Origin: a virus
Lineage: Duplodnaviria; Caudoviricetes
Strand: one strand, 5' to 3'
DNA length: 64,000 nucleotides
Virus record (IMG/VR): IMGVR_UViG_3300010338_002626
Location: 2,331-66,330 of that record
Positions 1 to 64,000 of the stretch are shown here, one piece after another. The notes under the pieces are model-generated. The model ran no database searches and was not told where the DNA came from. It was given only the letters and a program-made list of their open reading frames with translations. The number at the start of each line of letters is the position of its first letter. Within the stretch, counting starts at the first letter, position 1. Made by a program: the position numbers and the translations under genes.

Positions 1-3000
1 TTAATCTTCCATCATTGGCTAATTTTGCAGCAGCTAAATAAAATCCTCCATTAGAACCGTCTGTATTTAAAGCACCAATATCACCATTATATAATTTTGC
101 AGCACTTGCGGAACGTATAATCCCATAACCAACACCTTCTTCTTGAGCCATAGTGCCCATAACAAGTGCATGTAAAATAGTAGCATCTTTTGCTAATAAT
201 AAATCAGTTGCAACAGATTCAAACTGTTGCATTTCAACCCAATTACCTTCTATGTATGGTATACTATCAAATTCTGGGTTAACGCCTGGTGTATTATTAG
301 GTTTACCAATATTTTCAGCATACATACCACTAGCAGTGGTATTTATATCTAAGTAATAATATCGTAATTCTTTTTTATTATCTACTAAAGTATAAAATGA
401 AACTACATCCCGACGTGCACTAAAATTAAAATAAATTTTTTTATTAGTAGAATTTGTTCCATCTGGGTTTTTTTCAAATAAACTATAAAATCCACGATAA
501 ACAAGACCTGGGCCTGGAACTGGTGGCTCTGGCTTATAATCTTTATAAACCATCATAACTGCACTGCTTGTATAAACAACTCCATTTATACAATAAGTGA
601 CAGCGACAGTAAATGGGAATATACTTCCAGTTGCAAACCATTCATCTAATTGAGTTGAATTATTTTGTAAATAAAAAGAATCCCTATATGTTGTGTTTGC
701 CGTTAAATATGGATCATCTTCTTGTTGTAATCTATTATCATATACAATATCAGTTTCTGGATTTGGAAAAGTACCAGGCGGTATAACTGTAAAACAAAAT
801 TGATTATTATTTTGATTAGTTGGGTTAGAATTAATTGGAATTAAACGTTTCGTACCATGTGTTACAATAACAGTACAATATGTACCTTCTGCTAAATTTG
901 TTGTGTAATTAGTCCCAGTATGTGTACTATTATTAGTTATTTTATCATCTGCATCAATATATACTGTTGAATTTGTTAATATAATATGAACGGGAGAATT
1001 TTCACTTAATTTGGTAACTGATTCTTGATCAAATATTTCTATAGTTTTAGTTTCATCATCTTCATCTTCATCTTGAACTACAATTTTATAAAAATCTTGT
1101 TCAGGTTCACCATTTCCTAAGTACCAATCAGTTGGATAATCTGAAAATCCAGTTTTTCGTGTTAATGTATAATTTTTTACTCCCTTTGATATAGATGGTG
1201 TTATTTGCCAATTAGAATCTAAATTTGTACCATCAAAAATAGTTTCTTTTAAAGTACCATTAAAATAAAATTTAATATTTTTTAGATTATATATGTTCCC
1301 TAAAAATACATTCATTCCAATACTAGTTGGACTTACACCATTTACAGAATATTTTAGGGTATTAGAAGATAAAACTAATTTTATATTTTTTGCGGATCTA
1401 CCAGTTCCTAATTTTACATCATTTATAATAAAATCTTCTGAATCAGTTAAATATCCACTTCGTCCACTAACTTTTGCCCATGCAGTAATTGTTATACTTC
1501 CTGTATTATCATCTCCACCAGAATATGTATCAATATAAAAACTACTATTATCAACTAATATGTTTCCATCCGGTGTAAAATCTTCAATATAGCGTTTTGC
1601 TGTACAATTGATACCCTGACCATTAGTTCCAATATTAAATATGTATTCATCATTATTAAGTGAGCTGAAATTATTAATATCATTAGATGAATTATTTGTC
1701 ATTAAATTAGTGTTAGGTGTAAGTAATGTTCCCCCATAATAAACTCTAACACCACTTTTTAATGAACCCGTTGGACCTAAATACCCATCTGGTACCGTAC
1801 CATCTTTATTTAAACGAATTGTATTAAATTTATTTGTTAATATAACATTTAATCTATCGGTAATTAATCGTTCTATAAATGCAATATCCTCATCAACAAA
1901 AGTACCTTCATTAAATGCTTTGACATATATTATTTCGCTTTTATCAATAAAATTACGTATTGGGACATTATAAATTTGATAATAAGTATTTTCCATATCA
2001 GGGTCTAATACTGGGGCAGATATTCCATTAATAACTTGCATATCTCCCAAAGTATTATTATACCAAGTTGCTGATGGGGATGTAAAATTATGATATAATA
2101 ATTTTAATGGTACTGTTTGATTTGGATCAACGGGTGTAAGATCTTTATTATACAAAAATCCATCTAATTCAGAATCTGGAGAAATAATTAATTCAATCCA
2201 TTTTGGAGCTGGTCCAGGAGGCCCAGGATCTCCTGGATCACCTGGATTCCCCGGCGCACCGTCTTTAATAATATTAATTGGAATTCGTTTTTTTATTATA
2301 AATGGGTTATTAATATTTCCGCTAAATAATTTAACTTCTATATCAAGATATGCCGAATTATTAATATTAGTAATAGAATTAACTTGTACTTTAGAAACAT
2401 ATGTATCTTCTATTACTTCGGATAATATATGTCGTGATAAAGTATAAGTACAATTTTCATTTGCCGTTACAGAAATAGAATATTCATTTATATTAGAGGG
2501 GTTCGAATCATCAGTACGGGGAGTAACATATTCATATTTTAAAATATTATATACATATATTTCTGTATATGCTTTATCAAATGCACCGGTTTTTGGGGTA
2601 CCATCTGAATTATAGGGTATGTTAATAAAATTATTTTGTAAATCAACATAAAATCCATCTTGAACACTATCTAAAGCAGCACATCCAACTGCTTCATAAT
2701 CAGAATAATTTTCTCCGCTAACACTTACTATAACTTTATAATAATTCGAATTTCCATCTTCTAAATATTCTATTTCATCAGTAAATGTATCATTCGGTCC
2801 AGTATAAACAGGGGCTCCCCAACTAGTTGGAATTGTTTGCTGATTCGGTACTTTATACCATTGAAATGTTTTTGTACCTTGAATATTAGTACATATTGCT
2901 TTACAAGTAACCGAAGATGGCGAATATGTACTATTATTTTTTAGAACAAATGGTGGAATAACTTTTAAATCAACAAACGAGACTTTATTTATTTTTGTTA

Positions 3001-3631
3001 TAGTATATATTTTCTCTAAAATTAAATTTGGGTAATTTGGATTTGTTGCGGTAAATTTAAATGTAGCAGAATTTGATATTAAATCGTGAATATTAAGTTG
3101 ATATTGACTACGTTTATCCCCTTGTGGTTCTTGAGAATAATCGACAACAAAGAATAATGCATTCCCATCAGTTTTTTCAACAGTTACTGTCCAATTTTTT
3201 GTATCATCAGCAACACCTTTATATATAAAAAATCCAGTTGTTGCACCATCATAACTTGGAACAGTACCATCTAAATTAGTTTCTAATAAATATGTTTCTA
3301 TTGTTAATATTGCGGTAATTGCATCATCGCCTTTACCAGAAATGTAAAAAGTTTCCCAATCACCTAATGGGCCATTTGCAGGTTTATACCCACTTCCATA
3401 AAATTCAATACGATAACTACCTGCAGATAAATCATTTTTATTAAATAAAAATTCAAAATATCCGCGTTCATTAGTAACACACCTAGCTATATCAGCATCT
3501 TGATTATAGCTATGTAATATTACTAAACACCCTTTATTATATTTACTAGTATTATCTTTTTGGTATTTTGTCCCAAATATTTTTACTTTTTCAACACCAT
3601 TTGAAACAAAATATTGTATATTTGTAACCAT
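1..3631 (-). CDS. Large tail fibre / receptor-binding protein (partial, runs off window start; >1210 aa)
   Basis: Not in the ORF track because it has no stop in the window. Translated by hand from ATG at 3631 (MVTNIQYFVSNGVEK...) open to base 2 (...LANDGRL). Beta-rich T/N/G sequence with repeated L(T/Q)N-x-I-x-x-x-x-DG modules, a collagen stretch, GPGLVYRG and FESVATDLLLAKDA segments; last gene of the baseplate operon. Confidence 0.8.
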   Translation of the reverse strand, partial: MVTNIQYFVSNGVEKVKIFGTKYQKDNTSKYNKGCLVILHSYNQDADIARCVTNERGYFEFLFNKNDLSAGSYRIEFYGSGYKPANGPLGDWETFYISGKGDDAITAILTIETYLLETNLDGTVPSYDGATTGFFIYKGVADDTKNWTVTVEKTDGNALFFVVDYSQEPQGDKRSQYQLNIHDLISNSATFKFTATNPNYPNLILEKIYTITKINKVSFVDLKVIPPFVLKNNSTYSPSSVTCKAICTNIQGTKTFQWYKVPNQQTIPTSWGAPVYTGPNDTFTDEIEYLEDGNSNYYKVIVSVSGENYSDYEAVGCAALDSVQDGFYVDLQNNFINIPYNSDGTPKTGAFDKAYTEIYVYNILKYEYVTPRTDDSNPSNINEYSISVTANENCTYTLSRHILSEVIEDTYVSKVQVNSITNINNSAYLDIEVKLFSGNINNPFIIKKRIPINIIKDGAPGNPGDPGDPGPPGPAPKWIELIISPDSELDGFLYNKDLTPVDPNQTVPLKLLYHNFTSPSATWYNNTLGDMQVINGISAPVLDPDMENTYYQIYNVPIRNFIDKSEIIYVKAFNEGTFVDEDIAFIERLITDRLNVILTNKFNTIRLNKDGTVPDGYLGPTGSLKSGVRVYYGGTLLTPNTNLMTNNSSNDINNFSSLNNDEYIFNIGTNGQGINCTAKRYIEDFTPDGNILVDNSSFYIDTYSGGDDNTGSITITAWAKVSGRSGYLTDSEDFIINDVKLGTGRSAKNIKLVLSSNTLKYSVNGVSPTSIGMNVFLGNIYNLKNIKFYFNGTLKETIFDGTNLDSNWQITPSISKGVKNYTLTRKTGFSDYPTDWYLGNGEPEQDFYKIVVQDEDEDDETKTIEIFDQESVTKLSENSPVHIILTNSTVYIDADDKITNNSTHTGTNYTTNLAEGTYCTVIVTHGTKRLIPINSNPTNQNNNQFCFTVIPPGTFPNPETDIVYDNRLQQEDDPYLTANTTYRDSFYLQNNSTQLDEWFATGSIFPFTVAVTYCINGVVYTSSAVMMVYKDYKPEPPVPGPGLVYRGFYSLFEKNPDGTNSTNKKIYFNFSARRDVVSFYTLVDNKKELRYYYLDINTTASGMYAENIGKPNNTPGVNPEFDSIPYIEGNWVEMQQFESVATDLLLAKDATILHALVMGTMAQEEGVGYGIIRSASAAKLYNGDIGALNTDGSNGGFYLAAAKLANDGRL
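2207..2260 (-). repeat. Collagen-like (Gly-X-Y)6 segment in the tail fibre
   Basis: Translates to GAP GNP GDP GDP GPP GPA; GC-rich island in an AT-rich gene. Confidence 0.9.
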
Positions 3632-3632
3632 A

Positions 3633-6224
3633 TTATACTAAATCCGATTTATTTTTTGGATTATTATTAACTGCTCTGCCGTATACAATTATATTTCCAA
3701 TAAATGTTGAATTATTTACTGCATTTTCAGAAGTGTTATATAAATCTAAAATAATAGATCCATTTTTCCATTTTATATTATAATCTCCAGGGCTTTGAAC
3801 GCCATAATTTGTAGCAGGTACTATAACATAATCAGCACTTAATTCATCCGATTCTTGGTATAAACGTAGATATGTTTGATCATTAATTGAGCTACCTTGT
3901 ATTAATACATCAGTATCAATATCTATATATGTAACTTCATAATCACAAGAAATACTAGAAGAATAAATACATCGGGCTTTTTTAGAGCCAAAACCTATTT
4001 TATATGTATCTCCAGATGATAAACTTGGGGTTGAATCTTGTAAACTTTGTGCGATAACTGTAACATCTGAACTGCCTGGTACATATTCCAATTCCTGTAT
4101 AACAAATTCGTAATTATTTACAACTAATATCATACCCTCAACATTTTTGTCTATCATCGATTTTCTTTCCGTTACAGGATTAGTAATAAAATGTCCAGAA
4201 TCTGCTAACTGCATCCTCCATAATTTATTACCTAATGATTCTGGAGTTGCGCATAATGTACCAGTATAGGTAGAATGATTAACAGAAATTTTAACTATTG
4301 GTACATCTTGTGGTCCTAATCCTTTTGAACCTGAATAGACTTTACAATATTTTGGTTCTGCAACCTGCTGCCCACCAATCCTCGGTCTAACTTTTATATG
4401 ATATTGTCGACTTGAACTAGTTGTTATATCTATAATTCTACTTGTACTTGGAACAATTAATGTTGATTGTGTATTATCACTTCCCCCCAATACAGGGAAT
4501 TTTAACGATTCTTCGTCTATTGTATTATAAATAATTTCAAATTCTTCGGCATCATCCCAACCCTTTATTACAATTTGAAACCCATTTAATGTTGTTTCAG
4601 CACTTACGCCTGCATTTGCAGAAAATATATATGGGTGTTTAATTAAGTATGCATTATCTGAATCTGGAGCTACAGTTTCATTTAAAAAACCACCTGCAAA
4701 TCCGGTATATATCATATTTAGTACATTAGTTTTTTTCAAATAAGTTTGTCCAAATATTTTAAATCTGTACCTCCCCATTGTTCTTAAAGATACAATAGTT
4801 TGACATAAAGTTGGGCCCTCAATATTGTTTACAACAAATTGTTTTGATGAATATATTCGAGGTGTATGATTATCCATAGGTATCGCAGTAATAACGTATG
4901 AATCCGCATTTGAATGAATCCATGCAGGATTATTTTCATTAATAACAACACCAGAGCCGTCCCATAAAGTATTGTCTAAATTACAAACTGTTAAGACTAA
5001 ATCTTGATTTAAAGATTTAGCAGGATGTGAGACAATATATAAATTATATACCGATGGTATCCATAAATACATACCAGCTAATTCGTTTTCAGCAAATTGC
5101 CAATTTTTATTTGTTATAGTAAAAGTACTATTTGAATTTCCATATCCAACGATATCATCCCAATTCCATTTTAATAATACATTTAAATGGTCATTACTTT
5201 TACCCAAAGCTCCATCAGCAGATAAGAGCCCTGAAGTTATCACATCAGTTGTATAAAAAGTCTTGCTGCCAGCAATTTGCCCAATTCTAAAATTTGCTAT
5301 TTTATTGCTAATAGTTATATTTGATAATACGACATTATTGGTAAATTCAACTTCTGAATTAAATATAATTTTATTTTGAATTGGATCGATAGTTTCTATT
5401 AAGCCACTTACAGTATTATAAATATTAGTAGATTGTTTTAAATAAACATATGTCCCATCGTTTTCATCCAATAATGTTGAATCTGAATTAATTAATTTTA
5501 TATTATTAATATTAAATTGTTCCGCTTCTAAACTTCCAGCTATTTTATTTTCTCCTACAGAGTCTCTATCTTTAAATACTAATAATTTATCTGATAGAAC
5601 TTTTTTTGATAATTTAAAACAGAATAGTGGGCGTAAATCTATTACACCGTCTGCTGATTTAATTGAATCTAAAGTCCAAGATGATGAAAGTAAATTTCCA
5701 CTAGAATCGGTTTTTACTATTGCTAAAGGAATTTCATTAATTGAAAAATTATTTATATCTGAAAATGATTGTATTTTTGTATAAACAACTTCAAAACTAT
5801 CATAATAATAAGTATTTTTTAATACTGTCCCGTCATTAGGTACAGTAGATTTGCTAAAATTAAAAGCATTCATTGTAGGAACTGGTAAAGTTCCAACATT
5901 TTTATATTTTAATTTTATAAAATAATAACTATTTGCCTCAGTCTCTAAATCAACTGTGCTTAATTCTTTTTTAATAAATTCTCCATTTGGAAATATACCC
6001 ATTCCAGCATTAATTATAATTGCATTTGGATATTGTATAGTATTTAGTTCAACTTTTAAATCATTTGAAATACTATTATCATTATAAGTATCCACAATAC
6101 TTCCAAATGATTGTGAGATACTACTAATTCTATTAGTAATATTTTTTTCAATTTTATCTTGTAAATTATTAAAAACATTTTCTAATGTTATACTTGAACC
6201 AGACGGTACTTTAATTCTTTCCAT
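3633..6224 (-). CDS. Baseplate / tail-fibre attachment structural protein (863 aa)
   Basis: Position between baseplate wedge genes and the fibre; beta-rich sequence with FN3-like segments (e.g. QYHIKVRPRIG). Confidence 0.5.
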   Translation of the reverse strand: MERIKVPSGSSITLENVFNNLQDKIEKNITNRISSISQSFGSIVDTYNDNSISNDLKVELNTIQYPNAIIINAGMGIFPNGEFIKKELSTVDLETEANSYYFIKLKYKNVGTLPVPTMNAFNFSKSTVPNDGTVLKNTYYYDSFEVVYTKIQSFSDINNFSINEIPLAIVKTDSSGNLLSSSWTLDSIKSADGVIDLRPLFCFKLSKKVLSDKLLVFKDRDSVGENKIAGSLEAEQFNINNIKLINSDSTLLDENDGTYVYLKQSTNIYNTVSGLIETIDPIQNKIIFNSEVEFTNNVVLSNITISNKIANFRIGQIAGSKTFYTTDVITSGLLSADGALGKSNDHLNVLLKWNWDDIVGYGNSNSTFTITNKNWQFAENELAGMYLWIPSVYNLYIVSHPAKSLNQDLVLTVCNLDNTLWDGSGVVINENNPAWIHSNADSYVITAIPMDNHTPRIYSSKQFVVNNIEGPTLCQTIVSLRTMGRYRFKIFGQTYLKKTNVLNMIYTGFAGGFLNETVAPDSDNAYLIKHPYIFSANAGVSAETTLNGFQIVIKGWDDAEEFEIIYNTIDEESLKFPVLGGSDNTQSTLIVPSTSRIIDITTSSSRQYHIKVRPRIGGQQVAEPKYCKVYSGSKGLGPQDVPIVKISVNHSTYTGTLCATPESLGNKLWRMQLADSGHFITNPVTERKSMIDKNVEGMILVVNNYEFVIQELEYVPGSSDVTVIAQSLQDSTPSLSSGDTYKIGFGSKKARCIYSSSISCDYEVTYIDIDTDVLIQGSSINDQTYLRLYQESDELSADYVIVPATNYGVQSPGDYNIKWKNGSIILDLYNTSENAVNNSTFIGNIIVYGRAVNNNPKNKSDLV

Positions 6225-6235
6225 ATTAAAACCCT

Positions 6236-7561
6236 CTATATTTTAATTATATTTAAATTCGGTGGAAAAATATTATCAAAACAAAAATTAACATAATCAT
6301 CATTATGATTTAATTGTTTATATTCTTCTGGGATATTACAAACGACTGTATTAAAGAATTGATATTCATTTATACCACCTGATATATTAACAAAAGAATT
6401 AATTAATCCACTATTTGTAATATAATCATCAATTGTTATTGAATTAGATAGTAAATCATAACGATTAATATTATCATTAATTTGTATATCAAGTATTAAA
6501 TTATTAGGAATAATATATGTATATTCTTTACTTCCACTGATAGTTATATTGTATTTATTATTAACATTTTCTATATTTGTTACTATACCATCTTCATATG
6601 AAAATGGTACATTATAATATAATCCAATTACTTCTTTTAATATTTTTATTGTAGGTCCTTCTAATAATTTTGTCGCTAAAGCGTGGCACCATTTGAATAA
6701 ATGTATCGCTTTAAAGATTTTTTCCTCTAATTTATTATTAGTTTTTATATATGATGGATATAGATTACTTAATATTTTTCTAGGTTGTGGTATATAATTT
6801 GGCAAATAAAAATTAAATATAATCGGAGATATACAAATACCTCTTCCTGTAATATATTTATCTTTTACTAATTTATCTGATTTAATATATAAATATTTTC
6901 CATTTACAATATTATAATCTATATCTTCATATAAAATATTATTATAATAAATTCCAGATAAAGTTGTTAATGAAATATAATAATCACCATCTGGAATTTG
7001 AAAGATATACTTATCTATTGCAGTATTAATTGTTGGTAAGTCAGTACTAATAGCCCAATTATTACCGTCATCTATTAAAGAATTTGTATTAACGTGTTGA
7101 GAATAAATATTATTCCCTACTTGTTTATATACATTATATCCCGTAATACCCGAAACAGATGTCCACGAAATTGTAACGGGTAAAGAATTATAATATATAG
7201 TAACAGGGTTTGAAATATTACTTTCACCAACATTATTAACAGAGGTACACCATACAGTAAATGAAGAGGACCCATTTGTAGAATTATTTAATATTGCCGG
7301 TGGTTGTAAATATGTTTTTTCTAATTTATCTGGGTTTATAATATATGTATTAAAACTTCTTTCAATATATCCTTGGGAATAAATAGGTGAATTAGATAAA
7401 TAATATTGAGCTAAATCATAAAATAATGACTCAGTTGAATTAAATAATGCTCTCCAATAATTATTTATTTTTTCTTTTTCTTCATTATTTAATCTATTAT
7501 AAAAAGAACCTATAGCATCCCAAAGTTTTGTTACATCGAAATCATTATTTGGATTAAACAT
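6236..7561 (-). CDS. Baseplate wedge protein (gp7 / P2 gpI-like position)
   Basis: Directly follows the J-like gene (1-bp overlap); N-terminal LWDAIGSFY segment, an internal FN3-like stretch (VTISWTSVSGITGYNVYK) and GLYYNVPF are typical of myophage wedge proteins. Confidence 0.55.
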   Translation of the reverse strand: MFNPNNDFDVTKLWDAIGSFYNRLNNEEKEKINNYWRALFNSTESLFYDLAQYYLSNSPIYSQGYIERSFNTYIINPDKLEKTYLQPPAILNNSTNGSSSFTVWCTSVNNVGESNISNPVTIYYNSLPVTISWTSVSGITGYNVYKQVGNNIYSQHVNTNSLIDDGNNWAISTDLPTINTAIDKYIFQIPDGDYYISLTTLSGIYYNNILYEDIDYNIVNGKYLYIKSDKLVKDKYITGRGICISPIIFNFYLPNYIPQPRKILSNLYPSYIKTNNKLEEKIFKAIHLFKWCHALATKLLEGPTIKILKEVIGLYYNVPFSYEDGIVTNIENVNNKYNITISGSKEYTYIIPNNLILDIQINDNINRYDLLSNSITIDDYITNSGLINSFVNISGGINEYQFFNTVVCNIPEEYKQLNHNDDYVNFCFDNIFPPNLNIIKI

Positions 7562-10500
7562 TATAACCTCGTTAAATTAATTTCATTTTTATTTGTATAA
7601 AATCTAGAAATATGACTATTAGGAATACGATAAATTTGTTGATCTCCTAATTCTATTATATTTAAATCTGCTGTATGAGAATATTCTCTAATAGTTATAT
7701 CAATATCAGAATTAACATATGTTACACCATTGGAATATAAAATATTAATTAAATCTAATTTATCAAATTTATTTGTTAAATTATTAATATAATTAACAAT
7801 TATATCTTTTAATTTATCTTCATCAATGTTTCCAGAATATTGTAAATCATTTATAGAAATAATTGTCGGTGGCATAATTTTGACCATTTGATCTGAACAA
7901 GGGAATCTATCTTCAGAATTATTAAAAACATTATCCACTAATAATCCAATAGTCCAATATCTATATACTATTTCGACCAATGTACCATTAATATCAATAT
8001 CATTAAAACATATTCTGTATTTCGGTGTTTCGGAATAACTTAATCCTATATTATCATTGAATATTATATATTCATTTCGATCATATGGTAATTTACTAAT
8101 AGCTTCTCTTATTTCTACAATTTCTTGAATAAATGGATTAATATAATCTATATTATATAATCTAATTTCGTTATTTGCAACAGTTGCAGTTGCAGTTGCA
8201 GTTGCTATATTATTTGGGTCATGACAATATATATCAACACAATTTCCTCTATGTGTACCTGTATATTCTTGATTTGTTAATTCTATATAATATGTACGTA
8301 ATGTCCTATAACTAATTGATTCATTATCATTATTTGCAATAGCAGCAATATAAAGATATTTATTATCTACTAAATAATTTTGAGCATTAGAAAATGTTTT
8401 TGATATTTTAATTTGATTTAAATCTGTTATACCATTATTATATAATGTTGTCACAAATCCAATTGTTTCCCACGTTTGTGTATTTGGTACATATATTGCT
8501 AATTTTAAATTACTACTACCTTCTAAATTTGGTTGTGTTGGATCAAAGGCAATACCATAATAATTAATTGTAAATGGTAAATTTGGATCTAAGATTATAT
8601 CCCCCTCAGAGATGTTAAATTTAAACAAATGAGATGGAAATATATCAACAATTGATTTAATTATTATTTTATATATTCTCCATTCACAATTTGATGTTTC
8701 GGATACACCAATACCAAAATGCCCCCTTGTTGCATCGAGTGCATATTTATTAGTTTCAGTATCGATATATTTATATCCCGCAACTGGGACATATGTTGGA
8801 TATGTAACACCTTTATTTAATACTTTATTATTATTCGATCTTTCTTCTCCACTTTTATAAATCCAAGCTTGAACAGATAAATTTTGTCCTATATCAATGT
8901 CAAATATATAATTTTGATTAGGCTCAATCCAACATTTACCTGCTTGTAAAAATTGATTTTTACCAGAAGCTTGATCCCATATTTGATCATAACCAATCCA
9001 AGCTTCTGTTTGTAAAACATCATTATCTACTAAATATATATTTGCTTTCCATATTAATGATTTAGCAGTTTGATTATTTTTAACAATAAAGTTTGGATTA
9101 CTTAAATGGCCTAAACAATTAGTAGCTTCTTCTATAGTTAAGTCATATTCTTCCATTAACCTTGCTAAATCTTGATTTTTTTGATTTTCGTCAGCATAAT
9201 CATTTTTATTTATTCTTAATAAATATTCAGGTTGTTTTCTCCACGCTAATCCAAATCCATCGTGTGGTAAAAATATTTGATCATTTCGTAATATAGTTAT
9301 ATAGCAAATTTTTCCTTCTTCTGTATTATCTGTTGTAGACATTTCAGTATAAATATTAATACCAGTATGCTGACTAATAGCTTTATGCATTATAGGTGAA
9401 CGGTTATTAATAGATGTAAATTTTTTTGTATATATCCAACTATAAACTTGTTGTAATATATTTGAATAATTAGTAATATCTTTACCAGTAGCTAAATTAT
9501 TATTAATTAATTCTAAATAATTATTTATTTCTTTTAGAGGTAAATATGCAAATTCATTAGATGAATTAATATTTACCGATTTACCTAATCGGACATAATT
9601 TGTTTCAATACCGACATCATTAATATTTATTAATGTATTATCAATAATATTAGTTCCATCATGAAAATTCCACATACCAGATGTAACTAAATTACTTAAT
9701 AAATCAATAGTATTATTAGAAAAATTTTGATCGATAATATATCCAAATGTTTGTTCTGCATATAAAGCATCATTTTTTCTATATATACCTTGATAATGTA
9801 AATCATCAAATTCAGTTACCCAAGAATTAATTGGCGGTAATGCAACACCTAAATTAGTTGAAGTATCTACAAAATTATCACCATAAGCAATATGTTTTAC
9901 ATCATATGGACTACTATGCGCTCCAGATTTACATAAATTATAATTTAATATTTTAATATTATTGTAATCAACTGAATTTAATATTAAATCTCTAAGCATA
10001 AATGGGCTATTTGCCCCTATTATTTCTATATCAGATACAGATGGAAATAATGTTTTAATAGTATTTGTTATTACATATGGAGAAGATAATGATTTACCAT
10101 GTGTTTTTAGTTTTAATCTTTCAAAAAATTGTTCGTTTGTTTCTTTTGATGACCCATTAATAAATGGATCCTTGTTAATTATTTTTACAGGGGTATAACT
10201 AGAAAGACTTTTTATTGAAAATGAAGAGTTAGCATTTAAATTGCCTTCATATCCTTCATCTGTAGCAATAACATGAATCGGTCCGGCAAAATATAAGTTG
10301 TTTTCATAATTATTTAATTCCATATCAACTTTTGTTATTGTATAAGGTGTTGCACATTCGAATAATAAATTTCCACTTTGAAACAAAGTGCCTTTAATAA
10401 TATTTACGTATTGTGGTTCATTAAAATATAAATATATCTTACCATATGCCTTAGAACCACTATTTCTAGTTTCTAAATAAAATAATCCTATGTGATCTAG

Positions 10501-10698
10501 TAATTTTTCAGGTAACTCATTGACATTTGTTAACGTCATTATATTTAATATATATTCCTGATTATAATTATATTCTTCTAATATTTTACTAAGTGGTTTT
10601 ATAAAAAAATCATAAAATACACTCCCTGGAGTTGTTTCCAGGGTATTATCGATTTCTTTAATTTTACTTATTATGTAATTTTCAATATTTATAGCCAT
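7561..10698 (-). CDS. Baseplate J-like / gp6 wedge protein with large internal insertion
   Basis: J-family motifs PGSVFYDFFIKP, ETRNSGSKAYG, ATDEGYEGN, GSSKETNEQFFERL, then VDIYC near the C-terminus. Confidence 0.8.
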   Translation of the reverse strand: MAINIENYIISKIKEIDNTLETTPGSVFYDFFIKPLSKILEEYNYNQEYILNIMTLTNVNELPEKLLDHIGLFYLETRNSGSKAYGKIYLYFNEPQYVNIIKGTLFQSGNLLFECATPYTITKVDMELNNYENNLYFAGPIHVIATDEGYEGNLNANSSFSIKSLSSYTPVKIINKDPFINGSSKETNEQFFERLKLKTHGKSLSSPYVITNTIKTLFPSVSDIEIIGANSPFMLRDLILNSVDYNNIKILNYNLCKSGAHSSPYDVKHIAYGDNFVDTSTNLGVALPPINSWVTEFDDLHYQGIYRKNDALYAEQTFGYIIDQNFSNNTIDLLSNLVTSGMWNFHDGTNIIDNTLININDVGIETNYVRLGKSVNINSSNEFAYLPLKEINNYLELINNNLATGKDITNYSNILQQVYSWIYTKKFTSINNRSPIMHKAISQHTGINIYTEMSTTDNTEEGKICYITILRNDQIFLPHDGFGLAWRKQPEYLLRINKNDYADENQKNQDLARLMEEYDLTIEEATNCLGHLSNPNFIVKNNQTAKSLIWKANIYLVDNDVLQTEAWIGYDQIWDQASGKNQFLQAGKCWIEPNQNYIFDIDIGQNLSVQAWIYKSGEERSNNNKVLNKGVTYPTYVPVAGYKYIDTETNKYALDATRGHFGIGVSETSNCEWRIYKIIIKSIVDIFPSHLFKFNISEGDIILDPNLPFTINYYGIAFDPTQPNLEGSSNLKLAIYVPNTQTWETIGFVTTLYNNGITDLNQIKISKTFSNAQNYLVDNKYLYIAAIANNDNESISYRTLRTYYIELTNQEYTGTHRGNCVDIYCHDPNNIATATATATVANNEIRLYNIDYINPFIQEIVEIREAISKLPYDRNEYIIFNDNIGLSYSETPKYRICFNDIDINGTLVEIVYRYWTIGLLVDNVFNNSEDRFPCSDQMVKIMPPTIISINDLQYSGNIDEDKLKDIIVNYINNLTNKFDKLDLINILYSNGVTYVNSDIDITIREYSHTADLNIIELGDQQIYRIPNSHISRFYTNKNEINLTRL

Positions 10699-10709
10699 AA
10701 AATTTATCC

Positions 10710-11132
10710 CTATATTGATATATTAATATTTGAACTTTTCGTATTAATATTTAATTTTATTAACCAAATATTGAATACTTGGTCGTAATCTATAGATTCA
10801 ATTTCTATTGATTCTAATAATTCATTATTAGGTATCTCTATACCATTAATTATTTGTTGTGCTTGTTCTTTCTTAATCTGTTCTGTTATGTCATCTATAA
10901 TTAATGGTATAAATTGTTTTATTCTATCAATTAAATTTTTATCTACTATTAAATGAATTTGATTAAATTGTGAACCATAATTTTCAATAAAAATATTAGA
11001 ATGTTTACTTGTTAATAAACATTTAACAATTTTTTGCACTAAATTTTCTGTACCTTGAACAGTTGATATTTCTTTTAAATTTATTGATATTGAATTATCA
11101 GAATTTAAAGTTAATAATTTTATATCTCTCAT
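10710..11132 (-). CDS. Baseplate wedge subunit, gp25 / GPW-like
   Basis: VQGTENLVQKIVKCLLTSKHSNIFIENYGS matches the gp25-like pattern; immediately upstream of the J-like gene. Confidence 0.7.
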   Translation of the reverse strand: MRDIKLLTLNSDNSISINLKEISTVQGTENLVQKIVKCLLTSKHSNIFIENYGSQFNQIHLIVDKNLIDRIKQFIPLIIDDITEQIKKEQAQQIINGIEIPNNELLESIEIESIDYDQVFNIWLIKLNINTKSSNINISI

Positions 11133-11136
11133 AGTT

Positions 11137-13254
11137 CTATTCTTTTATATTTAAAATATACTTATTTATAGTATCAGATGCTATACTAATTTCACTGATT
11201 TGATCTTGTAACCAATTCATATGTGTAGATATCGTTTGCTGTAAATTTACTAATTTTTTAGTTGCAGAATTAGCATCATTATTTATTACTAAATCAGATA
11301 ATTTATCTAAAAATAATGGCGTATGATCGCTTTTATCATTACAATTTATAATATCAATAACGTTATTTGTCAATTTATTTGCTTTTTCTATATTTGATAG
11401 TAATTCACTAAGATTACCCTTTTTAATTTTATCTCCACATACTAAACATGGTGTTCCATTTAAATATTGAACGGTACCTTCAAATTCTTTAAGTAATTGA
11501 TTAAAAAATTTATTTGATTTTAAATATCCTACATACTCTTCAGCTAATTTAATTTCTTTACTATCAAATTTCTTTTGTTCTTGTAAGGTTTTTCTAACCG
11601 CCTTTAAACCATTTATAGTAGATCTCGCTACTTGCCTATTTATTACTAATATTAAACCAGCACTTAATGGTGTAATATATTTTTGTGCAATTTGTATAGC
11701 TTTATCTATTGGTTCAACAATTGCTTCATCTGTTTTTATATTATATGTTTTGTTAATTATAAAATTTTTTAAATTATCTAACATTACACCAGATTTCTGA
11801 ATTAATTCATTTAATTCTACAGCATTAAATTTTAAATCACTGCCAGGTATCGTAAATTCAATATTTTTACTTATTATAGGCTTTAATAATGCTTTTGCTA
11901 ATTCTAATTCCCCCACCCACTGATTAGTTTTCAATTGTAAAGTTAGATAACTATCTTTTGCTTTAATTGAACTTTCTATATCTTGTTTTGTACCTAATAA
12001 TTTTTTTGATGCGGCTTTTAAATAATCTAAATATATAGAACCTACTTTTTTAATTTTTTTCCACATACTGGGAAATAACAAAATTAAAGATTCATACATT
12101 TTTACTTCTGTTGTTAATGATTCTAATGTAAATGTTGATGTAAGTTTATCGGTTAAAAATGAATTCTCTTGTGATTTCGGATTAATTGCTTCAAATTTAT
12201 ATTCAATATTTTTAAATTTAATTTTCTCTATATATAATTTTTTGGAAACTAAATCATTTATATTTTCATTAATATTTTTATCTAATTTTTTTAATAATGA
12301 ACTAATTTGTACTGTATATATAGGAAATTTTTCTGTTAAAATTTTTGCTCTTTTTTGAAATACAATTCTAAATAAATTTAATTTTATAATTGCGGGTATA
12401 AATGGGAATAGACGCATTATTACTTCAGTAGCATATTTTTCATCTAATTTATCTATTTCATCATATAATGCTTCCCAATAAGTTACTATATTACCATATA
12501 CATTATCTTTTAATTTAGAAAAATCAAATTGTAAATTATAGGTCTTTTTTATCTCATTATATCGATTTAAAAATTCTTTATATGGCCAATCATATAAATA
12601 TGCAATTGCCTTATCAATAAAATTATCTGCTAATATTATATTACTTTTATGAATGGAAGAATCTAATTCTGTATTTTCAACTCTAGTAATTTCTCTTCCT
12701 ATTAATTTTTGTGCAGAATTAATTTGTTTAATCGCATAATTTAATGATAATATTTTATATTCTTCTGCGGTTAATGAATTATAGCAATCTTCTAATATTG
12801 AAACTACTGAATTTATTTCTGATAATAAAATATTTATTAATTTATCACGATATTTTAAATATGTTAATAAATTTTGTACTAAAAGATATTGATATACAAG
12901 TTCCATACCAGGAAGAAATGTAATAAAAAAAGCAACCATATTAGTTAACCCACCTACTAAACTTCCCATAAATAATTCTGATAATGTTGCTTCTAATAAA
13001 ACTGCCGCAGGGGCACCAACTAAACCAGATGCTAATGTTACCATCGCAGTGATGAAATTTTGACCTATTTGATAAACTAAATAATTAAAGCTTTTTGCAA
13101 CATTTTTTGTAAAATTATTTACTAATTCTTTAAATTTATTTATAATATTATTAGGATTACATAAATCAGAATTATCTAATCCTAATCCTATAATTAAATT
13201 TTTAATTGCAGAACTAGTTTCATTTCCTAAATCTAATAATGATTTAACATTCAT
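11137..13254 (-). CDS. Hypothetical helical protein (705 aa) with an N-proximal hydrophobic segment
   Basis: Long ORF in the tail operon; hydrophobic stretch FITAMVTLASGLVGAPAAVLL...AFFITFLPG; no catalytic motif recognised. Confidence 0.5.
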   Translation of the reverse strand: MNVKSLLDLGNETSSAIKNLIIGLGLDNSDLCNPNNIINKFKELVNNFTKNVAKSFNYLVYQIGQNFITAMVTLASGLVGAPAAVLLEATLSELFMGSLVGGLTNMVAFFITFLPGMELVYQYLLVQNLLTYLKYRDKLINILLSEINSVVSILEDCYNSLTAEEYKILSLNYAIKQINSAQKLIGREITRVENTELDSSIHKSNIILADNFIDKAIAYLYDWPYKEFLNRYNEIKKTYNLQFDFSKLKDNVYGNIVTYWEALYDEIDKLDEKYATEVIMRLFPFIPAIIKLNLFRIVFQKRAKILTEKFPIYTVQISSLLKKLDKNINENINDLVSKKLYIEKIKFKNIEYKFEAINPKSQENSFLTDKLTSTFTLESLTTEVKMYESLILLFPSMWKKIKKVGSIYLDYLKAASKKLLGTKQDIESSIKAKDSYLTLQLKTNQWVGELELAKALLKPIISKNIEFTIPGSDLKFNAVELNELIQKSGVMLDNLKNFIINKTYNIKTDEAIVEPIDKAIQIAQKYITPLSAGLILVINRQVARSTINGLKAVRKTLQEQKKFDSKEIKLAEEYVGYLKSNKFFNQLLKEFEGTVQYLNGTPCLVCGDKIKKGNLSELLSNIEKANKLTNNVIDIINCNDKSDHTPLFLDKLSDLVINNDANSATKKLVNLQQTISTHMNWLQDQISEISIASDTINKYILNIKE

Positions 13255-13964
13255 TTTGTTAATTCTTTGATTTTTTTAGCTAATTCTTTTTTTCTTCGTT
13301 TTAATTCACTATCAGTTAAATTTAATGATAATGTAATTTCTTTAGCTGTTTTTATGGGATTTCCGTATAAACCTAAAGTATATTCTAAAATTTTTTTATC
13401 AATTGGATCAGAATCTATATATACTGCATCGATAGCTTCCTTTAACTCTAAATCTACAAATTCAGGCTGTACAAATCTATAAAAACCGCCCTCATCTTCA
13501 TCTGTTTTCACAGTTAATGATAAATCGCTTCTTAATTCATTCTGTAATCTTTCTACTTCTTTAATAGAAATATTCATAGCATCTGCTATTTCTGCAGTTG
13601 TTGGTTCACGTCCTTTATCTGCCTCTAAATTAGCTTTGACTGTTTGATATTGACCTATGAGTAAAGCCCTAGGTTCTGGTATATAACCTACATTTTGATA
13701 AGTAGTAACAAATCTAGATAATTTTTTTAAATTATTAACTACATGGGTATTTAATTGGGCTTTATTTGGATCATATGTTTCTAATGAATGTAAAGCTAAT
13801 CTCTTGCCTTCTAATTGAAGGGCTGGTAAAGGTAAACCTGAATTACTATATTTACTTACCTGACTCATGATTAAATTATCTAATGAGGATAATAATTCTT
13901 TTTTTGCTTCAGGATTTCCAGCTTTATATTCATAAAATAATTTTAATTCTTTTTGTTTATCCAT
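13251..13964 (-). CDS. Sigma-70 family RNA polymerase sigma factor (divergent, within tail operon)
   Basis: Region 2-like LETYDPNKAQLNTHV and VGYIPEP, region 3-like KGREPTTAEIADAMNISIKEV, region 4-like DKKILEYTLGLYGNPIKTAKEITLSLNL. Confidence 0.75.
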   Translation of the reverse strand: MDKQKELKLFYEYKAGNPEAKKELLSSLDNLIMSQVSKYSNSGLPLPALQLEGKRLALHSLETYDPNKAQLNTHVVNNLKKLSRFVTTYQNVGYIPEPRALLIGQYQTVKANLEADKGREPTTAEIADAMNISIKEVERLQNELRSDLSLTVKTDEDEGGFYRFVQPEFVDLELKEAIDAVYIDSDPIDKKILEYTLGLYGNPIKTAKEITLSLNLTDSELKRRKKELAKKIKELTK

Positions 13965-15099
13965 TAGATAATAATCTCCTTTTGATATTTATTAAATCTG
14001 TTTTTATATCTTGTAAAATATTAATACGTTCTTGAAGTAATAGTAAATCACTAGTATTAAAATTATTTGTTTGTAACTTTTGTAATAATATATTAGACAA
14101 ATATTCTAAATTTTTTAATTCTTCTTCACTGGTATATTTTTTTAATATTATTGAATTTCCTTCACCTTTTATATTTTTTACAAGATTTGAATGAAAAGTT
14201 TCTATTTCTGATTTAATATCATCTATTTTTTTATTAATAATTGATTTTACATTTGCTTCGATAACAACATTTTTTGCTATTTTATCCGCATAAGTTATTA
14301 TTGGTAATTTATTATCAATAATATTAAAAGCAAAAGAAATAGATTTTAATACTTCATCTAATTTAATATAAATAATATTATCAATATTTTTAATAAGTGT
14401 GTTAATTAAATTCACTTGTTCTTTTATTGCGCGATTATATCTTGGTAAAATTAAAAATTTTAGTTTTTTTTCATCAATTATATTATAATATGTTAATGGA
14501 TGTTTTACTACAACCCAGGTCATAGAAAATTGTCCTATATTATCTGGTAAAGAATTGTAACTCGTGGTAAATGATAATGGATAACCATAGATTGTATGAT
14601 TATTAACTGATAATACAGCAATTGATCTAGATTCAATTAATTTAGTAGCACGTAAATATTTATTATAAAAATTTAATAAAGAGGAATTATGAAAATATCT
14701 ATATTCTTCATCCTTTTTTTGTGATGTATAATCAAGTGCTGCACATTGAAATGTATAAATTGGAACCGAGTCACCAAAAAGCAAAATAGTAGCAGCATTA
14801 AATGTTTCTAATAACTGAGCTCTTTCCTTATATTGAAATTGCATATTAAGTAATATAAAATTATTTGTGATAAGTTCGATATCTCCATCAATATTTAAAA
14901 TATATAAAGCTGCTCCTATACCATCTCCTGAATTATTTATAGTATCAGATAAATCTTCAGGGGATAATTTCTCATCTAATAAAGAAAAAATATTTGCAAC
15001 ATTATTTTTATATTGTGTCCTAGGTGCTTCTGTTAAATTCAAATTAACATTATTTTGTATTTCTTGGGTATTAATTAATTCTTCTAAAAATTCTGCCAT
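13957..15099 (-). CDS. Putative tail-tube initiator / baseplate hub-associated protein
   Basis: Position two genes after the tape measure; N-terminal half resembles a tube-like beta fold (NFILLNMQFQYKERAQLLETF...LFGD...YLRAT). Mostly positional inference. Confidence 0.4.
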   Translation of the reverse strand: MAEFLEELINTQEIQNNVNLNLTEAPRTQYKNNVANIFSLLDEKLSPEDLSDTINNSGDGIGAALYILNIDGDIELITNNFILLNMQFQYKERAQLLETFNAATILLFGDSVPIYTFQCAALDYTSQKKDEEYRYFHNSSLLNFYNKYLRATKLIESRSIAVLSVNNHTIYGYPLSFTTSYNSLPDNIGQFSMTWVVVKHPLTYYNIIDEKKLKFLILPRYNRAIKEQVNLINTLIKNIDNIIYIKLDEVLKSISFAFNIIDNKLPIITYADKIAKNVVIEANVKSIINKKIDDIKSEIETFHSNLVKNIKGEGNSIILKKYTSEEELKNLEYLSNILLQKLQTNNFNTSDLLLLQERINILQDIKTDLINIKRRLLSNG

Positions 15100-15101
15100 A
15101 A

Positions 15102-17642
15102 TTATCCTCTTGTTATAACAATATCATTACTAATAAATTTATTAAATGATGAAATTACATGAGCGCGTCTAGTAATATTATATGGTCGAAATATTGCATT
15201 TTTGTGTTGACAATTATAAATTGCTTCATCTTTAGATAAAATGGATTTATATTCATTTTCTAAATCTGTTTTTTGCTGATTAAGTTCCTTTAATTTAGCA
15301 TCGATATTAGAAATATATAAATTTAAATTAAGATCATTTTTTGCTAATATATCTTTTTTTTCTTTTTCTAAATTATTAATTTGTTCTACAATCGATTCTA
15401 TATTTGTTTTTATAGTATTTATTACCATTTGACTCTTTTTTAATCCTTTTTTCTGTTCATTTCCAGTTTCTAATATTTGATTTCTTAATGTCGAATAATT
15501 GTAATCCATTTGTTTTAATATAAATGATAGATCTTTTGTATCTTCAAATAGTTTATTACTTGGTAAATTATAAGCCCCAATATAATCTAAATATTCGGAC
15601 ATAGTACATAATTTTCTACGAACCATTAAATTTATATAATCAAAAATAGATAAATTGCTATTTTCTTTAATTGCCTTATAAAAATTTTTAAATTCATTTA
15701 AAGCCATATATAATAATTTAGTATTTAGAACCGCTTCATCACAATTGAGCCACGGCTCTTTATTTACCTCCTCAATTACATAATCTTTAAATTTTAATTT
15801 TCCGTCTTTAACTTCTTTAATAAAAAATAAAAGAGAACGATCAGTTGAATCTATATCATAAATTTTATTATTAGGGTTTAATATGCATTCTAATTCTTTA
15901 AAGCTATTTTTATTTTCATTTACCTGATTAATCAATTCACCATATTTATTTATTTTTCCAGTTAATAAATATGTATATATATCTACTCCAATAGTTTTAA
16001 AATCATATAAATATTCATTATAAGCTACTTGATTTGCAGCTAACATACCCTCTTGTACAGAATCATCAACTAAAAATTGTTTTAATTTTGGATTAATATT
16101 TTTATCTTCAACATTAACAAAAATACTATTTGTATTATCACTAAATAATAATCTACAATTTCTTAGTGTTATTTGACTTGTAGCTGAACCCGTTGCACTA
16201 ATCGAAGTTGTTATTTTTGTTATAATTCCTAATATATTTGGTTTTTCTAAATCAAAGACTAAGGCGGGTAATCCTAGCATTCGATACGGATTCCATTCTG
16301 TTGTAATAGAAACATATCTATTTTTATATTTTGCAACTAAATAATCTTGTAAAACAAAATTATGCATTGATGCAATAACATCTTTTGGATCGTTAAGATC
16401 AATATTTTTTGCTTCTTTCATTAATTCAATTTCAGCATAATCAAACATTCTATAAGCGGGATTGATACCTCTATACGATTCCTCCTCTGTAAAATTAGTT
16501 CTAAAATTTTTTGGATAATTAAATAATTTAAGATTTGGAATTACATAAATACTATTCATCCACACTGGAACGAGAGGCTGTGTACCAATCTTTACAACAG
16601 CACTCCCAATTATTCTAGTAGGTTCAGCAGACATATCTCTACTATATGTTATTGAAGTAACTTGTTCTGGAAAAAATATATTACATAATGGTGGGGGGCC
16701 CGATTCTATTTCTGGCATTAGAAATGCTCGAAGAGGTCCATATTTTTCAGTTTCATTTCTATAAACTTGATAAACAGATGGATATGCTGCCGGAGCAATA
16801 AATTTGTAACTCATGTATTTTTCAAATGCATTTAGCAAATTCATATATGTAAAATTTGGGGTACTTTCTAAATTTACAGTAGCATATGATTGCAATAATT
16901 GATTTATAGATTCAAATGCAGCTCTTAATTGAAAAGCTCTATTATCACCTGGATTAGGAAATGCGAATATAGATGAACTCAAATATAAAGACAAAGATTG
17001 TATACCATAATATATATCGGATAATTCAAATATTGAATTGATGTTATTAAATAGAGAAATAAAATTACCTTTACCCGCCGGTTGATCGTTATCCAATTGT
17101 GTTGCAAAATATGTTGCTAATCCACCTAAAACACTTACTGTGCCGCAATCATCTATTTTTCCATCAAAAATATTTTTATCATCTGGTGTAGCATTTATAG
17201 TTTCAACTGCATTTTCAGTTCTAATAATTACATTATTTATTTTAGATGATTCTATATGTACTTTAGATATACCGGAAGCTTCTTCAGTTTCCCTTGTTAC
17301 TAATGAATCAACAGGTCTTAATTGCGCTGTCATCATTCGGTATAATATACCGACTGCATTTATACTGACACCTTCACCAGATGAACTTCGTTGAAATGCA
17401 TTAGAAATCAATTCACCTTCAAATAATAAAAAAAACTCTTTTTCATCATGAAATTTTCCAAATAATTGGACAATCGTTCCGGGTAATAATTTTAATGCTT
17501 CATAATTTACTCCAAAATTTATTGACAAACTTGGAATTTGCCCCTCTGTTTCAACTATACTAGCTGAATTAAAGGGAACTTCTACTCCCTCTAAAAATAA
17601 TTTAAATTGCGCTATTCTTATACTTGTATTTAAATATTCCAT
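15102..17642 (-). CDS. Putative baseplate hub protein (gp27 / gp44 / gpD-like)
   Basis: Directly after the tape measure; starts FKLFLEGVEVPFNSASIV and contains WNPYRMLGLPALV...GIITKITTSIS, typical of hub proteins. Confidence 0.55.
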   Translation of the reverse strand: MEYLNTSIRIAQFKLFLEGVEVPFNSASIVETEGQIPSLSINFGVNYEALKLLPGTIVQLFGKFHDEKEFFLLFEGELISNAFQRSSSGEGVSINAVGILYRMMTAQLRPVDSLVTRETEEASGISKVHIESSKINNVIIRTENAVETINATPDDKNIFDGKIDDCGTVSVLGGLATYFATQLDNDQPAGKGNFISLFNNINSIFELSDIYYGIQSLSLYLSSSIFAFPNPGDNRAFQLRAAFESINQLLQSYATVNLESTPNFTYMNLLNAFEKYMSYKFIAPAAYPSVYQVYRNETEKYGPLRAFLMPEIESGPPPLCNIFFPEQVTSITYSRDMSAEPTRIIGSAVVKIGTQPLVPVWMNSIYVIPNLKLFNYPKNFRTNFTEEESYRGINPAYRMFDYAEIELMKEAKNIDLNDPKDVIASMHNFVLQDYLVAKYKNRYVSITTEWNPYRMLGLPALVFDLEKPNILGIITKITTSISATGSATSQITLRNCRLLFSDNTNSIFVNVEDKNINPKLKQFLVDDSVQEGMLAANQVAYNEYLYDFKTIGVDIYTYLLTGKINKYGELINQVNENKNSFKELECILNPNNKIYDIDSTDRSLLFFIKEVKDGKLKFKDYVIEEVNKEPWLNCDEAVLNTKLLYMALNEFKNFYKAIKENSNLSIFDYINLMVRRKLCTMSEYLDYIGAYNLPSNKLFEDTKDLSFILKQMDYNYSTLRNQILETGNEQKKGLKKSQMVINTIKTNIESIVEQINNLEKEKKDILAKNDLNLNLYISNIDAKLKELNQQKTDLENEYKSILSKDEAIYNCQHKNAIFRPYNITRRAHVISSFNKFISNDIVITRG

Positions 17643-17649
17643 AATAAAT

Positions 17650-20600
17650 TTATTTTGTTTTTATTCCATTTTCATTCCAATTTTTTAATATTTGATATAA
17701 TTCTGATAAAATAATATTATTTTTTTCTTCTATTTTAGGTAATTTAAAATTAAATTTACTTTCTACTTCATCTGCAGTAATAGAACCTGATAATACTGCT
17801 TGCTTACGTATAGTAGATGCTAGTTCTTGTATCTTTTTAAAATCCTTATTTTCTAGGGCTTCATTAAATTGTTTTAGCATATCATCTTTTAAATTACCTT
17901 TATATACAGTTTCGATAACTAAATCCATGTTTCCCAATCCTAATCGTAATGCTTCATCAGTTTGTTGTTGTACTATTGTTTCTCGCGCATATTCTGGTAC
18001 ATCTTTTGGTAAATTCTGTCTAATTATATCTTCATATTGTTTTCTAAATCTGTATGAAGCAATCTCTAATACTGCAGCTTTATATTGTTCTGGTATTGCA
18101 CTCCCTATTTCTTTAAATATATTTTTAAATTTAGCAGGTGCATAATCTTCTATTGGTTTAAAGCTTTTCTTTTCTCCCTTAATTACTGCATTTACATCAT
18201 CTACATACATTAAATATGCCCTTACGGCTTTATCATATTCTTCATTTGTTATTTTACCTACTTTACGACCAACGTCTAATTCACTTTTTAATAAATTTAA
18301 ACCTTTAGATCTAGCCCAATCATTGAATGTATTTCCATCATATATATTATGAAGAAATTTTCCATTACTTTGCAATCCTTTTAAAATATTCCAGGCATAG
18401 TTATCAAATGCTTCTCTTTCCTTTACTATGTATTCAGCGGTATTTTCTTTTGATGAGAAACGATCTAATCCTAATGTATTAGTAAATAATTTTATACGGT
18501 CTCGTAAAGCAATTTGTTGACTTTTTGTTAAATTTTTAAATTCATCTCCAAATGTCGTTTTAGAAATATAATCATATACTTGCTGAATAGAAGTAAATGA
18601 TTGAAATGTTGATTTATCATATTTCGATCCAGCTTCAATAACTTTTTGTACATCAGTAGAATTTACATCGCCAGTTAATTTTTGCAATTTTGCCATAAAA
18701 ATTTTATCTTGTTCTGAAACAATTGCAGTATTTGCTTTTTTAAAAGCTTGTCCCGCTGGACTATTTTCCCATAACTTTTTCAACTCATTAACATATTTAT
18801 TTTTTCCAGAAAGAGCGGTAACAATTTCCTCATTTAAATCTTTACCTAATATATCATTTGGACGTACACGTACAGTACCTGTAAACCAATCTGCTATCGA
18901 TTGAAAAACATTAGCTGTGGATTTATATCCTTCATTTAATACTTCTCCTAATGCTGTTCCAAATTTAGTATGACCGATAACTCCCCATGGTCTTGTTTGT
19001 AATAGATATGCTCCTTTTACAGCATCATAGACTGTACCCAAACCTAAATTATATGATATGCCCCTAAGTCCACCCATAACATTAGCTTGTGTAATATCCT
19101 TATACATATTATATAATGTAGTTTCTTGTTCCTTTTCTGGGTCTATAGGAGTCAATGCGGTATTTAATACTAATTGTGCTTGTGCATATGATAGCCCATA
19201 TTGTTTCATCATTGCCCCTGCAACTACATCAGCAGAAACTTTACTACCTTCATCAACAATACCCGATTTATATAATAAATCTAATGTTTGATAAGTCATA
19301 TCAACAGCATTTTGCTGCAATGAAAATTCCCCAGCTCTACGTCCAGCAGAAGATATTAAAGCAAAATAATTTTGTGGATTTTCTGCTATATAACTTGCGT
19401 ATGCTTCTGCATTAGATAATAAATCTGCATCTGTTTTCCCAGCAGCTACAGCTGCGGATCTCATTACACCATATGGGCCCATTGCATAAGCTAAAGTAGT
19501 TTGTGCTAATAATTGTGCCGCTGCACTCTGTCCGCCCGCTTCATAAATAATATCTCGTAATTCTGGACTTGCGCTATTAGCAAACATACCAGCTATAGTT
19601 CTCGCATCAACCATCAAATCAAAACCCGCTTTAGCACCTAAATCCGTACCACGAACCATTTCGGCACCTTGTAATCCGTATTGTAATAGTTCATTAACAG
19701 AGGTACCTGCTAATCCAGCGGAATATTGCATCTTAGCAATAAATGGAAGAGCATTTTCAATAGGGGATATATTTCTTGCATCTAATTCCCCCATTATAGT
19801 CATAGCCTGTTCAGTAAATGTACCCAAAGCCTTAGCTATTGTCCTGGCATTTTCTATAATAGTATTAACTTTTTCAGTAAATCTTTCAGCTGACCCGGAA
19901 TTTAAAAATCCCCCAGCTTCTGCAAATGATAATACATTAGCACTTATTTCATCTAAACTATAATTTTCTAACATCCCTTGAAATGAATAAGCTTTAGAAG
20001 TCATAGATTTAACAATATTACTAGCGTCAGATCGAGACAATGGTATATGCGACATGCGGGCCATAGTTTGTAATCCCTCAATCATCTGATTTTGTTTTTC
20101 TACTTCATCTACTAATGGTGATAATGCTAAATCAGCAATACCTGCCGCTATAGCTAATGGAGCTAATGGTGGTACTGCAATAGAAGCACCGAATAAACCT
20201 AATGAAACTGCACCTAGAGGATGTTCTTTAAGAGTTCTATAAACTTTTTCTCTTAAACTTTCTTTATTTGCTTCCATATAATCAGTAATTGGTATTGGGC
20301 TCGTATAATCATATCCAAATCCTAAAGAACCTAAAAAAGTACTATTATTTATAGAATCCTTAATTCCCTGTTGTGCTATTTGTATTCCTGCCGACACATC
20401 TTGATAAAAATTAGATATACCCGCACTCATATTATTTAATATTTGCCGCATATAAGTAGGGTCTTGTGGTACACTAAATGCAGTATTAGCAATGTCATTC
20501 GCAGAACTAATTATTTGGGTTAAATCTGGAGTTACACCGGCAATAGAAGATATTGGGGTTACAGCAGATAAATTATTTATTTGTGCAGTTTGTAAGGCAG

Positions 20601-20739
20601 GAGAAACTAATTGATCTGTAGATGAAAAATTAAATGCATCAGATACAGTTTGATTAATTTGTTGTCGTATAGTTTGTAATTGTTGCGCTATATCACTATC
20701 GTCAATTTGAATCGTATAACGTATAGTCTCTTCTGCCAT
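17650..20739 (-). CDS. Tape measure protein (1029 aa)
   Basis: Ala/Gly/Gln-rich helical protein with a hydrophobic segment, directly downstream of a frameshifted chaperone pair. Confidence 0.8.
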   Translation of the reverse strand: MAEETIRYTIQIDDSDIAQQLQTIRQQINQTVSDAFNFSSTDQLVSPALQTAQINNLSAVTPISSIAGVTPDLTQIISSANDIANTAFSVPQDPTYMRQILNNMSAGISNFYQDVSAGIQIAQQGIKDSINNSTFLGSLGFGYDYTSPIPITDYMEANKESLREKVYRTLKEHPLGAVSLGLFGASIAVPPLAPLAIAAGIADLALSPLVDEVEKQNQMIEGLQTMARMSHIPLSRSDASNIVKSMTSKAYSFQGMLENYSLDEISANVLSFAEAGGFLNSGSAERFTEKVNTIIENARTIAKALGTFTEQAMTIMGELDARNISPIENALPFIAKMQYSAGLAGTSVNELLQYGLQGAEMVRGTDLGAKAGFDLMVDARTIAGMFANSASPELRDIIYEAGGQSAAAQLLAQTTLAYAMGPYGVMRSAAVAAGKTDADLLSNAEAYASYIAENPQNYFALISSAGRRAGEFSLQQNAVDMTYQTLDLLYKSGIVDEGSKVSADVVAGAMMKQYGLSYAQAQLVLNTALTPIDPEKEQETTLYNMYKDITQANVMGGLRGISYNLGLGTVYDAVKGAYLLQTRPWGVIGHTKFGTALGEVLNEGYKSTANVFQSIADWFTGTVRVRPNDILGKDLNEEIVTALSGKNKYVNELKKLWENSPAGQAFKKANTAIVSEQDKIFMAKLQKLTGDVNSTDVQKVIEAGSKYDKSTFQSFTSIQQVYDYISKTTFGDEFKNLTKSQQIALRDRIKLFTNTLGLDRFSSKENTAEYIVKEREAFDNYAWNILKGLQSNGKFLHNIYDGNTFNDWARSKGLNLLKSELDVGRKVGKITNEEYDKAVRAYLMYVDDVNAVIKGEKKSFKPIEDYAPAKFKNIFKEIGSAIPEQYKAAVLEIASYRFRKQYEDIIRQNLPKDVPEYARETIVQQQTDEALRLGLGNMDLVIETVYKGNLKDDMLKQFNEALENKDFKKIQELASTIRKQAVLSGSITADEVESKFNFKLPKIEEKNNIILSELYQILKNWNENGIKTK

Positions 20740-20741
20740 TT

Positions 20742-21538
20742 TTATATCCTATTATTAAATTTTTTAATTAAATCTATTCCAGAAATATTCTCAAATTCTA
20801 AATTATTAATCTTTTCTGCTTTTTCTTTATTAATTTTAATTTTTATTTCTTTTGGAACTTTAAATATTTCTTTAAATTTTTTCATTTGATCTTCTATATT
20901 TTCTTTTTTTGATGTTTTCGGCTGTGTATCTAAATATAAAAGTTTCCTATAAGTTTTTAATAACGAATTAATATTATCTATATATTGATTTCCATCTGAT
21001 AAATTAGAATATATTAAAAGCATAATTTCAATATATCTTATATAATCTTCTCGTTTACTATGTAATAATAATATATTTTCACGAAATTTATTATTTCCAT
21101 CTAACTTTATTCCTTTTGAGATTGCTCGGGCTTTATCTGTGAGACGCCCCCCTGAAAAAAATTTTTATCTACCTCTTCATACCCAATAAATTCTTTAACT
21201 TTTTTTTCTAGTTGTATTAATTCTTGATATAATTTATCCACTACAATGGAACTTAAAGTATTCAAAAATTCCTTTGCTTCTTCAGACGTCTTAAATTCTT
21301 TATCTTTATATCTTAATAATGCCATGGAAAGTCTTTCTAATATATATTGTTGCCAATATTGTAATTTAGTAACTTTATCTCCTTCTAATGACATCATTTT
21401 ATTATCTAATTTTTTATAATCATCGGGGGTCAATGTTCGAATTGTAACATATAATTTATTTGGGATTAATTCTACAATATATTCAACATTACCATAATCG
21501 AAAAGTTGTTCAAGTACATATTCCTTTGTTAATTCCAT
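20742..21538 (-). CDS. Tail assembly chaperone, frameshifted long form (gpGT-like, about 265 aa)
   Basis: The -1 frame is open from the slippery site (about 21160) through the 93-aa ORF 20742..21023 with no stop: ...KNFFSGGRLTDKARAISKGIKLDGNNKFRENILLLHSKREDYIRYIEIMLLIYS... Confidence 0.75.
21107..21538 (-). CDS. Tail assembly chaperone, short form (gpG-like, 143 aa)
   Basis: First gene of the leftward tail operon; acidic helical protein upstream of the tape measure, containing the slippery site. Confidence 0.75.
   Translation of the reverse strand: MELTKEYVLEQLFDYGNVEYIVELIPNKLYVTIRTLTPDDYKKLDNKMMSLEGDKVTKLQYWQQYILERLSMALLRYKDKEFKTSEEAKEFLNTLSSIVVDKLYQELIQLEKKVKEFIGYEEVDKNFFQGGVSQIKPEQSQKE
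21146..21164 (-). other. Programmed -1 ribosomal frameshift site
   Basis: Minus strand reads AAA AAT TTT TTT CAG GGG GGC. It contains three in-frame X XXY YYZ heptamers (A AAT TTT, T TTT TTT, G GGG GGC). The -1 frame has a TAA just before the site and is open after it. Confidence 0.75.
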
Positions 21539-21572
21539 AATTTTTCTCTGATTGGTTATTAAATAAATATTT

Positions 21573-21611
21573 ATTATACTATAATATAATTATTTTTTAA
21601 ACCTTATTCAA
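21573..21611 (-). promoter_or_regulatory. Promoter TTGAAT-N17-TATATT-N4-TATAAT for the tail operon
   Basis: Read directly from the sequence; same geometry as three other minus-strand promoters. Confidence 0.7.
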
Positions 21612-21628
21612 CTAAATTTTTATATTTT

Positions 21629-21651
21629 TGGTATAAGATAAATGAAGGTGT
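21629..21651 (+). promoter_or_regulatory. Conserved 23-nt plus-strand motif TGGTATAAGATAAATGAAGGTGT (extended -10-like promoter or operator)
   Basis: 19/23 identical to 60300..60322; upstream of the helicase operon. Confidence 0.55.
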
Positions 21652-21725
21652 TGGCTTTATTTTTTAAATTATTAATTATGGAGTGATGAAAGATAGATAT
21701 TATATTATCTAATGTTGCAGAATTA

Positions 21726-23069
21726 ATGAAATTAACACAAGGGGAAGAATCTATTATTAAAAAATATTTAACGATTACCAACCCCCTATTTAATCAAAGG
21801 ATAGGATTAGGACTTCAAAATTGGAATATACCGCAACATTTATTTTATTATAAAAAAATTAGCAATAAGATTTTAATACCTATCGGGGCTTTACCGGAAA
21901 TTGTAGATTTAATTGAAAAACAATACCCAACGGCGGAATTCAATATTATTCAAGATAATAGAACCAGTAATATAGATACTAATTATTTTTCAAATGTAAT
22001 TTTTACCGGAAATTTAAGAGATTACCAATTGGATATTGTTAATGCTTGTTTAAATAATATAATCGGTATTATCGAAGCGGCTACAGGAAGTGGTAAAACT
22101 ATATGTTTTATTAATTTAATTATAAAACGAAAAATACCTACTTTAATATTAGTTAATACTGTAGAACTAGCCAATCAAACTATTGATAAATTAATACAAT
22201 TTTCAAATTTATGTAGGGAACAGATAGGACTTATAGGTAATGGCGTTAAAGAAATAAAACCAATAACTGTTGCTCTACATCAATCGTTATCAACAATAGA
22301 GGGGGAAGAATTAGAAAATATAAATAATATCTTTGGTCAAGTTATCGCTGATGAAGTACATATTTGCGCCGCTAATACATATTTTGACAATATGAATAAA
22401 CTAAGAGCAAAATATAAATATGGATTCAGTGCAACTCCACAACGAGATGATGGTTTGACCCCAGTTATACATTTTTGTACAGGTGCAAAAATACATATTG
22501 TTCCAAATAATAAATTAGTGGATTCAGTATTACCTATAGAAGTTCACACGATAGATACTAATTTTCAATATTTATTATTTAGTACTACTGAATATCAGAA
22601 TATGCTTACTTCCCTTGCTATTGACAAAAATAGAAATGAACTAATAAAAAATACATTAATTGAAAAATATAAAGATAAATACATTTGTTTACTGTGCAAT
22701 AGAGTCGATCAAGTAAAAGAGTTAAATAAACTATTAGGTTCAGATAGTATTTATATTACTTCTGAAATGAATAAAAGAGAACGTAAAGAAGCTATGGAAT
22801 TAATTAATACAAAAAAAATAAAATGGATAATATCTACTTATGGTTTATTTTCAACAGGTATAGATATACCATGGCTCGAAGTTATATTTTTCTGCTCTCC
22901 GATGAAAAGTACAATAAAAATTAAACAAGCGATAGGACGTGCCAGAAGGCCATATCCAGGTAAAACAAAAGCAATAATAGTAGATTTTGTAGATAAAAGA
23001 AATGAAATTTTATATGTTCATTTTAAAAAACGACTAAAAATTTATAATCAATTAATCAATAATAATTAA
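21726..23069 (+). CDS. Superfamily 2 DEAD/DEAH helicase (UvsW / ResIII-like)
   Basis: LRDYQ Q-motif, AATGSGKT Walker A, DEVH Walker B, SATP motif III, QAIGRARR motif VI. Confidence 0.9.
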   Translation: MKLTQGEESIIKKYLTITNPLFNQRIGLGLQNWNIPQHLFYYKKISNKILIPIGALPEIVDLIEKQYPTAEFNIIQDNRTSNIDTNYFSNVIFTGNLRDYQLDIVNACLNNIIGIIEAATGSGKTICFINLIIKRKIPTLILVNTVELANQTIDKLIQFSNLCREQIGLIGNGVKEIKPITVALHQSLSTIEGEELENINNIFGQVIADEVHICAANTYFDNMNKLRAKYKYGFSATPQRDDGLTPVIHFCTGAKIHIVPNNKLVDSVLPIEVHTIDTNFQYLLFSTTEYQNMLTSLAIDKNRNELIKNTLIEKYKDKYICLLCNRVDQVKELNKLLGSDSIYITSEMNKRERKEAMELINTKKIKWIISTYGLFSTGIDIPWLEVIFFCSPMKSTIKIKQAIGRARRPYPGKTKAIIVDFVDKRNEILYVHFKKRLKIYNQLINNN

Positions 23070-23071
23070 AT

Positions 23072-23599
23072 ATGATAAAGAAAATTAATACTAATAGCAA
23101 CTCTGTATTAAGAAAAAAAGCCGATAAAGTAGTTCCACTAAAACCAAATATTATTACAGGAAATATAATTGGAGAAAAAATTTCATTTTGGGACAACGAT
23201 GTAATAAACCATATTCAGGATTTAAAAGATACAGCTGCATCATATCCAGATTGTGTTGGGTTATCATCTTGTCAAATATGGGATATTCCCAGTAAAAATC
23301 CATTAGCTATTTTTGTTTTAAAAATTAGTGTAGATGGTGGAAAAACGTTTTATTGGCAAGAATTTATTAATCCAGAAATTAGTACATATGGGGATGAAAT
23401 TGTCGCTTCAGAAAGATGCTTGAGTTTTCCGAATTATGTTGGAAGCATAAAAAGAAAAAAATATTGTAATATAAAATTTAATTTATTAAATTCTATAGAT
23501 AAAATAGAATATAATTTTAACAATGATCAAATGATATTATTTTCTATATTAATTCAACATGAATATGATCATTTACAAGGTAAGACGATAAAGAAATGA
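23072..23599 (+). CDS. def: Peptide deformylase
   Basis: VLRKKA, VGLSSCQI (motif 1 variant), ERCLS (EGCLS variant), QHEYDHLQG metal motif. Confidence 0.85.
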   Translation: MIKKINTNSNSVLRKKADKVVPLKPNIITGNIIGEKISFWDNDVINHIQDLKDTAASYPDCVGLSSCQIWDIPSKNPLAIFVLKISVDGGKTFYWQEFINPEISTYGDEIVASERCLSFPNYVGSIKRKKYCNIKFNLLNSIDKIEYNFNNDQMILFSILIQHEYDHLQGKTIKK

Positions 23600-23919
23600 A
23601 AAATTACGATTTTAATATACCAGATAAAAAAGAATTAGAAAATTATACAGCTCAAAGTTTGAAAAAGAACCTTACTGAATTAAGGAAAAATTTTAGGTTA
23701 ACTCATTGTTGTCTAAATTGTCTTTTTTATAAAAAAATTAGTTACAGTAAAGGAAGATGTATTTTCCCATACTACGATTTAACTATGTTAAAAAAAATAA
23801 TATTAAAATTTCCGCAAGTCATACCAGTTACAGTATGTGATAATTATACGATTAATAATAAATTTTATAAGTCAATCGTATATAAATCTCTACCACCAAA
23901 TTCAAAACTAAAATTATAA
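23596..23919 (+). CDS. Small Cys-rich hypothetical protein
   Basis: CCLNC...GRC...VCD possible metal-binding cluster; translationally coupled to its neighbours. Confidence 0.55.
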   Translation: MKNYDFNIPDKKELENYTAQSLKKNLTELRKNFRLTHCCLNCLFYKKISYSKGRCIFPYYDLTMLKKIILKFPQVIPVTVCDNYTINNKFYKSIVYKSLPPNSKLKL

Positions 23920-23923
23920 TTTT

Positions 23924-25420
23924 ATGACAAAAAAATATGTAAACCTACTTAAATTTTTATATAAAAATTTGGTAAAAAATAATTTAGCTCCATTTTATAT
24001 AACGCACGATACTGCTATAAAATTAAAAGATAGTAAGAATATAGATGAATGGAATATTACAATTTGTACTAATAATATTAAACATTTAAAATCTATATTT
24101 GATATTCAAATTACTGATCAAGATAAAATAGTAACATATTATAATGGTATAAAAATAATTTTTCATTTAATATCATATCAATTAAATAATGATGCAAATA
24201 TAAAAAAATATATTAATAAAATGGATTTCAGTATATTTACTGATTATATTAATATATATCAATTAATAAAAGATAATGCATCATTAAATGATATAAACTC
24301 TTACTATATAACCAATGGTGGATATTTTGATTACAAATCAAAAAAATTAGTACCTATTAAAATTGATAGAAATTCACTTTTACATATTCCTGTTTATTTA
24401 GCAATATTAGGAAAAGATTGGAATTTAATAATGAAGAATAATAATTTATCTTTTCCAGAAAAGGCATTATTATTAAATCCAAAATTTATATATAATCAAT
24501 TATTTGATTTATTTAATTTATCAAATGAACCTAGTATTGCATTTGAGACAATGAGGGAATTTAATATTCTACAATATTTTTTACCAGAATTGAATAATTT
24601 AAAATTAATAACACAAAAATTTAAAGGTAAATTAATCGATGCTTATCAACATACATTATTAGCATTAGATAGTATACCAAAAAATAATGAAAATGCTTTT
24701 TTATTGCGTACGGCAATTTTATTACACGATATTGGTAAATTTTGTAGTAAAGAATTCACTGAAAATGGTATAAATTATTATGGCCACGAATACGCTAGTG
24801 CGATATTAGCTGAACGTATATTATATAGATGGGGATATAATAAATCTCAAATTAATGAAATATTAATTCTAATTCGTAATCATATGTTTAATGCATTTTT
24901 AACTGATAGTAAAAATATACAAAAATTAATATTTAAAGTTGACCCGAAATATATTCACACACTAATTGATTTACGTATCGCCGATTCACATGGAATTATT
25001 AAAAATAATTCAACAAATAAAAAAATTATAAATTATTACGAAGATTTTCGTAATATAGTTAATGATGAATTAAAAAATATTAATCCAGATAATATTCGAA
25101 TTAGAATTAATAATAACGAACTAATAAAATTACTTACATTATATACAGATCAACCTATTTCATTAGTATATAAATATGCTAATAAATATTTACAGACTGG
25201 CATTATACTAGGAGAATTTAAAAATTCATCAAAAGATTTAAAAGATGAAATAAACAATATCTGTTCTATAAAATGTCCTTTAAATTTAATACATTTGTTT
25301 GAAACGTGGACATCAATATTAAATAAATCAGAAGAAAAGACCCCAGATAATAAATTATTATGCGGGATGTATTGTAATTTTATCTGTGATGAAATACGAA
25401 GACAAAAAAATAAGGAGTAA
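23924..25420 (+). CDS. CCA-adding enzyme / poly(A) polymerase-family protein with intact HD domain and degenerate nucleotidyltransferase head
   Basis: FLPELNNL, QHTLLALD, LLHDIGK, YYGHEYASAILAERILYRW, IRNHMF, DLRIADSHG follow the CCA body plus HD domain. Head motifs are altered (KMDFS for RRDFT; DEWNI for DxD). Confidence 0.75.
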   Translation: MTKKYVNLLKFLYKNLVKNNLAPFYITHDTAIKLKDSKNIDEWNITICTNNIKHLKSIFDIQITDQDKIVTYYNGIKIIFHLISYQLNNDANIKKYINKMDFSIFTDYINIYQLIKDNASLNDINSYYITNGGYFDYKSKKLVPIKIDRNSLLHIPVYLAILGKDWNLIMKNNNLSFPEKALLLNPKFIYNQLFDLFNLSNEPSIAFETMREFNILQYFLPELNNLKLITQKFKGKLIDAYQHTLLALDSIPKNNENAFLLRTAILLHDIGKFCSKEFTENGINYYGHEYASAILAERILYRWGYNKSQINEILILIRNHMFNAFLTDSKNIQKLIFKVDPKYIHTLIDLRIADSHGIIKNNSTNKKIINYYEDFRNIVNDELKNINPDNIRIRINNNELIKLLTLYTDQPISLVYKYANKYLQTGIILGEFKNSSKDLKDEINNICSIKCPLNLIHLFETWTSILNKSEEKTPDNKLLCGMYCNFICDEIRRQKNKE

Positions 25421-25429
25421 GTTAAATGA

Positions 25430-26194
25430 ATGGTTATACATCCATTATTTAGCAGCAGTTCTGGTAATAGTTTATTGGTAATTGGAGATAAAGAAACTAT
25501 AATGATTGATTGTGGTGTGACGTATAAAAAAATAAAAGAAATATATTCTGATATTGATAAAGTAGATAAATTATTTATTACTCATTCACATCAAGATCAT
25601 ATTTCAGGAGCTGGTGTTATAGGACGTAAATTTAAATGTGATATTTATCTTTCTGAATTTGCGTATGAAACAAAAAAATCACTATTTAATAATTGTAAAA
25701 TAAATATAATTAAAGGAGGCGATGAAATATTAACAAAAGAATTCAAAATATTTTCATTTAGTACAAAACACGATAGTCATGATAGTTTGGGATTTAAAAT
25801 AACTGAATTGTCCTCAAACGACAAATTTGCTTTTGTAACTGATACGGGTATAATAACTAAATTGATAAAAACAAGTATTGCTGATGCTAATATATATTTT
25901 TTTGAAAGTGACTATGATGAAGAATTAATATTAACATATGATGGATATGATGATATATTAAAAGAACGTATAAGAAGTCCTTTAGGACACTTAAGTAATC
26001 AACAGACATTAGAATATATAAAAACTTTAGATATAGAAAATACTAAGTTAATTCTATTAGGTCATCTAAGTCGAAATACTAATTCTCCCGATCAATTGCA
26101 AAAACGAATTAAGGAATTATTACCTGAAACATATTATGAAAAAATTAAAATAATAACTGAACCATTTGAGAGGATTAATATTAATGGACATTAG
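25430..26194 (+). CDS. Metallo-beta-lactamase-fold hydrolase (YycJ / WalJ-like nuclease)
   Basis: SSSSGNS, MIDCG, THSHQDH, HDS, VTDTG, ESDYD, GHLSN, LGHLSRNTN. Confidence 0.9.
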   Translation: MVIHPLFSSSSGNSLLVIGDKETIMIDCGVTYKKIKEIYSDIDKVDKLFITHSHQDHISGAGVIGRKFKCDIYLSEFAYETKKSLFNNCKINIIKGGDEILTKEFKIFSFSTKHDSHDSLGFKITELSSNDKFAFVTDTGIITKLIKTSIADANIYFFESDYDEELILTYDGYDDILKERIRSPLGHLSNQQTLEYIKTLDIENTKLILLGHLSRNTNSPDQLQKRIKELLPETYYEKIKIITEPFERININGH

Positions 26195-26861
26195 TATAAC
26201 GTTTGATATTGAAACGATACCGTGGCAAAAACAATTTACTGCTGCACAACAAGATCTATTCAATAAGGAATTTACAGAAACTAAAACTAAAAAATATGGA
26301 GAAAAAGAATTATCAGAGGAGGAATTGAATGATTTAGAAATACTCGTAAAAAGTGTAAATCCTTATTTAGGAGAAATTGTAGTTATAGGAATATATATAA
26401 CAGATAATAAACGAGAAGAATTAATCGCATTAGATGGAAATGAATTTGATATATTATCGAAATTTTGGAATATAATAGATGGATTTAATGGTACATTTGT
26501 TTCATTTAATGGTTTACAATTTGATGTGCCGTTTATTATAAAACGTTCAATGTACCATAATATAAAACCAACAAATAATAATTTTCTTAATCTCAGAAAA
26601 TATAGTACATATCCACACTTTGATGTAAAATATATTATGGGGAATTTTAATACATATGCAATTGGCACATTAGATCAATTATGTGATTTTTTAAATATTG
26701 AATCTCCTAAAAATGGAGATGTAAAAGCAGATAGTGTTTTTCTAAATTATATAGAAGGAAAAATTAAGTTAATAAAAGAATATTGCTTAAGAGATGTAAA
26801 AGCAACATATGAATGTTATAAAAGAATAAAAAATTATCAGTATAATATATTTATTAAATAA
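26184..26861 (+). CDS. DnaQ-like / PolB-related 3'-5' exonuclease
   Basis: FDIETIP (ExoI), FNGLQFDVPFI (ExoII), EYCLRDV (ExoIII). Start moved to ATG 26184 (GAGAGGA upstream). Confidence 0.85.
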   Translation: MDISITFDIETIPWQKQFTAAQQDLFNKEFTETKTKKYGEKELSEEELNDLEILVKSVNPYLGEIVVIGIYITDNKREELIALDGNEFDILSKFWNIIDGFNGTFVSFNGLQFDVPFIIKRSMYHNIKPTNNNFLNLRKYSTYPHFDVKYIMGNFNTYAIGTLDQLCDFLNIESPKNGDVKADSVFLNYIEGKIKLIKEYCLRDVKATYECYKRIKNYQYNIFIK

Positions 26862-26877
26862 CCAATCAAAAATTTAA

Positions 26878-27792
26878 ATGAGTTTATTTGCATTAGCAGA
26901 ACCAGTTGCTAGTAGATTAAAAATGTTAGTTTATGGCCCAGCTGGTTCAGGAAAAACTATTACAGCTTTAAGTTTTCCAGATGTAGCTATAATTGATACT
27001 GAAAAAGGTACAGATCATTATGGAAAATATAAAAAATTCTATAGAATACAAACAAATGACCCAATCGTAGTTAAAAGTGCTTTAGATGAATTAATAAATA
27101 ATCCAGGAAATATTAAAACAATTGTTATAGATTCATTTTCTGTTTTATATGATAAAATTATTAATAATTACGAATCAAAACAAAAAATTAAATTAGGAAA
27201 ACCTGATTATGTAATCCAACCCAATGATTATAGATTTATTAACTCTGAATGCAGAAATATTGTTGATAAGTTACTTGCTTTAGATATGAATATAATTGTA
27301 ACATGCAGAATAAAACCAAAATATGCTGAAGGGCAATTTATGCAAGTAACGGGATCAAGGCCAGATGGCCCTAAAGATATAGAACATTGGTTTGATACGG
27401 TATTAGAACTAGAACGTGGACAAGATAAATTTTTAGCAAAAATTATTAAAGATAGAACAAATACATTAGGTAAAATAAATGAAATATTTGAATATTCATA
27501 TCAAACACTTGCAGAAAAAATAGGAATCGAAGACTTAATGAGAGAACCGGTAATTATAAATCAACAAATAAATTTAGAATTAAATAAAGGACGTACAAAA
27601 GTCATAGAATTTAAAGGAAATAAAATTAAAACGGCCGGAATAACAGCTGAGACATTAGAAGAAATTCTAGCACTAGGGATTGACGAAGATAAAATTATGG
27701 CTAAAATACAAGAAGATTATAGTGTTGATAGTTTATTAGATTTAAAAGACGATGAAGCTAAATTATTATTAAACGAATTAAAAGGAGTATAA
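26878..27792 (+). CDS. AAA-family ATPase (AAA_24 / Sak4-like recombination protein)
   Basis: LVYGPAGSGKT, IDTEKG, IVIDSFS; followed by an SSB-like gene. Confidence 0.8.
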   Translation: MSLFALAEPVASRLKMLVYGPAGSGKTITALSFPDVAIIDTEKGTDHYGKYKKFYRIQTNDPIVVKSALDELINNPGNIKTIVIDSFSVLYDKIINNYESKQKIKLGKPDYVIQPNDYRFINSECRNIVDKLLALDMNIIVTCRIKPKYAEGQFMQVTGSRPDGPKDIEHWFDTVLELERGQDKFLAKIIKDRTNTLGKINEIFEYSYQTLAEKIGIEDLMREPVIINQQINLELNKGRTKVIEFKGNKIKTAGITAETLEEILALGIDEDKIMAKIQEDYSVDSLLDLKDDEAKLLLNELKGV

Positions 27793-27795
27793 TAT

Positions 27796-28266
27796 ATGAT
27801 ATTTAATTTTAAAAAAGCAAAAGAAGAAAATACTTTATCCGCAGTACCAGCTAATCGATATATCGTTAAGATGACACAAGTAGAACAAAAAAAATCTAAA
27901 AATACAAATACTCCAATGTTATCAATTGAATTTACTATTTTAACTGGAGAATATAAAAATCGAAAATTATGGCATAGAATTTCTCTCAATACAGATAAGT
28001 CTGCAATTTTTCTATTAAATTTATTATCAGCAGTAAATAGCCCATTAGTAGAATCTGATAATGTTACTATTGAACAAATTTGCAATGAATTAAAAGATAA
28101 AATATGTAGCGTTTATGCAGATGTGAAATTATTTGAAGGAAAACAAATAAATGAAACAAAATCAATTTGTGCATTATCAGACGAAGAAAAATTTATCCTA
28201 AACCAAACAAATCCATTTAGCGCACCTATTCCAGAAACCGCTAAAAAGAAATCAATATTAAACTAA
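27796..28266 (+). CDS. DUF669-type single-stranded DNA-binding protein
   Basis: VPANRYIVK...KSKNTNTPMLSIEFTILTGEYKNRKLW pattern, next to a Sak4-like ATPase. Confidence 0.75.
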   Translation: MIFNFKKAKEENTLSAVPANRYIVKMTQVEQKKSKNTNTPMLSIEFTILTGEYKNRKLWHRISLNTDKSAIFLLNLLSAVNSPLVESDNVTIEQICNELKDKICSVYADVKLFEGKQINETKSICALSDEEKFILNQTNPFSAPIPETAKKKSILN

Positions 28267-28272
28267 TATTCG

Positions 28273-28296
28273 AGGGGCAAAAATTTGCCCCTTTTT
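28273..28296 (+). terminator. Rho-independent terminator
   Basis: AGGGGCAA-aaat-TTGCCCCT stem-loop followed by TTTT. Confidence 0.8.
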
Positions 28297-28313
28297 AATT
28301 TAAGAGGTATAAA

Positions 28314-28544
28314 ATGCTAATATGTACAAATCCTGAATGTGTGGCACATAAACATCCGTCACCAGATAGAGAATTTATATCATTTGATATTTTAAAATAT
28401 AAAATAACTGCAGATGAAAAATTTATAGAAATTCTCGGTTCAACAAGGGAAGAAAATCCAGGTTATTATTGTGCATTATGCGAACATGAGGCGATATACG
28501 ATGAAAATATACAAAACGAACGAGCTGGAGAAGAAACTAAATAA
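28314..28544 (+). CDS. Small zinc-ribbon protein
   Basis: CTNPEC...CALC; GAGG SD upstream. Confidence 0.55.
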   Translation: MLICTNPECVAHKHPSPDREFISFDILKYKITADEKFIEILGSTREENPGYYCALCEHEAIYDENIQNERAGEETK

Positions 28545-28980
28545 ATTACATTTAAAATACAGGGAGGAAAAAAAAGCCTTAATTACTAAAGTACCAGTTC
28601 CATTTAATATTACTGATAAGGGATTAATTGCACAATCCTCAACAGTAGATTATACTGGTTTAATAAGTGGTGGGCTTTTTATTGCTTTTGATGCAAAAGA
28701 ATGCCAGAGTAAAACCAGCTTCCCTATAAGTAATATTCATCAACATCAATTAAATTATTTACGATTTGTTAAAGATTTAAATGGAATAGCATTTTTTATG
28801 ATACATATGAAAAAACTTTATATTGATGAAGTATTTATAACACCAATAACTTTAATTGAAAAATATTGCGATGTTGATTCAAGAAGAAAATCTATACCAA
28901 TAAAAGATTTTAACACACGATGGTTAACACCAATAAATTTATATTTAGAAAAAATCAATGAAATAAAACATGAATTATAA
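28501..28980 (+). CDS. recU: Holliday junction resolvase RecU family
   Basis: STVDYTG, IAFDAKECQSKTSFPISNIHQHQLNYL. Start moved to ATG 28501. Confidence 0.85.
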   Translation: MKIYKTNELEKKLNKLHLKYREEKKALITKVPVPFNITDKGLIAQSSTVDYTGLISGGLFIAFDAKECQSKTSFPISNIHQHQLNYLRFVKDLNGIAFFMIHMKKLYIDEVFITPITLIEKYCDVDSRRKSIPIKDFNTRWLTPINLYLEKINEIKHEL

Positions 28981-29254
28981 ATCTATAGAACAGTTTTATA
29001 AAATTGGAGATATTGTACAAATAGTCACTGATGATAGTGCGCTAATAGGGCGCATTGACGCTATTATTGAAGATAGCTTATATTTAAAATTCTTTAATAA
29101 AGAAAAAAAAGAAGATAAACAATTAATAATAAAATATGGAATGGGGCCAAATGGGGCTGAAGGTATATTAATAAATGTAAACAATATTAAATATATTATA
29201 AAATTAATCGAGGTGTTAGATGAGCAAAACAATAATAAAAATCAAATTAAATGA
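28970..29254 (+). CDS. Small protein with possible Sm / SH3-like beta barrel
   Basis: KIGDIVQIVTDDSALIGRIDAIIEDSLYL...ILINVNNIKYI strand pattern. Confidence 0.45.
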   Translation: MNYKSIEQFYKIGDIVQIVTDDSALIGRIDAIIEDSLYLKFFNKEKKEDKQLIIKYGMGPNGAEGILINVNNIKYIIKLIEVLDEQNNNKNQIK

Positions 29255-29657
29255 AAATGGGATAATGCCAACAAAAGCACATGATACAGATGCAGGTTGG
29301 GATTTATATTCAGCAAAAAATATTAATACTATTGAGATAAAACCACATCAAATTGCATCAGTACCAACAGGTGTTTTTATACAAGTTCCACCTGGTTACT
29401 ATGTACAATTAGCCGAACGTAGTGGAGTAAGTATTAATACCCCATTAAAATTAAAAGCAGGTATTATAGATTCTGGATATACCGGTGAAGTAAAAATGAT
29501 ATTTGAAAATGACAGCCATGAATCTATATTTTTATCACCTGAAATGAAATTAGCTCAAATGATTATACATAAAATCCCAGACGTTGAATTCATTCAAGTA
29601 GATGAATTAGATGATACTGAACGTGGTAAAAAAGGTTTTGGGAGCTCTGGATATTAA
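29220..29657 (+). CDS. dut: Trimeric dUTPase
   Basis: AGWDL, RSG, GIIDSGYTGE, KLAQMI, RGKKGFGSSG. Confidence 0.95.
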   Translation: MSKTIIKIKLNENGIMPTKAHDTDAGWDLYSAKNINTIEIKPHQIASVPTGVFIQVPPGYYVQLAERSGVSINTPLKLKAGIIDSGYTGEVKMIFENDSHESIFLSPEMKLAQMIIHKIPDVEFIQVDELDDTERGKKGFGSSGY

Positions 29658-30454
29658 TGCACTATTATATTGAATATGGTGGTGGATTGGGCGATATTTT
29701 TATGCAAATGATATATAGAGGTTCTTATAATGTATTAAGAGATATGGAACCAGATGATACTGCTCATATCGTTACAATCTGCCATAATCCATTTGTACAT
29801 GAATTATTTTCATTTCATCCTAAACGTAATCAATTTAGGGTGGATTATTTAGATTATTGGGGTGTACAAGATGATGAAAAATATAGGTCTAAACATAATT
29901 TACCACCATCTGGTTCTTTAAATAATTTACCAGAAAAAGATTCATCATTAGTACTTTATCCAAATCAATCTGACATTAATTTTTTACTACCAATTGTAAA
30001 CAAAAAATTTATATTTTTTCATCCGTTTGCAGGAGAAAATAATAGGAGATTTAACAATAATTTAATAAACAATATAATTGAAACTATTTTAAATGAAACT
30101 GATTATAATATAATTTTAGTAGGCCGCAATTACATAAGAAATGATAAAGAAATAGAAAATATAGACATTAATAACGATAGGATAATAAATGCAGTTGATA
30201 GATTATCAGTACCAGGAACTGCTATTTTATTAAATTATTCCGTCGGTATGATATGTACACATAGTTCTTTTAGTATACTTGGCTGGGCAACACAAAAGCC
30301 AATGTTATTATTATACTCTGATGTAGCATATCGCGATCATATTAAAAACAAAACACAATGGGCTTTCGGTATTGATAATGGTTTAACAGTACATAATTTT
30401 CTCGATAAATATACAATTAATGATTTTAATAATTTTAAACAACTATTGAATTAA
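29657..30454 (+). CDS. GT-B fold glycosyltransferase (GT9 / heptosyltransferase-like)
   Basis: GGGLGDIF N-terminal motif; FHPFAG...IILVG...DRLSVPGTAILL...ICTHSS...KPMLLLY C-terminal pattern. Confidence 0.7.
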   Translation: MHYYIEYGGGLGDIFMQMIYRGSYNVLRDMEPDDTAHIVTICHNPFVHELFSFHPKRNQFRVDYLDYWGVQDDEKYRSKHNLPPSGSLNNLPEKDSSLVLYPNQSDINFLLPIVNKKFIFFHPFAGENNRRFNNNLINNIIETILNETDYNIILVGRNYIRNDKEIENIDINNDRIINAVDRLSVPGTAILLNYSVGMICTHSSFSILGWATQKPMLLLYSDVAYRDHIKNKTQWAFGIDNGLTVHNFLDKYTINDFNNFKQLLN

Positions 30455-30455
30455 A

Positions 30456-31160
30456 GTGGAAGACATAACGATATATAAAGATATTTTTAATAAATATTAT
30501 ATTGCAGATACAAATTATATTTGCCAAAAAAAATTAGAAATAAATGTCAAATATAATTCTGATTATATTAGAAATAATTATGAAAAAGATATAATAAAAT
30601 TATTTAAAGCAAAAAAATTAAATAAACTTAGGTGGGAATTTATTAATTCTTATATAACTATAAATCCTGTCGATCGTTTATTAGATTTTGGGTGTGGCAG
30701 TGGAACATTTTTAACTATAGCAAATAAATATTGTAATGCAGTTGGATATGACATTAATGATCATAAAATTAAAGCTAAAAAAATTGCTGATATAAATTAT
30801 CCAAAAAAACATTTTCGCATAGTTACTTTTTTTGATAGTTTAGAACATACAGTATGTCCCGAACATATAATTAACGTGATGTACCCAAAATATATTATTA
30901 TCTCTATACCAGAATGTAACGCAATAAAAAATATATATAATAATACATATGATGTAGATTATAAAAAATTTATCGAATGGAAACATAGAAAATATGGTGA
31001 ACATTTGTATCATTTTAATAGATTTTTATTAGACAAATTTATGAATAAAATGAATTATAAATGTTTAATCCATAGTAATTTTGAAGATTTAATAAGAAAA
31101 CCTATAAATAAATTTGAATCAAATATTTTATCTGCTATTTATAAAAGAATGGAAGAATAA
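30456..31160 (+). CDS. Class I SAM-dependent methyltransferase (Methyltransf_23-like)
   Basis: LLDFGCGSG, GYDI, TFFDSLEH, IISIP, HLYHF; GTG start. Confidence 0.85.
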   Translation: MEDITIYKDIFNKYYIADTNYICQKKLEINVKYNSDYIRNNYEKDIIKLFKAKKLNKLRWEFINSYITINPVDRLLDFGCGSGTFLTIANKYCNAVGYDINDHKIKAKKIADINYPKKHFRIVTFFDSLEHTVCPEHIINVMYPKYIIISIPECNAIKNIYNNTYDVDYKKFIEWKHRKYGEHLYHFNRFLLDKFMNKMNYKCLIHSNFEDLIRKPINKFESNILSAIYKRMEE

Positions 31161-31162
31161 TA

Positions 31163-31792
31163 ATGAACGAGTACGTTGATTTTAATATTTGGAAAACGAA
31201 AATTTTAAAATCCGATGATAGTTATTATCATAATGATTTAGATAATTTTTATAAATATTATACGATAAAAAATACTATCGTAAAAAAATATAAACCATCC
31301 ACTATTGCGGAAATTGGGGTACGTTATGGTTATTCAGCACGTGCATTTTTATATAATAATAATATAAAAAGATATATTGGTGTAGATTATCCAGGTGCTG
31401 GACATGGGGGAGTATCTGAAGATACTTTCCCATATGTTGATACATTATTAACATATTTTTTTCCTGATACAGAAATTATTTTAATAGAAAGGGATTCACA
31501 AACTATCGATCGGCTTCCAAATAATTATAAAGTTGATTTTTTCCATATTGATGGAAATCATTATTATAATGGATGTTTACACGATTTATATCTTGCTATG
31601 AATTCATTAAATGAAAATGGGATAATTCTAGTTGATGATTATATTTTTATAAATGAAGTAAAACAAGCTTGCAATGATTTTGTAGAAAAAGAAAAAGATT
31701 TTGTAAAAAATATTGAAATAATTGATTCATATAGAGGGGAATTTATAATTAAATTAATCAAGTCAAAAAATGGAACAAATACAAATGGATAA
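31163..31792 (+). CDS. Class I SAM-dependent methyltransferase (Methyltransf_24-like)
   Basis: EIGVRYGYSA, DFFHIDGNHYY, GIILVDDY. Confidence 0.85.
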   Translation: MNEYVDFNIWKTKILKSDDSYYHNDLDNFYKYYTIKNTIVKKYKPSTIAEIGVRYGYSARAFLYNNNIKRYIGVDYPGAGHGGVSEDTFPYVDTLLTYFFPDTEIILIERDSQTIDRLPNNYKVDFFHIDGNHYYNGCLHDLYLAMNSLNENGIILVDDYIFINEVKQACNDFVEKEKDFVKNIEIIDSYRGEFIIKLIKSKNGTNTNG

Positions 31793-34340
31793 TTTTTCAA
31801 AGGAAATTTGGGAGCTAAATTATAAAGCTCCCAATGAAAATTATATAGAAGATACTTGGCGACGGTTAGCTTCCTCATGCGCACTTGTTGAAAAATCCGA
31901 TAAACGTAAAAAAATTGAAGATCAATTTTATTCTATTTTATCAGATTTTAAATTTATACCTGGTGGACGTATTATGGCGAATTTGGGAGTTGAAGGTAGA
32001 GATAATACCACATTATATAATTGTTTCGTATACAATCCAACTCCAAAAGAAATATATGATATAGATAGTATGGAAGGTATAATGGAAATGTTAAAAAATA
32101 GTAGTGTTATATTACGTACTGAAGGTGGATTAGGTATATATGTTGGATGGTTAAGACCAAAAGGCTCATATATAAATGGAATTGGTGCCAGAACCCCAGG
32201 AGTTGTTAAATTTTTAGAATTATGGGATAAAATGTCTGAAATAATTACAGCGGGTTCAATCATAAAAGTTGATGAAAATAAAAATGAAAAAAAGAAAATT
32301 AGAAAAGGTGCAATGTTAGCTTGCTATCCTGTTTGGGGACCCGATATAAAAGATTTTATAACAATAAAACAAACCCCAAATAAATTAACGAAATTTAATT
32401 TATCTGTAGGTATATATAAAGATTTCATAAATGCAGTTATAAATAATGAAAAATGGGACTTAGTATTTCCAGACACAACATTCGAAAAATATAAGGCTGA
32501 GTGGGATGGGGATATTTATAATTGGAAAGAAAAAGGATATCCGATTAAAATATACGAAACAGTTAAAGCACGCGATTTATGGAATCTTATTATGGAATCG
32601 ACTTATAATAGAAACGAACCTGGTGTAATCTTCTTAGATAATGTTAATGAACTAAATCCTCTATATTATTGTGAAAAAATATTTACAACAAACCCATGCG
32701 GCGAAATCCCAATGCCTACATCAGTTTGTTGTTTAGGTTCAATTAATTTAACAAAATTTGTTAAAATCAAAGATGATAAACTTATATTTGATTTTGATAA
32801 TTATGCTACAACAGTAAAAATTGCAATTAGATTTTTAGATAATATATGTGATATTTCTAATGTCCCATTACCTGAATATAAAAAGATAATTAAAGAAAAA
32901 CGACGAATCGGATTAGGAAATATGGGACTCGGTTCCCTGCTAATGATGTTCGGAATACGCTATGGATCAAAAGAATCCCTCAGCCTAATTGAGGACATAT
33001 ACAAATGTAAATGTGAAGCAGAATTATTAGCGTCTGCAGAATTGGGTAAAGAAAAAGGAGATTTCTTATTATTCGATAAAGAAAAATATTTCAATTCTAA
33101 ATGGTGGAAAAATTTAAATATTACACCAGAAATAAAAAAATTAATTCAAGATATAGGACATATGCGTAATAGCCATCGAAGTATGAATGCACCAAACGGT
33201 AATACTTCTATTTATGCGGGGGTGGTATCGGGTGGAATAGAACCTGTATTTTCTCGTGAATACATTAGATGGTCGATTGTTCCAGAAGACGAATTAAAAA
33301 ATTTAAAAAAATTAGGATTTAAATTTCCCGATATATTAAAAAATGAATTTTATGAAACGGAACATTTAAAATTTAAATATCGTGGAAATGAACAAATACT
33401 ATTTGGAACATTTAATAATGAATTATATGAATATGACAAAAATAGAGGATTAACTAAATCAATTAATGTAATTGACTATGGTTGGAAATTTGCTAAAGCA
33501 TTTTATCCAAAAGATACTCTAGATATACTACTACAACAAAATAGTTTCGCTTCTACTAATGATTTAACAGTTCAAGATCATATACAAGTCCTAAATATTA
33601 TCGCACATTATACAGACCAAAGTATATCCAAAACTGTTAATATACCAAATAATTATCCATTTGAAAAATTTAAAAATTTATATATGGATGCGTGGAAAAA
33701 TGGTATAAAGGGTATTACATCTTATAGAAGTGGAACTATGACTGTTGTTCTCGAAGAAAAAATGAAAAATGAAATAATACAAAATGAGTTGGAACAGTTA
33801 TTTAATGAAGCTGGAGATAATATTATTAAAAACGTATTAAAATTACCTACGGAATACTATTCAAAAGGATATAAAATAAAAGATAAAAATAAAAAGAAAT
33901 GGTATATTAATATTGCTTTCGCAGATAAATTTTATCAAAAACCTTTTGCAATATTTATTCATTCAAATAATAATGAAGGGAATGAAGTAACTACTGAATT
34001 TATACAAGCAATGGAAAAATTATTAATTGAAAAAGGTATAGATAAAAATTTAATTTCCGAACAAATTGAAAAATATGCACATCAAAAAAATGTTACAAAA
34101 ATTGCTCGTATTATAGGTATGGCATTAAGGCATAATGTTCCAATTGTTGATATAATCGATGTATTAGATAAATTTGATATAGAGATATCGAGTTTAATAT
34201 TTCATCTAAAAAAATTACTTTCTAAATTTATTAAAGATAATACAAAAGTAAAATCAGAAAAATGCCCAGAATGTGGAAAAACTTTAGTATATAAAGAAGG
34301 TTGTAAAACTTGTTTATCCTGCTTTTGGAGTAAATGCTAA
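31770..34340 (+). CDS. nrdJ: Class II (adenosylcobalamin-dependent) ribonucleotide reductase with C-terminal zinc ribbon
   Basis: FIPGGRI, LYNCF, RKGAML, FNLSV, EPGVIF, TNPCGE, CCLGSIN, RRIGLG, SGGIEP, DQSISKTVN, GITSYR, C-terminal CPECG...EGCKTCLSCFWSKC; no NrdB small-subunit gene adjacent. Confidence 0.92.
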   Translation: MEQIQMDNFSKEIWELNYKAPNENYIEDTWRRLASSCALVEKSDKRKKIEDQFYSILSDFKFIPGGRIMANLGVEGRDNTTLYNCFVYNPTPKEIYDIDSMEGIMEMLKNSSVILRTEGGLGIYVGWLRPKGSYINGIGARTPGVVKFLELWDKMSEIITAGSIIKVDENKNEKKKIRKGAMLACYPVWGPDIKDFITIKQTPNKLTKFNLSVGIYKDFINAVINNEKWDLVFPDTTFEKYKAEWDGDIYNWKEKGYPIKIYETVKARDLWNLIMESTYNRNEPGVIFLDNVNELNPLYYCEKIFTTNPCGEIPMPTSVCCLGSINLTKFVKIKDDKLIFDFDNYATTVKIAIRFLDNICDISNVPLPEYKKIIKEKRRIGLGNMGLGSLLMMFGIRYGSKESLSLIEDIYKCKCEAELLASAELGKEKGDFLLFDKEKYFNSKWWKNLNITPEIKKLIQDIGHMRNSHRSMNAPNGNTSIYAGVVSGGIEPVFSREYIRWSIVPEDELKNLKKLGFKFPDILKNEFYETEHLKFKYRGNEQILFGTFNNELYEYDKNRGLTKSINVIDYGWKFAKAFYPKDTLDILLQQNSFASTNDLTVQDHIQVLNIIAHYTDQSISKTVNIPNNYPFEKFKNLYMDAWKNGIKGITSYRSGTMTVVLEEKMKNEIIQNELEQLFNEAGDNIIKNVLKLPTEYYSKGYKIKDKNKKKWYINIAFADKFYQKPFAIFIHSNNNEGNEVTTEFIQAMEKLLIEKGIDKNLISEQIEKYAHQKNVTKIARIIGMALRHNVPIVDIIDVLDKFDIEISSLIFHLKKLLSKFIKDNTKVKSEKCPECGKTLVYKEGCKTCLSCFWSKC

Positions 34341-34355
34341 CTAATCAAAATTAAA

Positions 34356-34721
34356 ATGAAAATATATAATATTAGTAAAGGAGATAATAAAAGAAAATTA
34401 TTAGTTAAAGATATTGCTGAAGAACATATAGTAAAAAATGATCAAGTCAGTAAAAAAGTAAAATTAATTACATATGATGAAATAACAAAACAAACATTTT
34501 ATATAACTGATGCTTGGGTACAAGATTCAAAAGGTAATATACGTATACAAGGTATGTGGCTTTCCAATATAAATGAAAATGAAATTATTCCAACTTGTAC
34601 CCTAGCAAAAGTTATGGATTATTATAAAGTTAAAACTTTAGGAGATTTAATAAATAATTATATTTATGCATATCCAGATAAAAATAATTATTTAGTAATT
34701 TTAGCTTGTGATTTAAACTAA
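34356..34721 (+). CDS. Hypothetical protein (121 aa)
   Basis: Co-oriented ORF filling the gap; beta-rich; no motif recognised. Confidence 0.6.
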   Translation: MKIYNISKGDNKRKLLVKDIAEEHIVKNDQVSKKVKLITYDEITKQTFYITDAWVQDSKGNIRIQGMWLSNINENEIIPTCTLAKVMDYYKVKTLGDLINNYIYAYPDKNNYLVILACDLN

Positions 34722-34730
34722 AACAAATCA

Positions 34731-36662
34731 ATGGAAACAATGAGAAAAGAAAATATTTATGTAATAAATAAAATATATGACTTAGGATTTTCTAAAAAGA
34801 ATTTAGATTTTTTACAAGAACGATATGAATCTGATTATTATAAGGGAAGTAAGCATATTCTGGTATTCAATAGTTTGTATATATTTAATAAAGATAAAAA
34901 CATAGCTTTATCCGTAGAATCTCAATCAATTACAAAATCTAATATACCAGATGAAATTATTAAATTAGTAAATAATGACCAATTATATATAAATATTTAT
35001 ATTAGATCATCTTCATTGTCAAATGAAATTATAGATTTTTATTTATTAGTACACGATGATTATGATAAATTAATTAATGAAATACTAAATATTCTAAATT
35101 TTTGCTATATATTACGTTTAAAAATAAAAAATAAAAAATATAATTTATCAAATAAGCGTGTGTTTAACCACATCGATGATATATATAATATTATTGATAA
35201 TAATTTTTCTAAACAAAATTTAGAAAAATTAAGACCATATAATTGTAGAGTTTTCACTGAGGTGTCATCTATTCGCCTCAGTGATATTATTTCAGTATTA
35301 AAAAAATTACAATTTAAAAATTTCGATTATATTGATAATACTTACAATTATAAAAATAATATTCAACAGATTGGAATATTACTAACATTAGAAAATCTGA
35401 AAATAGCTATAACAGATGAAGATGTAATATATTGTAAACGTAATTCAAAATATTATAATTATTTAAATTTAGGCAATTTTATATTTTATCGTTATCCTGA
35501 CCCTGTAATAATAAATAGTGACAAAAATGAATATTTAAGCGATAATTTATTAGAATATTTAAAATATTTCCCAAATAAAAAAATTATAAATATTGATGAT
35601 TTAATAGAATGCAATAAAATTATATCAAAAATTAGATCTGGATTAAAATTAAAAAATATATTGTCTACTAATTCATATCAAATTATCAATAATAAATTAA
35701 AAAATTTATGTAATTTTAGCGACAATTTATCAATTAATAATATTATTTTTTCAAATAATACAATACAATATGATAATATTAAATTGATAATAGAACAAGA
35801 TGAAAATAAATTATTTGATACACTATTAAATATTATTAATAATAAATATATTTTTTATACTAATTTTACAATAGTATATAATAATTTTATTAATATGATA
35901 TATAGAAATATTCATAATATTAATAATTTAAAATATACTATTGATAATGTAGAAATAAATTTAACTAAAATTGGAAAATATAATTATATTAATAATATAA
36001 GAGTTTACAATGATAATATTAAATCTTGTCTATTTAATGCCATAAAATATAATAATACCGAAGATTATAATTATTTTTTACAATACTCATTAAAAAATAA
36101 TATAAAAAATATTAAATTAATTAATAACGGTTTACCATTTTTTTATTACGATAGATTTGAATCGTGTTGGATCGGTGGGTTATTATCATTTATATACGAT
36201 AAAAAAAAATTATATTTAATAGATGATAATTCAAATGAATATTTAGTTAATGATCTAAAAATATTACTACAATTACAAAATAAAAATGATATATATCAAG
36301 TAACAAATTTTATCAATGAATGTATTAAAGATTTAAACGACGAAGTTTATAAAATTATAATTGAAGGGCAGGAAAGATTAAAACATTTATTATTATATTT
36401 CGAAAATAGCTTAAAAAAATTACGTAACATCAAATTTGATGAATTACAAGATTATAGAGCAAAACAACATGGATATAATATATATCATAAGAACAGAACA
36501 TATTTTTTAGATATTATTAACAATAATATTTATTTTAAAGCAATCGATGGTAATATGTTAGTATATGAGAGTATATTGGATAACAAAGATGTTTTATTAC
36601 AAAATATAAAATTATTACTACAAAATAAAAATTTAGACCCAATTATAGCTTTATATAAATAA
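34731..36662 (+). CDS. N/I/Y-rich hypothetical protein, paralogue A
   Basis: 643-aa ORF; aligns by eye with 36926..38884. Confidence 0.65.
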   Translation: METMRKENIYVINKIYDLGFSKKNLDFLQERYESDYYKGSKHILVFNSLYIFNKDKNIALSVESQSITKSNIPDEIIKLVNNDQLYINIYIRSSSLSNEIIDFYLLVHDDYDKLINEILNILNFCYILRLKIKNKKYNLSNKRVFNHIDDIYNIIDNNFSKQNLEKLRPYNCRVFTEVSSIRLSDIISVLKKLQFKNFDYIDNTYNYKNNIQQIGILLTLENLKIAITDEDVIYCKRNSKYYNYLNLGNFIFYRYPDPVIINSDKNEYLSDNLLEYLKYFPNKKIINIDDLIECNKIISKIRSGLKLKNILSTNSYQIINNKLKNLCNFSDNLSINNIIFSNNTIQYDNIKLIIEQDENKLFDTLLNIINNKYIFYTNFTIVYNNFINMIYRNIHNINNLKYTIDNVEINLTKIGKYNYINNIRVYNDNIKSCLFNAIKYNNTEDYNYFLQYSLKNNIKNIKLINNGLPFFYYDRFESCWIGGLLSFIYDKKKLYLIDDNSNEYLVNDLKILLQLQNKNDIYQVTNFINECIKDLNDEVYKIIIEGQERLKHLLLYFENSLKKLRNIKFDELQDYRAKQHGYNIYHKNRTYFLDIINNNIYFKAIDGNMLVYESILDNKDVLLQNIKLLLQNKNLDPIIALYK

Positions 36663-36679
36663 GGAGTAATAAATATAAT

Positions 36680-36916
36680 ATGGCGAATATAATTAAACAA
36701 ACAGAAAAATCTGAAATAAAAAATAGAAAACAAAATAATAGACAATCTAAAGATTTCGGCGAAATATGGAATATTCAAACGGAATGTAATGTAACAGATG
36801 AACAATGGGATGCTATTTTTCATAATTATGAAAATCCAGAACAATGCAATCAAGATAAATTACCTAGAGGATGTACTATATGTGACAAATTACGAAAAGA
36901 AGGAAAATTAAAATAG
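36680..36916 (+). CDS. Small Cys-containing hypothetical protein
   Basis: 78 aa, C-x7-CxxC near the C-terminus; AAGGAG upstream. Confidence 0.5.
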   Translation: MANIIKQTEKSEIKNRKQNNRQSKDFGEIWNIQTECNVTDEQWDAIFHNYENPEQCNQDKLPRGCTICDKLRKEGKLK

Positions 36917-36925
36917 GTATATGTT

Positions 36926-38884
36926 ATGGTAGCAAATTTAGAAAATGATATACGTTTAATGAATATTTCAGATAAAAATTCAGAAATATTATCGAATATT
37001 TTTTATTTAGATGATTACTTCTCAAATTTATATGTAATTAGTGTTGATTTACATAATAAAAAAATTTTATATGTTTCTAGTAATTATAAAAAATGTAAAA
37101 CATTAAAAAAAGATGTAATTAATAAATTAAAAAAATTAAAAATTAATACAGATAAATTATATTTAACAAATCGATCATTACAATTTTTATTTCCTATTAA
37201 TTCATTTGATGAATATAAATATATAATATACATAAGACTCTTATATTATAAATTATTATATAATCATAATATCGAAGCTTCTATTATTTCAATTATAAAA
37301 AAATCAAAAGATATACAAAATTTTTCAAAAAATATTATTAATAATATTATAAAAAATGTTATATATGATGAACAAAATAATTTTGCAATATTTACTGATT
37401 TATATAATGAATTTTTAGAAATATGTAAATACGCAGATGCTAAAATAAAACAAATACCACATAATAAACAATTAGGAGACATAGATATTTATGATCCAAA
37501 TGATAAAACCCAATGTTTTGAAACATTAAGAAAAATAAATTACATAGTAATTTATAATAATTATAAAATAACTATAGCAGATGGTATTATTATTATTCAT
37601 AATAATAAGTCAAAAATATTTAAAGATATAGATTATGGAAAATATTTAATTTATAATTATGGAAATATTTATGTATTAACAGCAAATATTGATAATATTA
37701 TTCAAAATAATGATATAAAAAAATTTACTAATTTTTTAAGTATATATATTTATATTAAAAATGATAATAATATTATTACTGATCAAGATATAAAAGATTA
37801 TCATTTAATAAGTAATAAATATACAGCAACACAAAAAATTAATAACAACATTATTAATTTAAAACATAAACAATATATCGAAAATTATAAATTTTTACCA
37901 ATAAATAATATATTATTATCGGGTAATACACTTAAATATAATAATAAAATTTTATACATTAATGATTATTATAAAAATAGAATAAATGAAACTATAATTA
38001 AAAATTTTAATTTTTATTATTTTCAAAACTTATATGGTATATATATTAGCGAATTATGTTTCTATTTAATGAGATGCCAACATACAAATTTACCTATTAA
38101 TATTAACATTAATAATATTAATATTAGTTTTAACATTATCAAAAAATATTATTATATAAATAATATTAAAATTTGCCAAGATGATATTTTATTACACTTA
38201 TTTAATTCTATTTTTTATAATTCACAAAATGATTACGATAATTATTTAAAAAATTTGAATAATTTACCATTAAAAATATATAATATTATTAATAATGGTG
38301 TAATATTAAGTTGTATTTTTGATGATAATGGATATATGATAAATATAAAATTAAATTTTTGTCTTGAAAATAATAAAAAATATTTAATATTAAATAACAA
38401 AAAATATACAATAAATAATATCAATAATATTTATAAAATTACTAGACCAAGTATAAGAAAAAGATATTCAATAAATGAATTTTATAATTTATTAAAAAAT
38501 AGTATTACTGAAGATTTAAGTATCAAACCAGAAAATATTATTGAAGAGGGTAAAGAAAATTATAAATTATTTGTTAAAGGGATAAAAAATAAGATATATA
38601 AATATGGTAAAAATTTAAAAATTGAATTTGATCAAATTATAAATTTATCAACTAATATAGGGCATAAATTTATTAATTCTGCTCTTTATATTTATAATGA
38701 TGATATTAAATATTGTATCGATTTAAATAATAGTAATATTTTTGTTGGACGAAATGAAATTATGAAATCTACTATGTATTATATGGGAGATTATAAATTC
38801 TATAAATTAGATTTTACATCTTTAATAAAAGAAATAAATGAAAAAAAACTGATAGAATTGGGTACTGGATTAATTATTAATTAG
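36926..38884 (+). CDS. N/I/Y-rich hypothetical protein, paralogue B
   Basis: 652-aa ORF; shares YYINNI...LFN...DY..(F/Y)L...IINNG with paralogue A. Confidence 0.65.
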   Translation: MVANLENDIRLMNISDKNSEILSNIFYLDDYFSNLYVISVDLHNKKILYVSSNYKKCKTLKKDVINKLKKLKINTDKLYLTNRSLQFLFPINSFDEYKYIIYIRLLYYKLLYNHNIEASIISIIKKSKDIQNFSKNIINNIIKNVIYDEQNNFAIFTDLYNEFLEICKYADAKIKQIPHNKQLGDIDIYDPNDKTQCFETLRKINYIVIYNNYKITIADGIIIIHNNKSKIFKDIDYGKYLIYNYGNIYVLTANIDNIIQNNDIKKFTNFLSIYIYIKNDNNIITDQDIKDYHLISNKYTATQKINNNIINLKHKQYIENYKFLPINNILLSGNTLKYNNKILYINDYYKNRINETIIKNFNFYYFQNLYGIYISELCFYLMRCQHTNLPINININNINISFNIIKKYYYINNIKICQDDILLHLFNSIFYNSQNDYDNYLKNLNNLPLKIYNIINNGVILSCIFDDNGYMINIKLNFCLENNKKYLILNNKKYTINNINNIYKITRPSIRKRYSINEFYNLLKNSITEDLSIKPENIIEEGKENYKLFVKGIKNKIYKYGKNLKIEFDQIINLSTNIGHKFINSALYIYNDDIKYCIDLNNSNIFVGRNEIMKSTMYYMGDYKFYKLDFTSLIKEINEKKLIELGTGLIIN

Positions 38885-38895
38885 GAGAAAAATTT

Positions 38896-38929
38896 TTGAC
38901 TTGTAACATTGTAACTATAACATTATTAT
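38896..38929 (+). promoter_or_regulatory. Probable promoter of the RpoD-like sigma gene, with TTGTAAC direct repeat
   Basis: TTGACT at 38896 followed by TTGTAACA-TTGTAACT-ATAACA; the -10 element is ambiguous. Confidence 0.4.
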
Positions 38930-38960
38930 GATGACATAGATTAACTAATTAATATAATTT

Positions 38961-39755
38961 ATGTCATCATTAAATTCCTACCTAAAAGAAATAAGAAATT
39001 TTAATTTATTAACGAAAAAAGAAGAAACAGAATTATTTTTAAAAGCAAAAGCAGGAGATAAAAAAGCTTATGAACAAATTATTACTTCTAATTTACGATT
39101 CGTCATAAGTGTTGCGAAAAAATACCAAATACCTGGCGTTGAACTAGACGATTTAATTGCAGAAGGTAATATGGGGCTCTTAAAAGCTTATGAAAAATTT
39201 GATGTAAACAAAAAATTAAAATTTATTACATATGCAGTTTGGTGGATTAAACAAAGTATTATTAATTATATTAATGATTATTCCAAATTAATTAGATTAC
39301 CAATGAATAAAGTTATTAATTTAAATAAAATTAATAAAATTAAAGATTCATTAGAACAAAAAAAATCTAGGGAAGTTTCTTATGAAGAATTAGTAGATAT
39401 TGTCGATAATCCTGATATATTAAATGATTTAAAACATAACTGTAGTATTATAAGTTTAGAAAAACCACAAACTGACAATCAAAAAGATTTAAATGAAATA
39501 TTACCAGATCCTGTATATCATATTTCAAATGATTTAGTTTATCTAAAAGAAGAAATTGAAGATATATTAAAAGAATTCTCTCCAAAAGAAAGAAAAATAT
39601 TAAAAATGTATTATGGGATTGGCTATGAAAGATCTTATACATTAAAAGAAATAGGAGAAGAATTTAAATTAACTAGAGAACGTATAAGGCAAATTAAACA
39701 AAAAGCCATTGAAAAATTAAGAAATAAAAAACATTCAAATAGGTTGAAAAATTGA
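38961..39755 (+). CDS. RpoD / SigA-family sigma-70 factor
   Basis: YLKEI...LLTKKEE, NLRFVISVAKKY, DLIAEGNMGLLKAYEKFD, KFITYAVWWIKQSI, IRLP, TLKEIGEEFKLTRERIRQI. Confidence 0.95.
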   Translation: MSSLNSYLKEIRNFNLLTKKEETELFLKAKAGDKKAYEQIITSNLRFVISVAKKYQIPGVELDDLIAEGNMGLLKAYEKFDVNKKLKFITYAVWWIKQSIINYINDYSKLIRLPMNKVINLNKINKIKDSLEQKKSREVSYEELVDIVDNPDILNDLKHNCSIISLEKPQTDNQKDLNEILPDPVYHISNDLVYLKEEIEDILKEFSPKERKILKMYYGIGYERSYTLKEIGEEFKLTRERIRQIKQKAIEKLRNKKHSNRLKN

Positions 39756-39756
39756 T

Positions 39757-41562
39757 ATGCAATACTATGTTTATTCTGATAAATCAGAAGAATATAATTA
39801 TTTTTTTCAATGGATTGCTGATAAAACTATAATTGGCGTTGACACAGAAACAGAAGGATTAGATATATTCGTTTCAAAAATGTTATTATTACAAATTGGT
39901 AATACGCAGGATCAATTTATTTTTGATGCATATAAATTAGGTAAAGAAAAAATTACTCTAATTTTAAATACTATTAACCATCCTGATATAATTAAAGTTT
40001 TTCATAATGCAAAATTTGATTATTCAGTAATTAAATTAAACTATCAAATTGAATTAGAAAATATCCGATGTACAATGATAGCCGATCAATTGTTAACAGC
40101 TGGAAAAAAATTATCCCATAGTCTAAAAAGTCTCCTTGATAAATATCTTAATGTCAAGATATCTAAAGAAGAACGAGAGGGATTTACAGAAATAGCATTT
40201 GGAGATGATTTTACTGAAAATCAAATTACATATGCTGCTGTAGATGTTATGTATTTAATTCCACTATATAATAAATTAATGGAATTAATTAATGAAAGGG
40301 ATATGACATTACTATCAGAAATAGAATTTCATACTATTAAAGTAACGGCAGATATGGAAATAAATGGAATAAAAATAGATAAGAATAAATGGCTACAATT
40401 AAAAAATGATGCATATAAAAAACAAATTGATGCGTTTAATAAATTAAATGAATTCTTTTTGCCATATTGTCATATAGATTTATTCGGTAATCCTGATATA
40501 AATTATAATTCTCCTACGCAATTATTACCCCTTTTATGCAAAATAACAGGACAAGAATTAGAGTCAACTAATGAAAATTATATTAAATATATTGACCATC
40601 CTGTTATTACTGCATTGATTGAATATCGAAAAGCAACTAAACTACTAACTACATATGGGCAAAAATTTATCGATGAAAATGTCCAAGCTGATGGTCGTAT
40701 ACATACACAATTTAATCAACTTGGAGCTAATACGGGTCGTTTCTCTAGCAAAAATCCTAATTTACAAAATATACCGCATCAACAAATTTATAGAGATCCT
40801 TTTATCGCAGAAGACGGATATAAATTAATATGTGCCGATTACTCAGGACAAGAAATGGCTTTACTTGCATATATAAGTCAAGAAAAAAATTTAATAGATG
40901 CGATTAACAATGATATCGATATACATTGTATGACTGCATCGTTAATTTATAATATACCATTAGAAGAATTTTTTATTGAACCTGGTAATTATTCTAAAGA
41001 TAACTTAAGACCTGATAAAAAAATAATTAGAAATAATGCTAAATCAACAAATTTCGGTGTTGTATTTGGCATGGGTCCAAAAAGATTATCTGAAACTTTG
41101 AGAATCAATATAGATGAAGCGAAAGAAATCTTAAATAAATACTATGAAAAACTTCCTGGCGTAGATAGACTAATGAAATATTTAACTGCAGAATTTAAAA
41201 AAAATAAATATGCATATAGCCCGCTAGATGGACGTAGAAATGACTTTTCAAATATAGATTGGGATAATAATAAAAAAGTTTCCCATGGTATTAATGCTGC
41301 AAAGAATCTACCTATGCAAGGAGCTGCCGCATCTGTAACAAAACTCGCCTTAGTATATATCGATAAAAAAATTAAAGAAATGAAATTAGACGCAAAAATA
41401 GTTTTAGTTGTTCACGATGAAATTCTTGTTGAAGTAAGAGAAGATCAAGCCGAACAAGCTGCTAAAATGGTAGCAGAAGAAATGATACGAGCATTTAATT
41501 TCTTTTGTCCAACAGTAATTATGAGAGTTAAACCAGAAATAAGTGACCATTGGGTACATTAA
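39757..41562 (+). CDS. polA: Family A DNA polymerase with 3'-5' exonuclease (no 5'-3' exonuclease)
   Basis: DTETEG, HNAKFD, YAAVD, TGRFSSKNPNLQNIP, DYSGQE (motif A), RNNAKSTNFG (motif B), VHDEI (motif C). Confidence 0.95.
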   Translation: MQYYVYSDKSEEYNYFFQWIADKTIIGVDTETEGLDIFVSKMLLLQIGNTQDQFIFDAYKLGKEKITLILNTINHPDIIKVFHNAKFDYSVIKLNYQIELENIRCTMIADQLLTAGKKLSHSLKSLLDKYLNVKISKEEREGFTEIAFGDDFTENQITYAAVDVMYLIPLYNKLMELINERDMTLLSEIEFHTIKVTADMEINGIKIDKNKWLQLKNDAYKKQIDAFNKLNEFFLPYCHIDLFGNPDINYNSPTQLLPLLCKITGQELESTNENYIKYIDHPVITALIEYRKATKLLTTYGQKFIDENVQADGRIHTQFNQLGANTGRFSSKNPNLQNIPHQQIYRDPFIAEDGYKLICADYSGQEMALLAYISQEKNLIDAINNDIDIHCMTASLIYNIPLEEFFIEPGNYSKDNLRPDKKIIRNNAKSTNFGVVFGMGPKRLSETLRINIDEAKEILNKYYEKLPGVDRLMKYLTAEFKKNKYAYSPLDGRRNDFSNIDWDNNKKVSHGINAAKNLPMQGAAASVTKLALVYIDKKIKEMKLDAKIVLVVHDEILVEVREDQAEQAAKMVAEEMIRAFNFFCPTVIMRVKPEISDHWVH

Positions 41563-41581
41563 AAAATTTAAGGAGAAATTT

Positions 41582-42100
41582 ATGATAATAAATATTATTA
41601 CATTAATATTAGTTTTCTTAATATTAATAACAGTCATGACAAATTTAACTCAAAACGATGATAAAAATAAAAATGATAAAAAATATGAAATAAATTATTC
41701 TTCTTCATCTACTACACCTTCAATACCAATTCCAATTAATTCAACTATTAAACAACATATAGACCAACAAAAAGATGTGGAACAAGGACAAAATGTTGAT
41801 GAAGCATTAAAAATAGCATTGCAATCTAATGAAATAACAGAAGATTTTATTGCAACTCATTATTTAAATATATTACAAATTTATAAAAAATATGATTATT
41901 TAATGTCAAATGAAAGTGCTGTATATGATATAATATCTACACTTATAACATATTGTTCTAATGTACAAATTAAAATTTTCTTAATAGCGGAAATTAAAAA
42001 TATATTACAAATAGAAAATGAAAATATATCTGTCGATTTAAAACTAAAATTACTAAACTTATTATTTTCACTAGTAAATTCATCAGGAGGAAATAAATAA
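41582..42100 (+). CDS. Membrane-anchored hypothetical protein
   Basis: N-terminal hydrophobic helix IINIITLILVFLILITVM; start moved to ATG 41582 (AAGGAG upstream). Confidence 0.55.
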   Translation: MIINIITLILVFLILITVMTNLTQNDDKNKNDKKYEINYSSSSTTPSIPIPINSTIKQHIDQQKDVEQGQNVDEALKIALQSNEITEDFIATHYLNILQIYKKYDYLMSNESAVYDIISTLITYCSNVQIKIFLIAEIKNILQIENENISVDLKLKLLNLLFSLVNSSGGNK

Positions 42101-42786
42101 TGATAATAGGTTTTGGTAATAAAGCACAACAAGGAAAAGATACATGCGCTAAAATATTCCATAATTTATTTCCAAATGATTCTATTATATTACATTTTGC
42201 AGACGAATTAAAAGAAGAAGTAAAATACATAGAAGGATTTTTATTAATTATACATATTCCTAATTCTACTAATGATATTATTATCCGTAATAAAAAATTA
42301 ATTACACCGGAAGGTATAATTAAGTATGAATATAAATTAGTTACCGATGAAAAATTAAAAAAATTAATATTGAATTATTTAAATGGTAAAAAGTCACACG
42401 TAGGTATGATAGATAAAGATCCAATTCTATTACAACTATGGGGCACTGATTTTAGACGTAATGAAGATCCAGATTATTGGGTTAATAAAGTAAAAGAAAA
42501 AATTAACTCTCTTAACAAAAAATATATTTTAATTCCCGATACAAGATTTAAAAATGAATTCGAATATATTAAATCACAAGGTGGGTATTATATACGAGTA
42601 ATAAGAAAAAATTATATTAATAATGATCGAAATCCTTTACATAAATCCGAAATAGATTTAGATGATGTAGTGCCAGATTATGAAATTATTGCAGAAAATG
42701 GTGATATAAAATCGTTAGAGGAACAAATAAAAAATATTATTAATGATATAAATGAAAAAGAAAAAAATAAAAATGCAAAGGTTTAA
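42100..42786 (+). CDS. Deoxynucleoside monophosphate kinase
   Basis: IIGFGNKAQQGKDT, HFADELK, LQLWGTDFRR, IPDTRFKNE, HKSEIDLD. Confidence 0.9.
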   Translation: MIIGFGNKAQQGKDTCAKIFHNLFPNDSIILHFADELKEEVKYIEGFLLIIHIPNSTNDIIIRNKKLITPEGIIKYEYKLVTDEKLKKLILNYLNGKKSHVGMIDKDPILLQLWGTDFRRNEDPDYWVNKVKEKINSLNKKYILIPDTRFKNEFEYIKSQGGYYIRVIRKNYINNDRNPLHKSEIDLDDVVPDYEIIAENGDIKSLEEQIKNIINDINEKEKNKNAKV

Positions 42787-42804
42787 CCCTTTGCATTTTT
42801 TTTT
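42769..42804. terminator. Bidirectional intrinsic terminator between convergent blocks
   Basis: AAAAATGCAAAGG-tttaac-CCTTTGCATTTTT-TTTT with A/T tracts on both sides. Confidence 0.8.
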
Positions 42805-42814
42805 AACTTAAATT

Positions 42815-43570
42815 TTATACTTTAACACTTAATAAACCAGTTGCTTCAAGAGGACTCAATGCTGTTGCTCTTAAAGAAATATTTTCAACTAAAATTGTTT
42901 GTTGTGCAGCTAAGCTTAAACTATGTGCTTGAATAAAACAACCCTCAAGATAAAATCCACCGTAAGCATCACCCGATGTATCATAAAAAGCAAAACCTAA
43001 GCCAATAGGTTTATTAAAATAAGAAGAAGCTAAATTAATAAAGAAATATCCAGGATTAGGAACAGTATGTCCACTTTTAACACTTTCCATAGTTACATCG
43101 ATTGATTCTTCAGTAGATTTTAAATTTGACGAAGGCTCTGTTGGGCTTGCTATAGATGCTCCAGTACCTTTATCAAATGCACCTACTGCCCAGGAATTCA
43201 TTTTAACAGAATCTCCATCAGCTTGCTGTAAATATATTGCATACATAAGTGATGGACCATCAAATAAAATCCTATTTAATGATGCACTGATAAATGTTCG
43301 ACCTGGAATAAAAATAGGAAGTCTTGCACCAATTTCAAATAATTGCTGTATCTGCTTTTGTTGTGAAATTTGCACACCTTGTACAAATCCAACTGGAACT
43401 AAAGAAGTATAATCCGTTACATTTTTTAAATATGGTGGGCCGGAAAAAATTATTGCACTATCAGAAGACAAAAAATTATTCCCATCTGAATAATATTCCT
43501 GAGCTTGCACGTTTTCCGATAGAAAATTTTCCCTCCAATCGTTTAAATTTTTATATGATGTACTTGCCAT
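42815..43570 (-). CDS. Tail tube protein
   Basis: Directly after the sheath; PVGFVQGVQISQQKQIQQLFEIG...FIPGR...LNRILFDG; AGGAG SD. Confidence 0.8.
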   Translation of the reverse strand: MASTSYKNLNDWRENFLSENVQAQEYYSDGNNFLSSDSAIIFSGPPYLKNVTDYTSLVPVGFVQGVQISQQKQIQQLFEIGARLPIFIPGRTFISASLNRILFDGPSLMYAIYLQQADGDSVKMNSWAVGAFDKGTGASIASPTEPSSNLKSTEESIDVTMESVKSGHTVPNPGYFFINLASSYFNKPIGLGFAFYDTSGDAYGGFYLEGCFIQAHSLSLAAQQTILVENISLRATALSPLEATGLLSVKV

Positions 43571-43581
43571 TTTCTATCTCC

Positions 43582-45213
43582 TTAAAATAATAATGTAATC
43601 TTGATATAATTAACGGGATATGCAGGTAAAATGTTTATTTCGATCAAAATTGTATCTGGATTAATATCATCTTGTTTTATGGATAGTACACTCATATCAT
43701 TTATAACACCATTAGTTACAAGTACTCTTTTAATACCCGTTAAAATCGAATTTATTAATTTAATGAAATTTGCATTTATATTATATTTTCCAATATATGG
43801 GGATAATGTCTCCCTTATAAATTTAGCAGTATAATCTAAAGCTTTAGTTATACTCAATTCTTGTTTTGCTATAGAAGTAATATCCGTACTCAACTGATGT
43901 CGAATATATATTGGATTTGAATAAGAATTTTGTGTCATTATTAATGTACCACCCGAAGCCATAGTATTTAAATTTGTTTCAGTAAACAAATCCCAAGAAC
44001 CGATAGTTCTTGATAATCCTACCACAGTTGAATTAGTTAGAGGCTGTGATGGATGTGTACCTATAATTAATCCCGCCAATTGTGCACAATAGTAAAATCC
44101 TGGTACCGGGGCCAATACTGTAACTTTACCATCAGATCCGCCCCAACCACCAGCTATTAATTCATTTAATACCTGATCTGTTAAATCAGTACCAGCTTTA
44201 TATTTCTTACCTGTAGATGGAATAACTAAATCACTTATTAATTTAGCATATATACCGAGTGAAATAAAATCTTTATCCATAAATGGATCAAAAGAATTAT
44301 TAATCCAAGATTGATATATAGTACTAACGTGTCTTGTTTCAACTGTATAGGCTAAATCAGGATGTATAGAAAATAATCTCTTTGACCCATATGCTGAATT
44401 TGTATCACGTATACTTGTAGCAATATTTGCTCTTTCTGTTGCATCTAAATTATATATTATATCTCCATAAGAAACTTCTTTATTTACTAATGCGATTCTT
44501 TCTTTTTTTACAGTAGGACTAGACATATTATTGCAATGTATTACTAACGAAGAGGGGTCGATCTTATGTGTCATCGGAGCAATAACATATACATCATGAG
44601 TCGCTAAATCATTATTTATAGCATCTATACATTGAGTTTCAGTAATACCACTAGCTGACAATGATAAAATATTAATAGTATTATTAGAATTCATCATTGC
44701 CAATGTAGCTCCATAAGCTAATGGATTCCATGAAACCGATGGTCCTAAAATTAATTCAATATCAGAAGCCGATTCTATAACATTGAATTTATTTAAAACG
44801 GGTTTTTTTGCTCTAAAGCCAACTTTGACTAAGTAAGTTCCAGTTGCTACTGTTGTAGAAGTTATATTCGCATTAATTGTAACAGTATTATTATTTACTG
44901 TAAAATCAGTCCCATTCACCAAATGATAACTATTACCTGTACCTGCTCCAGATACACCAAATAAATCTATTATAACTAAATCCTCATCTCCAGTTACATC
45001 GTAATAATTTGCATTAATTCCAGATAAAGCTAATGTATATTGAGTACCTGTTGTATATTTTGTACTAGCTATTGAACTTTCACTAGATATATCTTGCCAG
45101 TAAAATGCATGCCCAACAATACAAGCTTCTAATTCTGGAGTTGCTAAAATAGGTGTTTGAGAGTTTTGTATTTGAGTTATCTCTACACCAGGCTTGGTAT
45201 AAACTCTCGCCAT
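43582..45213 (-). CDS. Contractile tail sheath protein
   Basis: N-terminal YTKPGVEI, C-terminal PDTILIEINILPAYPVNYIKITL. Confidence 0.88.
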   Translation of the reverse strand: MARVYTKPGVEITQIQNSQTPILATPELEACIVGHAFYWQDISSESSIASTKYTTGTQYTLALSGINANYYDVTGDEDLVIIDLFGVSGAGTGNSYHLVNGTDFTVNNNTVTINANITSTTVATGTYLVKVGFRAKKPVLNKFNVIESASDIELILGPSVSWNPLAYGATLAMMNSNNTINILSLSASGITETQCIDAINNDLATHDVYVIAPMTHKIDPSSLVIHCNNMSSPTVKKERIALVNKEVSYGDIIYNLDATERANIATSIRDTNSAYGSKRLFSIHPDLAYTVETRHVSTIYQSWINNSFDPFMDKDFISLGIYAKLISDLVIPSTGKKYKAGTDLTDQVLNELIAGGWGGSDGKVTVLAPVPGFYYCAQLAGLIIGTHPSQPLTNSTVVGLSRTIGSWDLFTETNLNTMASGGTLIMTQNSYSNPIYIRHQLSTDITSIAKQELSITKALDYTAKFIRETLSPYIGKYNINANFIKLINSILTGIKRVLVTNGVINDMSVLSIKQDDINPDTILIEINILPAYPVNYIKITLLF

Positions 45214-46083
45214 TTAAATACCCTCCAAATTTTTATTTGTATTTTTATTAAATAATCCTTTGATCATATTATAACCTAATTTTGCTTCAGTATATGGTCT
45301 AGCAAATTGCCATGTTGCATAATCGGTTATACCTTCTTTTACTCTATTATCTCCTCCGAATAATAAAGACTGTGCACCAAATGCGGCAGGAGTTATTGAA
45401 GCCCCTAATACTTGCATCGGTAATCGTTTTTTTACAATATAATTTATTACTTCTTTATTATCAGGTGATAATTGCATTCCTGCAATCGGTCTATCTTTAA
45501 GAAAACTTGCTTTACTCCGTAAATATAATTTACCATCTGGGGCTCTATAAATATCATTTACAGGATTAATCATTCTAGTACCTTTTCCAGGTATTACTTT
45601 AAATCTTTCTGTTCGTATTTGATCTTTTGTTAAATCAAAAAAGTTTTTTATACCTTGTATTACATTTTCTGAAAAAGACTTTCCAGCTCCAATGCCTTCT
45701 CTTAATCTTCTTGCACTATATACTGCATTCCCAATGCCTCGGGCTAACCACCCTGAATTAGCTGGAACTGCTATTTCTTCTAATGCTACAGAACCATTAC
45801 CTAATGATTTAATCATTGGAGTTCTATATTGAACTAGATAATCTGCTAATGATTTCCTCGCTAGTTGTCCAGCTGTACCACCTGCTTTTAAAGCTCCCTC
45901 AGCACCTTCTAAAAAAGATAAAAATTTACCACTAGTACCTAAATTCTTTATAGCTTGTGCTACAGGCTTTATAAATTTTATTAAATTAGCAAGAACTCCT
46001 ACTTGAGCATTTTTTTCTAATATATTTTCTATTTCATGTGCAAAAGCCGTTTTAATTATATAATCAATATCTTTATTATTCAT
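45214..46083 (-). CDS. Basic virion-associated protein with K-x-A motifs
   Basis: IIKTAFAHEIENILEKNAQ N-terminus resembles the head-module motif; Gly/Ala-rich amphipathic segments. Confidence 0.55.
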   Translation of the reverse strand: MNNKDIDYIIKTAFAHEIENILEKNAQVGVLANLIKFIKPVAQAIKNLGTSGKFLSFLEGAEGALKAGGTAGQLARKSLADYLVQYRTPMIKSLGNGSVALEEIAVPANSGWLARGIGNAVYSARRLREGIGAGKSFSENVIQGIKNFFDLTKDQIRTERFKVIPGKGTRMINPVNDIYRAPDGKLYLRSKASFLKDRPIAGMQLSPDNKEVINYIVKKRLPMQVLGASITPAAFGAQSLLFGGDNRVKEGITDYATWQFARPYTEAKLGYNMIKGLFNKNTNKNLEGI

Positions 46084-46087
46084 ATTT

Positions 46088-46921
46088 TTATCCTTCTATA
46101 GTAATTTCATTTTGAATATTTTCACCAATTTTGTAATATCCTTTAACTACACCGCCACTGATACTGTATATATATGGATCATCGGTTGGTATTGGATTTT
46201 TATCTATAACATTATTTAATGTTATTGCATCTATATAATGTATACTAAATGTCGATTCTGGTAATTTTAAAAATTGTATTTGGGTTCCACCATTTATAAC
46301 TTTAAAATCTATATTTTCTAAATATTCTATTTCATCACCAATTATTTGAATATTATTTTCTTTTGTTTCCTTAATAACTGTATGCTGAATAAAACAATCT
46401 AAACTTAATGGTATTAGAAATAATTCAGGTTCAGATGAAGCTTTAATTAATTGTTCTGCACCTATACTTAATCCATTTATTTGATGAATACCTGCCTCTT
46501 TTAGTTTTGTTTTATATCCAATTATTGCAGTATTTAACATATCAGCTATATTTTCGGCTTGTATACCATTTTTTGAAATTATATTATATGTAATACTAAC
46601 CCTTAGTAAATCAGTAAAAATTTCATTTGAAAATACTCCAGAATTTGGACTATTTGCCGCTAAATTTTGTATACCATATTTATTAATTAATACTGAATTC
46701 TTCCCATATTGTCCACGAACTATAAATGACCAATTTATACCATTTCTAGATAAAATGATACAAGGTTTCTTCGCTGCAACGCCTAAATCAACTGCCATTT
46801 TGTCAGCAATTATTATAGCAGTATCTTGTACCGAATACCGCCAAGGAAAAATCCTACTTTGTTCAAAATAAGCTTGAGCAAAACTTAAAAAAATGTATTT
46901 TATTGAATTAGATATCCCCAA
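46088..46921 (-). CDS. Putative tail terminator / completion protein
   Basis: Position shortly upstream of the sheath; KKPCIILSRNG pattern; TTG start forced by an in-frame TAG two codons upstream. Confidence 0.45.
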   Translation of the reverse strand: MGISNSIKYIFLSFAQAYFEQSRIFPWRYSVQDTAIIIADKMAVDLGVAAKKPCIILSRNGINWSFIVRGQYGKNSVLINKYGIQNLAANSPNSGVFSNEIFTDLLRVSITYNIISKNGIQAENIADMLNTAIIGYKTKLKEAGIHQINGLSIGAEQLIKASSEPELFLIPLSLDCFIQHTVIKETKENNIQIIGDEIEYLENIDFKVINGGTQIQFLKLPESTFSIHYIDAITLNNVIDKNPIPTDDPYIYSISGGVVKGYYKIGENIQNEITIEG

Positions 46922-47096
46922 AATCTACAATCCCAAATAAATAATCTTTTAATTCAAATTCTTTTACTTCATCAAATTGAATTATTTCATTTTTTGTACT
47001 ATGTATTTCTAATATACTATTTTTCATTTCATCCATTATTTGTCGCATAATATTTACAATATCGACAACAGTTTGTTGTTTTGGAATTATTTGCAT
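46908..47096 (-). CDS. Small hypothetical protein (62 aa)
   Basis: Co-oriented and coupled to neighbours. Confidence 0.45.
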   Translation of the reverse strand: MQIIPKQQTVVDIVNIMRQIMDEMKNSILEIHSTKNEIIQFDEVKEFELKDYLFGIVDFGDI

Positions 47097-47098
47097 AA

Positions 47099-47353
47099 TT
47101 AAAATTTATAATTTTCTTTTGTTACTTTTAAATTATTTGCCTTTAATCCCAACTGAATTCCCCTATAACCTAGTAATGTCGCTAAGGGTAAACCCACATA
47201 TTGTGCTAATAAATAAGCAACAGTATGTGGGCTTGTTAAAGCTATTATAGCACCCGAGGTTAAGCCTATAACATAACCCCAAATTTCTTTTCGTTTATAC
47301 CAAGTTTTAGGTTTAGATTCTTTTTCTTCTTTTTCTTCTTTTTCTTCTATCAT
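47099..47353 (-). CDS. Putative holin
   Basis: Charged N-terminus, KTWYKRKEIWG then two hydrophobic helices; near the amidase. Confidence 0.55.
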   Translation of the reverse strand: MIEEKEEKEEKESKPKTWYKRKEIWGYVIGLTSGAIIALTSPHTVAYLLAQYVGLPLATLLGYRGIQLGLKANNLKVTKENYKF

Positions 47354-47688
47354 TGTTTATTGACAAAATTATCAAATATATAATTCTTTAAATTAATAAC
47401 TAATTCAATTCCTTCAATAACAGCTTTTTTCTGTATACCTGCATCTTTCAAATTAGCAATAATTAAATCTTTTTCTTCTTCAGTTATTGAATCTAAAAAT
47501 TCAGCTGGAATCTTAGTAACACAGTTAATAAAAGGCACAATATTCATTAATGGTTTAATAAAATTATTAATATCACCTATAGTAATTTTATTATCATCTT
47601 TTAATGATGTTTTAACTGCTTCACTTAAAGAAGCTAAAAATTTAATTGCCTGAATAATATTATCGACACCTAGTTTATTTTCTACCAT
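47350..47688 (-). CDS. Hypothetical helical protein (112 aa)
   Basis: GGAGGT SD; first gene after the promoter at 47726..47764. Confidence 0.6.
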   Translation of the reverse strand: MVENKLGVDNIIQAIKFLASLSEAVKTSLKDDNKITIGDINNFIKPLMNIVPFINCVTKIPAEFLDSITEEEKDLIIANLKDAGIQKKAVIEGIELVINLKNYIFDNFVNKQ

Positions 47689-47725
47689 ATAAAAACCTCC
47701 AAATTTTAATAAAATTTAATAAATT

Positions 47726-47764
47726 ATTATAGTTTAATATATTTATTTTATACATAAAAGTCAA
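47726..47764 (-). promoter_or_regulatory. Promoter TTGACT-N17-TATATT-N4-TATAAT
   Basis: Read directly from the sequence. Confidence 0.72.
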
Positions 47765-47765
47765 A

Positions 47766-48560
47766 TTAAATAATTTTTCCATTAAAAACTAATCCATTTA
47801 ATTCTCCATTTAATTCTTCTAATGCACGCATACTATCATTAGTAACTCCGAATTTAAGTAACGCAGATATTGATAATAAAACTTCATATGTAGTTTGTTC
47901 ATATGATTTTGAATGTCTATATAACGATATAGTATCAATTTCGTTTAATAACACTTCTAATCTGCCAGAATGCCATTCTTTGTATTTTTCAATAACTATA
48001 TCTGGAATATTTAATTCTTTCCATCTTTTTTCATAATCATTTATTGCCCGTATAACCATCATTCTAGCTTTATTACGAAAATCCCCTGTTGATGTAAAAT
48101 TCTTCTCTTCATTTATAAATTTTCTAATATTATTTTCATATGCTAAACATTGTTCTGCAACCATTGTTCTAAATATCTCTGTTCTACCCTCTGAATCAAA
48201 ATTAATATTTTTTATATCACGGGCAAGAATTTCCTGTATTACACTAAATATAGGATGTGAACATAATAATGTTTCATTAATAGAATTTTCAGTTTGCTTA
48301 GTTTTTCGATCGTATAAAAACCATTTAATTATTAAATATCCTATACCGCCACTTCCTAATAATGTAACTAATAAAGTTTCGATATGAAATGTATTATTTG
48401 TTTCATGCTCTTTATTTTGTATTATCGGTGTATGTAAAGTATCGCTATGACATATATGTATAACTTCTTTATTATTTAATGGAGTAATATTACGTGCCAC
48501 TATCCATGTTATACAAATTAATACTATTATAGCTATTATATGATTAATCTTCAATTTCAT
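47766..48560 (-). CDS. Membrane protein with two hydrophobic segments (lysis-associated?)
   Basis: IIAIIVLICITWIVA and LLVTLLGSGGIGYLIIKWF segments; directly after the amidase. Confidence 0.55.
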   Translation of the reverse strand: MKLKINHIIAIIVLICITWIVARNITPLNNKEVIHICHSDTLHTPIIQNKEHETNNTFHIETLLVTLLGSGGIGYLIIKWFLYDRKTKQTENSINETLLCSHPIFSVIQEILARDIKNINFDSEGRTEIFRTMVAEQCLAYENNIRKFINEEKNFTSTGDFRNKARMMVIRAINDYEKRWKELNIPDIVIEKYKEWHSGRLEVLLNEIDTISLYRHSKSYEQTTYEVLLSISALLKFGVTNDSMRALEELNGELNGLVFNGKII

Positions 48561-48587
48561 GTAAAAATTTTCCTCTTATTCAATTTA

Positions 48588-49193
48588 TTACATATTTAAA
48601 TATTTAATAAATTTATCAACTGGCCATGCCACACTAATATCAGTTTTATCTGCACGCAAATTATGATGTGACATAATACCTGTTTGTTTAAAATAATTTT
48701 TATCAAATGTAAAACTGACAATAAAAGTTTTCGGAATATTAAATTTTTCACATAAAAATTTACATAATTCTGCTGTTGCTTTTACTTGTTCATCAGTATA
48801 TGTTGCCCAATAATCATAATTACGCCATTTTTTTGGATAAACTTCCCCATAATATTTAACTTTTCCATCAAACCAATAATAAGCATTATCTTTTCTTATT
48901 AATGGGCCTTCATTTATAATTTCTATACCAATTGATGTTTTGTTATCATTTTTAGTTGCATTACCGCCTATATGATATGACCAATATTCATCATTAAATA
49001 CTTGATAAATTTTTCCATTTTTTTCTATAATATATGGAACAGAAACTCGATCTTTTGTTTTATTCCACCAATCAATTACTGATTTAGCAGTACCACTACT
49101 AACAGTATGATGTAAAATAATTTTATCCTTTTCTGATTTTTCCTTAAAAAATTCAGATTCACTTAATATAGATTGTAAATTAATTATTTCCAT
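48588..49193 (-). CDS. N-acetylmuramoyl-L-alanine amidase (Amidase_2 endolysin)
   Basis: IILHHT, SVPYIIEKNG, WSYHIG, SIGIEI, QVKATAELC, MSHH. Start moved to ATG 49193 (GAGGT SD). Confidence 0.9.
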   Translation of the reverse strand: MEIINLQSILSESEFFKEKSEKDKIILHHTVSSGTAKSVIDWWNKTKDRVSVPYIIEKNGKIYQVFNDEYWSYHIGGNATKNDNKTSIGIEIINEGPLIRKDNAYYWFDGKVKYYGEVYPKKWRNYDYWATYTDEQVKATAELCKFLCEKFNIPKTFIVSFTFDKNYFKQTGIMSHHNLRADKTDISVAWPVDKFIKYLNM

Positions 49194-49201
49194 ATTTAAC
49201 C

Positions 49202-49987
49202 TCATTTATTTAATAATTTATATAAATTATCATCAAAAGAAATTAACGATAATTGGACTATTTGTTCTATTGTAATACCGAATTTTTGTATTAATCGTAT
49301 TTGATTTACCAGCCAAAGACGCCCGTTATCATCCTGTACTATATCACGAGTTGTTAATAATGGAAAATGTAATGTATATAGCATAATATCACTAGGTTTC
49401 CATTCACCAAACATTTGGATTTGATTATATTGAGGTGCGGCATTTATCATACCTAAAAATATGATAGGATTATAATAACCATTTACCCAACCTGTACCAT
49501 AACAAATTGGGCAATTTGGATCTGTTGTCCTCATTAAAATAGAATCCCAGCAGCGTGTACAATGCTCCCCCCATGTTCTTCTTTTTCTTAATTTAAAAGT
49601 ACGACCGACAAAAGTATTCATTGAAATAGATTTTCGTCTAATAATTTCAGATACAATTTTATCTTGTCGAGTTATATTAGTATAAGCAGGGATTTCGGGC
49701 TGAATAGAAAAAGAATTAGATACATTATCGTGTATCTCTAATTTATAGTACCAATTTCGCCCATATTGCATTAAATTATATAATGACACATCGATATATG
49801 AATTTGAATTTCCAGATATACCTGATGCAATTAATACATAATCATTTATATTAGTCGACGGAGCTTCACTTCTATATATAGAAATATCATAATTATTTAA
49901 ATTTTCAACCGTCGGAGCATAGTCCCAATTTAAAATGGGACCGTTAGGGTTATATGTTATAACGTTAAAAGATTGTAAAGTTAACAT
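49202..49987 (-). CDS. Neck / head-closure protein
   Basis: N-terminal FN3-like domain then CTRCWD...CPICYGTGW zinc motif; follows the head-tail adaptor. Confidence 0.55.
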   Translation of the reverse strand: MLTLQSFNVITYNPNGPILNWDYAPTVENLNNYDISIYRSEAPSTNINDYVLIASGISGNSNSYIDVSLYNLMQYGRNWYYKLEIHDNVSNSFSIQPEIPAYTNITRQDKIVSEIIRRKSISMNTFVGRTFKLRKRRTWGEHCTRCWDSILMRTTDPNCPICYGTGWVNGYYNPIIFLGMINAAPQYNQIQMFGEWKPSDIMLYTLHFPLLTTRDIVQDDNGRLWLVNQIRLIQKFGITIEQIVQLSLISFDDNLYKLLNK

Positions 49988-49989
49988 AA

Positions 49990-50481
49990 TTAATACGGAC
50001 CTAAATTAGTTGAATAGTCTGAATGCAAACCTCCCCAACAACTATTTAAATTGATATCTAATTTAAAATTACCAACAGAACGCATATATTTATTTAATAA
50101 TAAATTATAATAATTAATATAACGCCCATATTTATCATAATTTTGAACTGTAACCCCACCAGCATCATTATATGTTAGCGTATTGCGAGCTGATAAGATA
50201 CCTTTCATAGTTAAAATTTGTAAAGTCGCACCTATTTTTAATATATTCCAGGGAATATCACTGAAATTTGTAAAATTAGTTCTTATTCCAATTTCATTAT
50301 TAATCTCATCTAATGCATCTTGTAATGCATTATATAATTCTAAATCAGTACTTTCTATTACTTGCTCTAATATATTTAATTCTGCAGTATCCTGTAAAAA
50401 TTTTCGTAATCTATCAACATAAACTTGATCATTTTCTGGAACTGCATCTATACCTAATTGCTCAGGGGTTAAAGTTGGCAT
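49990..50481 (-). CDS. Head-tail adaptor (neck 1)-like protein
   Basis: First gene after the MCP; helical N-terminus, ARNTLTYNDAGGVTV segment; AGGAGG SD. Confidence 0.55.
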   Translation of the reverse strand: MPTLTPEQLGIDAVPENDQVYVDRLRKFLQDTAELNILEQVIESTDLELYNALQDALDEINNEIGIRTNFTNFSDIPWNILKIGATLQILTMKGILSARNTLTYNDAGGVTVQNYDKYGRYINYYNLLLNKYMRSVGNFKLDINLNSCWGGLHSDYSTNLGPY

Positions 50482-50503
50482 AAAATCCTCCTAATACAAA
50501 CAA

Positions 50504-50542
50504 TTTATAATTAAATATAATCAATATTTATATATCAGTCAA
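50504..50542 (-). promoter_or_regulatory. Promoter TTGACT-N17-TATATT-N4-TATAAA
   Basis: Read directly; sits immediately after the capsid terminator. Confidence 0.72.
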
Positions 50543-50544
50543 AT

Positions 50545-50577
50545 AATAAAAAAGACCGACAGAATCCTGTCGGTCTT
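50545..50577 (-). terminator. Intrinsic terminator after the major capsid gene
   Basis: Perfect 11-bp stem AAGACCGACAG / CTGTCGGTCTT, 4-nt loop, T-tract on the minus strand. Confidence 0.88.
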
Positions 50578-50601
50578 AGAAGAAATTTTGATAGGTATTT
50601 A

Positions 50602-51528
50602 TTATGATAGGACTAATTTTGCTACAGATTTGGTATTTCCAATACCCATACCAATTAGTTCGTAGGCAGAGAATGTAATTATATCTTTCTTTTTCTCTAT
50701 CCAGAATTTAACATCACCTAATACAAGGAATTGACCGAAGTATTCCTGTGCGGTAAAGGCGTAAATCTTATTCTTTAATAGAGAAACTTTATTTGATACA
50801 ACTACTTTCTTACCCATTAATGTAGCATAGGTATATCCATTTACCATAACTTCTGATACTACTGCATCACCGGCAGATGTTGCAGGATACAATGCTAATC
50901 TGTTAAACATTGTTGTATCCATTAACAACATTTCGCATTTTAGTTCATTACCATCCAATATATCGAATAATCTCTTGAGATCACTTCTCTTAATCATACC
51001 CTCTGATCCAGTAACAGATGTATCATATGTTCCTGAGATCAATGTAGTATGGCCATTAGAAGTCTCAATATCGATAGCGGCATCGCAATGACTTAAGAAT
51101 GCTGTATCTTCGATCTTCTGAATATCTAATACAGAATTTCTTTCGATAATTTCTGTAAATGGCATTTCATATGCTAACAATTCAGTTTCTGTTTTCTGGA
51201 AAGTTTCAGACTCGACTTTGAAGAATGGAATCTCGAATCTTTCCCCGACTAGGTAATTTGTGGTTGGATTACCACGGAAGTTAACAACCATAGCCTTTGA
51301 ATCTGGTTCGATATCGACTATCTTTACTAAACCATCATGATTTACTGATCTCTGTAAATCTTTTGATGTTACATATTGTGGTTGTACTATCTGTCTTGCA
51401 AATGACTGCTCTCTTAATTTTGTTCTAATAAAAATAGAACCTTCAGCCATTATTTTTGCAGCACCCTCGGGGGTATTAAGTTTATTTAAAAATAACTGAT
51501 TGACCGCTGATAAATTTTCATCTTGCAT
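50602..51528 (-). CDS. Major capsid protein (HK97-fold, 308 aa)
   Basis: IRTKLREQSFARQIV, DIQKIEDTAFL, C-terminal beta pattern YELIGMGIGN; visibly distinct high-expression codon use, strong SD, own terminator. Confidence 0.8.
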   Translation of the reverse strand: MQDENLSAVNQLFLNKLNTPEGAAKIMAEGSIFIRTKLREQSFARQIVQPQYVTSKDLQRSVNHDGLVKIVDIEPDSKAMVVNFRGNPTTNYLVGERFEIPFFKVESETFQKTETELLAYEMPFTEIIERNSVLDIQKIEDTAFLSHCDAAIDIETSNGHTTLISGTYDTSVTGSEGMIKRSDLKRLFDILDGNELKCEMLLMDTTMFNRLALYPATSAGDAVVSEVMVNGYTYATLMGKKVVVSNKVSLLKNKIYAFTAQEYFGQFLVLGDVKFWIEKKKDIITFSAYELIGMGIGNTKSVAKLVLS

Positions 51529-51542
51529 ATTCCTACCCCCCT

Positions 51543-51989
51543 TTAAATAGTTACAAATTCAATACAATTTTGATAAGGTGTACTTAAATATTTGCATGTG
51601 TGTTTCGCTTTAGTACAAATTGCAACAACAACTTTATTTCCTGTGGAAGTAGTTGTTAACTTACCATTTGCACTAACATACAAAGGAGTTCCAGGTATTG
51701 GATTATCGCCCGATTCAATCTGATCTGTTACCGCCCTATATTTTCCATATAGATAAGTCAGATTTCCAGTTGCAGCGATGTCAGGTGACCAACCAGGTGA
51801 ACCATCTCTATTTGATTCAGACCAAATAGCTACTGCAAAATTTCCAGCAGTAGGTTTTGTTAAACCATCACCAGATTCTGTATTTGCAATTTCGACAAAT
51901 GTACCAGTAACACCAGAAGCTAGTGTCCAAGCATCTGCCTTTGCATCGAATCTGTGAATGAGGTTTATATCGCTTTTTAGTATAAGCAT
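51543..51989 (-). CDS. Head decoration / cement-like protein
   Basis: Immediately upstream of the MCP; PGTPLYVSANGKLTT beta pattern; GGAGG SD. Confidence 0.55.
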   Translation of the reverse strand: MLILKSDINLIHRFDAKADAWTLASGVTGTFVEIANTESGDGLTKPTAGNFAVAIWSESNRDGSPGWSPDIAATGNLTYLYGKYRAVTDQIESGDNPIPGTPLYVSANGKLTTTSTGNKVVVAICTKAKHTCKYLSTPYQNCIEFVTI

Positions 51990-51990
51990 T

Positions 51991-52326
51991 TTATTCCTCC
52001 GAATTTATTAAAGTATTTATAAATCTTTCTTCTGCGTTGATCGGGATACCTATAGCGTCCTGATCAGCATCTAATTTAAATGGACTTAATCGTACTTTTG
52101 ATAATAACATTGCCTGTTTCATAATTTCCATTTCCTGTTGCGACTTATTTTTGATTTCATTTAATTTGTCTTCTAGATCTTCAGCTGCTACAGCCCCAGA
52201 TTTATATAAATCAAAAACTAATTTTTCCGAATTCTCAATATGAGAAATTCGATTTTTTAATTCTTCATTTTCTATCTGTAATTGTCGAATAACTGTAGCA
52301 GCAATTTTATTTAGATCTTCAGACAT
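51991..52326 (-). CDS. Scaffold-like coiled-coil protein
   Basis: LNKIAATVIRQLQIENEELK coiled coil; C-terminal AEERFINTL. Confidence 0.5.
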   Translation of the reverse strand: MSEDLNKIAATVIRQLQIENEELKNRISHIENSEKLVFDLYKSGAVAAEDLEDKLNEIKNKSQQEMEIMKQAMLLSKVRLSPFKLDADQDAIGIPINAEERFINTLINSEE

Positions 52327-52331
52327 AATTA

Positions 52332-52640
52332 TTAATATCCGTATCTTTTCAATGTTTCAATGAATTCTTCAGCCATAATCTGGCCAGCCTGTCTCAATTC
52401 AGCAACTTTTTCGGTTTCTTCTACAACTGCAGCATCATTTTCGATCATCATTTCAGCTAATTTAACAACATCATTTTCATCATAATCATTACCAAATTCT
52501 TGATAAAGTAGATCATCAGCCAACTCTGCATATTTTGTAATTATTTCTTCTGTTGGATCAGCTTGTCTTTGCTGTTCGTTATATTCGGCTGTTTTTTCCA
52601 TTGCCTTCATTGCTTCATATACTGATAATAGATTTGCCAT
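52332..52640 (-). CDS. Acidic head-assembly protein with K-x-A repeats
   Basis: KTAE, KYAE, KLAE, KVAELRQAGQIMAEEFIETL; AAGGAG SD. Confidence 0.55.
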   Translation of the reverse strand: MANLLSVYEAMKAMEKTAEYNEQQRQADPTEEIITKYAELADDLLYQEFGNDYDENDVVKLAEMMIENDAAVVEETEKVAELRQAGQIMAEEFIETLKRYGY

Positions 52641-52680
52641 AAATATTTCTCCTTAATAATTGTTATATAATTTGTTTTAA

Positions 52681-52965
52681 TTATCCATTATAAGAATTAT
52701 TCTCTAATTCTTGTGCAATCTTCATTAGTTCGTCCATAAATGCGCGAGCTAGAATTTTACCTTGTTCAACAAATTCAGCTACTTTCTGTATATCTTCTTC
52801 GGTTATTTCTTCATTAAACGGTTGTTCATTAGCAGTACCTTTTTCTTCTGGTACAGATGTATTATTATCATCCATACTTGCAATTTTTTCTGTAAAAACT
52901 TCTTCGGCAGATTTTTTGCCCTCTAATTGTGCAAGTATCTCATCAATTGAATATGACGTTTTCAT
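52681..52965 (-). CDS. Acidic head-assembly protein with K-x-A repeats
   Basis: KSAE, KIAS, KVAEFVEQGKILARAFMDELMKIAQ; GGAGG SD. Confidence 0.55.
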   Translation of the reverse strand: MKTSYSIDEILAQLEGKKSAEEVFTEKIASMDDNNTSVPEEKGTANEQPFNEEITEEDIQKVAEFVEQGKILARAFMDELMKIAQELENNSYNG

Positions 52966-54713
52966 TTAGCCTCCGTTATAATTTCGTTATATAAATTATT
53001 AAATTCGTTTTCTGGTAATTCAGATAAAAATTCAGCTGTTTTAAAAATCCATTTTTCAACTTTAGCGGTGCCTAAAGCTCCTAATAAAGCACTTAAAATT
53101 GGATGTTTTCTAATAAAGTTTTCTGTTCTAGAGATTGGAATTCCTTTTTTTACCTTATTTTCTGCTTTACCAGATAAATAATAGGACACAGGTACTGCGA
53201 CTAATGAGTTACGTAATACCAAACGTAAACTTGCAGTTTTATTAAATTCATTTTTCTGTGCCCATAAACTTCCAGCAGTTCCCGCCCCTATTAATAATGG
53301 TAAAAGCCAAGGATACTTTACCAATAAACTATCATATTTCTCTGGTGCTAATTTATTAAATAATTTTAAATATCCCAAATACAATCCACCTAATGTACTT
53401 AATGGTATTACTGGATTTTTCTCTGGAGTTAATGGTGGATCTGGTGTATAATTAAATAAAAGTTTAGAAATAAAAGATCGTTCTTTCTGTTCAGGTTGAT
53501 GTAAATTAGATTCTACTGTAATATTTGGAAATTGTATCATTTGTGCAGTTTTAACCAATTCTCTAGCTACTATTAACTCTTTTGTCAGTGAATGCAACGG
53601 TATAGCATCTTTTATTTCAAACGCTAATTTTTCATTGAAATTATCTAAATTAATAAATTCGTCTAAATCAATTTCAGGTATAGAATCTTTATTTATATTT
53701 GTAAATACTATACCTTTATCTTCAAATTCTTCTGCTAATTTAGAAAATCCAGTTGAATTCAATACTATTTTTTGAAAATCTTTTGCTTGAGGAATTATTC
53801 TAAGTCCTAATAAAGTAGAAAGTGCTTCCTCTAAATTCGATGTAGAAAGAGTTTTGACTGTCTCGTAAGGTAATTCACGATAGCTACTTTCTGGCACTGA
53901 TGTTATTTTTGTCATACTAATGAGTTCCACCGGTGTATATTTTTTTATTGTTGCATTTTTATATTCTGCTTCTTTAATATAAACATTATTTTCATTATTT
54001 GCAAGACTTTTTATTTGATCTATTATTTTTTTATCTGATGCTTTCTTTTTATCTAAATTTAAAAATACTTTAATAATTCCCGCAGTTCTATCGGCCGGTA
54101 TAGTAACAAAACTAATATCAAAAAAATTAGGATGTGGATTAAATGCAAAAACTTTTTTACCATTAGGTAATATTTTACCCATCATCTTTTTTAGATGATC
54201 ACAATATTCATTTCTATTTTTTGATTTTTTACCACAAATGCTGCAAACATCATAGGGGTTCTTACTGCCCATGCTCACTGCGAGTAAATTACCATCTTTT
54301 AATTTCTTAACTATCTCTGATGCTTTTTCATCATCTAATTCTAATAATAATTCTACTCGCTTCATTTTATCATTATAAAATGCAAATAAAACGCGCCCTA
54401 ATGATTTAGACTGATCTTTATTTTTATGATGAACATAAACGCCGGCTTTTTCAAAAGTTTTATGTGTTCTTTTTAAAACCTCATCTTCAAATGCATCATT
54501 ATTTCTGTTTGGACCGAAATATTCATATGCAGTCATTGCATTACACAATGCATATGTTTTACCTTCTTTCGGCTCTAATTGTAAAATTTTTTCTTGAAGC
54601 TCTGGAGAATATGACTCAGCTGTTTTAATAATTCCTTCGGAACTATTAGTATCAATAATATTTAATATATCAGTATTCCCGTCTTCAAAATAATCTGATC
54701 TTTTTTCAATCAT
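52962..54713 (-). CDS. Prohead protease with Cys cluster and hydrophobic C-terminal extension
   Basis: VYVHHK, VSMGS, CSICG...CDHL, FFDISFVTIPAD resemble herpes / HK97-type assemblin motifs; position upstream of scaffold and MCP. Confidence 0.65.
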   Translation of the reverse strand: MIEKRSDYFEDGNTDILNIIDTNSSEGIIKTAESYSPELQEKILQLEPKEGKTYALCNAMTAYEYFGPNRNNDAFEDEVLKRTHKTFEKAGVYVHHKNKDQSKSLGRVLFAFYNDKMKRVELLLELDDEKASEIVKKLKDGNLLAVSMGSKNPYDVCSICGKKSKNRNEYCDHLKKMMGKILPNGKKVFAFNPHPNFFDISFVTIPADRTAGIIKVFLNLDKKKASDKKIIDQIKSLANNENNVYIKEAEYKNATIKKYTPVELISMTKITSVPESSYRELPYETVKTLSTSNLEEALSTLLGLRIIPQAKDFQKIVLNSTGFSKLAEEFEDKGIVFTNINKDSIPEIDLDEFINLDNFNEKLAFEIKDAIPLHSLTKELIVARELVKTAQMIQFPNITVESNLHQPEQKERSFISKLLFNYTPDPPLTPEKNPVIPLSTLGGLYLGYLKLFNKLAPEKYDSLLVKYPWLLPLLIGAGTAGSLWAQKNEFNKTASLRLVLRNSLVAVPVSYYLSGKAENKVKKGIPISRTENFIRKHPILSALLGALGTAKVEKWIFKTAEFLSELPENEFNNLYNEIITEAK

Positions 54714-54725
54714 ATATTATAAATT

Positions 54726-55235
54726 TTAATAATTTATAGAATTTTTTAATAATTCAGATAAAATAACACTTGTAGTAGTTAATTTAGCGGTATCTGATAC
54801 CTTGCTCCCTCTACCGCGTGTATCTTTCATTTTCTTATGTATATCTACTAATGTATTAAATGTATCTGGTGGTGGCCCACCAAATTCGCTTGATGAAGTT
54901 CGTGAAATAGCTTGGGTAAGATATGCACCTGCTGCCAATGGGTCTTCTGCCATATATGGGGCAAAATGATATAACGATTCCCAATATTTTGCTAAAAGTT
55001 CTGGATCCACTTTTTGTAATTGTGGATGCTCTTCTAACATTTTTTCAAATAACTTCTTTTTCTTCCTAGAATCTTGTACATTTTTTAACGATTTTATAAT
55101 TAAATCCGCAATAGTTGAAATTGTTAAAATACCTAACATCGCTGCGGCACCAAATAAAGCTTTATCACCAACTTGTTTCCAATGTGAATGTAATTCAGCT
55201 AATTTCATAAATGGTGGCTCAAATCTATTATTCAT
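54726..55235 (-). CDS. Head-module protein with N-terminal hydrophobic helix
   Basis: KLAE then ALFGAAAMLGILTISTIADLII; FAPYMAEDPLAAGAYL core. Confidence 0.55.
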   Translation of the reverse strand: MNNRFEPPFMKLAELHSHWKQVGDKALFGAAAMLGILTISTIADLIIKSLKNVQDSRKKKKLFEKMLEEHPQLQKVDPELLAKYWESLYHFAPYMAEDPLAAGAYLTQAISRTSSSEFGGPPPDTFNTLVDIHKKMKDTRGRGSKVSDTAKLTTTSVILSELLKNSINY

Positions 55236-55248
55236 TTTATACTCCGTT

Positions 55249-56232
55249 TTATCTTAAAAATGTAGGTTTATTTTTCATTGCTAAATATGTAGTATATTTA
55301 TTTAATAATGCATCTTTTGTCCCTACTAAATGACCGCTCTCTCCAGCACGTTTACCTAAAATAAATGCAGTTGGGACTCCAACAATTGTTGTTGCTAGCA
55401 ATGGGCGCTTCACTAATCCAAGAAATATTTTACCCAATCCAGCAGTTTTTACACAATCATCACTTTCAATTTTTTCTATCGTATCAAAATATTTATATTC
55501 AGCAAATTCTGCTAATTTAACAATTTCGTTTAATTGATTATCTATTTCACTAACAAGTTTATAATATTTTGAATCTGTATTAATAAATTTATTTTCTTCT
55601 GCTATTTTTTCAAAATCATATCCTGGTATTGAATATTGAAGTTCATTTAAAACTTGTATTATACCATCACCATAATTTTTTGATGCAGTTTTAATAATAT
55701 TCTTCAAATCAGCATAATCATATTCTTCGGATAATATTAACTGCTTGGTTAATGATTTTAATTTATCTAAATTATGCTCTATTTCGGCTTTCTTTTCAAT
55801 TAGCCTTTCTTCTAATACTTCAAGATCAAAACGCATTTTTTCAAATTTGCGTTCAGTCTCTTTTATACTTTTAATATTATCTGTATTTACATATTCTTCT
55901 AATGAAGCAGATTTTAATAAAGATATATCACCTTCAGGTTCTAAATCAGGATATTCCTCATTATAATCAGGGTAATATTCCGCTTCCTTTTTAACAGATT
56001 TAATTTGTTTTATATCGGCGAGGGGAAAATAAATATACTTATCTTCTGCTTCTTTAATTAAAGCTAAATAAGTCTCTGTATTTGCTGTCTCGGCAATTCT
56101 CGCTAATTGATCTTCATTTAGATTATATTTTTCAGCTAATTTTTTTAACCCCTCAGTCATATCAGCATTTTTTTCTAAAAAATCTGCTGATAATTGTCTT
56201 CCCAACTCTAATAATTTTTCACTATTAATCAT
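55249..56232 (-). CDS. Head core / scaffold-like protein with many K-x-A motifs and a hydrophobic C-terminus
   Basis: Nine K-x-A occurrences counted by eye; terminal LGKIFLGLVKRPLLATTIVGVPTAFILG. Confidence 0.55.
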   Translation of the reverse strand: MINSEKLLELGRQLSADFLEKNADMTEGLKKLAEKYNLNEDQLARIAETANTETYLALIKEAEDKYIYFPLADIKQIKSVKKEAEYYPDYNEEYPDLEPEGDISLLKSASLEEYVNTDNIKSIKETERKFEKMRFDLEVLEERLIEKKAEIEHNLDKLKSLTKQLILSEEYDYADLKNIIKTASKNYGDGIIQVLNELQYSIPGYDFEKIAEENKFINTDSKYYKLVSEIDNQLNEIVKLAEFAEYKYFDTIEKIESDDCVKTAGLGKIFLGLVKRPLLATTIVGVPTAFILGKRAGESGHLVGTKDALLNKYTTYLAMKNKPTFLR

Positions 56233-56271
56233 ATTTAAATTTATCCTATATTATATTAAAAGTCAAGTAAA

Positions 56272-58938
56272 TTATTTATTTGAAAAAGATGTCGATGATA
56301 AAAACAAAGATTTACCCGTATACATATCTAATGTAATAATCGCATAAAGTAATGCATGGAAAAAGTCATCAGGACCAACTGATGTATATTTTGTTTTACC
56401 TATAGTCTCATCATGTTCCATTTGAATATTTAAAATATCGTCTAAAAATGGTTCGGAATATTCCCATTTCGGAAATTCAATCTTACCCTTTTTTAATAAC
56501 GCAAAGAAATCAGTCATTATACTTGTACGTCCCAAAGTATATGCAGGCATTTTTGAATTCCATTTTATTTTTTCTTTTTGCTCTCTCATATGTTGAAATG
56601 CCACAACTCTTTCGTATCCTATCCTTGAACGGATTTCTGCATTCGGGGCTTCACCCATCCCATAATCTGCACCTAAAAATTTACAATCCCATTTCTTCAT
56701 CAATCTTGGTATTTCTCTATGTATAAATGCATAATCAGCTTCTTTCCCTATAAATTTTTTCATATATGGGACTATATATTTTTCCGGTGTCTTATAAACA
56801 ACAACACATACTGTATTAGAACTTTCAGAATTAACGGGTCCGTAATCTATACCCATTACTTTATCATAGGATTGACATAATTTATCCGGCTCTGTTAGTA
56901 TAATCTTATCTGGATTACAACATGCTTGTAATTCCATTGTTGTAATTGGAGAAACACCTTCATCATATTCCAATGCTAAAGATTCATTATAAAAAATAGA
57001 TTTAGATGGAACTGTTTCCATCTTTTGTATAACATCGGTTTTCCAATCTACCCACGGTGCGTGTGCAAAATGCAATAAACAGACTCGATAACCTTCTAAT
57101 ATGGGCTTTTGTGTTAGTGAATATGTCGAAACCCATTCACCATGTCTGGTATCTAATGCTTTACCACATTTAGAACATATTACTCCATAATTTCCAATAT
57201 TCGCTTCACCTAAAATTTCCCAAGATCCACAGTGCTCACAACGAATAGCATATTCATTCATCGTCGATTTATACCAAAGATCAGCTAATGTACCTCGTGT
57301 TCTTTTTGGAGTACCTGCATAATAAACTCTTTTTAAAAGAGATCTTGCCATAGTTTCTTTAGCAATAGAAATTGATGCTGGAACTAAATCTTGTGTTTCA
57401 TCGAAGAAATTTATATCTGCACTAATACCTCTAATACTATCGGCACTCGCTAATGCATATTTTAAATTTATCGTACTTCCATTTAAAAATTTCTTTGTAG
57501 ATTGATTATTAACAATTGTCGAATTTATATAAAATTGTTTAATTAATGGGCTCTCTTCTATTACAGGACTCAATCTTTCTGTAGAAAAAACTTTCATTTG
57601 ACTCATTAATGGGGCAACATATAGAGAACTTAAATGCGGATTCATTAAACTCCATGTCAATAATATATTTGCAATTGTAGTAGATTTAGCAGTATTATGT
57701 GTAACAATGGAATCTATTTGAAATGTATGGTGATTATCTACTTCAATTGCTATAGTACGAGCGCGACCAACAATTGAAATTTTTGATACCGAATCAAAAA
57801 TTACATCGCTATCAATTAATTTCTTTATTTCAGGAATATGTTCATATTTTTTTATTTCCTCTAATGAATAATCTGAAGCTTTAACATTTACAGTCGATTT
57901 TAATAAAATATTATTTATATATTCGCATTTATATAAATTGACTTTTTCTTCAAATTGACTGTTACTTTCACATTCTAATTGCTTATCTTTAGCATCAATA
58001 TCTAATATATTTAAAATTTTTAATACGTCTTTATATCTAAATATTGATACAGTATGGCTAGGTTTTTTATTACCTGGTAATATTTCAAATTTATTTTTTA
58101 CTAATAATGATTTATATTTCCCCTTAGTTGTAATTACTCCTAGTTTTAATAATAAATCTTGTAAGCCATAGGCAAATTCTTCATCATTTAAATAAATCAT
58201 TATAACAGGAGTTAATGTCCTCGATAATTTAAATTCACCTATTACCTGTATAATAGTTTTTAAATATTCTACTACACATTCTTCATTACTATTAAAAATA
58301 AAATCTGGATGTTGTTGAAAATTATCTGTTAATTGTTTTATTTTAGATATTGGTAAATTTGCATTATAAAATGATTTAAATAATTGATCATTTTGAAAAG
58401 TCCAATTTTTACCTTTATGTAAAGCTAAAAGAAACGCAATAGTACGAATTTCAGGTAAATTGTATGGGCAATCCTCACTTAATTGAAATGCACAATTATT
58501 ATTTTGTGATATACCTATTCTATCTTTATACTTTAAATTTTGAGCCTCTACAAATCCATTTATAGTCCATATTGGATGATTACCAGTTACATTAATAGCT
58601 CTCTTCGTATATGTTTGAATACGATAAATATCTTCTATGCCATTATCCCAAACATTTGTAACAGTTACAATTTCATTTTTTAATGTTTCTGGATTAAATC
58701 CAATTAGCTTCATTCCAGGTACAATATCTTTTGCTTTAACTTGTTTTCCATTAGCTAGCGATATTTCTTGATTCTCATATACACATTGACGAGAAAATTT
58801 CATAACAATTTCTTTTGCTTCTGAGTTATAAATATCTCTCATGTGTGGGTAGTCAGCTAATGAAAAAGGTTTTCCCTTTAGGTATAGAAATTTTTCAGCA
58901 AAATCACTACGGGATATATTAATAATTTTCTTTTCCAT
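56272..58938 (-). CDS. terL: Terminase large subunit (lambda GpA-like) interrupted by an intein
   Basis: After splicing the Walker A reads SRQTAKST; IRGISADINFFDETQD (Walker B), GTPK motif III, CEHCG / CSKCG zinc finger, GIDYG nuclease, GPDDFFHAL. Likely start MEKK at 58938 (track start 58944). Confidence 0.88.
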   Translation of the reverse strand: MEKKIINISRSDFAEKFLYLKGKPFSLADYPHMRDIYNSEAKEIVMKFSRQCVYENQEISLANGKQVKAKDIVPGMKLIGFNPETLKNEIVTVTNVWDNGIEDIYRIQTYTKRAINVTGNHPIWTINGFVEAQNLKYKDRIGISQNNNCAFQLSEDCPYNLPEIRTIAFLLALHKGKNWTFQNDQLFKSFYNANLPISKIKQLTDNFQQHPDFIFNSNEECVVEYLKTIIQVIGEFKLSRTLTPVIMIYLNDEEFAYGLQDLLLKLGVITTKGKYKSLLVKNKFEILPGNKKPSHTVSIFRYKDVLKILNILDIDAKDKQLECESNSQFEEKVNLYKCEYINNILLKSTVNVKASDYSLEEIKKYEHIPEIKKLIDSDVIFDSVSKISIVGRARTIAIEVDNHHTFQIDSIVTHNTAKSTTIANILLTWSLMNPHLSSLYVAPLMSQMKVFSTERLSPVIEESPLIKQFYINSTIVNNQSTKKFLNGSTINLKYALASADSIRGISADINFFDETQDLVPASISIAKETMARSLLKRVYYAGTPKRTRGTLADLWYKSTMNEYAIRCEHCGSWEILGEANIGNYGVICSKCGKALDTRHGEWVSTYSLTQKPILEGYRVCLLHFAHAPWVDWKTDVIQKMETVPSKSIFYNESLALEYDEGVSPITTMELQACCNPDKIILTEPDKLCQSYDKVMGIDYGPVNSESSNTVCVVVYKTPEKYIVPYMKKFIGKEADYAFIHREIPRLMKKWDCKFLGADYGMGEAPNAEIRSRIGYERVVAFQHMREQKEKIKWNSKMPAYTLGRTSIMTDFFALLKKGKIEFPKWEYSEPFLDDILNIQMEHDETIGKTKYTSVGPDDFFHALLYAIITLDMYTGKSLFLSSTSFSNK
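57694..58785 (-). mobile_element. Intein (364 aa) with degenerate LAGLIDADG homing endonuclease
   Basis: Begins CVYENQEISLANG (block A), VTGNHPIW (block B), ends IVTHN followed by Thr; block H-like FAYGLQDLLLKLGV. Removing it restores the Walker A motif. Confidence 0.92.
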
Positions 58939-59242
58939 AAACAATATTTTTCAATTTATCGAGTAGTTCTTTTCGATCACCATCTAAAATTTCTTTCAAT
59001 TCAGATTCATATTGCAATAAACTTTTTGCTAAAAAATTAAACATACCATCCATATATAAGGCACATTGATCATAATTTTTATTCATTGCAATATAATTCA
59101 ATAAACGTATAACATAAAATTTAATATCCTCGTATCTATCCGATGAATCTAATGGAATATTAAATTCTATTGTTTGAGCTGATGGTGTAGGTTCTGATGC
59201 CGATTTGTTAAATAAATTTGCAATATTTTTTAATATTTGCAT
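58919..59242 (-). CDS. Hypothetical protein (107 aa)
   Basis: Coupled to bS21 via TAATG and overlapping the terL start; has FNKSAS. Confidence 0.6.
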   Translation of the reverse strand: MQILKNIANLFNKSASEPTPSAQTIEFNIPLDSSDRYEDIKFYVIRLLNYIAMNKNYDQCALYMDGMFNFLAKSLLQYESELKEILDGDRKELLDKLKNIVYGKENY

Positions 59243-59406
59243 TACCTTCGATTCCTCTTTTTTCGGTTTTTTTGAGAAGGTTTTTCATAATATTGTTTAT
59301 TTTTGTAAGTTTCTAAAATTTTAAATTTTTCAACTACTTTTTTAAATTGTTTTAATGCCTTATTTAAATCATCTTTTACAATAACAACTGTTGTAAATTT
59401 TTCCAT
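59242..59406 (-). CDS. rpsU: 30S ribosomal protein bS21 (54 aa; absent from the ORF track)
   Basis: Hand translation MEKFTTVVIVKDDLNKALKQFKKVVEKFKILETYKNKQYYEKPSQKNRKKRNRR matches the bS21 pattern (xxALxxFKx...EK.....YEKPS-basic tail). Confidence 0.88.
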   Translation of the reverse strand: MEKFTTVVIVKDDLNKALKQFKKVVEKFKILETYKNKQYYEKPSQKNRKKRNRR

Positions 59407-59418
59407 AATAATTTTTGA

Positions 59419-60222
59419 TTAATTAAAAAAATAAAATCCATCAGCATCTACTTTCAATTCTTTAAAAAATTCAAAGTAATGTGCATATTTGGAATTTTCT
59501 AATAATTTATAAATTATATTATAAGTTGATTTTCTAGGTATACCGAAACCATAGTTATAAACTAATTTACGCTTTTTATCTATATCTTTACAAAATGATA
59601 TTAACGAATTTACATCATATCTCAATTCATCAATTTTATGTTCTAATAAATAATTTTTTGCCCAACTATCTGGTAATTCTTTAATATTATCCAATTGATC
59701 TAAATCCTCTTTCCATCTATCTACTAAATTATAAAAATACCTAACTAAATTTTCAGCGTATTTAATATCCATATAAAATTCATCTTCAGGTTGTTGTGTA
59801 TATTTATATTTATCTGGAGAAACAACCCACCGATCTTTTAATATATCATATACACCAAAGGCAGAATCCCCCCAAAATTGTTCTTTACCATTCCATGGTA
59901 CTAAGAAAAAATTAATTGGGTGCAATGTACCTTTTGCTATATTTCCATTTATTTGTTTTCTCTTTTTTATAATTAATGGATCAGAAATTAATTCTGGTGG
60001 ATCTACAGTAACATTAATATCAATGTCTGAATCTTCAGTCCATTGATAACCAGTTGTAGATCCAATTAAATATAATTCTTTAATATTTTTTAATGGTATT
60101 AGTGTTTGAACTCTTTCAATTATTTGACTTTTAATTTCTTTACGTAATTTACGGCTTTCATCCCATATATCGGGACACAATGTCTTTTGTATTTTATCTA
60201 ATATTCCTGATATTTTTTCCAT
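59419..60222 (-). CDS. Pol-beta superfamily nucleotidyltransferase
   Basis: LIGSTTGYQWTEDSDIDINV (GS...DxD), HPINFF, GVYDIL. Confidence 0.8.
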   Translation of the reverse strand: MEKISGILDKIQKTLCPDIWDESRKLRKEIKSQIIERVQTLIPLKNIKELYLIGSTTGYQWTEDSDIDINVTVDPPELISDPLIIKKRKQINGNIAKGTLHPINFFLVPWNGKEQFWGDSAFGVYDILKDRWVVSPDKYKYTQQPEDEFYMDIKYAENLVRYFYNLVDRWKEDLDQLDNIKELPDSWAKNYLLEHKIDELRYDVNSLISFCKDIDKKRKLVYNYGFGIPRKSTYNIIYKLLENSKYAHYFEFFKELKVDADGFYFFN

Positions 60223-60247
60223 AAATTTAAAACCTAATAGTTAAAGT

Positions 60248-60286
60248 ATTATAATATAATATATAAATAATATTTTTTAAAGTCAA
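60248..60286 (-). promoter_or_regulatory. Promoter TTGACT-N17-TATATT-N4-TATAAT for the NTase-bS21-terL unit
   Basis: Read directly from the sequence. Confidence 0.72.
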
Positions 60287-60299
60287 ATTTAATAATTTA

Positions 60300-60322
60300 T
60301 GGTATAAGAAATATGAGAGTGT
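60300..60322 (+). promoter_or_regulatory. Conserved 23-nt plus-strand motif TGGTATAAGAAATATGAGAGTGT
   Basis: Second copy of the 21629 motif; overlaps a hairpin AGAGTGTA-gatt-TATACTCT. Confidence 0.55.
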
Positions 60323-60373
60323 AGATTTATACTCTTAATTAATAATTTTAACTTATTAAATTTTGGAGGAACT

Positions 60374-60811
60374 ATGAAGTTCATATCTTTTAATGAAGAT
60401 GAATACAAAGTTGATTTAGAACAAATCAACTTTGTAGGACCACATTTAATGTGGGTTGACAACATAATTATAAATCATAATCAAACAATTTCTAAAAAAG
60501 TTCTTCTACCTTCAAAAACCTTTGAAGAACAAAAAAAGAAACTAGAAGAACTTAGAGGAAAAAATGTATTGATAACATTGAATTGGAAAGCTCTCGTTGA
60601 AATATGGGAATATGAAGATGAGGATTTTCCCTATCTAGATGAGGAAGATATACTTCTAGAAGGAAAAATTGAAAAAATAGACGAGGGCATATTACTACAT
60701 ATAAAAGAAAATGGAGAAAATATTGTTATACCTATTCATTATATTGATATAATAGAAATTGATGGCGGTAGTGGAGGGAAATTTGAAGTAACTAAAAAGA
60801 GCGAGTCATAA
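60374..60811 (+). CDS. Acidic protein with possible Sm / RimP-C-like barrel
   Basis: GGAGG SD; LEELRGKNVLITL...LEGKIEKIDEGILLHI...VIPIHYIDII; lone plus-strand gene in this block. Confidence 0.55.
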   Translation: MKFISFNEDEYKVDLEQINFVGPHLMWVDNIIINHNQTISKKVLLPSKTFEEQKKKLEELRGKNVLITLNWKALVEIWEYEDEDFPYLDEEDILLEGKIEKIDEGILLHIKENGENIVIPIHYIDIIEIDGGSGGKFEVTKKSES

Positions 60812-61984
60812 ACTCGCTCTTTCATTTTTTTTATCTAAAATTTTATATAAACCATATAATGTAGGTACACCCAGTACAGCAGCACCTAATCCACGTGATA
60901 CTTTACGGTTTCTATTCATAAATTCACGTATTGCTTTATAACTACTTTGATCACTCTTAATATCAATACCTTTAATTTTATCTAGTGCCTTCGCACCCGA
61001 TTCTAATATCATACCGCCAGCTGATTGCGAAGCCCAACCTCCTGCTAGGTTCAATAATTCACGTACTTTTTTATTTGCAGATAAACCTAAACCAATACCA
61101 GCAGTTATAAGTCCACGTTTCATTAATTGCTTATCATTTTCTTTTTTACCTTTAAGTGCTAATCCTGATCCCAATACAAATAAAGCAGGTGTTACTGTAG
61201 ACATCGGTATTTTTGCTGGATATGGATTCTTTATTACTTCATTTAAACCTTCTGTAATTTCAGATGGTAATATAGCTTTAACTTGGCCTTTACGGCCACC
61301 CAGCAAACGTAAAAATGAATCTGCAAAAGTAACACATGTTCCAGATCCACATTGGCCTTTATTTAAATTAAAATTTACAACAAAAGGACTATATTTATAT
61401 AATTTTTTATCTGCATTTTCACGAACCATCTTATCAACTGCTTCAATTAACGCAGGATTTACATTCGGATCTCTGTATACAGAACCTACATATCTTACAT
61501 GCTTTGGTGAAAATTCCTCATACCATACATATTTATTTAAATTAGGATCGAATTTACGTTTCTTAACCATAACCATATCGCGTAATTTCGATTCTAGTGA
61601 TCCTGCTTCAACTATACCATGTGTTTTAGGCATCACCTCTACATAACGTCCATAACCTCTCCACACTCTATTTGGAGACATTGGGGCTTTTTTTGATTTA
61701 GCTGCAACTTCACGCCAGCCTTTATTCTCCCAATCCCCAGGATAGGGCCAATCATAATATTTATTTCCAGTAATAATAATTGGATGAGATTTTCCTGGCA
61801 TAAAAGTATCTTGTAATACTAAAACATCTCCAGGTTTCGCAGCTTCAAAAGTTTTTAATAATTGATCAAAAGATGTATAAGGGTTACTTACTTTTCTATC
61901 AGAAAGTAAATTATAACCTTTATACCCTAAAACACCGGCTAATGATGCTGGAAAAACTAGCGACGTATTTCTTCTCTCGTCCAT
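60806..61984 (-). CDS. Permuted papain-like (NlpC/P60, YaeF/YiiX-type) peptidase/amidase flanked by Gly-rich hydrophobic helices
   Basis: KPGDVLV...KSHPII (His first), then LYKY...GTCVTFADSFL (Cys) and ILPSEI; AGGAG SD. Confidence 0.55.
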   Translation of the reverse strand: MDERRNTSLVFPASLAGVLGYKGYNLLSDRKVSNPYTSFDQLLKTFEAAKPGDVLVLQDTFMPGKSHPIIITGNKYYDWPYPGDWENKGWREVAAKSKKAPMSPNRVWRGYGRYVEVMPKTHGIVEAGSLESKLRDMVMVKKRKFDPNLNKYVWYEEFSPKHVRYVGSVYRDPNVNPALIEAVDKMVRENADKKLYKYSPFVVNFNLNKGQCGSGTCVTFADSFLRLLGGRKGQVKAILPSEITEGLNEVIKNPYPAKIPMSTVTPALFVLGSGLALKGKKENDKQLMKRGLITAGIGLGLSANKKVRELLNLAGGWASQSAGGMILESGAKALDKIKGIDIKSDQSSYKAIREFMNRNRKVSRGLGAAVLGVPTLYGLYKILDKKNERASL

Positions 61985-63132
61985 ATTTTCTCCTGATTTT
62001 CTTGATTTCCTTTATTTTTACGTATTGCATCTAATAATGCGACTCCACCACCAGTTAAACCTGCAGTACCTAATGCAATTCCACTAGCAGTAAGTGGATC
62101 ATATCTACCAGTTAAATGTTTATAAAGTTTTCTAACTTCTCGAGGAACCTCTAAGTAACCGCTCATATCATTTAATTCGACAAACATCGGTTTTCCTGTT
62201 ACAGCATTAGGGATAACATCTGCACCAAGAATAAAATTACTTTTTGTTCTTAGTTGTGGGTTATTTTTTATAACCTCTGCCATCGCTTGTTCTAATACTT
62301 CATTTGAAAAATCTTTTGCCTGTCCTATCGATGGTGAGAATTTATAATATTTAGATCCAAATACAGTTGGTACACCATTTATAATAGCAAAATGTACCCT
62401 TTGTTCTTTTGCAGGGAATCCATCTTTTAATTTTTCGTATGGTATCTTTTCATTATAAATATAATTATCAAGATTTTTATAAAAAGGTGTAGCGTCTCTT
62501 TTATTTGCTTTCAACATTTCAGTATTAAAATGACCAGACTCTACTGTTTGAGCATAACCGACTCTAGGTTTAAAATATAAATCTTTTTCTAATTTTTTAA
62601 CTGCTTCATTAAAATCACGTTTTGTTTTTATTGGACGCCCTAATGCTTCTTCTAATATCTCTCGAGCTGGACCACCTTTTGCAATATATTCTGATTTTAA
62701 TTTATTATAATTTAATTTATCACTAAAATATTTATTCAAAAATTCTAAATCAGTATTATATTCGACATCTGCTCTCGGTATAGCCCCTTTAAAATCGGGA
62801 CTAGAAACATAATGATACACAGCACCTTCAAGTTTTTGACCTGGGACTAAATCTTGTGCCTTAACAAATTTTACTGGACTATAAAAAAGTCTATTTTTAA
62901 TTTTATCAATTAATTTCGTCGGATATAAATTTGGATAAGCATCCCATTCATCCATCACATATGTTAATTTTCCTCCAGATGCTTCTTGAGCTTTAGCTAA
63001 TTCAGGAATTTTGGAATAAAAAGGAGATCTGGCGATTTTATATGCAGCGATTCCAGCAGTCAATGGAATTAATGCTTTTACTAAATTTAAATAACTACGA
63101 TCATCTTTATGATTATGATTCTTCGAGCTCAT
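61957..63132 (-). CDS. ATP-grasp (RimK-like) amide ligase flanked by hydrophobic helices
   Basis: FSDKL, YFKPRVG, YNEKIP, EQRVH, LGADV...FVELN. Start at 63132 or 63150. Confidence 0.7.
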   Translation of the reverse strand: MSSKNHNHKDDRSYLNLVKALIPLTAGIAAYKIARSPFYSKIPELAKAQEASGGKLTYVMDEWDAYPNLYPTKLIDKIKNRLFYSPVKFVKAQDLVPGQKLEGAVYHYVSSPDFKGAIPRADVEYNTDLEFLNKYFSDKLNYNKLKSEYIAKGGPAREILEEALGRPIKTKRDFNEAVKKLEKDLYFKPRVGYAQTVESGHFNTEMLKANKRDATPFYKNLDNYIYNEKIPYEKLKDGFPAKEQRVHFAIINGVPTVFGSKYYKFSPSIGQAKDFSNEVLEQAMAEVIKNNPQLRTKSNFILGADVIPNAVTGKPMFVELNDMSGYLEVPREVRKLYKHLTGRYDPLTASGIALGTAGLTGGGVALLDAIRKNKGNQENQEKIWTREEIRR

Positions 63133-64000
63133 TATCGTCTTTTTCCTCATTTACTAATGAATTATAATGTTTATATTTATTTTCTATAGAAACTGATATT
63201 CCATCTAAATTTTCTTTTTTACCACTTAAAACAAATTGTATCTCATCAAATAAATTTTTCTGTTCTTTAGTTTCGCGATCGAGACGTTCCATGCGATCTG
63301 TAATTCGTAAACTAAGATTTCCCCATTTTTGTGCAAGTTCTGGGTCAAGTTTCATTTTTTCTTTAAAATTATAAAATGCATCTAGCATCATAGAACGTAA
63401 CATTTGATCGAATGGTTTATCCGGGGCGATACCTAGTTTCCAGAATAAATAATCTTTATCCCCCTCTAATGCTAGATTATAATATTTAACTAGTGTTTGA
63501 TCATTAACACACTGTATATAATCACGCTTCTCAGAAAGCGTCCAATCATATACATTAAAAAAATAACGTATAAATTCTTTTATATCATCTAATGTATAAT
63601 GAATATTATATTTTTCATTAATTATTAATTCTATGTCTTCTTCAGATGCATTAGCCATTGCAATAGAACTTATTATCATATACATTTGAGGGTCTTTGAG
63701 TAATTCAAGCGCACCCTTTATACCAAATACGCCTTCAGGTATTTCTAATTTTTTATCATAAGCAACAAATTTAATTACACCGAGATCTCTTAACCATTCT
63801 GGAGATGGATATGATGCATCTGAAGAAAAATAATTTTCTTTATCTTCTTTTTTTAAAGAGTTATAAACTTGTTGCAAATTTTCAAATGTAAAAACATCGG
63901 ATAAAGGTACTTTTAAATTGTGGATATCCTCCATAATTTTATCTGGGGGATATTTACACATTATTAATGCTTCAACATATTTAATAAAAGGAACTTTCAT
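63113..64000 (-). CDS. Hypothetical helical protein (possibly terminase small subunit; may extend past the window edge)
   Basis: 295-aa ORF beginning at the last base of the window; function inferred only from position. Confidence 0.4.
   Translation of the reverse strand: MKVPFIKYVEALIMCKYPPDKIMEDIHNLKVPLSDVFTFENLQQVYNSLKKEDKENYFSSDASYPSPEWLRDLGVIKFVAYDKKLEIPEGVFGIKGALELLKDPQMYMIISSIAMANASEEDIELIINEKYNIHYTLDDIKEFIRYFFNVYDWTLSEKRDYIQCVNDQTLVKYYNLALEGDKDYLFWKLGIAPDKPFDQMLRSMMLDAFYNFKEKMKLDPELAQKWGNLSLRITDRMERLDRETKEQKNLFDEIQFVLSGKKENLDGISVSIENKYKHYNSLVNEEKDDNELEES

Follow-up and report, generated by a model that had tools for sequence, protein, structure and literature searches.

A phage-encoded ribosomal protein bS21 with a short basic tail, carried upstream of the large terminase gene of a myophage

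Introduction

Of all ribosomal proteins, bS21 is the one that phages most frequently encode. Phage bS21 genes are commonly found near those for the large terminase (terL), protease and capsid, and they are expressed late (PMC9723584). For the bS21 of freshwater myoviruses, replacement of host bS21 late in infection has been proposed (Chen et al. 2022, ISME Commun 2:31, PMC9723584). E. coli ribosomes take up a pelagiphage bS21, and the pairing of mRNA with 16S rRNA is mediated by bS21 (PMC6375957). Tyr54 and the C-terminal domain of F. johnsoniae bS21 contribute to hiding the anti-Shine-Dalgarno (anti-SD) sequence (PMC7797042, PMC9976891); in ribosomes whose bS21 lacks residues 43–64, translation of an SD mRNA is improved 5-fold and that of SD-less mRNA is reduced 2-fold (PMC9976891). 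The C-terminal domain of Bacteroidetes bS21 is markedly less basic than that of other phyla (PMC7797042).

Could a phage use a bS21 without such a tail end to turn ribosomes toward its own messages? A sequence-only reading of a stretch of phage DNA proposed this for a 54-codon ORF close to terL. Here we describe this ORF, the unit in which it lies and its relatives.

How does the locus compare with the described systems? It resembles that of the freshwater myoviruses in that the protein belongs to PF01165 and is encoded by a large myovirus, a few genes from those for the large terminase, the prohead protease and the major capsid protein: in the window, terL is the second gene downstream, and protease-like and capsid genes are also nearby. 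In the phages of Chen et al., bS21 is on the strand opposite the structural genes, whereas here it is co-oriented and lies directly upstream of terL. Those phages have genomes of 293–331 kb with 31–34% GC, as compared with ~200 kb and 26% GC here, and the phage described here belongs to another terL clade. All 61 bS21 proteins of that study have an aromatic at the Tyr54 position and resemble Flavobacteriia bS21 most, and their phages were assigned Bacteroidetes hosts (PMC9723584). In contrast, the present protein has no such aromatic, and the bS21 proteins most similar to it in the core are those of Firmicutes and spirochaetes.

With the bS21 of Pelagibacter phage HTVC008M (Mizuno et al. 2019, PMC6375957), it shares a phage-encoded origin, purifying selection and membership of a family able to enter 70S ribosomes. 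It resembles the F. johnsoniae del 43–64 and Y54A mutants (McNutt et al. 2023, PMC9976891; Jha et al. 2020, PMC7797042) in having no Tyr54 region; the former mutant loses everything after S42, whereas the phage protein keeps a 10-residue basic helix. HTVC008M bS21 is 54% identical to the bS21 of its host (PMC6375957), and the F. johnsoniae effect is specific to anti-SD-occluding ribosomes. Like Firmicutes bS21 (7qv1, B. subtilis; 5nd8, S. aureus; 5myj, L. lactis), the protein is short, with a YEKPS motif, a basic tail and no Tyr54-type residue, at ~36–45% identity. The Firmicutes proteins have 15 residues after KPS, as compared with 10 here, and are 57–58 aa long; the phage copy is therefore only ~5 residues shorter than the normal SD-using type.

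Results

The window, by which we mean the whole 64-kb stretch of DNA analysed, is part of a 66.3-kb IMG/VR record with a CheckV completeness of 33% and a GC content of 26%. Its virion and packaging genes encode tail sheath, baseplate J, major capsid and protease-like proteins and a GpA-type large terminase with an intein; a sigma-70 factor, ribonucleotide reductase, PolA, RecU, dUTPase and peptide deformylase are also present (Table 1). From the completeness estimate and this myophage gene set, it follows that the window is about one third of a ~200-kb myophage with 26% GC. The DNA sequencing runs that contain it stem mainly from activated sludge and wastewater, and its ORFs fit the standard genetic code. 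We set aside the IMG/VR class "provirus", as the record is without host flank and the 2.3 kb outside the window are one continuing giant ORF. A second sigma-like gene lies inside the baseplate/tail block.

Table 1. Positions of the features discussed, in window coordinates
Feature	Position	Strand	Evidence or remark
Phage bS21	59242..59406	(-)	PF01165, TIGR00030, AF2 model, Foldseek, pN/pS ~0.13
Promoter-like site TTGACT-17-TATATT (60286-60258), then TATAAT	60248..60286	(-)	Putative; lies between genes, ahead of the unit
NTase-like gene, 267 aa	59419..60222	(-)	First of the unit; PF01909 26 bits, cut-off 21
ORF107 (107 codons)	58919..59242	(-)	No family; between bS21 and terL
Large terminase terL (GpA-type ATPase)	56272..58944	(-)	phrog_675 E 3e-60, PF05876, PF14890; probable ATG start 58938
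Intein in terL	57694..58764	(-)	PF14890 47.3 bits, PF14528 weak
Protease-like gene, 583 aa	52962-54713		
Capsid gene	50602-51528		
Full sigma-70	38961-39755		
RecU-type Holliday junction resolvase	28471-28980	(+)	PF03838, E 2e-30
Second sigma-like gene, 237 aa	13251-13964	(-)	Sigma-70 region 3 (E 2.8e-10)

Is the 54-codon ORF, which runs from an ATG to a TAA, a bS21? It matches Pfam PF01165 with 45.6 bits (E 5.7e-12; cut-off 27), residues 8–54 aligning with positions 2–50 of the 55-position profile. The NCBIfam equivalog model TIGR00030 gives 44.2 bits (cut-off 28.95; positions 2–50 of 58), and PHROG 21469 (ribosomal protein S21) is matched with E 3e-8. Since both curated models are matched over positions 2–50 only, the bS21 core is whole and the last 5–8 model positions (51 to the end) have no counterpart; the C-terminal helix is thus shorter than full length. 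The motifs of the family are in place, with ALKQFKK in the ALRRFK-type helix, YYEKPS for the Y/F-E-K-P-S/T pattern, and a basic C-terminal helix. As the sequence-only reading had stated, the protein stops shortly after KPS, exactly 10 residues past it, and has no equivalent of F. johnsoniae Tyr54 (S42+12; PMC7797042, PMC9976891). Lys or Arg occupies 7 of these 10 positions (tail pI 12.0; whole protein pI 10.3).

The AF2 model, built from 35 aligned sequences, has a pLDDT of 82.7 and predicts helices at residues 14–27, 30–38 and 43–53. bS21 chains make up all four matches of a Foldseek search against the PDB (two are mitochondrial, the others from S. aureus and E. coli), with TM-scores of 0.58–0.68; their E-values (0.46–2.6) are weak, as expected at such small size, and too weak to count alone. 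Among solved structures, the best sequence matches are Borreliella bS21 (8fmw, E 2e-7), followed by those of S. aureus, B. subtilis and L. lactis. These best solved homologues are 57–69 aa long. F. johnsoniae bS21 (7JIL, chain 7jil_z) is absent at E<=1 from the search with the phage protein. The nearest relatives beyond its own protein cluster are only ~50% identical among 1.8 billion representatives. The ORF is a genuine phage bS21 and a member of the family, and the gene call of the sequence-only reading stands. That reading had described the gene as unannotated, which is true of its own ORF track; public protein collections already list the ORF under a PF01165 label.

The identical 54-codon gene, including its stop, is present in two independent assemblies, a Logan contig with 99.7% DNA identity (L003) and an NCBI MAG contig (L185). 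In a ~94% identical strain, represented by contigs of another sludge study, the bS21 stop codon is kept, and comparison with this strain reveals 5 synonymous codon changes (24 synonymous sites) and 3 non-synonymous ones (114 non-synonymous sites), i.e. a pN/pS of ~0.13. bS21 is no assembly accident and evolves under purifying selection. The NCBI contig (GCA_964539255.1, contig CAZIIY010000007.1, 1–4600) contains the same operon and extends 3.7 kb past the window's right end into further phage-like genes (SLT-like, DUF192); evidently, a phage contig was binned into a MAG.

bS21 lies in a tightly packed unit on the minus strand, in which a promoter-like site is followed by the NTase-like gene, a 12-nt gap, bS21, ORF107 and terL. 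The promoter that had been claimed upstream of bS21 is recognisable as a TTGACT-17-TATATT site in the intergenic gap. The same motif occurs at 47764, at 50542 ahead of the capsid gene and, in part, at 56266, each time in an intergenic gap. A TAATG overlap had been interpreted as coupling of bS21 toward terL: the overlap exists, but the ATG in it is that of ORF107, not of terL, and it is the 3' end of ORF107 that overlaps the terL start. No terminator-like site was found on the minus strand between the promoter-like site and terL. Such an uninterrupted unit makes co-transcription of bS21 with terL plausible, and the unit claimed by the sequence-only reading is borne out in its packing, its strand and a promoter class that also precedes the capsid gene.

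ORF107 is lineage-specific: it has no Pfam, PHROG or NCBIfam match and no homologue among the 84 related loci described below. Its SD (AGAGGA/GAAGGT) sits within the tail codons of bS21: at 59245-59262 (-), the Arg/Lys codons AAG AGG AAT CGA AGG of the bS21 tail are at the same time the ORF107 SD. The initiation site of ORF107 thus places a further constraint on the tail sequence. In the 94% identical strain, the last tail codon is AGA instead of AGG. The intein of terL, with a LAGLIDADG-like endonuclease remnant, is inserted at the terminase Walker A region (residues ~61–417; KFSRQ / intein / TAKST). No small terminase was recognised in the window by Pfam and PHROG profile searches. The NTase-like gene occupies the place where a small terminase would be expected.

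Relatives of terL number 205 at E<=1e-20, with 40–65% identity and on contigs of up to ~220 kb; they occur without an intein, with mini-inteins, or as multi-intein forms of up to ~1350 aa. We compared 84 related loci, including three contigs found by exact protein look-up and 80 IMG/VR loci. In 40 of the 84, bS21 is just upstream of terL on the same strand. These loci form one supported terL subclade (SH-aLRT 97), and the outer branches are without bS21 within 10 kb. bS21 directly abuts terL in L026, L027 and L029. NTase-like homologues are found directly upstream of bS21/terL throughout the terL clade (L026, L027, L111, L113, L141 and others), even in the absence of bS21.

At only 30–45% identity, the rRNA-contacting motifs and the three-helix fold of bS21 are kept across the clade. 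The tail after KPS is 8–43 residues long. The window's own group (L026, L029/L110, L117 and L111; GC 27–37%) has basic tails of 10–12 residues without an aromatic residue, except for L111 with a Tyr at +10. Other groups have a KYG end (Tyr at +13; e.g. L141), a Tyr at +12 (e.g. L131), or a Trp at +13 or +14. The tail encoded in the window is the second-shortest in the clade, and among 75 representative relatives only 3 have a tail this short (10 residues or fewer). Tails throughout the clade are strongly basic (pI 10.7–11.1). Because its nearest relatives likewise end 10–12 residues past KPS, the short basic tail is a lineage trait inherited in the subclade. Insertion of ORF107 as a cause of tail loss was ruled out: sister lineages without ORF107 are equally short-tailed.

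In a 205-kb relative recovered from five samples (L136–L140), bS21 (~9639–9860 in L136) contains an in-frame TGA, after which the frame continues through YVKPS. When TGA is left open, long-ORF coverage in L136 rises from 0.76 to 0.93, with smaller rises in L131, L157, L127 and L124, which suggests that TGA is read as sense in part of the clade.

How is SD use distributed over the phage genes? Upstream regions were scored against the anti-SD at a threshold of -5.5 kcal/mol, with random positions as background. SD sites precede 24 of 57 window genes (42%), as compared with 3.8% of background positions, in agreement with the earlier claim that many genes carry strong sites. They are found before 11/17 head, 5/11 tail and 5/22 replication genes, each group exceeding the background (p 0.001 for the last), and head genes exceed replication genes in SD use (Fisher p 0.011). 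None precedes bS21, the NTase-like gene or terL. For bS21, whose lack of an SD had been pointed out before, the anti-SD duplex energy is +1.9 kcal/mol. SD sites are selected in all modules, a distribution that a strict late switch does not predict.

In the relatives, the strongest SD sites are on a few head genes, also where the bS21 tail is long or aromatic. Loci whose tails are without an aromatic residue use SD more than those with one (52% vs 36% uncorrected, Mann-Whitney p 0.006), a contrast comprising only 1–2 phylogenetically independent pairs. TGA-split ORFs lowered the apparent SD fraction of several aromatic-type relatives; the corrected values are roughly 54% vs 38% (a rough average of per-locus values), and most of the gap comes from the KYG subclade. 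Tail type and SD use thus appear to covary weakly. We rejected this covariation as evidence for a switch, given the 1–2 independent pairs and the partial TGA-split artefact.

What kind of host might the phage infect? SD use, canonical promoters, the Firmicutes/spirochaete-like bS21 core and RecU suggest a host that uses SD and does not belong to the Bacteroidota. Promoters of Bacteroidota are of the TTTG/TAnnTTTG type. Those of the window are canonical TTGACT/TATAAT and TGnTATAAG and are conserved in relatives. RecU homologues are found in 55 of 50,697 phage records, 53 of the 55 being phages named after Bacillota genera; RecU may be taken as a weak hint toward Bacillota. The phage bS21 shows none of the marks of the Bacteroidota type, namely a Tyr54-equivalent aromatic, a less basic C-terminal domain and Bacteroidota sequence affinity, and the Tyr-bearing relatives L131 and L141 reach only E 0.014 against F. 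johnsoniae bS21. Pointing the other way are one terL relative labelled as part of a Bacteroidales MAG, and several clade members with an aromatic at the Tyr54-equivalent place. On balance, we regard a Bacteroidota host as unlikely. No close cultured phage relative was found, terL, PolA and sheath being <31% identical and sigma and RecU ~42%. The sigma factor is found among mixed phyla in the Atlas. The Planctomycetota and Nitrospirae bS21 proteins among the matches listed (36–57% identity) were rejected as a host signal, as they reflect which pattern matched.

Discussion

The gene described here belongs to a kind of phage bS21 already on record from large phages, in which it lies next to genes for packaging and the head. 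What, then, does it do? In our judgement it is rather probable that it encodes a functional late bS21 that enters the 30S subunit of an SD-using host, its short tail being the form of its lineage. Transcription would most likely be late, as an NTase-bS21-ORF107-terL unit from the TTGACT/TATAAT class of promoter that also precedes the capsid gene. Translation of bS21 would probably take place in the absence of an SD and may be coupled to that of the NTase-like gene, which ends 12 nt upstream. With its rRNA-binding core kept (the three predicted helices, ALKxFKK, YEKPS and the basic tail), the protein would enter the host 30S, where it would replace or supplement the loosely bound host bS21. Ribosomes would thereby stay competent for pairing of mRNA with 16S rRNA at the time when SD-led virion genes have to be translated in bulk. 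The short basic tail of 10 residues is the inherited form of the subclade, in which tails have 10–12 residues, and the host is most likely a native SD user.

Three points count against this reading of bS21 as a functional late ribosomal protein. The last 5–8 positions of the family models are missing, and ribosome binding is assumed. SD sites are fewer on replication than on head genes, a difference that would not readily be expected if the host simply uses SD. Finally, there are the Bacteroidales-labelled terL relative and the clade members with a Tyr54-equivalent aromatic.

Could the short tail instead be a device for unmasking the anti-SD, as the sequence-only reading had proposed? In such a model, the host would occlude its anti-SD by means of bS21, bS18 and bS6, as Bacteroidia do. 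Extended to the clade, in which bS21 next to terL is inherited, the model would have some lineages, including that of the window, lose the Tyr54-type aromatic tail end and spread SD sites over more of their genes, and their tail-less bS21 would be a phage-made switch that displaces host bS21 and frees the anti-SD, so that SD-led late phage mRNAs are favoured over SD-less host mRNAs. The last residue of the phage protein corresponds to residue 52 of F. johnsoniae bS21, so that Tyr54 and Ile55 have no counterpart (PMC7797042), and the proposal retains a small share of our confidence because F. johnsoniae ribosomes with bS21 lacking residues 43–64 favour SD mRNAs (PMC9976891). The concentration of strong SD sites on head genes, the lack of SD before bS21, the NTase-like gene and terL, the higher SD use of clade members without the aromatic, both before and after TGA correction, and the Bacteroidales label of one terL relative would also fit. 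However, replication and tail genes are significantly SD-enriched as well, and relatives with long or aromatic tails have very strong head-gene SD sites. The indirect signs of the host point away from Bacteroidota: the promoters are canonical, the bS21 core is not Flavobacteria-like in the searches described above, and the tails of the clade are all strongly basic, unlike the Bacteroidetes C-terminal domain (PMC7797042). The covariation of tail type with SD use amounts to 1–2 independent contrasts, inflated by TGA recoding in some relatives. We therefore think it improbable that the short tail serves as a switch.

The position of the gene raises a further question: has bS21 been exapted as a nucleic-acid-binding packaging protein that acts on phage DNA, RNA or the terminase and not on the ribosome? 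It is a small, very basic protein at the usual place of small terminase or packaging accessory genes, strictly adjacent to terL and abutting it in L026, L027 and L029, in a window with no recognised small terminase; the flanking NTase-like gene, too, stays with terL in those relatives that have no bS21. We doubt this explanation. The motifs that contact rRNA and the three-helix fold of bS21 have been conserved across the clade at 30–45% identity, the score exceeds the cut-off of an equivalog model (TIGR00030), other phage bS21 has been shown to enter ribosomes (PMC6375957), and phage bS21 genes in general commonly lie close to packaging genes (PMC9723584). Conservation of the rRNA-binding motifs and purifying selection on the gene make both a packaging role and a loss of function less likely. 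A truncated, functionless remnant, decaying or carried as a neutral passenger, might have the second-shortest tail of its clade, no SD and no counterpart to the last 5–8 model positions, but it is hardly credible for a gene with an intact frame in a tightly packed operon that has the same length in three assemblies and the 94% identical strain, a pN/pS of ~0.13, and sister lineages that are also short-tailed.

Taken alone, the window contains an ordinary, well-supported phage bS21. The clade to which it belongs provides a natural series, in which the same gene beside terL carries tails of 8–43 residues, with or without the aromatic that hides the anti-SD in Bacteroidia. This series makes the role of phage bS21 experimentally approachable.

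Two observations concern the regions upstream of genes in this clade. The word AATCA is enriched upstream of SD-less genes (8/36, as compared with 5.8%; p ~9e-4, uncorrected over 1024 words), but the enrichment is lost on multiple-test correction and was dismissed as not robust. In four divergent clade members, the window (59407-59430, -), L027, L114 and L141, AATCAAA is located 10–15 nt upstream of the bS21 start; it also precedes several SD-less genes of the window. At the divergent junctions 21539-21725 and 60223-60373 of the window, a TTGACT -35 box is placed back-to-back with TGGTATAAG, which is extended -10-like, on the opposite strand. The pair of TTGACT and TGGTATAAG recurs in L131 (4023-4180) and L157 (3770-3864), whose terL is ~53–54% identical, so this promoter architecture is common to the clade.
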